Assembly (NCBI RefSeq): GCF_003334335.1 | Contig: NZ_QOWQ01000174.1 | DNA length: 531 bases | DNA from: Escherichia coli | GTDB taxonomy: Bacteria > Pseudomonadota > Gammaproteobacteria > Enterobacterales > Enterobacteriaceae | Strand: one strand, 5' to 3' | Shown: positions 1-531 of the stretch, piece after piece | Layout: the number at the start of each line of letters is the position of its first letter | Position numbering within the stretch: the first letter of the stretch is position 1 | The notes under the pieces: model-generated | Databases searched by the model: none | The model's input: only the letters and a program-made list of their open reading frames with translations | What the model was told of the DNA's origin: nothing | Position numbers and translations under genes: made by a program

Positions 1-45
1 CCCGTTGCTGAAAAAGAAAGCATCAGGCGATTAGCAGGGTATCAG

Positions 46-132
46 TTACCCGTTGAAATTTTTAAATACCTCACAATTCAGGCGGTTGACTGTTGTCTGG
101 TTTGCGGGGAGTTTGTTAAAAGAAACTGGCAT
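46..132 (-). CDS. Candidate small ORF (28 aa, MPVSFNKLPANQTTVNRLNCEVFKNFNG) with a strong SD
   Basis: On the - strand: SD AGGGGGA (145->139), 6-nt spacer, ATG (132->130), stop TAA (48->46). Spacing and SD strength are good, but the peptide is short, has no recognisable family features, and I see no clear promoter. Confidence 0.2.
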   Translation of the reverse strand: MPVSFNKLPANQTTVNRLNCEVFKNFNG

Positions 133-140
133 GGTGAATC

Positions 141-157
141 CCCCTGTGCGGAGGGGC
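141..157. repeat. GC-rich palindromic 17-mer CCCCTGTGCGGAGGGGC, copy 1 of 2
   Basis: 15 of 17 positions identical to 277-293 (CCCCTCTCCGGAGGGGC), which forms the + terminator stem. Both copies are self-complementary hairpins. Confidence 0.4.
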
Positions 158-206
158 AATCAGCAACTGGTGTTTTGTCACCGACCCTTATCCTTTCTGT
201 GCGGGT

Positions 207-530
207 TCAGGTGCTGATACTGAACTCACCGGGAGGCACCCGGCACCATGCAATGGCACATAGCGCCACTCTCCAGCCCCTCTCCGGAGGGGCTTTCTTA
301 TGGACAAAAAAAGCCCGCGCTGGGAGACGCGGGCGGCAAGGAATAAACAACAAAACGTGAAGTAATATTTCAGCTGGCGAATAATATCCGACAGTAATCA
401 CTCTGCGCAATAGCGCGGCCTTTTTCGTATTGCGGGCTGTAGTCTTCCTCCTGCCATTGTCCTGTAACTTCCGGACTTCAGCCCGTTCCCTCATCTGACT
501 CACAACATTATCCCGACCGGGAGGATTCAT
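207..530 (-). CDS. Hypothetical ORF (107 aa) from the six-frame track; doubtful as a full-length gene
   Basis: Open frame from ATG 530-528 to TGA 209-207. The N-terminal ~55 codons (530 to ~365) are basic and protein-like (MNPPGRDNVVSQMRERAEVRKLQDNGRRKTTARNTKKAALLRR...). The frame then runs through the - strand terminator (334-304) and the + strand terminator hairpin before reaching a stop, and it is antisense to the + ORF. Its RBS would lie outside the window. Confidence 0.2.
   Translation of the reverse strand: MNPPGRDNVVSQMRERAEVRKLQDNGRRKTTARNTKKAALLRRVITVGYYSPAEILLHVLLFIPCRPRLPARAFFVHKKAPPERGWRVALCAIAWCRVPPGEFSIST
275..300 (+). terminator. Rho-independent (intrinsic) terminator, + strand
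   Basis: Stem 275-282 AGCCCCTC pairs with 287-294 GAGGGGCT (8 bp, 6 G:C), tetraloop TCCG 283-286, followed by T-rich tail TTTCTTA 294-300. Sequence downstream of the same hairpin on the - strand is not T-rich, so the orientation is +. Confidence 0.6.
277..293. repeat. GC-rich palindromic 17-mer CCCCTCTCCGGAGGGGC, copy 2 of 2 (coincides with the + terminator stem)
   Basis: 15 of 17 positions identical to 141-157. Confidence 0.4.
304..334 (-). terminator. Rho-independent (intrinsic) terminator, - strand
   Basis: Stem 313-319 GCCCGCG pairs with 328-334 CGCGGGC (7 bp, all G:C or C:G), 8-nt loop 320-327. On the + strand it is preceded by A7 (306-312), so on the - strand the transcript reads GCCCGCG-UCUCCCAG-CGCGGGC-UUUUUUU-GU. 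Downstream on the + strand (GGCAAGGAATAAAC) is not U-rich. Confidence 0.7.
304..380 (-). ncRNA. Candidate small RNA on the - strand ending at the - terminator; 5' end undefined
   Basis: On the - strand a U-rich stretch (CUUCACGUUUUGUUGUUUAUUCCUUGCC, about 362->335) directly precedes the terminator hairpin with U7. This resembles the 3' module of Hfq-dependent sRNAs. A weak promoter-like pair lies upstream on the - strand: TTGCGC (410->405), 18-bp spacer, TATTAT (386->381). Confidence 0.25.
519..528 (+). promoter_or_regulatory. Shine-Dalgarno / ribosome-binding site for a + strand gene starting at the right edge
   Basis: GGGAGGA at 519-525, a near-consensus SD, then spacer TTC and ATG at 529-531. 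If the true start is the first codon beyond the window, the spacer is 6 nt, which is also well placed. Confidence 0.45.
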
Positions 531-531
531 G
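529..531 (+). CDS. Possible start codon of a downstream + strand gene truncated by the window end; product unknown
   Basis: ATG at 529-531 lies 3 nt after the SD GGGAGGA. Only the start codon is inside the window, so no protein evidence is available. The same CATG palindrome also provides the ATG of the - strand ORF 207..530. Confidence 0.3.

Follow-up and report, generated by a model that had tools for sequence, protein, structure and literature searches.

The window analyzed here is a 531-nt stretch of Escherichia coli DNA that recurs with 100% identity in phage PhiR5_1 and in a prophage of E. coli JE86-ST05. In these identical records it follows the antiterminator gene Q (and tRNAs) and precedes nanS-p, holin, and lysozyme. 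The window is an intergenic "moron" site downstream of Q, flanked by a DUF3927 gene on one side and by the gene for the nanS-p sialate esterase on the other. Its features, with the basis of each assignment in brackets, are:

1–34, + strand: 3′ end of the upstream DUF3927-family CDS, stop codon TAG at 32–34 (RefSeq annotation of the identical JE86-ST05 prophage)
93–122, + strand: candidate sigma-70 promoter, −35 TTGTCT at 93–98, 18-nt spacer, extended −10 TGtTAAAAG at 114–122 (read by eye)
129–302, + strand: STnc100-family small RNA, predicted length about 173 nt (cmscan RF02076; model R1)
129–251, + strand: conserved pseudoknotted 5′ core (structure line of the cmscan alignment; covariation)
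129–136 with 244–251, + strand: P1, long-range closing helix
137–140, + strand: joining segment AAUC after the 5′ strand of P1
141–145 with 152–156, + strand: P2
159–165 with 212–218, + strand: pseudoknot, AUCAGCA with UGCUGAU of the P4 loop (competing helices in folds; permutation test)
168–172 with 179–183, + strand: P3
203–210 with 220–227, + strand: P4
229–233 with 239–243, + strand: P5
252–274, + strand: variable 3′ segment AAUGGCACAUAGCGCCACUCUCCA, putative seed region (unalignable between copies; position equivalent to homologue seeds)
275–302, + strand: intrinsic terminator, stem 275–294, loop UCCG, tail UUCUUAUG (terminator scan; last RF02076 helix)
306–487, − strand: convergent partner sRNA of the EcOnc08/21/42 family (terminator scan; probe match; EPEC RIL-seq homologue)
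403–428, + strand: second terminator-like hairpin, CTGCGCAATAGCGCGG followed by CCTTTTTCGT, upstream of nanS-p (terminator scan)
516–531, + strand: ribosome-binding site GGGAGG and ATG (529–531) of the nanS-p/SASA-family sialate O-acetylesterase gene (annotation of the identical records)

Family membership and fold of the RNA

An earlier note on this DNA had described 131–300 as a row of five packed hairpins ending in a terminator and had asked for a cmscan of the segment, whose family it could not name. The scan identifies that family as STnc100: positions 100–305 of the + strand match Rfam RF02076 over its full length (model positions 1–206 of 206) with 143.2 bits and an E-value of 1e-33, the gathering score being 47 bits. 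A separate covariance model built in this analysis (R1) scores 93 bits on 126–256. No other Rfam family is matched on the + strand by cmscan, and neither ARAGORN (tRNA-like or tmRNA fold) nor the Rfam tRNA clan gives a hit in the window. Window 129 to ~302 (+) is therefore almost certainly the gene for an STnc100-family member, and the limits proposed earlier lie within 2 nt of this estimate. The hairpin-rich segment is a genuine finding, but it is not new, since STnc100 is an already catalogued small noncoding RNA.

In enterohemorrhagic E. coli (EHEC), STnc100 goes by the names EcOnc27/sRNA103, and PasD1/PasD2 (=EcOnc13) are distant relatives. EcOnc27 of Sakai Sp5, to which AsxR is convergent, also belongs to RF02076 (207.7 bits in the covariance-model scan). 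STnc100 is found in lambda-like prophages of E. coli and its relatives with the late-gene activator on one side and the lysis genes on the other. A lambdoid late/moron location between Q and the lysis genes was found for the identical records and, in the order Q, STnc100, holin/endolysin, for copies in Klebsiella pneumoniae and Superficieibacter. The homologue set comprises 49 copies from at least 12 enterobacterial genera, among them Citrobacter, Enterobacter, Klebsiella, Lelliottia, Leclercia, Phytobacter, Superficieibacter, Trabulsiella, Franconibacter, and Pseudocitrobacter, besides E. coli; 47 distinct sequences were used for covariation. A pattern scan of viral contigs for the P2 motif returned only five loci, and three of these (L003–L005) were set aside as G+C-rich chance matches in which the rest of the RNA is missing.

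The predicted fold of 129–305 (+) has a free energy of −74.1 kcal/mol (RNAfold; z = −3.15 relative to dinucleotide-shuffled sequences, 1 of 200 of which folds as well). Stem-loops and terminator are found where they had been placed before. Thermodynamics does not settle the strand because the reverse complement folds nearly as stably (z = −2.98). The + strand was assigned by the covariance-model match, the side of the T-tract, and the G-U pairs, which would be C-A on the opposite strand; G204-U226 is an example, its column being G-U in 24 of 47 homologues. The hairpins do not form an independent row as the earlier description had it. They make up one multibranch domain that is closed by P1 and tied by the pseudoknot, followed by the variable tail (252–274) and the terminator. 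P1, P2, P4, P5, and the terminator are all formed by standard pairs in the window (cmscan alignment, RNAfold).

The helices keep their pairing among the 47 distinct homologues through compensatory changes. Paired cells amount to 90.5% (81.8% in shuffles), and the covariation score of 0.306 is reached by none of 500 shuffles (0.150 in shuffles; at most 0.123 in slid controls). Double changes occur in 15 of 24 pairs, and seven of the eight P4 pairs show compensatory changes. The stems and loops of P2 and P5 are near-invariant across genera, while compensatory change has reached saturation in P3, P4, and the pseudoknot. From a plain MAFFT alignment, RNAalifold recovered P1, P2, and P5 only; the variable middle required realignment with the covariance model.

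The pseudoknot joins the linker between P2 and P3 to the P4 loop. An alignment-free permutation test was chosen for it because its strands sit in three registers in the MAFFT and covariance-model alignments. With 28 distinct strand pairs, the complementarity of cognate strands was reached by 0 of 5000 permutations to non-cognate strands, and strand-swapped types exist (e.g., CCAGU/ACUGG and CUGGU/ACCAG). A full-text literature search found the invariant motifs of the STnc100 core described in no paper. Likewise, we found no earlier description in the searchable papers of a covarying pseudoknot inside the nearly invariant 5′ core, nor a report that such a core is combined with a 3′ "seed plus terminator" module that is exchanged freely.

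That the segment codes for a small protein is highly improbable. The ORF at 131–217 (28 aa in the window) lacks a Shine–Dalgarno sequence and starts 2 nt from the RNA 5′ end, within helix P1; among homologues its length runs from 8 to >65 aa and three frames are in use across the conserved P5 sequence, so that no ORF is conserved here. The + strand ORF at 175–360 (61 aa) crosses the sRNA terminator. The − strand ORF 530→207 (107 aa) has been annotated as "ORF b70" in AP005153, an Stx1 phage, and several other phage records list it as a hypothetical protein, but it spans two terminators, is shortened to 44 aa in Sakai Sp5, carries the flag "frameshifted; internal stop" in E2348/69, and is unannotated by RefSeq in the identical prophage. 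What speaks for coding, apart from the presence of all three ORFs, is that some STnc100 copies in EDL933 have appreciable ribosome-footprint coverage, with RCV values up to 3.2 (PMC5331693). The full-length RF02076 match and the covarying helices bear out the previous preference for a structured noncoding RNA over the + strand ORFs, which had been judged weak.

Candidate promoter, terminators, and possible action in cis

The transcription start of the sRNA is predicted at G129. A consensus promoter scanner gave no site for the sRNA promoter in the window, and the promoter call is therefore a manual reading combined with family statistics. A −10 hexamer lies 6 to 7 nt upstream of P1 in 25 of 43 family copies (11.7% at random positions). 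The window's −10, TAAAAG, is without the conserved final T. The stretch TTTGTTAAAA of the promoter region is kept in Sakai Sp5 and PasD2. The RNA-seq 5′ end of PasD2 corresponds to the base equivalent to G129 (PMC8550237), and an RpoD ChIP-exo signal has been recorded at Salmonella STnc100 promoters (PMC10794520).

The terminator stem at 275–294 has 8 bp, six of them G-C, and a loop of 4 nt, followed by TTCTTATG, which is the make-up of an intrinsic terminator. In total, the terminator scan found four terminator-like sites in the window (0.8 expected). The U-tail, UUUCUUAU, is short and interrupted, and is poor for termination as well as for Hfq binding. The efficiency of the terminator is uncertain owing to the interrupted U-tract, and some read-through is plausible.

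A mainly cis-acting element, in which a 3′-UTR-derived or processed RNA with a terminator/insulator halts lysogen read-through into nanS-p and the lysis genes, is a rather unlikely account of the locus. It would fit the conserved position between Q and the lysis genes, the two + strand terminators in series before nanS-p (275–294 and 403–418; the second hairpin is kept in Sakai Sp5 and the Stx1 phage), and the placement of the sRNA 75 nt downstream of stx2B in Stx2 phages. It would also fit EcOnc27, for which Northern blots show bands of 235/247 nt in an Stx2 phage (supplement of Tree et al. 2014), ~60–70 nt longer than predicted from promoter to terminator, so that the RNA may start further upstream or be processed from the moron mRNA. 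On the other hand, most copies keep the −10 hexamer at a fixed distance, PasD begins at the first base of P1 and its size of 172–173 nt equals the distance from promoter to terminator, and complete STnc100 units occur in tandem arrays, each with a −10 and a terminator of its own. Nor would a plain insulator need a pseudoknotted domain of 120 nt that covaries. The family −10 hexamers and the PasD2 5′ end thus argue for a mainly independent gene, not for the regulatory 3′ UTR considered in the earlier note, of which this much stands: the longer Stx2-phage form may include upstream 3′-UTR sequence. A role in cis and a role in trans are compatible and not mutually exclusive.

Two further readings of the location were rejected. 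A pR′-tR′ leader, analogous to lambda 6S RNA or StxS, does not fit a position ~600 nt past Q with ORFs in between and an own −10. A put-like antiterminator RNA does not fit units that are each followed by their own working terminator and relatives that accumulate at ~172 nt.

Exchangeable 3′ module and invariant core

Segment 252–274 cannot be aligned among the window, Sakai Sp5, and PasD2, and it is identical in Stx1-converting phages with a different core. Stx1 and Stx2 phages with differing 5′ halves carry the whole 3′ half of the RNA (220–305) at 100% identity, and many phages have only the P5 block in common with the window. Several relatives have been studied experimentally. For PasD1/2, RIL-seq and Hfq-dependent stability were reported, with the chimeras and the seed within the last ~50 nt (PMC8550237); EcOnc27 and EcOnc13 were detected by Hfq-CRAC and Northern blots (PMC4104026); in EDL933, 11 STnc100 copies were covered by RNA-seq and one by Northern blot (PMC5331693). 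The EcOnc13 probe listed in the machine-read supplement was set aside: it has no match to the EcOnc13 locus, probably owing to a row shift. Both the Hfq-CRAC peak of EcOnc27 and the PasD seed with its RIL-seq chimeras fall at the position equivalent to window 252–274. From this equivalence we infer that 252–274 would serve as a seed, and the window copy probably acts in trans by an Hfq-dependent seed mechanism.

The locus as a whole can be pictured as follows. In a lysogen, the RNA of ~173 nt would be transcribed from its own extended −10 sigma-70 promoter, from G129 to the terminator at 275–302. It would be a modular RNA, with the nearly invariant pseudoknotted core (129–251) as a stable scaffold, and with single-stranded 252–274, the terminator hairpin, and the U tail as the module that binds Hfq and pairs in trans with mRNAs or other sRNAs. 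In the lytic phase, RNA polymerase modified by Q would pass through the sRNA into nanS-p and the lysis cassette. As an explanation of the whole, an STnc100 gene with its own promoter, a core plus Hfq seed module, and Q read-through is given a probability of about 80%.

The near-invariance of P2 and P5 exceeds the needs of a passive scaffold, which hints at a specific partner beyond the seed model. It is possible, though doubtful, that the pseudoknotted core itself is the functional unit (a protein- or ligand-binding decoy, a sponge, a scaffold, riboswitch-like, or catalytic) and that the tail is incidental. The motifs GGUGAAUCCCCCU..GCGG.GGGGC and ACCGGGAGGCACCCGGCACCA show little or no variation in copies from at least 12 genera and stand beside the saturated compensatory change of P3, P4, and the pseudoknot; a multi-helix junction with a pseudoknot is characteristic of RNAs that adopt a tertiary fold; and none of the published studies assigns the family a function. 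However, the Hfq cross-links and RIL-seq chimeras of the homologues lie on the 3′ tail and not on the core, and the invariance could partly come from recent horizontal spread and recombination at the invariant blocks. A conserved alternative pairing between core and terminator is absent, with a spacer of ~20 to 60 nt, and the tandem copies are self-contained. The lack of a tRNA-like fold and of a second + strand Rfam family also counts against this reading. A riboswitch or cis attenuator in particular is contradicted by the tandem complete units, by the different genes before which STnc100 copies stand, and by spacers and terminators that are unrelated and of variable length between copies although the core is conserved. 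Alongside the seed model, we tentatively suggest that P1, P2, P5, and the pseudoknot might form a recognition module for a factor of the phage or its host, be it a protein, a ligand, or RNA polymerase, in a "fixed scaffold plus swappable seed" system shuffled by lambdoid-phage recombination at the invariant P5 block.

Convergent partner and related systems

The − strand partner comprises a terminator stem (334→313), a U7 tract (312→306), and a seed-like CCUUGCC (341→335). Window 380–414 is an exact 35-nt match to the published EcOnc08/21/42 Northern probe, and 306–487 is near-identical to E2348C_1409.E2348C_1408.IGR, an sRNA seen by RIL-seq in EPEC; the target motif of that sRNA, GGCAAGG (PMC8550237), is complementary to window 341→335. 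By the EPEC estimate the 5′ end of the partner lies at 487, but it is possibly beyond 531. The window shares the layout of the "convergent sRNA dyads" AsxR/AgvB and EcOnc08/21/42 (Tree et al. 2014), with 5 nt separating the − strand terminator from that of STnc100. The partner is no homologue of AsxR or AgvB, because RF02703/RF02702 find no match in the window even at E-values up to 10 while Sakai Sp5 scores 88 and 41 bits. It is also much longer, at ~180–270 nt compared with 51–60 nt.

EcOnc27/sRNA103 of O157:H7, located downstream of stx2B, has the same helices, the same site behind the moron gene and before nanS-p, and a convergent − strand sRNA. The window differs from it in the 3′ tail and terminator and by compensatory differences in P3, P4, and the pseudoknot; its upstream gene is the DUF3927 ORF instead of stx2B, and its partner is not AsxR. 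The Stx1-phage copy (AP005153/Sp15 type, downstream of stx1B) is essentially identical to window 220–531, including the 3′ tail, both terminators, and the − strand partner, whereas the 5′ flank, P3, and P4 differ and the pseudoknot is CUGGUG/CACCAG in place of AUCAGCA/UGCUGAU. With the 3′ side shared with the Stx1 phage and the 5′ side different, the window is a mosaic of the same modules.

PasD1/PasD2 of EPEC (=EcOnc13 of EHEC) are, like the window sRNA, located directly upstream of sialate esterase/lysis genes. They have the 5′ end GCAUGGUGAAUCC, a related core, and a length of ~172 nt, and are Hfq-dependent. PasD2 scores 41 bits on RF02076, under the gathering score, and differs from the window in P2, in P5, and in its tail, which cannot be aligned with that of the window; 129–305 of the window does not contain UGUGAG, the PasD seed. 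Lambda 6S RNA is the short pR′-tR′ transcript of the lambdoid late region. Both it and StxS, a regulator that binds Hfq, resemble the window sRNA as short terminated RNAs of this region. In contrast to the window sRNA, they start at pR′ right after Q, end at tR′, and share no sequence with it; the window sRNA lies ~600 nt further downstream, past moron ORFs, and has its own −10.

The identification as such adds little, as STnc100 is among the most frequently annotated enterobacterial sRNAs, with over 7,500 copies in E. coli and further ones in Salmonella prophages; the family is already known, and the addendum made here is structural and modest. The STnc100 family adjoins Shiga-toxin genes, and variants in the STnc100 copy of the Stx2 phage were associated with clinical outcome in a machine-learning study from 2025 (PMC12711010). 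The architecture, in which an exchangeable 3′ tail follows an almost invariant 5′ domain with a pseudoknot, is testable and shows which nucleotides to mutate. A full convergent sRNA dyad in the non-Stx phage PhiR5_1, whose hosts are the laboratory strains E. coli C and K-12, would offer a safe model for such study.

Identity and genomic setting

A cmscan-type Rfam search matches window 100–305 (+) to RF02076, the prophage sRNA family STnc100, over all 206 model positions with 143.2 bits (E 1e-33; gathering score 47). The match names the family that the earlier note left unassigned, and bears out both its preference for a structured noncoding RNA and its coordinates (131–300, +). RNAfold gives −74.1 kcal/mol for 129–305 (+) with z = −3.15; the reverse strand folds almost equally well (z = −2.98), so that energy alone does not settle the choice of strand. 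The terminator described as lying directly after the hairpins was found by a terminator scan as a terminator-like hairpin at 275–294, which closes the segment. As for the five short stem-loops of the earlier note, the pairing is real, but instead of standing in a separate row the stems form one multibranch domain with a long-range closing helix. The feature is real and correctly delimited, its reading is correct, and its family was already known (RF02076); the present analysis adds an explicit architecture that includes a covarying pseudoknot, evidence pointing to a promoter of its own, the exclusion of the ORFs, and the identification of a convergent partner.

Prophages of many E. coli genomes match the window with 100% identity, as does the temperate phage PhiR5_1. 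In annotated identical records it is intergenic between a small DUF3927 gene and nanS-p, with the antiterminator gene Q upstream and holin and lysozyme genes downstream; in one record, a methyltransferase, three tRNAs, and a TerB gene separate Q from the locus. The locus corresponds to the “moron” insertion site in the late operon of lambdoid phages, which in Stx phages holds stxAB.

Features of the window (position, strand, description)
34, +, end of the DUF3927 gene (annotation of identical records)
114–122, +, candidate extended −10 TGtTAAAAG, with TTGTCT 18 nt upstream
129–136 with 244–251, +, P1, long-range closing helix
137–140, +, linker AAUC
141–145 with 152–156, +, P2
159–165 (AUCAGCA) with 212–218 (UGCUGAU), +, pseudoknot
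168–172 with 179–183, +, P3
203–210 with 220–227, +, P4
228, +, A228, between P4 and P5
229–233 with 239–243, +, P5, abutting the P1 3′ strand
252–274, +, tail, 23 nt
275–294, +, terminator, followed by the tail UUCUUAUG
306–487, possibly beyond 531, −, partner sRNA of the EcOnc08/21/42 family (terminator, probe match, EPEC homologue)
403–428 (stem 403–418), +, second terminator-like hairpin with the tail CCTTTTTCGT, between the sRNA dyad and nanS-p
529, +, ATG of nanS-p, SASA-family sialate esterase (annotation of identical records)

Comparative architecture of the core

A search with the P2-hairpin pattern against bacterial contigs, one genome per species, gave 26 loci in Citrobacter, Enterobacter, Klebsiella, Lelliottia, Leclercia, Phytobacter, Superficieibacter, Trabulsiella, Franconibacter, and Pseudocitrobacter. 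All 26 are above-threshold RF02076 matches; a locus often has several of them, in some cases arranged in tandem. A covariance model from 32 cores recovered 49 copies, and covariation was computed on 47 distinct sequences. Homologues keep the stems by compensatory change, a check that the earlier note had proposed: in this alignment, whose fitting to the covariance model favours the structure, the covariation score is 0.306 versus 0.150 in shuffles (0/500 reach 0.306) and at most 0.123 with the partners slid, standard pairs fill 90.5% of cells versus 81.8% when shuffled, and two-sided changes occur at 15 of the 24 pairs. Seven of the eight P4 pairs are compensatory; P1 and P5 have a few clean double changes, and the P2 and P5 sequences are almost invariant. 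RNAalifold, applied to a MAFFT alignment that was not fitted to the model, likewise returns P1, P2, and P5.

In the variable middle, the minimum-energy fold contains sometimes P4 and sometimes a helix in which the post-P2 linker pairs with the P4 loop. The strands of this pseudoknot co-change across homologues (CCAGU/ACUGG, the strand-swapped CUGGU/ACCAG, ACAGCA/UGCUGU, CCGG/CCGG, AUAAU/AUUAU, ACUGGCAA/UUGCCAGU, and others), and the Stx1-phage copy is the same as the window from 220 on, yet its pseudoknot strands are CUGGUG/CACCAG. In an alignment-free comparison of 28 distinct strand pairs, the mean longest complementary run is 5.96 for cognate versus 4.99 for noncognate strands, and duplex energies average −9.4 versus −6.6 kcal/mol; none of 5000 permutations reached the observed values, a count that is not a true probability as the sequences are related. 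The pseudoknot helix is convincing by virtue of the number of independent strand types. P4 and the pseudoknot may coexist or alternate. The pseudoknot is absent from the structure line of the cmscan RF02076 alignment and is not mentioned in a 2026 preprint on Pas sRNAs and STnc100, and a full-text literature search found no description of the invariant STnc100 motifs.

Several sequence details accompany this architecture. The 9-mer ACCGGGAGG at 228–236 (A228 with the 5′ arm and loop of P5) recurs unchanged at 516–524 as the nanS-p ribosome-binding region, possibly as a coincidence, a recombination trace, or a site for which partner RNAs could compete. GGAGGGGC occurs at 150–157 (P2 3′ arm) and again at 286–293 (terminator 3′ arm), so that an exchange of arms between P2 and the terminator is conceivable; such sharing is weaker in the Sakai prophage Sp5 and absent from other genera, whose terminators are of the GCCUGC type. 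A GCG/UGC trinucleotide just 5′ of P4 (columns 83–85 of A5, the alignment of STnc100 copies; window ~200–202) is kept in nearly all copies between variable flanks.

Superficieibacter prophages carry two to four complete units in tandem (homologue loci L012 1237–1932; L016 4655–5098; L020 2360–2811; L017 10941–12519), each having a −10 hexamer and a terminator of its own, with tails that differ between units; the L012 array has a period of ~257 nt and lies between Q and the endolysin gene. In Phytobacter massiliensis (L013 7213–7478) a unit ends flush against a same-strand tRNA-Arg(UCU) gene, the tRNA type (argO) carried upstream of stx by Stx phages. The Enterobacter kpr-6 locus (L026 ~2860–2900) resembles this junction, and ARAGORN called no tRNA there. 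In Leclercia adecarboxylata (L031 868–965) an isrI (RF01392) match lies directly upstream of the unit, another island-sRNA cluster.

Transcript, reading frames, and convergent partner

A consensus promoter scan of the window found no promoter. TTTGTTAAAA is conserved at the Sakai Sp5 and PasD2 loci, and published RNA-seq data place the start of PasD2 (NC_011601 position 741157; length 172 nt; PMC8550237) exactly on the G equivalent to window 129, with the 172 nt spanning from this G to the terminator. A −10-like hexamer (at least 4/6 matches, A at position 2, T at position 6) is present in 25 of 43 distinct homologues, mostly ending 6 to 7 nt before the first P1 base, and at 11.7% of random positions in the homologue loci. 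RpoD ChIP-exo signal has been reported at Salmonella STnc100 promoters (PMC10794520). Because of the extended −10, the PasD2 5′ end, the hexamer enrichment, and the ChIP-exo signal, we infer a primary transcript from 129 to ~302 driven by its own promoter. Longer forms exist for some copies, since EcOnc27, the homologue in Stx2 phage, runs at 235/247 nt (Tree et al. 2014 supplement).

The 28-aa ORF that the earlier note had judged weak keeps neither length nor frame in homologues. Its start, ATG131, sits within P1, and the conservation of its first nine codons comes solely from that of P1 and P2; equivalent starts give ORFs of 8 to >65 residues, which read the invariant P5 block in all three frames (SPGGTRHH, REAPGTT, or TGRHPAP). 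A 107-aa minus-strand ORF (530→207), a hypothetical protein in some phage records, was rejected: it runs across two terminators, its Sakai Sp5 counterpart is truncated to 44 aa, and the one in E2348/69 is marked as a frameshifted pseudogene.

The terminator scan also found a strong minus-strand terminator (334→313 plus U7), 5 nt past that of STnc100, which ends the convergent RNA. The published EcOnc08/21/42 Northern probe matches exactly at 380–414, and the partner differs very little from the EPEC RIL-seq sRNA E2348C_1409.E2348C_1408.IGR, whose position on the window is 487→306; CCUUGCC at 341→335 is the complement of that sRNA's target motif, GGCAAGG. It is antisense to the nanS-p 5′ UTR, and its fold is unremarkable (z = −0.79). 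The partner does not belong with AsxR/AgvB, for which Rfam gave no match in the window, unlike in Sakai Sp5 searched likewise. At the same locus in EPEC E2348/69 prophage PP6, the STnc100 copy is split in the P2 loop by the IS4-like ISEc13 (L036 9049–9111; L037 ~248–335), and its 3′ half and the partner sRNA are intact despite the insertion.

Proposed function and modularity

STnc100 is transcribed in EHEC, with 11 copies in EDL933, one of them confirmed by Northern blot (PMC5331693). EcOnc27/sRNA103, an sRNA that cross-links to Hfq, is the copy found downstream of stx2B; its overexpression raised fimZ and espA transcript levels, directly or indirectly. “Convergent sRNA dyads” between a moron gene and a conserved downstream ORF occur in at least eight Sakai prophages (Tree et al., PMC4104026). 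PasD1/PasD2 of EPEC (EcOnc13) are distant relatives of STnc100; their stability is Hfq-dependent, and RIL-seq targets are contacted via a 3′-tail motif (PMC8550237). The family has no established mechanism, and reviews give its function as unknown.

By analogy, the tail (252–274), terminator hairpin, and U tail probably act as an Hfq-binding, base-pairing module, and the core would bury the 5′ end in P1 and provide a compact nuclease-resistant body. Given how Q is known to behave, polymerase modified by Q would have to pass the terminator and the second one (403–418) during lytic growth to reach nanS-p and the lysis genes. The second hairpin (403–428, +) is conserved in Sp5 and the Stx1 phage and is contained within the partner RNA of the minus strand. 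What chiefly calls for an explanation is that the P2 and P5 stems and loops are near-invariant while everything between them drifts, which could hint, rather doubtfully, at a specific partner of the core.

The 3′ half of the copy (220–305) is 100% identical in Stx1 and Stx2 phages that differ upstream, and many phages, Klebsiella phages included, have only the 30-nt P5 block in common with the window. Homology breakpoints among the phage matches (H46–H75) fall at this invariant block, from 220/222 onward, some phages sharing only 222–252 and others 220–305; this sequence pattern indicates recombination within the conserved RNA core. Such mosaicism supports the modular view, and the invariant blocks serve as recombination joints as well.

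Follow-up and report, generated by a model that had tools for sequence, protein, structure and literature searches.

Convergent pairs of small RNAs (sRNAs) have been described at the PR' 'moron' site of lambdoid prophages (Tree et al. 2014). Among these RNAs, EcOnc05 of prophage Sp4 in E. coli O157:H7 Sakai gave an Hfq-CRAC peak and a northern signal of ~222 nt, and EcOnc27 of Sp5 was detected at ~235/247 nt, was Hfq-dependent and was destabilised in a delta-hfq strain (Tree et al. 2014). STnc100-family sRNAs, the one analysed here included, are built alike from stems P1 and P2, a variable arm, stems P4 and P5 and a terminator, and they lie at a common site, behind the moron genes (in 933W/Sp5, stx2B) and immediately before a sialate esterase gene. 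The opposite strand carries RNAs of the EcOnc08/21 type, with a northern size of ~271 nt, or of the AsxR/AgvB anti-sRNA type, with a length of 51–60 nt; AsxR (933W) and AgvB (YYZ-2008) fill the minus-strand slot homologous to the one analysed here. Stx-type prophages carry the convergent sRNA pair beside stx and nanS-p, a locus of medical relevance that has already been described.

We analysed a stretch of 531 nucleotides of Escherichia coli DNA (the window). A sequence-only reading had drawn attention to an imperfect inverted repeat that places outward-facing Shine-Dalgarno (SD) and ATG signals at both ends of a ~400-bp segment, and had considered chance, two related divergent gene starts, or the boundaries of a small cassette. 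The motifs were found where that reading had placed them. GGATTCA occurs on both strands, at 141->135 on the minus strand (TGAATCC at 135–141) and at 523–529 on the plus strand; CAT at 130–132 is a minus-strand ATG, and the second ATG lies at 529–531 on the plus strand; of the G-rich stretches, AGGGGGA is the reverse complement of TCCCCCT at 139–145 and GGGAGGA lies at 519–525. Terminator-like hairpins are indeed present between the arms (plus strand, 275–294; minus strand, 334->313), and the 28-aa minus-strand ORF exists at 46..132. The finding is nevertheless ordinary: the match is coincidental and marks neither a cassette boundary nor a pair of gene starts, and the elements that carry it were already known.

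The prophage locus and its two convergent RNAs

The window belongs to a lambdoid, Stx-phage-like E. coli prophage, in which it corresponds to the site downstream of Q/PR' where morons are inserted. In the 100% identical annotated locus (NZ_AP022815.1, hereafter L001), the gene order is Q, a methyltransferase, three tRNAs, TerB, DUF3927, the RNAs of the window, the esterase, holin and lysozyme. The moron genes end with the DUF3927-family gene, which follows Q/PR', the tRNA genes and TerB, and a convergent sRNA pair, Hfq-bound by homology, lies between this gene and the nanS-p esterase gene. A tRNA/tmRNA scan gave no match in the window. The features are as follows.

1–34, plus strand: 3' end of the DUF3927-family CDS (L001 8870–9034, in the annotation of NZ_AP022815.1), which ends at window position 34
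100–305, plus strand: STnc100-family sRNA (Rfam RF02076; cmscan, 143.2 bits, E=1e-33)
129–136, plus strand: 5' strand of the STnc100 closing stem P1, GCAUGGUG, which pairs with 244–251 (CACCAUGC) in the Rfam structure line, in RNAalifold (pairs 1-8/124-131) and among the MFE partners
135–151, plus strand: left arm, which runs from the last bases of P1 through the AAU junction and along the C-rich 5' strand and loop of P2 to GG 150–151, the first two bases of the P2 3' strand
275–300, plus strand: STnc100 intrinsic terminator, AGCCCCTCTCCGGAGGGGCT followed by a T-rich tail (terminator scan)
306–334, minus strand: intrinsic terminator of the convergent RNA, GCCCGCGTCTCCCAGCGCGGGC plus T7, with its hairpin at 334->313, abutting the STnc100 terminator
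308–471, minus strand: body of the minus-strand RNA, Hfq-bound by homology, homologous to EcOnc08 (~308–380) and EcOnc21 (~386–471) of Sakai Sp4
403–425, plus strand: hairpin with T-run, CTGCGCAATAGCGCGG CCTTTTT, that opens the conserved leader module of nanS-p (BLAST boundary at 403)
507–531, minus strand: candidate sigma-70 promoter-like site (-10 GATAAT at 512->507, 17-nt spacer, -35 ATGTCA)
513–529, plus strand: right arm, comprising the nanS-p Shine-Dalgarno GGGAGGA (519–525), the spacer and the A of the start codon; with the left arm it forms repeat pair I3
529–531, plus strand: start codon of a SASA-family (NanS-p-type) sialate O-acetylesterase (CDS L001 9529–11511, PGAP)

The plus-strand sRNA of ~200 nt and the minus-strand RNA, with abutting terminators, lie between a moron CDS and a downstream phage ORF, and the locus matches the convergent sRNA pairs of the lambdoid PR' moron site (Tree et al. 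2014) both in position and in its back-to-back terminators. The STnc100 match covered the full model (1-206 of 206), and its score compares with a gathering score of 47. The window sRNA is a homologue of EcOnc05 and EcOnc27 and is related to PasD of EPEC. Sakai Sp4 is 92% identical to the window, in which the Hfq-CRAC peak of EcOnc05 corresponds to ~161–284; by this homology, the window STnc100 is probably a discrete Hfq-associated transcript. It has a variable arm and linker of a distinct allele, and it follows TerB and DUF3927 rather than stx; no essential difference from the known family was found. A consensus scan of the plus strand revealed no sigma-70 promoter for STnc100.

The consensus fold of 62 unique STnc100 copies (RNAalifold) showed double-sided changes in 7 of the 35 consensus pairs. 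Pair 84/105 of P4 was GC in 45 copies and AU in 17, and in P1, pair 6/126 was GC in 54, GU in 7 and AU in 1, and pair 1/131 was GC in 46 and GU in 16. Covariation thus supports stems P4 and P1, with P4 covarying in up to 17 sequences. The terminator stem was also conserved, with seven compensated sequences at pair 168/192.

The minus-strand terminator contains eight pairs, seven of them G-C (terminator scan), and a literature search with its sequence gave no match. EcOnc08 and EcOnc21 were placed by mapping the Table S2 coordinates of Tree et al. (2014) through the 92% Sakai Sp4–window alignment, and the window minus-strand RNA is of the EcOnc08/21 type. Membership in the AgvB/AsxR/EcOnc03 anti-sRNA family was considered and rejected: the terminator and core differ from the published sequences, and the conserved ~42-nt 3' region of that family (GUAUCUCAUGC...GCCCGAACCCACUCGGGC) is absent from the window RNA. 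The AsxR and AgvB models (RF02702, RF02703) gave no match in the window even at E<=1, and both were detected in the same slot in 933W and YYZ-2008. The fold of the minus-strand RNA (500->303) had z = -0.71, indicating no unusual degree of structure apart from the terminator.

The promoter-like site at 507–531 is a candidate promoter for this EcOnc21/08-type RNA, as judged from its sequence. Its -35 element extends 4 nt past the window end (window-equivalent 535->530, L001 9535->9530), and its spacer is exactly the right arm (529->513). It was the only promoter-like match in L001 8950–9750, where shuffles gave a mean of 0.3, and its -10 element reads GATAGT in about a quarter of the alleles. 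An RNA starting from this site (535->507) would be expected to measure ~195 nt, which does not match the ~271 nt northern size.

The region around this RNA pair is mosaic: iraM, tandem copies of STnc100 and sRNA alleles are among the elements present in some loci and absent from others. BLAST placed the module boundaries at ~296-305 and 403, and an iraM gene occupies the slot in loci L007, L008 and L012. Weak Rfam matches in 275–487 (snoZ13, OmrA-B, anti-hemB, Leu leader, suhB and SgrS) were far below their gathering scores and were driven by the terminator hairpins; they were discarded.

The two arms of the inverted repeat

The right-hand signal is the true ribosome-binding site (RBS) and start of nanS-p. 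The leader is conserved as tatcccgRccGGGAGGAttcATG, GGGAGGA stops 3 nt before the ATG at 529, and ATG[AG]CATTT was kept in 175 copies. In the esterase ORF, Pfam identified DUF1737 at residues 3–50 (model 1-53 of 53) and SASA at residues 83–276. The leader at 403–531 is 91% identical to that of the 933W nanS-p gene (ORF similar to YjhS; prophage 9-O-acetyl sialate esterase), and its hairpin at 403–425 was kept in 10 of 11 aligned loci and degraded in L013. Other nanS-p alleles have different leaders (GGAATA-ATG, GGTGGAAAGAACC-ATG and GGCAGGAGAGGTT-ATG) downstream of the same STnc100.

The left-hand signal lies inside STnc100. The P1 5' strand contains the CAT that reads as the minus-strand ATG, together with the first two left-arm bases, and this CAT is base-paired within P1 (pairs 2-4/128-130) and invariant. 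The left-arm segment GCATGGTGAATCCCCCTG was identical in 131 of 138 STnc100 copies picked by an unrelated anchor. The left SD and ATG are an antisense image of P1 and P2, in which the paired CAT mimics a start codon and the C-run of P2 mimics a G-rich Shine-Dalgarno.

The G-rich flanks of the two arms are trivially explained, as the right one is a Shine-Dalgarno and the left one is what a C-rich RNA stem gives on the other strand. Some complementarity between a G-rich ribosome-binding site and a C-rich stem strand is always to be expected, and an additional AAUC/GAUU match extends the exact core to 7 bp. The repeat finder reported the arms (135-151/513-529) as a 17-nt pair with 13 of 17 positions complementary (76%), and the exact bases that they have in common number only seven. 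The window contained 25 exact 7-mer inverted pairs, compared with 11.5 +/- 4.2 in dinucleotide shuffles, and seven 17-nt arm pairs with at least 13 complementary positions, compared with 2.1 +/- 2.5 after shuffling, a count that was reached in 2 of 40 shuffles. At least two stronger inverted repeats occur in the same window, such as I2 (308-321/412-425, 14 nt, 93%), which the hairpin at 403–425 forms with 308–321. With 25 seven-mer pairs and stronger repeats in the same DNA, the repeat could not be confirmed as standing above chance level.

The downstream sequence was readable for 124 STnc100 copies: 57 carried GGATTCATG, 17 carried GGAATAATG, 32 had unrelated esterase leaders and 18 had no esterase start within 1.4 kb. 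The GGATTC-ATG right arm was thus present in only 46% of these copies, and the left arm was unchanged in the 54% whose RBS differed or was absent. No compensatory change between the arms was found among the STnc100 copies, and the rare left-arm substitutions were uncompensated. These results show that the two arms are independent of each other.

The repeat is, with high confidence, a chance, low-information complementarity between two known elements, each conserved for its own reasons, and we infer that selection on the complementarity itself is absent. Both arms were nearly invariant, and covariation is formally unable to exclude constraint on their pairing. The sequence-only reading had stressed chance as a real possibility, and this is the explanation that the data support, its other two being rejected. 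It had also named observations that would speak against a functional repeat, and most of these were made, as the repeat showed no inversion or indel polymorphism and the small ORF was not conserved; the arms themselves, on the other hand, proved to be conserved, each for its own local reason.

Possible pairing between STnc100 and the nanS-p ribosome-binding site

The arms lie on the same strand and hence are complementary as RNA. In principle, the invariant junction and P2 strand of STnc100 (AAUCCCCCU, 137–145) could serve as an anti-Shine-Dalgarno seed for the nanS-p RBS (GGGAGGAUU, 519–527) and tune esterase translation, in cis on the late transcript made under Q antitermination or, in lysogens, in trans; we consider this very unlikely. 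The raw arm-arm duplex, at -17.5 kcal/mol, was the best among the 24 RBSs of the prophage stretch, but the RBS of one unrelated gene reached -17.1 kcal/mol. Once accessibility was taken into account, the trans energy became +2.3 kcal/mol and the nanS-p RBS ranked 7th of 24. With the whole sRNA, nanS-p had no advantage over shuffled targets, of which 35% gave a duplex at least as good, and in the fold of 100–570 the cis pair probability was 0.0 at 17 of 17 positions.

ViennaRNA predicted that 137–143 is largely unpaired in the STnc100 variant of the window, which would make a short seed between AAUCCCCCU and GGGAGGAUU physically possible, whereas the C-run is a paired P2 strand in both the Rfam and RNAalifold consensus structures. 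STnc100 homologues do bind Hfq, as illustrated by the loss of EcOnc27 stability in the delta-hfq strain. STnc100 was also located 360–400 nt upstream of the right-arm leader type in 128 of 134 cases, but this linkage is equally expected from plain synteny. Against pairing, the left arm remained constant, with no compensation, in the 54% of copies with a differing or absent downstream RBS, and any Shine-Dalgarno can be matched by any C-rich stem. That AAUCCCCCU forms a real seed pairing with GGGAGGAUU is accordingly judged very unlikely indeed. If it did, the phage sialate esterase immediately downstream would be the first STnc100 target, and sRNA expression in the lysogen would be linked to esterase translation.

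Proposed cassette ends and divergent gene starts

The imperfect 17-nt inverted repeat flanks a segment with two convergent terminators, and the region is mosaic overall with presence/absence variation, both of which would be consistent with the ends of an invertible or mobile cassette of ~400 bp (133–528) that is flipped or excised by site-specific recombination. This idea is next to impossible on the present data and is refuted at the population level. A search of 5,426 complete E. coli genomes for the predicted inversion junction gave 0 hits, although the junction halves were matched by 2,228 records. All 128 linked copies in viral contigs were collinear, and an inverted left arm accompanied 0 of 134 right-arm copies. 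Furthermore, the observed module boundaries (~296-305 and ~403) do not coincide with 133/528, the 36 features annotated within +/-9 kb include no invertase, integrase or transposase, and the arms have just seven exact bases in common. The proposal that the repeat marks a cassette boundary did not survive the comparison of genomes for inversion and presence/absence that had been suggested with it, in which breakpoints lay elsewhere. The likeness to the Hin/Gin/Cin segments and to fimS is superficial only, consisting of a short inverted repeat around a few hundred bases with regulatory signals; unlike those systems, the window locus is without a nearby recombinase, orientation polymorphism or an inversion junction, and its arms are inherited independently.

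Two divergent genes with related initiation regions, nanS-p rightwards and a small protein of 28 aa (or 37 aa) leftwards, could also start at the arms. The minus strand does offer AGGGGGA, 6 nt, an ATG and then a 28-codon ORF, and the first 25 residues of this ORF matched phrog_27294 (E=2e-14), indicating that it has been called by gene callers in phage genomes. However, where these 25 residues agree, the DNA of the STnc100 upstream region is itself identical, and the 59-aa form behind the PHROG profile runs antisense into a tRNA-Arg gene (L016 1395–1574 vs tRNA 1389–1465). The left ATG and its apparent SD are the complements of stems P1 and P2. Across copies, the ORF had a length of 5, 10, 13, 16, 17, 28, 33 or 59 aa, with unrelated sequence beyond the first few residues, and diverged past the part fixed by the RNA. 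An NCBIfam search with all small ORFs gave no match. The conservation check proposed for the 28-aa ORF therefore turned out negative, with lengths of 5 to 59 aa between copies, and of the two proposed starts only the right one belongs to a gene, the left one lying inside STnc100. The existence of a leftward gene is thus largely refuted already, and we regard it as exceedingly unlikely.

A 107-aa minus-strand ORF at 207..530 was likewise considered as a gene and rejected. It is frameshifted relative to the majority allele and interrupted by in-frame stops in others, lacks any real codon periodicity (0.138/0.116/0.159) and passes through the minus-strand terminator; its identity as iraM was dismissed because neither profile library gave an iraM family match. 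As a separate observation, this ORF matched phrog_31368.

The outcome is negative but clarifying, in that what looked like gene starts or cassette ends is a real RBS on one side and, on the other, the shadow that a structured sRNA casts on the antisense strand. C-rich RNA stems on the opposite strand imitate SD and ATG signals, and such shadows have already given rise to ORF families and pseudo-CDSs, namely phrog_27294, phrog_31368 and a PGAP pseudo-CDS over STnc100.

Locus identity and the inverted repeat

Many E. coli genomes hold prophage DNA 100% identical to the window, and 2,777 of the 5,426 complete genomes contain similar sequence. The genes of NZ_AP022815.1 run in the order Q antiterminator, DNA methyltransferase, tRNA-Ile/Arg/Arg, TerB, DUF3927, the intergenic region of the window, a SASA-family esterase (nanS-p), holin, and lysozyme. 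The equivalent site in 933W carries stx2AB followed by a nanS-p-type esterase. The same prophage (L001, the NZ_AP022815.1 locus) also contains a hokD/sok type I toxin-antitoxin locus at 3480-3654, ~5.5 kb upstream of the window (Rfam sok, 117.6 bits). All elements at the locus have already been described: STnc100 (EcOnc05/27, PasD-related), a convergent EcOnc08/21-type RNA, and nanS-p.

Features of the window
Ends at 34: DUF3927 gene (NZ_AP022815.1 annotation)
100-305, plus: STnc100 sRNA (Rfam full-length, 143.2 bits vs gathering score 47)
129-136, plus: closing stem P1, 5' strand (GCAUGGUG), pairing with 244-251 (consensus fold)
137-139, plus: junction AAU (consensus fold)
140-144, plus: hairpin P2, 5' strand CCCCC (consensus fold)
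~161-284, plus: EcOnc05 Hfq-binding peak, mapped from Sakai Sp4
306-~500, minus: EcOnc08/EcOnc21 homologue (Hfq-CRAC peaks and ~271-nt northern band of the Sakai Sp4 homologue)
~308-380, minus: EcOnc08 Hfq-binding peak, mapped from Sakai Sp4
~386-471, minus: EcOnc21 Hfq-binding peak, mapped from Sakai Sp4
535->530 and 512->507, minus: candidate sigma-70-like promoter, -35 ATGTCA and -10 GATAAT (L001 9507-9535), the sole such match in the neighbourhood
From 529: SASA-family esterase gene (NZ_AP022815.1 annotation)

The sequence-only reading had described an inverted repeat with outward-facing starts around a terminator-containing core, which could be coincidence, two related divergent gene starts, or the boundaries of a small cassette. 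Its description of the sequence was accurate: the 7-mers TGAATCC (135-141) and GGATTCA (523-529), the start triplets CAT (130-132, ATG on the minus strand) and ATG (529-531), and the G-rich flanks (TCCCCCT at 139-145, AGGGGGA on the minus strand; GGGAGGA at 519-525) were all present, and the core held two convergent terminator-like hairpins (plus strand, 275-294; minus strand, 334->313). A repeat finder returned the pair as 17-nt arms (135-151 and 513-529) with 76% complementarity. The window contained 25 exact 7-mer inverted pairs vs 11.5 ± 4.2 in dinucleotide shuffles, and 7 pairs of 17-nt arms with at least 13 matches vs 2.1 ± 2.5 (2 of 40 shuffles reached 7), a surplus that is due to RNA hairpins. 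At least two inverted repeats were better than this pair, for example 308-321/412-425 (14 nt, 93%). The match between the arms is not statistically notable, and coincidence was the explanation that the analysis supported.

The 308-321/412-425 repeat connects the minus-strand terminator (its 3' half) with the conserved plus-strand hairpin and T-run (403-425) that open the nanS leader module, and its pairing on the minus-strand RNA could compete with terminator formation. An exact 9-nt direct repeat, ACCGGGAGG, was also observed at 228-236, where it supplies hairpin P5 of STnc100 with its 5' strand and loop, including an SD-like GGGAGG, and at 516-524, where it is the nanS-p RBS; STnc100 thus has an SD-like as well as an anti-SD-like element. 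The P2 hairpin (141-157, CCCCTGTGCGGAGGGGC) and the STnc100 terminator hairpin (277-293, CCCCTCTCCGGAGGGGC) are direct repeats with 88% identity.

STnc100, the convergent RNA, and the slot between STnc100 and nanS-p

At least one STnc100 was present at the equivalent place in all 16 comparison loci. In Sakai prophage Sp4, which is 92% identical to window 59-531, EcOnc05 (~222 nt) lies on the plus strand and EcOnc08/EcOnc21 (~271 nt) on the minus strand (Tree et al. Table S2). Since the Sp4 Hfq peaks map onto the window, the terminator-containing core corresponds to a previously detected convergent sRNA pair. The minus-strand RNA has a strong terminator (334->313) and no Rfam family. It occupies the slot that holds the anti-sRNAs AsxR (933W) and AgvB (YYZ-2008) in other Stx phages, immediately 3' to STnc100 on the minus strand, but does not have the conserved 3' core of these two. 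A GU-rich stretch within it, UUUUGUUGUUUAUU (356->343), recalls the GcvB R1 seed; this region differs among alleles (ACAACAA, ACAATAA, or ACAATGA on the plus strand).

To address the cassette reading, the junction expected from inversion of 133-528 was constructed and looked for in every complete E. coli genome; 2,228 records matched either half, and none spanned the junction. No recombinase was annotated within 9 kb. BLAST coverage revealed modular boundaries, in that many records matched only 1-294/301 (the STnc100 block) and Stx1 phages matched chiefly 403-531 (the nanS leader), with a swappable slot of six kinds of content in between. The presence of iraM indicates that the slot takes protein-coding morons besides sRNAs.

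Contents of the slot
Window-type minus-strand RNA
AsxR
AgvB/EcOnc03-type RNA
A fourth allele
iraM (anti-adaptor) gene, minus strand: L007 1830-2165, L008 1815-2150, and L012 2283-2618
A second STnc100 copy

The STnc100 gene itself consists of invariant 5' and 3' blocks around a central arm and a pre-terminator linker that occur as several unrelated alleles, a sequence pattern that points to recombination within the sRNA gene. Two or three diverged copies form tandem arrays in L002 (3100-3792), L012 (1600-2257), and L064, and also in L022, L071, L151, L223, and L227; L064 gave three matches to the 3'-block anchor (5116, 7346, and 7856).

Conservation, structure, and predicted pairing of the arms

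STnc100 copies were gathered from viral contigs by a 23-nt anchor in the 3' block of the RNA, which includes neither arm. The left arm was identical in 131 of 138 copies, and downstream sequence was readable for 124.

Esterase starts downstream of STnc100
GGATTC-ATG (right arm): 57 copies (46%)
GGAATA-ATG: 17 copies
Two unrelated esterase leaders: 32 copies
No esterase start within 1.4 kb: 18 copies

The few left-arm substitutions had no matching change on the right. In the reverse test, 128 of 134 right-arm copies had the left arm upstream on the same strand, at 360-400 nt or, where STnc100 was tandemly duplicated, ~870-880 nt, and none had it inverted. The six exceptions retained a variant STnc100, apart from one that carried a Tn5 mosaic-end artefact. 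These results indicate that the left arm is conserved whatever the right arm is and that the right-to-left linkage is ordinary synteny. In the artefact (L204, an IMG/VR contig), the STnc100 5' end is replaced by GTGTATAAGAGACAG, a Tn5/Nextera mosaic end, ~387 nt upstream of the nanS start, a sign of either a transposon-insertion mutant or contaminating adapter sequence.

The left arm was explained by the consensus fold computed from 62 unique copies. The CAT behind the minus-strand ATG forms P1 pairs 2-4, which are paired and invariant, and what reads as a minus-strand SD (AGGGGGA) complements one strand of the P2 stem. P1 pair 6/126, adjacent to the CAT pairs, was GC in 54, GU in 7, and AU in 1 copy, pair 1/131 was GC in 46 and GU in 16, and P4 showed clear covariation (GC to AU in 17 sequences, AU to GC in 5). 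The small minus-strand ORF was not conserved, measuring 5, 10, 13, 16, 17, 28, 33, or 59 aa among copies, and an NCBIfam search with it gave no match. Its first 25 residues match phrog_27294; the 59-aa form, which matches the full profile, reaches into the antisense of tRNA-Arg, so this family is best accounted for by ORFs called again and again on DNA that is conserved but non-coding. Two PHROG families, phrog_27294 and phrog_31368, rest on antisense calls; both probably derive from conserved non-coding RNA genes and are spurious as protein families. Hypothetical or pseudo-CDSs are annotated antisense to STnc100 and the nanS leader on the minus strand of L002 (3119-3259), L008 (1619-1744), and L016 (1561-1686), and in L005 (1517-1947). 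On the tests proposed with them, both divergent gene starts and cassette boundaries were rejected. The repeat very probably reflects a coincidental partial match between a C-rich stem strand of a known, structurally constrained sRNA and the G-rich RBS of the gene that follows, with four further bases lengthening this match to 7 exact bp.

Since a single strand carries both arms, RNA pairing between them is conceivable, with STnc100 acting on the nanS-p RBS, which we consider very improbable. When 100-570 was folded to examine pairing in cis, all 17 positions had an arm-arm pair probability of 0.0, and the nanS-p SD paired in part within a local CCCG/GGGA hairpin instead. For pairing in trans, the raw duplex between the arms (-17.5 kcal/mol) was the best among 24 RBSs in the locus, but the RBS of an unrelated gene reached -17.1 kcal/mol, and the whole-sRNA duplex did not surpass those with shuffled targets, 35% of which were equally good. 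Once the opening energies of the sRNA (+13.1) and the target (+6.7) were included, the net value was +2.3 kcal/mol, ranking 7 of 24. A shorter seed (137-145 with 519-527) is improbable but has in its favour that ViennaRNA left 137-143 mostly unpaired in the window's variant; the Rfam and RNAalifold consensus, however, pairs the C-run within P2. The evidence does not support arm-arm pairing.

The nanS-p start and a candidate minus-strand promoter

The right arm contains the RBS and start of the esterase gene (GGGAGGA-TTC-ATG), whose ORF matches the full Pfam DUF1737 model from residue 3, followed by SASA; ATG[AG]CATTT was kept in 175 copies. The minus-strand sigma-70-like site overlaps this start, with its -35 extending 4 nt past the window end and its 17-nt spacer being exactly the right arm. 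Judged by its sequence, this site could drive the EcOnc21/08-type RNA. The predicted transcript (~195 nt, starting near 500) does not match the ~271-nt northern band; to reach that size, transcription would have to begin near 576 and would run antisense to the entire nanS-p initiation region.

Follow-up and report, generated by a model that had tools for sequence, protein, structure and literature searches.

Two similar GC-rich hairpins of an Escherichia coli prophage as probable parts of one STnc100 sRNA gene

Positions 100–305 (plus strand) of the analysed stretch of Escherichia coli DNA (531 nt, hereafter the window) very probably represent the gene of STnc100, a known Hfq-binding sRNA of lambda-like prophages. 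The Rfam model of STnc100 (RF02076) matched this interval with 143.2 bits (E = 1e-33; gathering score 47), and the match spanned model positions 1–206 of 206 and was not truncated. The two palindromic 17-mers described previously (copy 1 and copy 2 below) coincide with annotated helices of RF02076, and the consensus helices P1, SL1, SL4 and the terminator stem are all present in the Rfam alignment without non-canonical pairs. The original prediction overlooked a known sRNA gene that covers the whole interval: the STnc100 family is already known, and the two 17-mers re-find helices of a curated, experimentally detected prophage sRNA family. As for the likeness between SL1 (copy 1) and the terminator hairpin (copy 2), we consider it highly likely that it is lineage-specific convergence or coincidence and that no mobile or repeated element is shared. 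The useful outcome is a negative one, namely that the proper annotation of the interval is STnc100 plus a convergent partner terminator, and not a repeat element or a small ORF.

STnc100 and its genomic setting

The STnc100 gene would belong to the late-operon leader of a lambdoid prophage, with the moron genes that follow the antiterminator gene Q on one side and nanS-p and the lysis genes on the other. The context at the edges of the window is the 3' end of a DUF3927-family gene (1–34, plus strand; stop codon TAG at 32–34) and the start of a SASA/NanS-p sialate esterase gene (520–531, plus strand; SD GGAGG at 520–524, start codon at 529–531). In RefSeq, where the locus (L001) is identical, they correspond to the CDS at 7870–8034 (window positions −130 to 34) and 8529–10511, respectively. 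The gene order in an E. coli chromosome is Q, methylase, tRNAs, TerB, DUF3927, STnc100, NanS-p, holin and lysozyme, and the phage PhiR5_1 shows a matching order (Q, tRNAs, TerB, DUF3927, STnc100, NanS-p esterase, holin, lysozyme). The same late-region placement, from Q or the moron genes to the lysis genes on the strand of the late transcript, was found in HK639 and in a Superficieibacter prophage.

STnc100 overlaps the Hfq-bound sRNA EcOnc27/sRNA103, and Hfq-CRAC and Northern data exist for EcOnc27; EcOnc27 (E. coli O157 Sakai; Tree et al. 2014) and sRNA103 (EDL933) are other names of STnc100. STnc100 copies are transcribed in EHEC, where one of them, STnc100_4 in EDL933, was confirmed by Northern blot. 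The element in the window shares with STnc100/EcOnc27 the helices P1, SL1, SL3 and SL4, the terminator, the location in lambdoid prophages (Q/moron region on one side, nanS-p/lysis genes on the other) and the presence of several copies per genome. The window variant differs from the Sakai copy in an insertion in the variable arm (about 170–202), in its terminator (GCCCCUCUCCGGAGGGGC instead of GGCCUCUCAUAGCAGGGGCC), in its RF02076 score (143 bits versus 208 bits) and in the preceding genes, which are TerB and DUF3927 here and stx2B in Sakai. A common ancestor with STnc100 was proposed for PasD, and the seed regions of PasD and STnc100 differ (Zhu et al.); for PasD1 and PasD2, prophage sRNAs of EPEC E2348/69, both the reported seed regions and the targets are different from those of STnc100.

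Several other identities were rejected. ARAGORN found no tRNA-like or tmRNA-like element in the window, and sub-threshold Rfam matches (snoZ13, OmrA-B, anti-hemB, Leu_leader, suhB and SgrS) were treated as chance. The put antiterminator RNA of HK022/HK639 was dismissed, since the BLAST match in HK639 is located in the late leader between Q and holin, whereas the put sites belong to early operons; the put paper contains nothing connecting put RNA with this late-leader match.

Architecture of the RNA core

Relatives were collected by a genome scan anchored on the near-invariant 3' module CACCGGGAGGCACCCGGCACC; among the matches listed, 119 of 136 also contained the 5' module. These 119 relatives originate from many Enterobacterales genera, and the 76 distinct sequences were used for covariation analysis. 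The anchored segment alignments contained no gaps and sufficed for this purpose. Across Enterobacterales prophages, a conserved, structured core of ~100 nt was found, comprising the near-invariant modules GGUGAAUC and CACCGGGAGGCACCCGGCACC and the covarying helix P1.

The RNA most likely starts near position 129, at an extended −10 promoter of its own. The putative promoter TGTTAAAAG (114–122, plus strand) contains TG at 114–115 and the hexamer TAAAAG at 117–122, with a predicted start near 129–131. Since a generic sigma-70 scan of the window found no promoter, and so gave no match at this place, the STnc100 promoter is one that we infer. On the 5' side of the RNA, conservation begins only at TGTTAAAA in the family comparison. 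A TANNNT hexamer was found 10–22 nt upstream of GGTG in 82 of 119 diverse relatives versus 43.6 ± 5.1 in shuffled controls, and its commonest position is −14 relative to GGTG.

The core is proposed to be closed by P1 (129–136/244–251), which would enclose SL1, a variable arm, SL3 and SL4 and be followed by a variable tail and the intrinsic terminator. Both plus-strand arms of P1, the 5' strand GCAUGGUG (inverted repeat I11) and the 3' strand CACCAUGC, appear in the Rfam consensus and covary with each other, and their base-pair probability in the ensemble fold exceeded 0.99. Among the 76 sequences, the pair 131–249 is GC in 48, AU in 19 and GU in 7, and the pair 132–248 is UA in 49, CG in 17 and UG in 7. 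Covariation in P1 is strong. Overall, 90.7% of the cells were paired versus about 46–53% with the partners slid, and the observed covariation score was reached by none of 500 shuffles.

Copy 1 (141–157, plus strand) corresponds to SL1 and would be a structural stem-loop of the conserved core, with the stem 141–145/152–156 and the loop GUGCGG at Rfam model positions 42–57. Compensatory variants of this stem were found, namely CCUUUC/GAAAGG (HK639), CCUACC/GGUAGG, CUCUUC/GAAGAG and CUCCU/AGGAG, as well as U·G wobbles in 2, 5 and 6 of the 76 distinct relatives at three stem pairs; as the core SL1 pairs are mostly invariant C–G, much of the support for SL1 comes from a handful of divergent lineages. 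The MFE fold of the window variant (129–300) lacks SL1 and pairs 146–156 with 192–202 instead, so that the ensemble probability of SL1 in this variant is about 0.12; enforcing SL1 costs just 1.3 kcal/mol, and it does form when the first 62 nt of the RNA are folded alone. Copy 1, which lies 13 nt from the predicted 5' end, is not a terminator; it has no 3' U-rich tract (AATCAGCAAC follows) and was not called by the terminator scan.

The remaining parts of the RNA (all on the plus strand) are conserved to different degrees. The central region (158–202) is swapped or missing in most relatives in the family alignment, and the two conserved modules are separated by 64 to 109 nt; in the window, it holds an insertion with a second CTGTGCGG (197–204) and a small hairpin, GGUG UUUUGU CACC. 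SL3 (203–227; GGGUUCAG ... CUGAACUC) is present in the Rfam consensus and in the MFE fold. SL4 (229–243; CCGGG AGGCA CCCGG), also from the Rfam consensus, is located within the 3' module and does not differ between HK639 and the phages of E. coli, Shigella and Klebsiella. The tail between the core and the terminator (252–274) is variable in every family comparison and is likely the target-pairing and Hfq-contact region.

The terminator, the convergent neighbour and small ORFs

Copy 2 had been described as the stem of a plus-strand terminator, and this was borne out by the terminator scan, the Rfam alignment and a predicted fold of −17.3 kcal/mol. The intrinsic terminator of STnc100 (275–302, plus strand) aligns to RF02076 positions 178–198 and consists of the stem 275–282/287–294, the loop UCCG and a U-rich tail at 295–302, copy 2 itself being 277–293; the scan called it with 8 bp including six GC pairs, a 4-nt loop and the tail TTTCTTAT. 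To judge by the sequence, this hairpin would release an RNA of roughly 170 nt in a lysogen and may supply a 3' hairpin and U tail of the kind used by Hfq-dependent sRNAs. By analogy with the biology of lambda Q, Q-modified RNA polymerase should read through the terminator during lytic growth. SL1 and the terminator hairpin would have two different jobs.

With its 8-bp GC-rich stem, C(UCCG)G loop and U-rich tail, copy 2 resembles the intrinsic terminators capped by UNCG tetraloops, and the same or nearly the same hairpin terminates unrelated phage transcripts. Sequences of the form CCCCTCT[CT]CGGAGGGGC with T tails were found in unrelated viral contigs with unrelated flanks. A scan of viral contigs also revealed at least 68 copy-2-type terminators inside STnc100-like loci, the look-alike pair being the most frequent arrangement in E. 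coli prophages. Across the 119 relatives, SL1 is kept through compensatory and wobble changes, while the terminator is exchanged freely: GGCCUCUCAUAGCAGGGGCC is found in VT2-Sakai, GGCUCCUCAUCGCAGGAGCC in POCJ13 and GCCUGC..GCAGGC in many genera, with GCCCACUUCGGUGGGC as a further form, and a terminator that looks like SL1 is present in only 4 of the 119.

The terminator of a putative convergent minus-strand small transcript (306 to about 365) lies next to STnc100 as a neighbouring element (306–334, minus strand; stem 334–327/320–313, UUUUUUU at 312–306). It was called by the terminator scan, its predicted fold is −16.9 kcal/mol (z = −3.5) and compensatory variants occur in relatives. Convergent sRNA dyads were described at this position (Tree et al. 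2014). AsxR and AgvB are anti-sRNAs that form the convergent partners in the prophage sRNA dyad, and in VT2-Sakai, AsxR faces EcOnc27 at the exact place of the terminator 334–306. The Rfam models of AsxR (RF02703) and AgvB (RF02702) gave no match in the window at E up to 1; the equivalent place in VT2-Sakai gave AsxR at 88 bits, and outside the terminator, the minus-strand neighbour aligns poorly to AsxR.

A minus-strand small ORF with its SD on copy 1 had also been predicted. Such an ORF exists (46–159, with an internal ATG at 133 and the SD-like GGGGGA), but neither it nor its SD is conserved: only 11 of the 76 distinct relatives have its ATG, and the encoded peptides are either unrelated or end early. 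The plus-strand ORF 300–365, whose SD-like GGAGGGG forms the 3' arm of the terminator, was rejected as a peptide: in relatives, its A run differs in length and thereby alters the reading frame, whereas the hairpin shows compensatory substitutions, which points to a minus-strand terminator and not to a gene. The minus-strand ORF of 107 aa (207–530) crosses three terminators and the sRNA and is unannotated in every matching record.

Likeness of the two hairpins

Comparison of CCCCTGTGCGGAGGGGC (141–157) and CCCCTCTCCGGAGGGGC (277–293) in the 531-nt window confirmed both the predicted positions of the two 17-mers and their identity at 15 of 17 positions. Each of them also folds in isolation, as claimed: copy 1 at −8.8 kcal/mol (5 bp, 6-nt loop) and copy 2 at −17.3 kcal/mol (8 bp, UCCG loop; z = −2.9). 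At the DNA level, the two form near-perfect palindromes (CCCCT-N7-AGGGG) that share one orientation and lie 136 bp apart. The likeness ends with the hairpin; the left flanks (GGTGAATC for copy 1, CTCTCCAG for copy 2) and the right flanks (AATCAGC and TTTCTTA, respectively) differ, and copy 1 has a G·G mismatch at the place of the loop-closing C–G pair of copy 2. The spacing between the copies varies among loci (121, 123 and 136–140 nt). Among 1000 dinucleotide-preserving shuffles of the window, only 7 (0.7%) held any non-overlapping direct 17-mer pair matching at 15 or more of 17 positions, so the repeat is unusual for a random sequence and pure coincidence is an uncomfortable explanation. The recurrence of the 8-mer CTGTGCGG at 144–151 and 197–204 was likewise found; it is near chance and variant-specific. 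Exact 8-mer repeats are mildly enriched in the window (6 pairs versus 2.1 expected), and the second copy sits within the variant-specific insertion, the 8-mer occurring twice in only 8 of 188 family sequences.

The suggestion that the 17-mer is a REP-like element was refuted at the sampling depth used (400 kb), with which a very low-copy family is compatible. The 17-mer was counted with up to 2 mismatches in a chromosome sample (8 × 50 kb, evenly spaced, 7.5% of the genome) of a host carrying the window at 100% identity; the complete genome NZ_AP022815.1 is one that carries the window at this identity. No match was found in this sample, versus 20 REP cores; 4 matches at 3 mismatches are about chance level, and the 16.5-kb prophage neighbourhood contained no further 17-mer match. 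A small REP-like or MITE-like palindrome dispersed in the host genome could agree with the recurrence of the 17-mer in many E. coli genomes and viral contigs. However, the copy-1-type 17-mer in viral contigs always stands directly after GGTGAATC, at one fixed position of one sRNA gene (82 of 82 among the matches listed), instead of having varied flanks, and the other occurrences are T-tailed terminators with unrelated flanks, which makes this explanation extremely improbable. The only trait that the 17-mers have in common with the REP/BIME elements of E. coli is being a short GC-rich imperfect palindrome. The REP/BIME consensus is different, BIME copies alternate in orientation while the two 17-mers do not, and the 17-mers belong to an RNA gene, unlike the extragenic REP/BIME.

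The original prediction had offered convergence of GC hairpins as an alternative, and this is close to the reading favoured by the comparison of SL1 with the terminator. As SL1 is kept, the terminator is freely replaced and the look-alike form is rare among the relatives, the likeness can be regarded as a lineage-specific coincidence or convergence. The likeness arises from an SL1 that combines a C4/G4 stem with a ..GCGG loop and from a terminator that, in the Escherichia lineage, caps a GC-rich stem with a UNCG-type tetraloop. An internal duplication, in which the terminator hairpin descended from SL1 (for example, after tandem or partial duplication of the core and later gain of a closing C–G pair and a U tail), would explain the 15/17 match, rare as it is in shuffled sequences. 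Tandem copies of the element do exist, Superficieibacter having three that each end in a separate terminator, and three relatives carry a second SL1 with a GAATC flank 28–51 nt past the core, approximately where the window has its terminator. Nevertheless, we consider duplication unlikely: the flanks of copy 1 and copy 2 show no likeness beyond the hairpin, the same hairpin sequence has arisen independently in unrelated phages, and the related E. coli terminators GGCCUCUCAUAGCAGGGGCC and GGCUCCUCAUCGCAGGAGCC grade away from SL1, which suggests ordinary drift over a recent copy.

A functional cause of the likeness is far less probable still. The two 17-mers are near-palindromic versions of one sequence, which allows SL1 to pair with the terminator, and the duplex 136–157 × 275–297 (inverted repeat I1) is predicted at −31.4 kcal/mol versus −26.1 kcal/mol for the separate hairpins. 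A pseudoknot across P1, or a shared hairpin-binding factor, could thereby tune termination and read-through in the Escherichia lineage, where the look-alike pair is so common among prophages. Such pairing is not conserved, however, as other terminators stand beside identical or near-identical SL1 in E. coli and Shigella relatives, including POCJ13 and VT2-Sakai (one substitution in the SL1 loop), and the look-alike terminator is confined to 4 of the 119 diverse relatives. Moreover, SL1 is transcribed about 130 nt ahead of the terminator and already lies within P1 when the terminator is made, the distance between the copies varies, and no covariation between SL1 and the terminator hairpin was found; we therefore regard this possibility as very doubtful. 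It is also conceivable that a dimeric phage protein uses the palindromes as DNA operators, binding both sites and looping the DNA, and their near-perfect symmetry, single orientation and distance of 136 bp would suit such a protein. In relatives, however, SL1 pairing is held by U·G wobbles, which pair only in the plus-strand RNA, the spacing of 121 to 140 bp is unphased, the second site is missing from most relatives and the interval is a validated RNA family, so that operators have almost no probability.

The core of STnc100 is nearly unchanged across many Enterobacterales genera and is always located between Q and the lysis genes, while the tail and terminator are swapped freely, which suggests that the core has a function of its own; this pattern may interest sRNA specialists. 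SL1 might act as a sequence-specific recognition element of the core, with the Escherichia terminator mimicking SL1, pairing across P1 or binding the same factor and so tuning termination in the late leader. This proposal, which rests on the predicted duplex energy and on the unusual conservation of the core, seems to us very improbable. As a side observation, the STnc100 core is sometimes fused to phage tRNA arrays.

The 17-mers within a known sRNA gene

The two GC-rich 17-mers, copy 1 (CCCCTGTGCGGAGGGGC, 141–157) and copy 2 (CCCCTCTCCGGAGGGGC, 277–293), are direct copies with 15 of 17 bases shared, as stated in the original prediction, and an equally similar non-overlapping pair appeared in 7 of 1000 dinucleotide-preserving shuffles of the window. 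Folding of each alone gave the expected hairpins, namely a 5-bp stem with a 6-nt loop (−8.8 kcal/mol) for copy 1 and an 8-bp stem with a UCCG loop (−17.3 kcal/mol) for copy 2. The Rfam scan revealed a full-length match to the prophage Hfq-binding sRNA STnc100 (RF02076) at 100–305 on the plus strand (143.2 bits, gathering score 47, E = 1e-33). The RF02076 alignment places copy 1 on an internal hairpin (model positions 42–57) and copy 2 on the terminal one; the latter is GC-rich and directly followed by TTTCTTAT, in agreement with its proposed role as the plus-strand terminator stem. The object holding both 17-mers is an already known sRNA gene, and the observation itself is confirmed.

Loci 100% identical to the window were found in many E. 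coli chromosomes and in the phage PhiR5_1, and 2777 of 5426 complete E. coli genomes contained a match (median 2, maximum 12 places per genome). The gene order at an identical RefSeq-annotated locus (L001) is RusA, Q, methylase, three tRNAs, TerB, DUF3927, the sRNA interval, SASA/NanS-p esterase, holin and lysozyme, and that of PhiR5_1 is similar; the interval is located in the moron region of a lambdoid late operon. For EDL933, 11 STnc100 copies are listed, 10 with appreciable RNA-seq read counts and 1 confirmed by Northern blotting (PMC5331693). An overlap of STnc100 with EcOnc27 (=sRNA103), an Hfq-bound sRNA, is described for Stx2 phages (PMC12711010; PMC7873438), and outer membrane vesicles from Shiga-toxin strains were found to contain STnc_100 (PMC12370729).

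To evaluate the 17-mer as a dispersed element, IMG/VR was scanned with the pattern CCCCTNTNCGGAGGGGC, which gave at least 180 matches besides the two reference loci. Among the matches listed, all 82 of the copy-1 type (loop GTGCGG or ATGCGG) were preceded by GGTGAATC, which puts them at one and the same site of this RNA. Of the 76 listed matches with a CTCCGG loop, 68 were 3′ ends of STnc100-like loci and 8 lay in unrelated contigs (7 of these matches had T tails); all 22 listed matches with CTTCGG and similar loops lay in unrelated contigs, and most of these hairpins had T tails. Copy 2 is thus an example of a generic type of terminator hairpin, one with a UNCG-type loop. A host chromosome carrying the window at 100% identity was sampled in eight 50-kb segments at even intervals (7.5% of the genome); these contained 20 REP cores but no match to the 17-mer at up to two mismatches, and the 16.5-kb prophage neighbourhood contained none beyond the two copies. 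The suggested REP-like dispersed palindrome is thus refuted at this sampling depth, and the interpretation as a dispersed element is rejected.

The flanking 8-mer CTGTGCGG does recur at 197–204, but the recurrence carries little significance: exact 8-mer repeats in the window (6 pairs versus 2.1 expected) are only mildly enriched, and CTGTGCGG occurs twice in only 8 of 188 family sequences because its second copy sits in an insertion peculiar to the window variant.

Conserved core and terminator turnover

Stx phages, Shigella phages, Klebsiella phages and HK639 all yielded divergent relatives. A further scan, of one genome per species, used the 3′ module CCGGGAGGCACCCGGCACC, a query independent of either 17-mer. 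At least 136 matches were obtained, and 119 of the 136 listed had GGTGAATC 64–109 nt upstream; about a dozen matches lacking this 5′ module are likely chance hits in high-GC genomes. The hosts of listed matches include Citrobacter, Enterobacter, Klebsiella, Salmonella, Pantoea, Erwinia, Rahnella, Kosakonia and Superficieibacter. In a MAG labelled 'Bacillota bacterium', one contig of 4.3 kb (JAEYSJ010000084.1) bore a typical STnc100-like element; this contig is probably a misbinned enterobacterial prophage fragment.

Across 76 distinct sequences, the closing helix P1 (129–136/244–251) covaries strongly, with pair 131–249 being GC in 48, AU in 19 and GU in 7, and pair 132–248 being UA in 49, CG in 17 and UG in 7. 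For P1, the copy 1 stem-loop (SL1) and the stem-loop at 229–243 (SL4) jointly, 90.7% of cells pair, compared to about 46–53% with partners slid, and their covariation score was reached by none of 500 shuffles. SL1 keeps four core pairs, with compensatory variants CCUUUC/GAAAGG (HK639), CCUACC/GGUAGG, CUCUUC/GAAGAG and CUCCU/AGGAG; standard pairing at the position of the window pair U145–A152 is seen in only 32 of the 76. U·G wobbles also occur in SL1 and point to a plus-strand RNA hairpin, not a DNA palindrome. A reading of the 17-mers as DNA operators is contradicted by these wobbles and by the lack of the second site in most relatives.

Unlike SL1, the STnc100 terminator is freely swapped. 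Just 4 of the 119 relatives, namely the window itself, E. albertii and two Stx phages, carry the terminator CCCCTCTCCGGAGGGGC, and three more near-matches in tails are SL1 of the next tandem copy. Alternatives include GCCUGC..GCAGGC, GGCUGCC..GGCAGCC, GCCCACUUCGGUGGGC and others, and they accompany identical or nearly identical SL1 in E. coli and Shigella relatives such as VT2-Sakai (one loop substitution) and POCJ13. The look-alike terminator is rare and is replaced in relatives sharing SL1; therefore, the hairpin resemblance is not a family property. An origin of the terminator by SL1 duplication would fit the rarity of such a match by chance, the tandem element copies and the SL1 remnants in tails, but no flank similarity is left and related terminators grade away from SL1, making this origin improbable. 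On energetic grounds the two copies could pair with each other in a pseudoknot (predicted −31.4 versus −26.1 kcal/mol); however, the pairing is not conserved and the copy spacing varies from 121 to 140 nt.

Modules GGUGAAUC and CACCGGGAGGCACCCGGCACC (133–140 and 226–247) are near-invariant across many Enterobacterales genera, and variation is seen in the intervening arm, in the tail and in the terminator. Conservation this strong is unusual in a base-pairing sRNA and suggests that the core is a structured unit with a function of its own. In Superficieibacter prophages, the element is present in two or three tandem copies spaced by about 255–270 nt (L145 1288–1829, minus strand; also L144, L179, L182 and L197), each with a separate −10-like hexamer and terminator; those of L145 lie between RusA/Q and endolysin/Rz genes. 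In some Citrobacter and other genomes, the core lacks a terminator and lies about 10–30 nt or less upstream of tRNA genes in a phage-type array (Met and Thr, sometimes also Gly), where it may serve as the leader of the tRNA transcript (L167 10605–11270; L232 about 4797–5053; L233 about 455–790). The HK639 late leader (L123 1885–2038), just after Q and upstream of the STnc100 homologue, contains a tRNA (63.9 bits) and an isrJ-like match that stays below threshold (34.6 versus 37 bits).

Transcript, fold and proposed function

Conservation upstream of the sRNA starts at TGTTAAAA, and a TANNNT hexamer starting 10–22 nt upstream of GGTG (mode −14) was present in 82 of 119 relatives versus 43.6 ± 5.1 in shuffled controls. 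We infer that the sRNA has its own promoter with a start near 129–131, so that the very 5′ end of the RNA would pair in P1; a generic promoter scan called no site in the window, so the promoter is putative.

The predicted MFE structure of the window variant pairs 146–156 with 192–202 and lacks SL1, and enforcing SL1 as in the consensus fold costs 1.3 kcal/mol; in the predicted fold of the nascent 62 nt, SL1 forms. In this predicted fold, the SL1 loop and 3′ arm pair, with many G·U pairs, with the pyrimidine-rich insertion CCUUUCUGUGC, which is absent from most relatives. For SL1, more weight is given to the comparative evidence than to this MFE.

Copy 1 is most likely a structural stem-loop in the conserved core, and copy 2 most likely ends the sRNA in lysogens, giving a 3′ hairpin and U tail, which are typical of Hfq-dependent sRNAs. 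During lytic growth, by analogy with established lambda Q biology, Q-modified polymerase should read through the copy 2 terminator. The variable tail (252–274) is the likely pairing region. Zhu, Shabalina and Storz proposed a common ancestor for STnc100 and the related sRNA PasD and noted that the two have different seeds.

Minus strand and surroundings

The small minus-strand ORF noted for its SD overlapping copy 1 is not conserved: its ATG is shared by only 11 of the 76 relatives, and its peptides are likewise not conserved. A strong minus-strand intrinsic terminator (GCCCGCGUCUCCCAGCGCGGGC + U7, −16.9 kcal/mol) was found at 334–306, back-to-back with the STnc100 terminator and with compensatory changes among relatives. 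Its position is that of the anti-sRNA AsxR opposite EcOnc27 in VT2-Sakai, and convergent sRNA pairs were reported at the matching position in eight Sakai prophages (Tree et al., PMC4104026). The Rfam models of AsxR and AgvB did not match in the window. The minus-strand region 306–334, which might reach as far as about 365 or about 500, may represent a convergent, anti-sRNA-like gene of an unclassified kind.

On the minus strand, a putative promoter resembling sigma-70 sites (ATGTCA, 17-nt spacer, GATAAT; window 507–531, ending at 507; L001 8507–8535) overlaps the start codon of nanS-p. Combined with the terminator at 334–306, it would give a transcript of roughly 195 nt that begins about 20 nt upstream of the nanS-p SD and is antisense to most of the 5′ leader of this gene. 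A 21-codon plus-strand ORF (MDKKSPRWETRAARNKQQNVK, 300–365), 7 nt after the GGAGGGG terminator arm, is very likely no gene because the A-run length shifts its frame among relatives. A second terminator-like hairpin (CUGCGCAAUAGCGCGG + CCUUUUU, −9.1 kcal/mol) lies at 403–425 on the plus strand, upstream of nanS-p. Its 3′ half (412–425) is 93% complementary to 308–321, which makes the two terminator halves a 14-nt inverted repeat separated by 90 nt.

Follow-up and report, generated by a model that had tools for sequence, protein, structure and literature searches.

Facing terminators upstream of nanS-p in an Escherichia coli lambdoid prophage are very probably the 3′ ends of a convergent pair of Hfq-binding small RNA genes

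The window, the whole 531-nt stretch of Escherichia coli DNA analysed here, recurs at 100% identity in several E. coli chromosomes and in Escherichia phage PhiR5_1. In annotated records the gene order is antiterminator Q, tRNA genes, a terB-family gene, a DUF3927-family gene (tciB-like; named tciB in phage JLK-2012), the window, nanS-p (annotated at L001 6529–8511 and L002 3529–5496) and holin/lysis genes. The window is assigned to the late region of an E. coli lambdoid prophage of the Stx-phage type, directly after the moron slot and downstream of Q/PR′. The moron slot after PR′ is the place of stx in toxin phages. All annotated genes from Q to the lysis genes are co-directional on the + strand, including the DUF3927/tciB-like gene immediately upstream, which overturns the picture of outward-facing flanking genes drawn in an earlier note on this DNA. 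The coordinates of the features discussed below are collected in Table 1.

Table 1. Features of the 531-nt window, numbered from its first nucleotide. L001 is an annotated record of the locus and L005 the Sakai Sp4 locus.
Feature	Positions	Strand	Details
3′ end of upstream moron gene (DUF3927 family/tciB-like)	1–34	+	TAG stop 32–34; RefSeq CDS L001 5870–6034
STnc100 sRNA gene (Rfam RF02076)	100–305	+	cmscan 143.2 bits, gathering score 47, E 1e-33
Intrinsic terminator of STnc100	275–302	+	stem 275–282/287–294, loop 283–286, U-rich tail
Intrinsic terminator of − strand sRNA	306–334	−	stem 334–327/320–313, loop 326–321, U7 at 312–306
Predicted short (~70 nt) sRNA, 'type B'/EcOnc08-type	306–375	−	U/G-rich 5′ part CACGUUUUGUUGUUUAUUCCUUGCC before terminator
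Target of Northern probe EcOnc08/21/42	380–414	−	AATAATATCCGACAGTAATCACTCTGCGCAATAGC, exact 35-nt match to window + strand
Predicted sigma-70 promoter of short − strand sRNA	381–410	−	−35 TTGCGC (410–405), 18-nt spacer, −10 TATTAT (386–381)
EcOnc21 Hfq-peak equivalent	386–471	−	Sakai 1180016–1180101 mapped through L005
Conserved hairpin CTGCGCAATAGCGCGG, then CCTTTTT	403–425	+	terminator-like; carries −35 of − strand promoter
Second − strand promoter-like site	−10 507–512; −35 535–530 (partly beyond window)	−	−10 GATAAT, −35 ATGTCA; L001 6535–6507, consensus match only
nanS-p/SASA-family sialate O-acetylesterase start	519–531	+	Shine–Dalgarno GGGAGG 519–524, ATG 529–531

Two strong, opposed terminators a few nucleotides apart had been placed by the earlier note at 275–300 (+) and 304–334 (−), and both the sequence and a consensus scan locate them there, with 4–5 nt between their tails. 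At each site a GC-rich stem-loop is followed by a U tract, as expected of a rho-independent terminator. The + hairpin (275–294, AGCCCCTC-TCCG-GAGGGGCT as DNA, then TTCTTAT) has an 8-bp stem with six GC pairs, the loop UCCG and the tail UUCUUAU; the − hairpin (334–313, GCCCGCGT-CTCCCA-GCGCGGGC, then seven U) has an 8-bp stem with seven GC pairs and a 6-nt loop. The U tract is the stronger at the − site (U7), the + site having the weaker tail UUUCUUAU. Calculation of the folding energies, which the note had proposed as a check, gave −17.3 kcal/mol for the + hairpin (z −3.0; equalled by one of 200 shuffles) and −16.9 kcal/mol for the − hairpin (z −3.6; equalled by none of 200), both markedly more stable than shuffled sequences, and the consensus scan returned four terminator-like sites in the window, where shuffles gave 0.8 ± 0.9. 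On the + strand an A tract precedes the 313–334 hairpin and no U tract follows it, so that it can serve as a terminator for − strand (leftward) transcription only. In the Rfam STnc100 model the + hairpin is the final helix, and in other STnc100 copies the sequence of the terminator stem differs with pairing kept. For the − terminator, 95.3% of the cells in the helix are paired across 16 distinct homologues, with changes on both sides in three of the eight pairs and a covariation score reached by none of 500 shuffles, figures obtained from an alignment that was fitted to the model and is therefore biased towards structure.

Open reading frames of 107 aa (−), 61 aa (+) and 32 aa (+) span the terminator interval, two − strand ORFs match PHROG families of unknown function, and hypothetical proteins are sometimes called at the interval, across STnc100, in RefSeq records, all as would be expected if the interval encoded small proteins on either strand and the hairpins were incidental. 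We regard this as highly improbable. The ORFs contain both terminators; the PHROG matches extend over only 25–30 residues of 40- and 59-residue profiles and lie over conserved non-coding DNA; relative to 14 of the 15 other variants of the 395–531 block, the window has an extra base at 488 that breaks the 107-aa frame; third-position bias is weak, with 13 variable sites against 8 and 8; and the 32-aa ORF, whose start lies in STnc100, shows no sequence conservation between the window and Sp5. With terminators inside the ORFs, a frame-breaking indel and a weak codon-position bias, the small-protein genes suggested by the earlier note find no support. The PHROG-matching ORFs are those at 399–488 (−) and 46–159 (−), and the corresponding families, phrog_31368 and phrog_27294, were probably built from ORF calls over conserved non-coding DNA.

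The RNA that ends at the + terminator is STnc100. The Rfam model was matched end to end (positions 1–206 of 206), with a score above the gathering threshold over the full model and a terminal GC-rich hairpin with a U tail. Its counterparts in strain Sakai are EcOnc05 (Sp4), EcOnc27/sRNA103 (Sp5) and EcOnc06 (Sp17). The Hfq peak of EcOnc05 and its probe fall inside the STnc100 element, Sp4 being 92% identical to the window over 59–531, and the EcOnc27 probe of Tree et al. (2014) falls inside the Sp5 STnc100. Northern sizes of the Sakai copies are ~177–247 nt (~222 nt for EcOnc05 and ~235/247 nt for EcOnc27, whose 247-nt form is Hfq-dependent), which, by analogy, would place the 5′ end of the window RNA between about positions 55 and 125. 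The − strand Shine–Dalgarno and ATG at 145→130, previously read as a translation start, is no gene start, and lies antisense, inside the conserved 5′ hairpin region of STnc100.

Alternatively, the + terminator could be the operon terminator of the terB/DUF3927 moron genes, STnc100 then being a long structured 3′ UTR, possibly processed into an sRNA, rather than an independent gene. No sigma-70 promoter passes the consensus scan of the window upstream of position 100, the Sakai Northern sizes of 222–247 nt exceed the 206-nt model, and those for Sp5 would leave only about 30 nt between stx2B and the 5′ end, all of which would suit such an arrangement; a long 3′ UTR was also allowed by the earlier note. 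We nevertheless consider it unlikely, since STnc100 recurs at this place in all the related loci that were retrieved, after upstream genes as varied as stx2B, tRNAs, tciB and a membrane protein, and so behaves as a self-contained module, and since it was recovered in Sakai as a discrete Hfq-bound RNA. Even as a processed 3′ UTR, its terminator would still mark an sRNA 3′ end, the biogenesis of the RNA being changed and not its identity.

Within STnc100, the 5′ hairpin CCCCTGTGCGGAGGGGC (141–157) is an 88% direct repeat of the element's own terminator hairpin CCCCTCTCCGGAGGGGC (277–293), a likeness that suggests an internal duplication. Positions 228–236 carry ACCGGGAGG, identical to the nanS-p Shine–Dalgarno region at 516–524, and positions 135–151 carry UGAAUCCCCC, 76% complementary to GGAGGAUUCA at the nanS-p start (513–529). 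Pairing of STnc100 with the nanS-p ribosome-binding site was considered and rejected: the best duplex between the whole RNAs lacked significance (z −1.2) and involved another segment.

On the opposite strand, the cassette that ends at the − terminator (window 300–402) is 99% identical over 103 nt to Sakai Sp4 (L005 2431–2533). Table S2 of Tree et al. (2014) lists two Sp4 Hfq-crosslinking peaks here, EcOnc08 (1179938–1180010, −) and EcOnc21 (1180016–1180101, −), together with a ~271-nt Northern band for EcOnc08/EcOnc21 and a homologue, EcOnc42, that lies 3′ of stx1 in Sp15. Mapped through L005, with zero offset between Sakai genome versions at the Sp4 locus as checked by placing the EcOnc05 probe, the EcOnc08 peak corresponds to window 308–380. 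The published probe for EcOnc08/21/42 matches the + strand of the window and hence detects the − strand RNA. Both the Sakai loci and this probe identify the window RNA with EcOnc08/21/42, so that, by sequence match, the − terminator is the end of a published Hfq-bound RNA of this type; Hfq binding and Northern detection apply to the near-identical Sakai copies and would extend to the window by that identity. The earlier note was right in taking the terminators to end small non-coding transcripts rather than the flanking genes, the transcripts being STnc100, whose model starts at position 100, on the + strand and the EcOnc08/21/42-type RNA on the − strand. Its phrase 'unannotated small RNAs' holds for the small RNAs and is half true as to annotation, STnc100 being in Rfam and the pair having been published in 2014. 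Of 5426 complete E. coli genomes, 992 (about 18%) carry the − cassette, in up to six copies each.

Comparison of related loci revealed two kinds of cassette in this slot, type A (AsxR, AgvB and EcOnc03) and type B (the window, Sp4, TL-2011a and several Stx2a phages, with diverged forms in vB_EcoS-611R1, an Stx1a phage and IMG/VR contigs). A right-hand block, CTGCGCA..GCGCGG, is common to both types and supplies TTGCGC on the − strand. In the AsxR and AgvB loci this −35 is followed at the same 18-nt spacing by the −10 element (TTGCGC-18-TAAAAT), and all diverged type-B copies, L011, L012 and L080 among them, share the −10 TATTAT of the window. The RACE-mapped 5′ ends of AsxR and AgvB lie six bases after the −10; the same rule applied to type B would put the RNA start at window 375, and the conserved promoter is therefore predicted to yield a − strand RNA of about 70 nt, although TTGCGC-18-TATTAT scores below the threshold of the consensus scan and is a candidate promoter by inference only. 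The right edge of the EcOnc08 Hfq peak (~380) agrees with the predicted 5′ end. We collected 18 distinct type-B variants with the same layout, and a model of the type-B RNA, R1, scores 101.5 bits at the window. Among 13 aligned variants, CUUCACG and UUCCUUGCC are conserved and the U/G-rich stretch between them varies.

Like AsxR and AgvB, then, the − strand gene is convergent with STnc100 and has TTGCGC, an 18-nt spacer and a −10 element. The Rfam models of AsxR (RF02703) and AgvB (RF02702), behind which stands a conserved 3′ region of ~42 nt (GUAUCUCAUGC.AUUGCCCGAACCCA.UCGGGC), gave no match in the window at E ≤ 1 while both matched their own loci, and model R1 gave no match to AsxR or AgvB. 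The functional analogy rests, therefore, on position and promoter and not on homology of the RNA body: the type-B RNA is a positional and promoter analogue of AsxR/AgvB, not a member of either family. Its U/G-rich 5′ part resembles GcvB R1 by eye, and pairing with AgvB, AsxR, GcvB or STnc100 was tried and discarded as unsupported (z −1.3 to +0.2), none of the duplex energies being better than those of dinucleotide shuffles. Identity of the − strand RNA with PasA was likewise rejected, given that PasA lies about 2.2 kb from PasD2, with the esterase gene between them.

The published RNA of ~271 nt is much longer than the predicted one of ~70 nt, and its probe lies upstream of the predicted start at 375. 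A 3′ end at 306 plus 271 nt places the 5′ end near 576, inside nanS-p, where a scan found no convincing promoter. The region of the EcOnc21 peak would belong to a longer transcript of the − strand that runs antisense to the 5′ UTR of nanS-p. The second promoter-like site, ATGTCA-17-GATAAT, predicts a start near 500 and an RNA of about 195 nt; pointing leftwards, it overlaps both the ribosome-binding site and the start codon of nanS-p, and it could drive the longer antisense RNA and interfere with nanS-p expression. The hairpin at 403–425 folds with −9.1 kcal/mol (z −1.6), lies about 100 nt to the right of the terminator pair and is conserved in AsxR/AgvB-type and type-B loci.

A leftward promoter-like site across the nanS-p start, a long (~271 nt) RNA as the sole Northern evidence, and a 2021 review that calls the reason for the dyad arrangement unclear would all be compatible with the − hairpin being an insulator against spurious antisense transcription from the nanS-p region into STnc100 and the moron/toxin genes. 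This seems quite improbable to us. AsxR and AgvB, which occupy the same position, have been proven to function as sRNAs, and the EcOnc08 Hfq peak sits on the terminator-proximal 70 nt. Moreover, diverged cassettes keep the −35/−10 geometry, CUUCACG and UUCCUUGCC with a variable segment between the motifs, and conserved motifs around a variable segment are typical of an sRNA with a seed.

The two terminators are thus, very probably, the 3′ ends of a convergent pair of Hfq-binding sRNA genes in the late operon of a lambdoid prophage. The genes are oppositely oriented, with 3′ ends facing each other at ~302 (+) and ~306 (−), and the dyad sits just upstream of nanS-p and the lysis genes. Tree et al. 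(2014) reported that the site downstream of PR′ 'carried convergent sRNA genes', with EcOnc02 (AsxR)/EcOnc27 3′ of stx2B as the example and similar pairs in Sp3, Sp4, Sp9, Sp10, Sp11, Sp15 and Sp17, and the 2021 review describes 'dyads of Hfq-binding sRNAs' in at least eight Sakai prophages. The dyad of the window has the location they describe, between a moron CDS downstream of Q/PR′ and the conserved phage ORF that follows. The arrangement is already known and not new, since the convergent pair appeared in print in 2014 and Rfam curates the + partner as a family.

Among the known dyads, the Sp4 pair EcOnc05/EcOnc08–EcOnc21 belongs to the same locus type, with both Hfq peaks falling on the two RNAs and the published probe exact in the window; it differs in that the Sp4 copy follows tRNA genes whereas the window copy follows terB/DUF3927, and in that the STnc100 body of the window is ~15 nt longer (a 206-nt match against 191 nt in Sp4). 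In the Stx2 phage Sp5, AsxR/EcOnc27 (sRNA103), 3′ of stx2B, occupies the same position upstream of nanS-p with the same STnc100 partner, which is followed after 2 nt by the convergent AsxR, likewise back-to-back, and the two loci have in common the downstream block and the −35 TTGCGC with an 18-nt spacer for the − gene. However, the body of the − strand RNA is unrelated to AsxR by covariance-model search in both directions, and AsxR is a 54-nt sponge of FnrS whereas the window RNA is predicted at ~70 nt with a U/G-rich 5′ part. AsxR and AgvB are anti-sRNAs that are unusually short (51–60 nt) and sequester core-genome sRNA. In Sp10 and Sp17, AgvB/EcOnc06 is convergent with an STnc100 copy and the terminators abut, as in the window, but AgvB carries a CA-rich anti-GcvB sequence whereas the − strand RNA of the window is U/G-rich; predicted pairing between this RNA and AgvB was no better than in shuffled controls. 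PasD1 and PasD2 of EPEC E2348/69 are reported to be structurally related to STnc100 (Pearl Mizrahi, 2021; Zhu, Shabalina & Storz, 2026 preprint), and PasD2 adjoins the sialate esterase gene, which separates it from the holin/lysozyme operon. The window element differs from both in scoring as STnc100 proper, and PasA is found across the esterase gene from PasD2.

STnc100 is closed by its GC-rich hairpin and U-rich tail, and the EcOnc08/21/42-type RNA by its hairpin and U7. How such a locus may work we infer from what is generally known of Hfq-dependent sRNAs and lambdoid late transcription. Each of the two 3′ ends would double as the usual Hfq-binding site; longer − strand transcripts antisense to the nanS-p leader would also stop at the − terminator. 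In the lysogen, each RNA would be made from its own promoter or by processing, and each terminator would prevent its transcript from extending through the partner gene in antisense. In the lytic phase, RNA polymerase that arrives from PR′ modified by Q would read through the + terminator, so that nanS-p and the lysis genes are expressed. The analogy with AsxR and AgvB makes a trans-acting, Hfq-dependent role as regulator or sponge the most likely one for the − strand RNA, which might instead act in cis on the nanS-p leader.

Tentatively, and at slightly less than even confidence, the − strand gene can be viewed as a distinct third sRNA family in the 'anti-sRNA' slot: an Hfq-dependent RNA of ~70 nt with a conserved frame of CUUCACG ... 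UUCCUUGCC plus terminator around a short, variable U/G-rich segment, expressed from the AsxR/AgvB promoter position. So read, the RNA may act on a core-genome RNA or on the nanS-p/late transcript. Type B is absent from Rfam, and the 2021 review gives the targets of EcOnc42/21/08 as unknown. Dyads of this kind adjoin Shiga toxin genes and other morons, and their characterized members rewire core regulation, through FnrS and haem use in the case of AsxR and through GcvB and amino-acid uptake in that of AgvB; a statistical link has been drawn between SNPs in the STnc100/EcOnc27 partner and severe disease. No new principle comes from the window; what is gained is that two sRNA genes can be correctly annotated in a place that genome records leave empty or fill with spurious ORFs, and the remaining interest lies in the type-B partner, a widespread, uncharacterized variant outside Rfam.

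The composition of the slot also varies between phages. STnc100 occurs with no recognizable convergent partner in Stx2a_WGPS4 (L013 842–970) and JLK-2012 (L014 873–1000), and the JLK-2012 copy ends differently at its 3′ side, in sequence that matches the EcOnc04 probe. In Sp3-type loci (L006, L014), a weak STnc100-like match ends at a hairpin homologous to that at 403–425, with a longer T run. Cassettes can be mosaic: positions 5891–5959 of L017 join a type-B1 − cassette to an STnc100 3′ end of the type found in the Stx1a phage L012, and contig L016 holds two different type-B cassettes (6949–7017 and 9688–9766). The cassettes in L017 and L016 suggest recombination at the junction between the two terminators.

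Follow-up and report, generated by a model that had tools for sequence, protein, structure and literature searches.

The window analysed here is a stretch of 531 nucleotides from an Escherichia coli genome (contig NZ_QOWQ01000174.1 of assembly GCF_003334335.1), and genome comparison placed it in the late region of a lambdoid prophage. BLAST recovered prophage DNA 100% identical to the window in more than 12 complete E. coli genomes, and partial matches were found in 2777 of 5426. In strain JE86-ST05, the plus strand carries successively the antiterminator gene Q, a methyltransferase gene, tRNA-Ile/Arg/Arg, a TerB-family gene, a DUF3927 gene, the intergenic region corresponding to the window, a SASA/NanS-p esterase gene, and the holin and lysis genes. 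From this gene order, the plus strand is the late-operon strand of the phage. According to the same order, the DUF3927 gene ends at position 34 of the window and the ATG of the nanS-p-type esterase lies at position 529, both on the plus strand. The source prophage is a non-Stx one, with TerB and DUF3927 genes as morons. The STnc100 sRNA was identified on the plus strand at 100-305 (Rfam match, 143 bits), with its terminator at 275-294 as located by a terminator scan. The element described below sits on the minus strand, between STnc100 and the start of the esterase gene.

An earlier note, made from the sequence alone, had proposed that the minus strand encodes an Hfq-type sRNA, on the basis of a GC hairpin and seven U residues preceded by a U-rich single-stranded stretch. 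All of these elements were recovered. The terminator scan reported the minus-strand site GCCCGCGTCTCCCAGCGCGGGC followed by TTTTTTT, with a stem (334..313) of 8 pairs, 7 of which are G-C, closed by a 6-nt loop at 326..321. The U7 tail at 312..306 forms the 3′ end of the transcript and is the expected site for the proximal face of Hfq. On the minus strand, this region thus reads ...CACGUUUUGUUGUUUAUUCCUUGCC-GCCCGCGU-CUCCCA-GCGCGGGC-UUUUUUU. When 340..306 was folded alone, a free energy of -16.9 kcal/mol was obtained (z = -3.5), a stability reached by none of 200 shuffled sequences, and in the fold of a 70-nt RNA covering 375..306 the 5′ 41 nt were essentially unpaired and U-rich. RNAalifold applied to 19 variants of the element predicted the terminator helix alone, with no conserved structure in the 5′ part. 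With the terminator helix specified, 91.4% of the cells were paired as compared with 83.8% in shuffles, and the covariation score was 0.306 versus 0.162, a value attained in 0 of 500 shuffles; all slid registers of the helix performed far worse in this test. Variants folded singly showed G-C pairs replaced by A-U or U-A at several positions of the stem. Such compensatory changes are expected of any terminator and have little further meaning. The T-run itself is conserved, with a column identity of 0.98 among 21 variants. The window therefore displays the Rho-independent terminator and long U tail that are features of Hfq-dependent trans-acting sRNAs.

Four terminator-like sites were found in the window as compared with 0.8 expected from shuffles, and the terminators at 275-294 (plus) and 334-313 (minus) are convergent and only 18 nt apart. 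Such a back-to-back pair could simply act as an insulator, the minus-strand half preventing antisense read-through into the moron and STnc100, in which case the RNA would be a by-product. The strongly conserved single-stranded boxes upstream of the hairpin, the reproducible Hfq crosslinks and the specific set of targets sharing a complementary motif, all presented below, make this explanation very improbable.

The locus corresponds to RNAs that have already been reported. "Convergent sRNAs" were described in the prophages Sp3, 4, 5, 9, 10, 11, 15 and 17 of the EHEC O157:H7 strain Sakai, where they have, as in the window, a moron on one side and a conserved phage ORF on the other (Tree et al. 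2014, PMC4104026). When the coordinates of Table S2 of that study were mapped, the Hfq-CRAC peak EcOnc08 (1179938-1180010, minus strand) fell on window positions 308-380 and EcOnc21 on 386-471, and the plus-strand peak EcOnc05 fell on 161-284, within STnc100. EcOnc42, from the Stx1 phage Sp15, maps to about 388-470 after correction for the genome version, which is the same place as EcOnc21. Its apparent position at 525-607 was rejected, since it resulted from an offset of about 137 bp (+137) between versions of the Sakai genome downstream of Sp4. This offset was demonstrated by comparing the Rfam matches of AsxR and AgvB with their table coordinates; at Sp4 itself, the table coordinates fit the current genome version, a PasA-like terminator being present at 1182010, as expected for EcOnc52. 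EcOnc08 was detected in 5/5 CRAC datasets, and the peaks of the locus in 5/5 and 3/5 (PMC4104026). The window and Sakai Sp4 share 92% identity overall, with a single mismatch in 375..306. The Northern probe used for EcOnc08/21/42, AATAATATCCGACAGTAATCACTCTGCGCAATAGC, is exactly the plus strand of the window at 380-414 (PMC4104026), and the RNA that it detected, of about 271 nt (PMC4104026), is consequently a minus-strand transcript. Identity at the published Sp4 and Sp15 peak and probe coordinates places the window element within EcOnc08/21/42: the locus is the same, the sequence is nearly so, and nothing substantive differs. Later papers mention EcOnc42 as an sRNA located 3′ of stx1AB, with its function listed as unknown.

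A second, independent set of published data concerns EPEC E2348/69, in which a new sRNA candidate, E2348C_1409.E2348C_1408.IGR, was reported in prophage PP6 (NC_011601, minus strand, 1444797-1444978; PMC8550237). Its homology to EcOnc08/21/42 was pointed out by Pearl Mizrahi et al. 2021 themselves (PMC8550237). This candidate, for which a longest U tract of 7 and a length of 182 nt estimated from RNA-seq coverage were given (PMC8550237), maps to the minus strand of the window at 306-487, with its 3′ end at about 304-306 and its estimated start at 487. The end of transcription near position 305 anticipated by the earlier note is therefore where the published RNA ends. Likewise, the RNA2 coordinates of the EPEC RIL-seq chimeras (1444795-1444817) correspond to window positions of about 304-326, that is, to the U7 tail and the hairpin. 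Over the 70 bases of 375..306, a single mismatch separates the window from the Sakai copy, and likewise from the EPEC one. The STnc100 gene next to the EPEC copy is disrupted by ISEc13, unlike that of the window.

Several other candidates were considered and discarded. E2348C_2757.EST5UTR (PP10) was tried as the EPEC counterpart, but its region belongs to a different prophage, and PP6 was found through Table S6. The 50-kb region of NC_011601 around 2.7 Mb, tried as the counterpart locus, contains a Mu-like prophage instead. The novel, strongly expressed ncRNAs ncR1085800 and ncR1481381 of Neuhaus et al. 2017 both lie elsewhere in the genome, and that study lists no ncRNA beside the relevant STnc100 copies, which is uninformative given its filters. 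The Rfam search suggested by the earlier note returned no family at threshold on the minus strand of the window (E<=10); sub-threshold matches to OmrA-B (19.9 bits), SgrS and the Leu leader were driven by the terminator and were rejected. The element is thus an already reported, unnamed and uncharacterised prophage Hfq-binding sRNA that is absent from Rfam. The idea of an Hfq-type sRNA on this strand was right, as attested by the CRAC peak and the RIL-seq candidate on nearly identical copies, but it is not new, the RNA being already catalogued as EcOnc08/21/42.

Among 5426 complete E. coli genomes, BLAST detected the family in 1192, with 1814 places in all, and it also occurs in 58 phage records, mostly of Stx-converting phages. 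In the data used, it was seen only in E. coli prophages, in E. coli or Stx phage records and in viral-database contigs with unidentified hosts. When one representative genome per species was scanned with CTTCACGTTT..TTCCTTGCC, 47 matches were obtained, all attributable to chance and none with the terminator or the promoter. Variants were collected by BLAST of E. coli genomes and phage records together with two pattern scans of viral contigs, one of which was anchored on the RNA body alone and is therefore unbiased with respect to the promoter. This led to 44 distinct sequences in total, from which 21 diverse ones were aligned. Conservation in this alignment peaks at five places: the -35 hexamer, the -10 hexamer, the box CUUCACG (356..362, column identity 0.95), the single-stranded box UUCCUUGCC (335..343, column identity 0.96) and the T-run. 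Between the two boxes lies a U/G-rich stretch, UUUUGUUGUUUA (344..355), whose length is variable among variants.

The promoter proposed by the earlier note, TTGCGC and TATTAT separated by 18 bp, is present on the minus strand, with the -35 at 410..405, the spacer at 404..387 and the -10 at 386..381. It was not reported by a consensus promoter scan of the window, because its -35 matches the consensus at only 3/6 positions, and in this respect the qualification of the promoter as weak holds. Comparison among variants gives it better support than this qualification implied. The -35 has a mean column identity of 0.95 with an invariant TTGC in the 21 variants, and the -10 a column identity of 0.98; in matches anchored on the RNA body, the only -10 variants were TACTAT and GATTAT, in which A2 and T6 are kept. 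The spacer is 18 nt long in 21/21 variants with a variable sequence (0.84), and indels are confined to the region downstream of the -10. Furthermore, some copies are found in unrelated upstream contexts (a neighbouring holin gene in PhiR49_2 and ACN001, other DNA in an O22:H8 strain and in strain M1), and in these the homologous segment starts some 15-20 nt before the -35. A plus-strand hairpin at 403-418 overlaps the -35 but does not explain the conservation of TTGC, since it is lost in several variants that retain this motif.

A further indication for promoter function comes from the AsxR and AgvB loci of Sakai prophages Sp5 and Sp10. In both prophages, homology to the window extends from the esterase ATG to ...GGCCGCGCAGTTGCGCAG, and TTGCGC together with the 45 nt upstream of it is common to all of these loci. 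At AsxR and AgvB, TTGCGC is followed by an 18-nt spacer, TAAAAT and, 6-7 nt further on, the 5′ end of the RNA as defined by Rfam, so that TAAAAT and the TATTAT of the window occupy the same position. The primary 5′ ends of AsxR and AgvB were mapped by TAP-dependent RACE (PMC4104026). Homology with this promoter leads to a predicted start at A375 or G374 and to an RNA of about 70 nt. The possession of an own promoter, a feature of the sRNA class, thus has strong comparative support at a site that the consensus scan left unreported. A short form of about 70 nt covering 375..306 (AGCUGAAAUAUUACUUCACGUUUUGUUGUUUAUUCCUUGCCGCCCGCGUCUCCCAGCGCGGGCUUUUUUU), with a 5′ end predicted from the promoter, is plausible on these sequence grounds, and it coincides with the EcOnc08 peak.

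A longer minus-strand RNA ends at the same terminator, as indicated by the band of about 271 nt and by the EPEC estimate of 182 nt. Mapping of the published peaks assigns to the longer isoform or isoforms an additional 5′ part at 376..500, which contains the EcOnc21/EcOnc42 peak; an ARN-like run, AGGAGGAAGAC (452..442), lies within this second Hfq peak (386-471). Scans of three copies detected a single promoter-like site, ATG(T/C)CA-17-GATAAT. In the window, it is a candidate long-form promoter at 507..531 with a -10 GATAAT at 512..507 and a -35 ATGTCA at 535..530, past the window end, and its predicted start near 500 corresponds to an RNA of about 195 nt, not far from the 182 nt estimated in EPEC. 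The conservation of this site is uninformative, because it overlaps the ribosome-binding site and start codon of nanS-p on the other strand. For a length of 271 nt, the start would have to be near 577, within the esterase gene and in antisense orientation, and the longer RNA is in any case antisense to the esterase 5′UTR. The fold of the long RNA is not unusual (z = -0.72 versus shuffles).

It could be argued that the locus produces nothing but a long non-coding RNA (about 180-270 nt), of which 304-410 would be the 3′ Hfq-binding end, the two hexamers being conserved as RNA. The published sizes are indeed all long, a second Hfq peak lies upstream at 386-471, and the -35 is weak enough to be missed by the scan. 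The published probe, however, lies wholly upstream of the predicted start and is blind to a 70-nt species. Copies in unrelated contexts, in which the homology starts just before the -35, would lack the long-form promoter. Conservation of the hexamers around a spacer of fixed length and variable sequence, with indels only after the -10, speaks for a promoter rather than for an RNA segment, the same -35 precedes two sRNAs with mapped primary 5′ ends, and the boundary of the EcOnc08 peak at 380 is close to the predicted start. We consequently regard a long RNA alone as possible but rather unlikely. Two nested transcripts with a common terminator are most likely, the short one being deduced from its promoter.

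The earlier note had also raised the eventuality that the terminator belongs to a longer mRNA. A longer RNA does use this terminator, but it is not coding-like. The only long minus-strand ORF, a mechanically defined one of 107 aa at 530..207, crosses the terminator into the antisense of STnc100, so that no stop codon would be included in an RNA that ends at 306, and one-base indels between close homologues break its frame. Some phage records annotate "hypothetical proteins" at the locus, and such an ORF does exist in the window, yet the 70-nt RNA has no plausible pair of start and stop codons. That the hairpin terminates a small protein-coding mRNA therefore appears hardly credible.

The RIL-seq data on the EPEC candidate provide information on the partners of the RNA. 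Ten partners were reported, comprising 0 sRNA, 9 CDS or 5′UTR and 1 3′UTR or intergenic region, the chimeric fragments numbering 1215 in activating and 257 in non-activating conditions (PMC8550237). Among them were the 5′UTRs of cfa (767 chimeras) and dppA (197 chimeras) (PMC8550237). The candidate was RNA2 in all chimeras (fraction 1.0; PMC8550237), as a canonical Hfq sRNA would be, and the lack of sRNA partners argues against a role as a sponge and is in keeping with that of an ordinary sRNA. A target motif, GGCAAGG/GGCAGGG, was found by MEME in E2348C_3965, emrA, the yagU intergenic region, pcm and tir, as well as in cfa, dppA, espC, gadX and perA (PMC8550237 Table S7). We noticed that GGCA(A/G)GG is the complement of CCUUGCC (341..335), the core of the conserved box UUCCUUGCC, which directly abuts the terminator stem. 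A conserved single-stranded segment complementary to a common target motif is a further feature of the sRNA class that is present in the window, and, judging from this complementarity, CCUUGCC is likely to be the seed.

The adjacent stretch UUUUGUUGUUUA may be a second pairing region or a contact region for Hfq. Within it, UUUGUUGUUU (354..345) is complementary at every position to AAACAACAAA, located at -31..-22 in the dppA 5′UTR, a match length that was reached by 20-38 of 2000 shuffles. The 8-nt match to cfa, taken alone, was not significant in the shuffle test, and in RNAduplex, shuffled sRNAs reached energies on cfa and dppA as good as those of the real one, so that these energies were left out of the evidence. 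The C/A-rich site involved, which lies shortly before the dppA start, is the one at which GcvB represses dppA. AgvB, encoded by sibling prophages, antagonises GcvB. That the element might imitate GcvB at dppA is thus suggested by analogy, and we consider it as a lead and not as a finding.

A role in cis would be another way to account for the position of the element. The RNA is, by construction, perfectly complementary to the late-operon strand, it is convergent with STnc100, and the candidate long-form promoter overlaps the ribosome-binding site and ATG of the esterase gene; it might therefore act on the Q-antiterminated late transcript and, for the long form, on the 5′UTR and start codon of the esterase, through duplex formation or transcriptional interference, and so modulate the expression of late genes or nanS-p. 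The chimeras speak for action elsewhere, since the RNA is found as RNA2 with trans partners, 9/10 of them CDS or 5′UTR, and no esterase occurs among the RIL-seq targets examined. Moreover, members of the family devoid of an adjacent esterase, such as the holin-adjacent ones of PhiR49_2 and ACN001, keep both the seed and the terminator. We therefore judge a function in cis to be improbable.

The relation to known prophage sRNAs was also investigated. AsxR and AgvB occupy the same slot as the window element, between the moron and the esterase gene and convergent with an STnc100-type sRNA, and the window shares with them the convergent position downstream of PR′ and the promoter. They are also built alike, with a short 5′ single strand followed by a terminator. 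In contrast, the bodies of these RNAs show no detectable kinship. The AsxR (RF02703) and AgvB (RF02702) models scored 88 and 96 bits on their own loci and found no match in the window at E<=10, including for their conserved 3′ region of about 42 nt. Conversely, a covariance model built from 19 variants of the element gave 98.8 bits on the window but 10.5-10.8 bits on AsxR and AgvB, which is noise at the level of unrelated terminators. AsxR and AgvB are prophage "anti-sRNAs", whereas the published partners of the window element are mRNAs, with 0/10 sRNAs. PasA and PasC of EPEC resemble the element in being prophage-borne, next to an esterase gene and opposite to the late operon (Zhu, Shabalina and Storz 2026 preprint), as well as in their Hfq dependence and in a seed that abuts or overlaps the terminator stem. 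They are located on the other side of the esterase gene and differ in sequence, and assignment of the element to the Pas sRNAs was rejected, as the window has no BLAST similarity to the PasA/PasD2 locus (PP2). The analogy with the core-genome sRNA GcvB is functional only: both RNAs have a G/U-rich single-stranded region, without homology of sequence or structure.

Taken as a whole, the data are best explained by an EcOnc08/21/42-type gene for an Hfq-dependent, trans-acting prophage sRNA with two nested transcripts, a reading to which we give a probability of roughly 0.85. This gene belongs to the moron region of lambdoid prophages, where minus-strand transcription convergent with STnc100 stops at the intrinsic terminator 334..306. 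By analogy with established sRNA architecture, the hairpin, the U7 tail and the preceding U-rich stretch would constitute the Hfq-binding module. The short primary RNA of about 70 nt would be transcribed from TTGCGC-18-TATTAT, starting at A375 or G374, and the longer RNA of about 180-270 nt, which has been observed, would start close to the beginning of the esterase gene or within its first part. The CCUUGCC segment, possibly extended by the U/G-rich stretch, would pair with GGCA(A/G)GG in host and virulence mRNAs, and cfa, dppA, emrA, tir, espC, gadX and perA are the proposed targets whose expression might be regulated in this way.

The present analysis adds to the published data their mapping to the window, a comparative case for the promoter of the short isoform and the connection of the seed with the motif of its targets. 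For experimental work, it may be useful that the published probe is blind to the predicted short form and that the promoter is common with AsxR and AgvB. In many Shiga-toxin phages the RNA directly follows stx1 or stx2, its family occurs in roughly one complete E. coli genome out of five, and the RNA contacts mRNAs involved in virulence (tir, espC, perA) as well as membrane and stress mRNAs (cfa, emrA, gadX); it nonetheless carries no proper name, no Rfam family and no known function. A more speculative proposal, which we hold to be rather doubtful, is that the real regulator is the primary sRNA of about 70 nt, expressed from the AsxR/AgvB promoter cassette, with an exchangeable seed slot whose present occupant imitates GcvB. 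If this were true, lambdoid phages would possess a slot made of promoter and terminator that can take up different seeds, and host mRNAs, among them dppA at its GcvB site, would be the targets of the seed found here (CCUUGCC with UUUGUUGUUU). The GcvB regulon would then be driven in opposite directions by related prophages, AgvB blocking GcvB and the RNA of the window imitating it.

AgvB, which occupies the same slot as the minus-strand sRNA in sibling prophages, is an anti-GcvB RNA. The minus-strand sRNA itself carries UUUGUUGUUU (345-354, minus strand), a perfect complement of AAACAACAAA, which is located close 5' of the dppA start codon, and the partners recovered by RIL-seq for its EPEC copy include the dppA 5'UTR (PMC8550237). 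The seed box, the conserved single-stranded stretch containing CCUUGCC (341..335) just 5' of the terminator hairpin, was found to be tandemly duplicated, as TTCCTTGC-TTCCTTGCC, in two variants from viral contigs (L106 and L098), so that the presumed pairing site occurs twice in each.

On the opposite strand, a full-length STnc100 (RF02076) was detected at 100-305 (plus strand, 143 bits). This element is a homologue of EcOnc05 in Sakai, the Hfq peak of which corresponds to positions 161-284 of the window, and its terminator (275-294, plus strand) opposes that of the minus-strand sRNA, with a gap of 18 nt between the two. In PP6 of EPEC E2348/69 (locus L007, NC_011601), the STnc100 copy is interrupted by ISEc13 at a position equivalent to ~151-201 of the window; the minus-strand sRNA beside this split copy is intact and has been seen by RIL-seq (PMC8550237). 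STnc100 has been related to PasD (2026 preprint). A weak match to the family covariance model of the minus-strand sRNA was obtained at the 3' end of PasD2 in EPEC PP2 (L005 5268-5328, plus strand; 16.3 bits, E ~0.06), which probably corresponds to a terminator resemblance only.

The coordinates of Table S2 of Tree et al. agree with Sakai NC_002695.2 at Sp4 (1.18 Mb) and lie ~137 bp below it from Sp5 (1.27 Mb) onward, so that a correction of ~137 bp is required when EcOnc peaks are placed on the current Sakai record. The second Hfq-CRAC peak, EcOnc21 (386-471), contains an ARN-like run, AGGAGGAAGAC (442-452, minus strand), through which the long isoform could plausibly contact the distal face of Hfq. 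Further upstream, a promoter-like site, ATG(T/C)CA-17-GATAAT (507-531 and beyond, minus strand), overlaps the ribosome-binding site and start codon of the esterase gene and was present in all three copies scanned; its predicted product would be an antisense RNA of ~195 nt.

The -35 of the minus-strand sRNA is itself overlapped by a terminator-like plus-strand hairpin, CTGCGCAATAGCGCGG (403-418), followed by CCTTTTT. The same hairpin is found upstream of AsxR and AgvB and is missing from several variants in which the TTGC of the -35 is kept. This hairpin might serve in attenuation of the late strand or in insulation of the sRNA promoter.

Follow-up and report, generated by a model that had tools for sequence, protein, structure and literature searches.

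Two overlapping open reading frames on opposite strands upstream of nanS-p in a lambdoid prophage of Escherichia coli are very probably accidental stop-free stretches over two convergent small RNA genes

The DNA analysed here, referred to as the window, is a stretch of 531 nucleotides from Escherichia coli (contig NZ_QOWQ01000174.1). It is a 'moron' intergenic region of a lambdoid (Stx-type) prophage, situated downstream of Q/PR' and upstream of nanS-p. Identical DNA exists in E. coli prophages and in phage PhiR5_1. The upstream neighbours are the gene for the Q antiterminator, tRNA genes and TerB/DUF3927 (TciA/TciB-like) genes, and downstream lie nanS-p, holin and lysozyme. In Stx2 phages, a homologous element is found directly after stx2B. 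Of 5426 complete E. coli genomes, 2777 gave a match to the window, the number of places in each genome having a median of 2 and a maximum of 12. The features of the window are as follows.

1-34, + strand: 3' end of a DUF3927/TciB-like gene, stop codon TAG at 32-34 in frame 2 (annotation of NZ_AP022815.1 and of phage JLK-2012)
100-305, + strand: copy of the STnc100 sRNA (Rfam RF02076, cmscan)
175-360, + strand: ORF with a TTG start, 61 aa; very probably not a gene
207-530, - strand: ORF with an ATG start, 107 aa; very probably not a gene
275-305, + strand: Rho-independent terminator of STnc100, stem 275-282/287-294 followed by the U-rich TTTCTTATGG (terminator scan)
306-334, - strand: Rho-independent terminator of the convergent RNA, stem 334-327/320-313 and U-run 312-306 (terminator scan)
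306-531, - strand: part inside the window of an EcOnc08/21/42-type Hfq-bound RNA (identity with a Northern probe)
376-420, - strand: promoter-like block common to AsxR and AgvB (compared with the DNA upstream of Rfam-confirmed AsxR and AgvB loci)
403-425, + strand: terminator-like hairpin 403-418 with CCTTTTTCG in the nanS-p leader (terminator scan)
516-531, + strand: ribosome-binding site GGGAGG (519-524) and start codon (529-531) of nanS-p (RefSeq/GenBank annotation of identical DNA)

The product of nanS-p is annotated as a SASA-family 9-O-acetyl-sialic-acid esterase, and the gene displays strong codon periodicity. The hairpin 403-418 in its leader overlaps the -35 block of the - strand promoter-like block, and it is maintained in relatives, with changes in the loop. 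Altogether the window contains 4 terminator-like sites as against 0.8 expected from shuffles.

The original prediction, made from the sequence of the window, was that the two ORFs are likely artefacts, as they are antisense to each other and read through two terminator hairpins. ORF listing returned the same two ORFs with an opposite-strand overlap at 207-360, and together with the terminator scan it confirmed that both ORFs cross the back-to-back hairpins 275-294 (+) and 334-313 (-). The stop codon of the - ORF (209-207) was found to lie about 97-99 nt past the end of the U-run of its own strand (306), in agreement with the predicted distance of about 100 nt. The + frame 1 is open from position 1, as had been pointed out, and has no stop codon up to 357; the earliest ATG, GTG or TTG in this frame is the TTG at 175. 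The TTG start without a Shine-Dalgarno sequence was likewise borne out, there being no GGAGG-like sequence at 160-174 (tcagcaactggtgtt), and none was seen upstream of the - strand ATG (gtgtttaaatgtcATG). The GC content is 58% over 207-360 and 51% in the whole window. The chance level of ORF length was estimated from 2000 dinucleotide-preserving shuffles of the window. A stop-free run of at least 119 codons on the + strand occurred in 11.6% of shuffles, one of at least 107 codons on the - strand in 12.8%, and both jointly in 1.75%. Thus each ORF alone is unremarkable and the pair is only mildly unusual, although it should be noted that the joint length of the two ORFs exceeds that of 98% of shuffles, which speaks against their being artefacts. 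The idea that + frame 1 is the C-terminus of the upstream gene was rejected, since the DUF3927 CDS stops at 32-34 in frame 2 and no start codon precedes TTG-175.

The + strand of the region is a copy of the sRNA STnc100. The cmscan match to RF02076 covers the full model (1-206) with 143.2 bits and E = 1e-33, the gathering score being 47. The window copy has the same helices and the same terminator as the model, namely a closing helix (129-136/244-251), stem-loop 1 (141-145/152-156), a variable region (~160-200), hairpin 3 (203-210/221-228), an invariant hairpin (230-234/240-244, CCGGG/CCCGG) and the terminator. A published STnc_100 qPCR primer, CATGGTGAATCCCCCTGTGC (PMC12370729), is identical to window 130-149. 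Conservation of the structure was counted in 68 distinct variants with the invariant 26-nt core (window 225-250) in common, over 33 pairs taken from the Rfam helices and the terminator. It was found that 97.0% of cells were paired, against 37.5-55.0% when the partners were slid. Compensatory changes were observed at 6 pairs, 3 of them in the hairpin 203-210/221-228 and 3 in the terminator. RNAalifold independently recovered helices 1-4, and the fold of the single sequence has z = -3.15. STnc100 also scored in 8 of 8 related phage loci and in 12 of 12 IMG/VR loci. The place of the window copy is also that of other copies, following PR', tRNAs, stx or another moron and preceding nanS-p or holin. 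The window copy scores 143 bits as compared to 208 for Sp5/933W-type copies, and differs from the Stx2-phage copies in the variable region (~160-205) and in the segment 252-275.

In E. coli O157 Sakai this sRNA is known as EcOnc05/EcOnc13/EcOnc27, and PasD of EPEC is a relative of it. Downstream of PR', in the interval that separates the moron CDS from the following phage ORF, Tree et al. 2014 (PMC4104026) described convergent sRNA genes, with such pairs in Sp3, Sp4, Sp5, Sp9, Sp10, Sp11, Sp15 and Sp17. The Northern probes for EcOnc27, EcOnc13 and EcOnc05 of that study lie in the STnc100 copies of Sakai Sp5, Sp3 and Sp4, and therefore STnc100 is the + strand member of the convergent pairs. Its homologues were detected by Hfq-CRAC and Northern blots in Sakai (PMC4104026) and by RNA-seq and Northern blot in EDL933 (PMC5331693). 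A sigma-70 scan of the window returned no promoter for STnc100. By eye, TTGTCT (93-98) can be seen at an 18-nt spacing from TGtTAAAAG (114-122), which would place the start near 129 and give a 177-nt STnc100. This length fits the shortest Northern sizes in Sakai (177-187 nt) and not those of 222-247 nt. The 5' end at ~100/129 is thus a putative one for the window copy, read from its sequence.

The - strand carries an RNA of another kind. The Northern probe for EcOnc08/21/42 (supplement of PMC4104026) matches the + strand of the window at 380-414 in 35 of 35 bases, and therefore it detects a - strand RNA that contains this stretch. Tree et al. 2014 (PMC4104026) give a size of about 271 nt for this RNA in Sakai. 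Window 59-531 has 91.8% identity to Sakai prophage Sp4, and within 251-440 the two hardly differ. EcOnc08, EcOnc21 and EcOnc42, which are Hfq-CRAC peaks in Sakai Sp4 and Sp15, share the strand and the terminator with the window RNA, whereas the window lineage differs by one inserted base near 488 and by a small number of substitutions in 440-510; both the ends of the RNA and its size of ~271 nt are known from Sakai only. The Sakai coordinates in that paper are those of NC_002695.1, and at Sp5 the positions in NC_002695.2 are ~137 nt higher. Because the coordinates of the Hfq peaks depend on the genome version, the probe sequences were relied upon instead, and the peaks EcOnc08 and EcOnc21 probably correspond to window 308-380 and 386-471. 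The terminator of the - strand RNA has a stem of 8 pairs, 7 of them GC, followed by TTTTTTT. GC-rich hairpins of differing sequence occupy the position 306-334 in the window type, the AsxR type, the AgvB type and the loci L009 and L012, and across variants an A-run on the + strand always precedes the GC-rich hairpin at this position. Expression and Hfq binding of the two window RNAs would follow by analogy from the literature on the near-identical Sakai copies. The 5' end of the - strand RNA probably lies beyond the window, inside nanS-p. An RNA of 271 nt with its 3' end at the 334-306 terminator would start near 576, and would be antisense to the ribosome-binding site and the start codon of nanS-p. 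As a separate observation, an inverted repeat at 433-444/474-485 is not clearly kept in Sp4, where A441T makes a second mismatch.

The place of this RNA is that of the anti-sRNAs AsxR (RF02703) and AgvB (RF02702), which also lie on the - strand, convergent with STnc100 and directly abutting it; according to Rfam, one or the other abuts STnc100 in this way in the loci L008, L010, L118, L059, L036 and L127. The promoter block upstream is built in the same way, with GGCCGCGC followed by TTGCGC, an 18-nt spacer and a -10, at equal distance from the STnc100 terminator. In the window it comprises a -35 TTGCGC (410-405), an 18-nt spacer and a -10 TATTAT (386-381), with a predicted +1 near 375, whereas AsxR and AgvB have TTGCGC-N18-TAAAAT and then N5 before the +1. 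All of them have a UUGCC motif before a GC-rich terminator. However, the sequences of body and terminator of the window RNA differ from those of AsxR and AgvB, and the detected RNA is ~271 nt rather than 51-60 nt. The conserved ~42-nt 3' region of AsxR/AgvB is absent from the window and the 3' regions do not align. The identification of the - strand RNA as AsxR or AgvB was rejected, since the window has no hit to either Rfam model at E <= 1 and its 3' region is a different one. A short - strand sRNA of ~70 nt (375 to 306), predicted from the homology to the AsxR/AgvB promoter, was demoted to a possibility because the probe 380-414 is located ahead of that start and the RNA it reveals has ~271 nt. 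By analogy with AsxR and AgvB, the block may drive such a short isoform or may be a relic. The predicted 375-306 RNA would have a free 5' region and a terminator, with a fold z = -2.6. A full-text literature search with the body sequence of the - strand RNA found nothing.

The GC-rich palindromes that had attracted attention in the original prediction are thus the terminators of two known convergent Hfq-binding sRNAs. We consider it highly likely that the ORFs 175-360 (+) and 207-530 (-) are accidental stop-free stretches over these two structured, moderately GC-rich sRNA genes, and that neither gives a functional protein. According to this proposal STnc100 (~100/129-305) would end at the hairpin 275-294 and the EcOnc08/21/42-type RNA at the hairpin 334-313 and its U-run, with the two terminators placed back to back and the ends in the window copy predicted from them. 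In a lysogen both ORFs would be left without a stop codon on the terminated transcript, because each RNA would end at its own terminator. On the other hand, during lytic growth Q-modified polymerase would pass the + strand terminators and thereby place the + ORF on a long late mRNA, which counts against the ORFs being artefacts. Both sRNAs and their convergent architecture have been described already, and the arrangement is nothing new in kind.

Comparison of variants gave no sign of a conserved reading frame. In 82 distinct sequence variants, the window counted among them, no frame through the conserved core stays open. The frame of the window's + ORF has a median stop-free run of 133 nt through the core, as compared to 357 in the window, and that of the - ORF has a median of 174 nt, as compared to 321; the medians of the other four frames are similar. 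The length seen in the window is reached by 5 (+) and 4 (-) of the 82 variants, the window itself included. Frame-shifting indels over 207-530 were present in all 31 relatives that are at least 80% identical over this interval. One base near 488 that is present in the window is missing from all 31, and the A-run at 306-312 has 6 and not 7 A in many of them, shifting any reading frame. The - ORF is open only because of this private 1-nt insertion near 488, which fuses two frames, and the 7-A run of this variant at 306-312. Over 175-360, frame-shifting indels were found in 14 of 17 relatives, the remaining 3 being at least 99% identical.

The distribution of substitutions points in the same direction. 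Variable sites fall on the three codon positions as 27/30/33 in the - ORF (p = 0.74) and as 19/22/18 in the + ORF (p = 0.80). In the positive control, the first 600 nt of nanS-p at the same loci, the distribution is 32/25/106 (p = 8e-17). The synonymous-biased substitution pattern that would be expected of coding sequence, and that had been named as evidence against an artefact, is absent from both ORFs. Codon-usage scoring, which had been proposed as a check, was carried out with the 19 annotated CDSs of the same prophage as the training set of a codon model, their own scores being obtained by leave-one-out. The 19 CDSs gave a log-likelihood ratio of +0.159 per codon (sd 0.085) with 18 of them positive, whereas the + ORF (-0.110) and the - ORF (-0.043) scored as wrong frames typically do. 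It was also observed that the segments 100-224, 251-305, 306-334, 335-402 and 403-531 reassort independently among variants. Such modular reassortment fits separate RNA and leader modules and not one spanning ORF.

Searches for homologues were made with both translations. Pfam and NCBIfam gave no match for either. Among 5.8 billion protein clusters, 23-24 matches were obtained per ORF; those with a name are hypothetical proteins of E. coli, Shigella or Stx phages, and assemblies from ENA, JGI and Logan account for those without one. These are mostly partial calls at contig ends, with inconsistent lengths and frames. Relative to the query, Q9FBI1, whose A-run is shorter by one base, consequently continues in the other - frame beyond ARAF, and in P0008 and P0017 the N-terminal part is read in another frame. 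Outside the E. coli/Shigella/Stx-phage DNA family, no homologue of either ORF was found in Pfam, NCBIfam, PHROG or the 5.8 billion clusters, and the same searches gave no such outside homologue over the C-terminal halves, which the original prediction had named as a finding that would overturn it. Neither of the findings named there as overturning the prediction was thus obtained. The sole PHROG match is that of phrog_31368 (40 aa, function unknown in PHROG) to the - ORF with E = 1e-17. It aligns profile positions 7-36 of 40 with residues 15-44, i.e. window 399-488, and the hairpin-crossing C-terminal half of the ORF is outside it. The match, together with the recurrence of a 43-44 aa ORF from the same ATG in many variants, counts against the reading of the - ORF as an artefact. 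However, the match appears to reflect nucleotide conservation and not independent evidence of coding, because ORF46 of P13374, the one ORF examined in the phrog_31368 frame, was itself called, at 40 aa, on this conserved DNA.

These observations raise the question of whether the - strand RNA could be a small mRNA or a dual-function RNA, in which the ATG at 530-528 starts a short basic protein, MNPPGRDN...RKRPRSCAE, that would have ~43-44 aa in most variants and be lengthened to 107 aa in the window. An RNA over this region of the - strand has been detected experimentally in Sakai (PMC4104026), the 43-44 aa ORF occurs in many variants, and phrog_31368 and several database 'hypothetical proteins' overlap the region. 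Yet the frame of phrog_31368 and of P13374 ORF46 is not that of the 43-aa ORF, and among variants at least 80% identical the length of the ORF from this ATG is 9, 34, 43, 44, 48 or more than 76 aa, with 1-nt indels at 440, 488 and 503. The ATG lacks a Shine-Dalgarno sequence and is the complement of the conserved start region of nanS-p (TTCATG), and in the window the ORF has no stop codon ahead of the terminator. Variable sites over 403-528 distribute as 10/12/15 over the codon positions (p = 0.60), and the short ORF has a codon log-likelihood ratio of -0.053. A small protein from this ATG is regarded as very improbable.

A similar question arises for STnc100, in which the invariant GGGAGG (231-236) and ATG (248-250) could drive a small peptide, of 32 aa in the window (248-346). 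The GGGAGG-N11-ATG arrangement is invariant in the core of the family, and in phage vB_EcoS-611R1 an annotated CDS starts at the core ATG. In ribosome profiling of EDL933 (PMC5331693) some STnc100 copies have coverage values of 1.5-3.2, which also weighs against dismissing the ORFs as artefacts, but other copies have values of 0-0.1. The ORF behind the core ATG encodes 48 different peptides of 2-76 aa in the 82 variants and in only 5 of 70 does its stop codon come ahead of the point where the terminator tail ends. The stretch 252-275, downstream of this ATG, is the most indel-rich part of STnc100, and the codon log-likelihood ratio of the ORF is 0.007. In addition, both the GGG of the putative Shine-Dalgarno sequence and the ATG are base-paired in the conserved structure. 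A peptide function of STnc100 is regarded as slightly less probable still than a small protein from the - strand RNA, and accidental ORFs over two convergent sRNA genes remain our preferred reading.

If the ORFs are set aside, the function of the RNAs comes to the fore. If the - strand RNA is ~271 nt long, as in Sakai, and ends at 306, it could repress nanS-p in cis as an antisense RNA, and perhaps also late-gene expression further downstream in lysogens, or it could act in trans like AsxR and AgvB; we put this forward as a tentative suggestion. If it were true, the window-type RNA would be a longer and functionally distinct occupant of the anti-sRNA slot. STnc100 and the EcOnc08/21-type RNA adjoin stx and nanS-p in pathogenic strains, and the remaining questions concern these sRNAs and not the ORFs.

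The main value of the present analysis lies in annotation hygiene. Gene callers have repeatedly put 'hypothetical proteins', pseudogenes and even a PHROG family on this region, and recognising the convergent sRNA pair removes such phantom proteins. In the three annotated copies that were inspected there is no CDS corresponding to either ORF, and the sole annotated call inside the region is a pseudo-CDS at window 119-259 on the - strand in NZ_CP027586.1.

The region is a mosaic. It was found, by comparing positions 100-531 with 82 variants from IMG/VR and phage loci, that the segments 100-224, 251-305, 306-334, 335-402 and 403-531 have recombined independently; in some variants, for example, identity is 100% over one segment and 45-60% over the adjoining one. 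The module boundaries coincide with the ends of the RNA genes. Three features concern the - strand RNA and the leader of the esterase gene nanS-p:

306-531, - strand: RNA of the EcOnc08/21/42 type, known from Sakai, with a probe match at 380-414
376-420, - strand: promoter-like block as in the anti-sRNAs AsxR and AgvB, TTGCGC at 410-405 and TATTAT at 386-381
403-425, + strand: third terminator-like hairpin, CTGCGCAATAGCGCGG then CCTTTTTCG, in the nanS-p leader

Sequence comparison showed that the match to the published EcOnc08/21/42 Northern probe is exact. If the RNA has the Sakai length of about 271 nt, it would overlap the ribosome-binding site and ATG of nanS-p in antisense. To our knowledge no function has been reported for RNA of this type. 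The AsxR and AgvB promoter layout, TTGCGC-N18-(-10)-N5-+1, is kept in the window as TTGCGC/TATTAT, whereas the RNA body 3' of it is unrelated to theirs. Conservation of the block despite an unrelated downstream body points to a cassette whose body can be exchanged, or else to a short isoform. The hairpin at 403-425 overlaps the opposite-strand -35 of this block. The most conserved part of the leader (440-487) is also the site of an inverted repeat of 12 bp with a single mismatch (433-444/474-485), which is not clearly preserved in Sakai Sp4.

The 107-aa ORF (- strand, 207-530) arose by fusion of - strand frames through two features of the window's lineage, a private additional base at about 488, absent from all other relatives at least 80% identical, and the 7-A form of the A-run at 306-312. 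In public records, hypothetical CDSs or pseudo-CDSs have been called over the sRNA gene STnc100, on its own or the opposite strand, and in the nanS-p leader, as follows (L-numbers are related phage or prophage loci):

119-259 of the window, - strand: one call
L008 630-797 and 898-1020, both - strand: two calls
L009 775-891, + strand: one call
L011 1181-1297, - strand: one call

The phrog_31368 match falls in the leader region (399-488), in the same frame as the L008 898-1020 call. These calls look like annotation artefacts propagated through similarity.

The STnc100 core at 231-250 (+ strand) resembles a translation start, with GGGAGG-N11-ATG invariant. The ORF after this ATG is not conserved (48 peptides among 82 variants), and both GGGAGG and ATG are base-paired. 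One candidate promoter was noted:

93-122, + strand: candidate STnc100 promoter, TTGTCT (93-98)-N18-TGtTAAAAG (114-122)

Judged by its sequence, it would start transcription at about 129, giving 177 nt through position 305. Homologous copies in Sakai give Northern sizes of 177 to 247 nt (PMC4104026), so 5' ends further upstream must exist too. On some prophage contigs STnc100 occurs in tandem, as two copies a few hundred bases apart (L021, L022, L026, L057, L079, L107 and L111); in the group L021, L022, L026, L057 and L079 the two core matches are separated by 275-484 nt.

Follow-up and report, generated by a model that had tools for sequence, protein, structure and literature searches.

Does the segment at positions 220–255 of this Escherichia coli locus preserve a decayed copy of the gene start that lies at its right edge, or does the resemblance between the two have another origin? 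The window, meaning the whole stretch of 531 nucleotides that was analysed, contains the string CTGAACTCACCGGGAGG at 220–236, which resembles CTGACTCAC (495–503) and CCGACCGGGAGG (513–524). The two regions share the 9-mer ACCGGGAGG, repeated exactly at 228–236 (hereafter copy 1) and 516–524 (copy 2) and reported by the repeat finder as direct repeat D4. Copy 1 is followed by ATG codons at 248–250 and 253–255, the first of which opens an open reading frame of 32 amino acids (248–346). The original prediction, which had considered either a relic duplicated gene start or chance, gave the strings, the exact 9-mer, the two ATG codons and the 32-residue frame at positions that all agree with the window sequence. 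Our analysis indicates that 220–255 is very probably the 3’ core, invariant among relatives, of STnc100, a small RNA encoded by prophages, and that its 9-mer is common with the ribosome-binding site of an esterase gene by chance.

The window is the late-region stx/moron slot, downstream of Q/pR’, in an stx-negative lambdoid prophage, where the genes run in the order Q, DNA methylase, tRNA-Ile/Arg/Arg, TerB, DUF3927, the window, esterase, DUF1378, DUF826, holin and lysozyme. The counterpart of window 71–531 in Stx2a phages is located between stx2B and nanS-p. The following features were assigned, each with its basis in brackets.

1–34, plus strand: 3’ end of the DUF3927 (TciB-like) gene (RefSeq CDS, with its end at locus position 6034, equal to window 34).
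100–305, plus strand: STnc100 (RF02076) sRNA gene of the EcOnc27 type, containing copy 1 (Rfam match).
129–158, plus strand: invariant block A, made up of the 5’ strand of the closing helix (129–136), the linker AAUC and hairpin P1 (141–145/152–156) (11-sequence alignment).
203–227, plus strand: helix P3, in which 203–210 pairs with 220–227, the 3’ strand being CTGAACTC (pair counts, MFE fold).
228, plus strand: A228, the linker between P3 and P4 (Rfam model structure).
229–243, plus strand: hairpin P4, CCGGG-AGGCA-CCCGG, which holds eight of the nine bases of the copy 1 9-mer (228–236) (Rfam consensus, MFE fold).
244–251, plus strand: CACCAUGC, the 3’ strand of the closing helix around the multi-branched core, with ATG 248–250 inside it (complementarity to 129–136).
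275–294, plus strand: intrinsic terminator of the STnc100-type RNA (terminator scan).
306–531, minus strand: convergent Hfq-associated sRNA EcOnc08/21/42, the ‘E2348C_1409.E2348C_1408.IGR’ of EPEC (probe match, sequence identity).
403–425, plus strand: conserved hairpin and T-run, CTGCGCAAyrGCGCGGCCTTTTT (terminator-like match, present in all slot variants).
495–528, plus strand: 5’UTR and ribosome-binding site of the esterase gene, with copy 2 of the 9-mer at 516–524 and the Shine-Dalgarno sequence GGAGG at 520–524 (10-region alignment).
529–531, plus strand: start codon of a SASA-family (NanS-p-like, NanS-p/YjhS type) carbohydrate esterase (RefSeq CDS).

Copy 1 belongs to an RNA gene that matches the Rfam STnc100 model over its entire length (model positions 1–206 of 206) with 143.2 bits against a gathering threshold of 47 (E = 1e-33). 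Roughly every second complete E. coli genome has this sRNA, for which RefSeq carries no annotation. The string CACCAUGC is complementary at eight of eight positions to GCAUGGUG (129–136), and when 129–303 is folded on its own (single-sequence MFE, z = –2.8), the closing helix, P3, P4 and the terminator all form. In this fold of the window copy, block A stays unpaired, whereas the Rfam consensus pairs its CCCCU within P1. No tRNA or tmRNA was found in the window, and further Rfam matches (OmrA-B, SgrS, Leu leader, snoZ13 and others) are weak, lie far under their gathering scores and are regarded as chance.

For comparison, 12 diverged phage loci were fetched, and alignment and pair counting were carried out on 11 sequences. 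STnc100 was detected at the gathering threshold in all 12 related loci, as well as in Sakai Sp5, where it corresponds to EcOnc27, and ACCGGGAGG is unchanged inside STnc100 in every one of the 12. The 11-sequence alignment has a mosaic organisation, in which invariant segments at 129–158 and 222–250 are separated by a hypervariable insert and followed by a variable 3’ part and the terminator. Across the 11 sequences, 98.6% of all cells are paired, versus 36–52% when the 3’ partners are slid, and the covariation score of 0.129 (0.079 for shuffles) was reached by none of 500 shuffles. P3 is paired in 100% of cells and contains two pairs with compensatory changes (G-C to A-U and A-U to G-C), while three pairs of the terminator at 275–294 show compensatory changes among homologues. 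Every cell of the closing helix is paired, its changes being solely G-C to G-U. P4 is invariant in 10 of the 11 sequences, and covariation is thus uninformative for its pairing; more generally, the closing helix, P1 and P4 are invariant or vary from G-C to G-U only, so that covariation neither supports nor opposes them.

These constraints bear directly on the proposal that 220–255 is a decayed duplicate of the esterase 5’UTR and start region, which had drawn on the exact 9-mer, a nearby gapped match of nine out of ten bases and the ATG codons that follow. The left half of the copy 1 region is one strand of P3 and covaries with its helix partner, indicating a constraint at the RNA level rather than descent from a 5’UTR. 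Furthermore, the phages Evi and 611R1 possess STnc100 with the invariant core but no esterase gene, holin S being the next gene directly downstream; Evi matches the window only at 220–255 at the BLAST level. JLK-2012 and EPEC prophage PP2 have an esterase ribosome-binding site of another type, ACGGGAGAAATTCGATG, yet keep the sRNA core motif. Copy 1 thus persists independently of copy 2, and the two copies neither co-occur nor co-vary among relatives.

Copy 2, for its part, is located at an annotated gene start. The RefSeq CDS WP_016238073.1 begins at locus position 6529, corresponding to window 529, and GGAGG lies 4 nt ahead of ATG 529 as its Shine-Dalgarno sequence. The original prediction had thus placed a start region at the right edge correctly, ATG 529 being the annotated esterase start, but its view of 220–255 as a partial duplicate of that region does not stand. 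Ten aligned esterase start regions give the consensus TCCCGGCCGGGAGGATTCATG, which reads GCCGGGAGG at copy 2. Among these ten, A at position 516 occurs only in the window and in loci L006 and L008 and is a minority allele; the match extends over nine rather than eight nucleotides because of this G-to-A polymorphism. The left half of the copy 2 region is not conserved either, CTGACTCAC being replaced by TTTACTCAC, CTGATTCAG and CTGATTTAA among homologues. Compared with the nanS-p-type TIRs of Stx and related phages, copy 2 sits in a 5’UTR that is conserved in eight of the ten loci examined, from which the window differs by the minority allele A516, the sole source of the ninth match to the sRNA core.

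The sequence comparison of the two regions leads to the same answer. Smith-Waterman alignment of 210–265 against 485–640, in which the positions past the window edge (to 640) were taken from the identical source-genome locus L001, returned the bare 9-mer ACCGGGAGG as the best local alignment, with no extension. Absence of similarity beyond the 9-mer after inclusion of downstream sequence is the result that the original prediction had itself named as speaking against a duplication. Directly downstream of the 9-mer, the copies are wholly different (CACCCGGCACCATGC in copy 1 versus ATTCATGACATTTAA in copy 2). When the window was shuffled 1000 times with dinucleotides preserved, 326 of the shuffles (33%) contained at least one exact 9-mer direct repeat, and in a gap-tolerant alignment, whose lenient gap costs admit the indel and the 12-nt gap of the originally proposed match, 475 of 2000 shuffles scored at least as high as the observed pair. 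The resemblance between copy 1 and copy 2 is at chance level, the option that the original prediction had left beside the relic, and a duplication between 220–255 and the esterase start region has no support. We consider the relic reading to be virtually without probability. The 8-mer CCGGGAGG within the repeat occurs only twice in the 12.5-kb locus, both strands together, and is kept at both sites in most loci; a third ACCGGGAGG is present within the esterase CDS of L006 and L008.

A small protein starting at ATG 248 was also considered and rejected, in agreement with the original prediction, which had found this frame not credible. The ATG lies within the closing helix strand CACCAUGC, and homologues carry a 4-nt indel and unrelated sequence right after CACCATGCA, which breaks the frame and is incompatible with a conserved reading frame.

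STnc100-type RNAs from this slot have been described earlier. Tree et al. 2014 reported convergent Hfq-bound sRNA pairs at the slot, for example EcOnc27 facing EcOnc02/AsxR 3’ of stx2B (PMC4104026), and Paganini et al. 2025 report an overlap between the predicted STnc100 and EcOnc27, the sRNA103 of EDL933 (PMC12711010). EcOnc27 was detected in O157 Sakai by Hfq CRAC and northern blotting, on which it appears as species of ~235/247 nt, the 247-nt form being destabilised without Hfq (PMC4104026). After re-anchoring of the CRAC coordinates via the AsxR sequence, which shifts them by about +136 nt in NC_002695.2, the Sakai EcOnc27 Hfq-CRAC cluster starts no more than about 3 nt from the 9-mer and extends to the terminator. 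With respect to targets, an OMV study proposes an 11-nt complementarity of STnc100 to stxB (PMC12370729).

Our comparison reveals that the window copy and EcOnc27/sRNA103 are both full-length model matches with the same helices and identical blocks A and B. Their location agrees as well, 3’ of the moron slot with Q/pR’ on the upstream and nanS-p on the downstream side, and both face a convergent minus-strand sRNA, which is AsxR in Sakai and EcOnc08/21/42 in the window. The differences are that the window copy comes after the TerB/DUF3927 genes and the Sakai copy after stx2B, and that the insert (about 159–200) and the 3’ part (252–274) of the window copy are unlike those of Sakai, so that the window does not contain the EcOnc27 probe sequence.

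A second pair of relatives, PasD1 and PasD2 of EPEC E2348/69, was detected by northern blotting and RIL-seq (Pearl Mizrahi 2021, PMC8550237; Zhu, Shabalina & Storz 2026 preprint, 10.64898/2026.05.13.724894). They have the start of block A (GCAUGGUGAAUCC), the closing helix and the CGGGAGG motif in common with the window RNA and, like it, lie directly upstream of a sialate esterase gene and after a DUF3927 gene. However, PasD2 reaches only 41 bits on the STnc100 model, below the threshold that the window RNA far exceeds, and it is without the P4 stem; its mapped seed UGUGAG is situated in a 3’ part that the window RNA lacks, and both this seed and the PasD probe CATGCGCAGCCAGAACTCACAAGG are absent from the window. 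For these reasons, the window RNA is an EcOnc27-type STnc100 and not a PasD. The retention of CGGGAGG in PasD2 without the stem suggests that the sequence itself may matter, beyond the hairpin.

Expression, Hfq dependence and size of the window RNA are presumed from the literature on these homologues, whose published sizes disagree (172 nt for PasD versus 235/247 nt for EcOnc27). As for its 5’ end, the promoter scan detected no sigma-70 consensus promoter within the window. G129 is the equivalent of the RNA-seq-mapped 5’ end of PasD2, an analogy that suggests a start at about G129, and TGTTAAAAG just before it resembles an extended –10 box. A 5’ end at about 73–75, by contrast, is suggested by the sizes of EcOnc27.

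On the opposite strand, the EcOnc08/21/42-type RNA has its 3’ end at ~306 and its terminator at 334–313, as located by the terminator scan. The published 35-nt northern probe for EcOnc08/21/42 matches exactly at window 380–414, and between 375 and 306 the minus strand is identical, but for 1 nt, to the RIL-seq RNA of EPEC PP6. The cassette is present, without annotation, in 992 of 5426 E. coli genomes. Its length has been reported as ~271 nt in EHEC, which would place the 5’ end at about 576, beyond the window, whereas an EPEC estimate of about 182 nt would place it at about 487. A promoter-like site, ATGTCA-17-GATAAT, points away from the esterase start in the antisense direction. The AsxR and AgvB sRNAs (RF02703/RF02702) occupy the same minus-strand slot, directly convergent with STnc100, and have the upstream hairpin element at 403–425 in common with the window, this element being conserved across loci that otherwise carry an AsxR, AgvB or EcOnc08-type cassette. 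The minus-strand RNA of the window nevertheless has another body, 3’ region and terminator and is of the longer EcOnc08/21/42 type: Rfam gave no RF02703 or RF02702 match in the window at E ≤ 1, and the ~42-nt 3’ region of AsxR/AgvB was not found there. The idea that this RNA is a new, short allele (~70 nt) of the AsxR/AgvB slot, with its start after the TATTAT box at 386–381, was rejected, the published probe (380–414) lying upstream of that start and the reported length being ~271 nt. As a separate observation, an exact 11-mer, UUACUUCACGU, is common with Spot 42, at a level reached by 36 of 2000 shuffles; Spot 42 was picked post hoc from several sRNAs, and the match is a lead only.

The presence of this convergent RNA raises the question of whether the shared string might be functional. 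P4 shows the same CCGGGAGG as the esterase ribosome-binding site, and a common partner could bind both; the repeat is direct, and a minus-strand transcript across 516–524 would therefore be complementary to P4. EcOnc08/21/42, if antisense across the ribosome-binding site, would include CCUCCCGG (with U), and STnc100 could titrate the antisense RNA or the reverse. A length of ~271 nt from the 3’ end at about 306 would indeed carry the transcript across the site, to about 576, the promoter-like element reading antisense from the esterase start is compatible with such a transcript, the 8-mer is conserved at both sites, and anti-sRNA (sponge) interactions are documented at the same slot for AsxR and AgvB. 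Yet P4 is equally invariant in Evi and 611R1, which have no esterase, in JLK-2012 and EPEC PP2, where the ribosome-binding site is of the other type, and in loci that have the short AsxR or AgvB as minus-strand partner. In addition, the EPEC estimate ends the minus-strand RNA at a 5’ position of about 487, short of the ribosome-binding site, five of the eight shared bases lie within the P4 stem, and the match is statistically unremarkable. We regard a functional meaning of the shared string as improbable.

A different pairing would involve the C-rich block A segment GGUGAAUCCCCC (133–144) and the esterase Shine-Dalgarno and start region GGGAGGAUUCA (with U; 519–530), by which STnc100 would modulate or repress translation; it could take place in trans or inside a read-through late transcript. 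The two segments belong to inverted repeat I3 (17 nt, 76% complementary), the duplex between block A and the TIR has a predicted energy of –23.9 kcal/mol, which 33 of 1000 shuffled TIRs reach, and block A is unpaired in the MFE fold. On the level of the whole sRNA, however, the duplex with the TIR is ordinary (130 of 1000 shuffles), and the TIRs of most other phage genes score better. Block A is also invariant where the esterase is missing or where the TIR is different (GGGAGGAATAATG, GGGAGAAATTCGATG), with no co-variation, and in the Rfam consensus its CCCCU is engaged in P1. Translational control of the esterase by block A thus appears unlikely as well.

Both pairings can be joined into one scheme, in which P4 would mimic, as RNA, the ribosome-binding site of the esterase gene, the antisense EcOnc08/21/42 or block A would pair with either, and competition among three RNAs would set nanS-p translation in lysogens. 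We give this scheme only a slight chance. Should the shared string indeed connect STnc100 and the antisense RNA with nanS-p translation, STnc100 would gain a first concrete cis-proximal target.

The reading of 220–255 as the STnc100 core builds on family membership, the helices with their covariation, the invariance of the core, the independence of the two sites, the chance statistics and the position of the gene start. According to this reading, the STnc100-type RNA would run to the terminator at 275–294 and face the convergent minus-strand EcOnc08/21/42. By homology with expressed, Hfq-dependent relatives, it is probably Hfq-binding, and it presumably regulates other RNAs in trans by base pairing. 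The invariant blocks would represent its functional core, while the variable insert and 3’ part differ among phage lineages. The two sites would then be conserved independently, copy 1 for RNA structure or function and copy 2 for translation initiation, and would share CCGGGAGG and one polymorphic A by chance.

The sRNA, the esterase ribosome-binding site and the architecture of convergent sRNAs have all been described before, so the discovery value is small and the gain is one of annotation. What looks like a decayed gene start, with an SD-like GGAGG followed by ATG codons, is the part of a structured, Hfq-associated prophage sRNA that is conserved best, and the stx slot of this stx-negative prophage has the same architecture of a convergent sRNA pair as that of Stx phages.

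The window occupies the exact place of stxAB in an stx-negative lambdoid prophage (2673–9451 in L001, the NZ_AP022815.1 locus that contains the window at 6001–6531). Three phage tRNA genes, TerB (TciA-like) and DUF3927 (TciB-like) lie upstream, and the NanS-p-like esterase followed by the lysis genes lies downstream. In this region the Sakai coordinates of Table S2 in Tree et al. 2014 are offset by ~+136 nt from the current RefSeq sequence NC_002695.2, and published EcOnc coordinates should be re-anchored by sequence before use.

In the alignment of STnc100 homologues (A1), positions 129–158 (block A) and 222–250 are base-for-base invariant across phages that elsewhere are only ~70% identical or cannot be aligned; with Evi, a phage that has no esterase gene, the BLAST-level match to the window is limited to 36 nt. 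PasD2, the EPEC relative, keeps CGGGAGG though its P4 stem is missing. Structure alone does not explain so strong a sequence-level constraint on both blocks. The STnc100 copy in EPEC E2348/69 prophage PP6 (L017, 321–497) adjoins an ISEc13 transposase gene and has lost its 5' end, with the break within block A; this truncated copy scores 75 bits and retains the 9-mer. The C-rich part of block A, GGUGAAUCCCCC (133–144), is complementary to the SD/start region of the esterase, GGGAGGAUUCAU (519–530), with a duplex energy of –23.9 kcal/mol that was equalled or bettered in 33 of 1000 shuffles. No co-variation of block A with other esterase RBS types was found. Within STnc100, the P1 hairpin CCCCTGTGCGGAGGGGC (141–157) and the terminator hairpin CCCCTCTCCGGAGGGGC (277–293) are direct repeats with 88% identity (D1) and, being palindromes, are also complementary to each other (I1).

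The esterase start also carries the single sigma-70-like match of the region, which is antisense and directed out of the start:

507–512 (–10, GATAAT) and 530–535 (–35, ATGTCA), minus strand: sigma-70-like promoter match

Its –35 element falls just outside the window edge (whole site, L001 6535–6507), and its spacer contains the second 9-mer. The site could be the promoter of the long minus-strand RNA described next.

Convergent with STnc100, the minus strand encodes a second sRNA:

306–414, probably further, minus strand: convergent sRNA EcOnc08/21/42, from the probe match and near-identity to an EPEC RNA
334–313, minus strand: terminator of the EcOnc08/21/42-type sRNA

The EHEC EcOnc08/21/42 probe matches window 380–414 exactly, and the sRNA differs by 1 nt from the unnamed EPEC RIL-seq RNA E2348C_1409.E2348C_1408.IGR; sequence comparison identifies all three as the same sRNA. 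Partners of the EPEC RNA, whose target motif is GGCAAGG, include the cfa 5'UTR, the dppA 5'UTR and tir; the window has the complement of this motif, CCUUGCC, on its minus strand at 340–334. The minus-strand RNA (366–356) also shares an exact 11-mer, UUACUUCACGU, with nucleotides 40–50 of Spot 42 (spf), a score equalled or exceeded in 36 of 2000 shuffles for that one comparison only. Seed mimicry of Spot 42 is possible, but it is only a lead, because Spot 42 was chosen for comparison post hoc.

The EcOnc08/21/42 cassette, which has neither a RefSeq annotation nor an Rfam family, is found in 992 of the 5426 complete E. coli genomes. The AsxR/AgvB slot is occupied here by an sRNA of a family other than that of these anti-sRNAs, and one element is common to all slot variants:

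403–425, plus strand: hairpin and T-run CTGCGCAAyrGCGCGGCCTTTTT

This element is kept across the AsxR, AgvB and EcOnc08-type loci, with flanking sequence exchanged on one side. It may terminate plus-strand transcription, or it may mark the boundary of the exchangeable cassette as an element for recombination or as part of a promoter.
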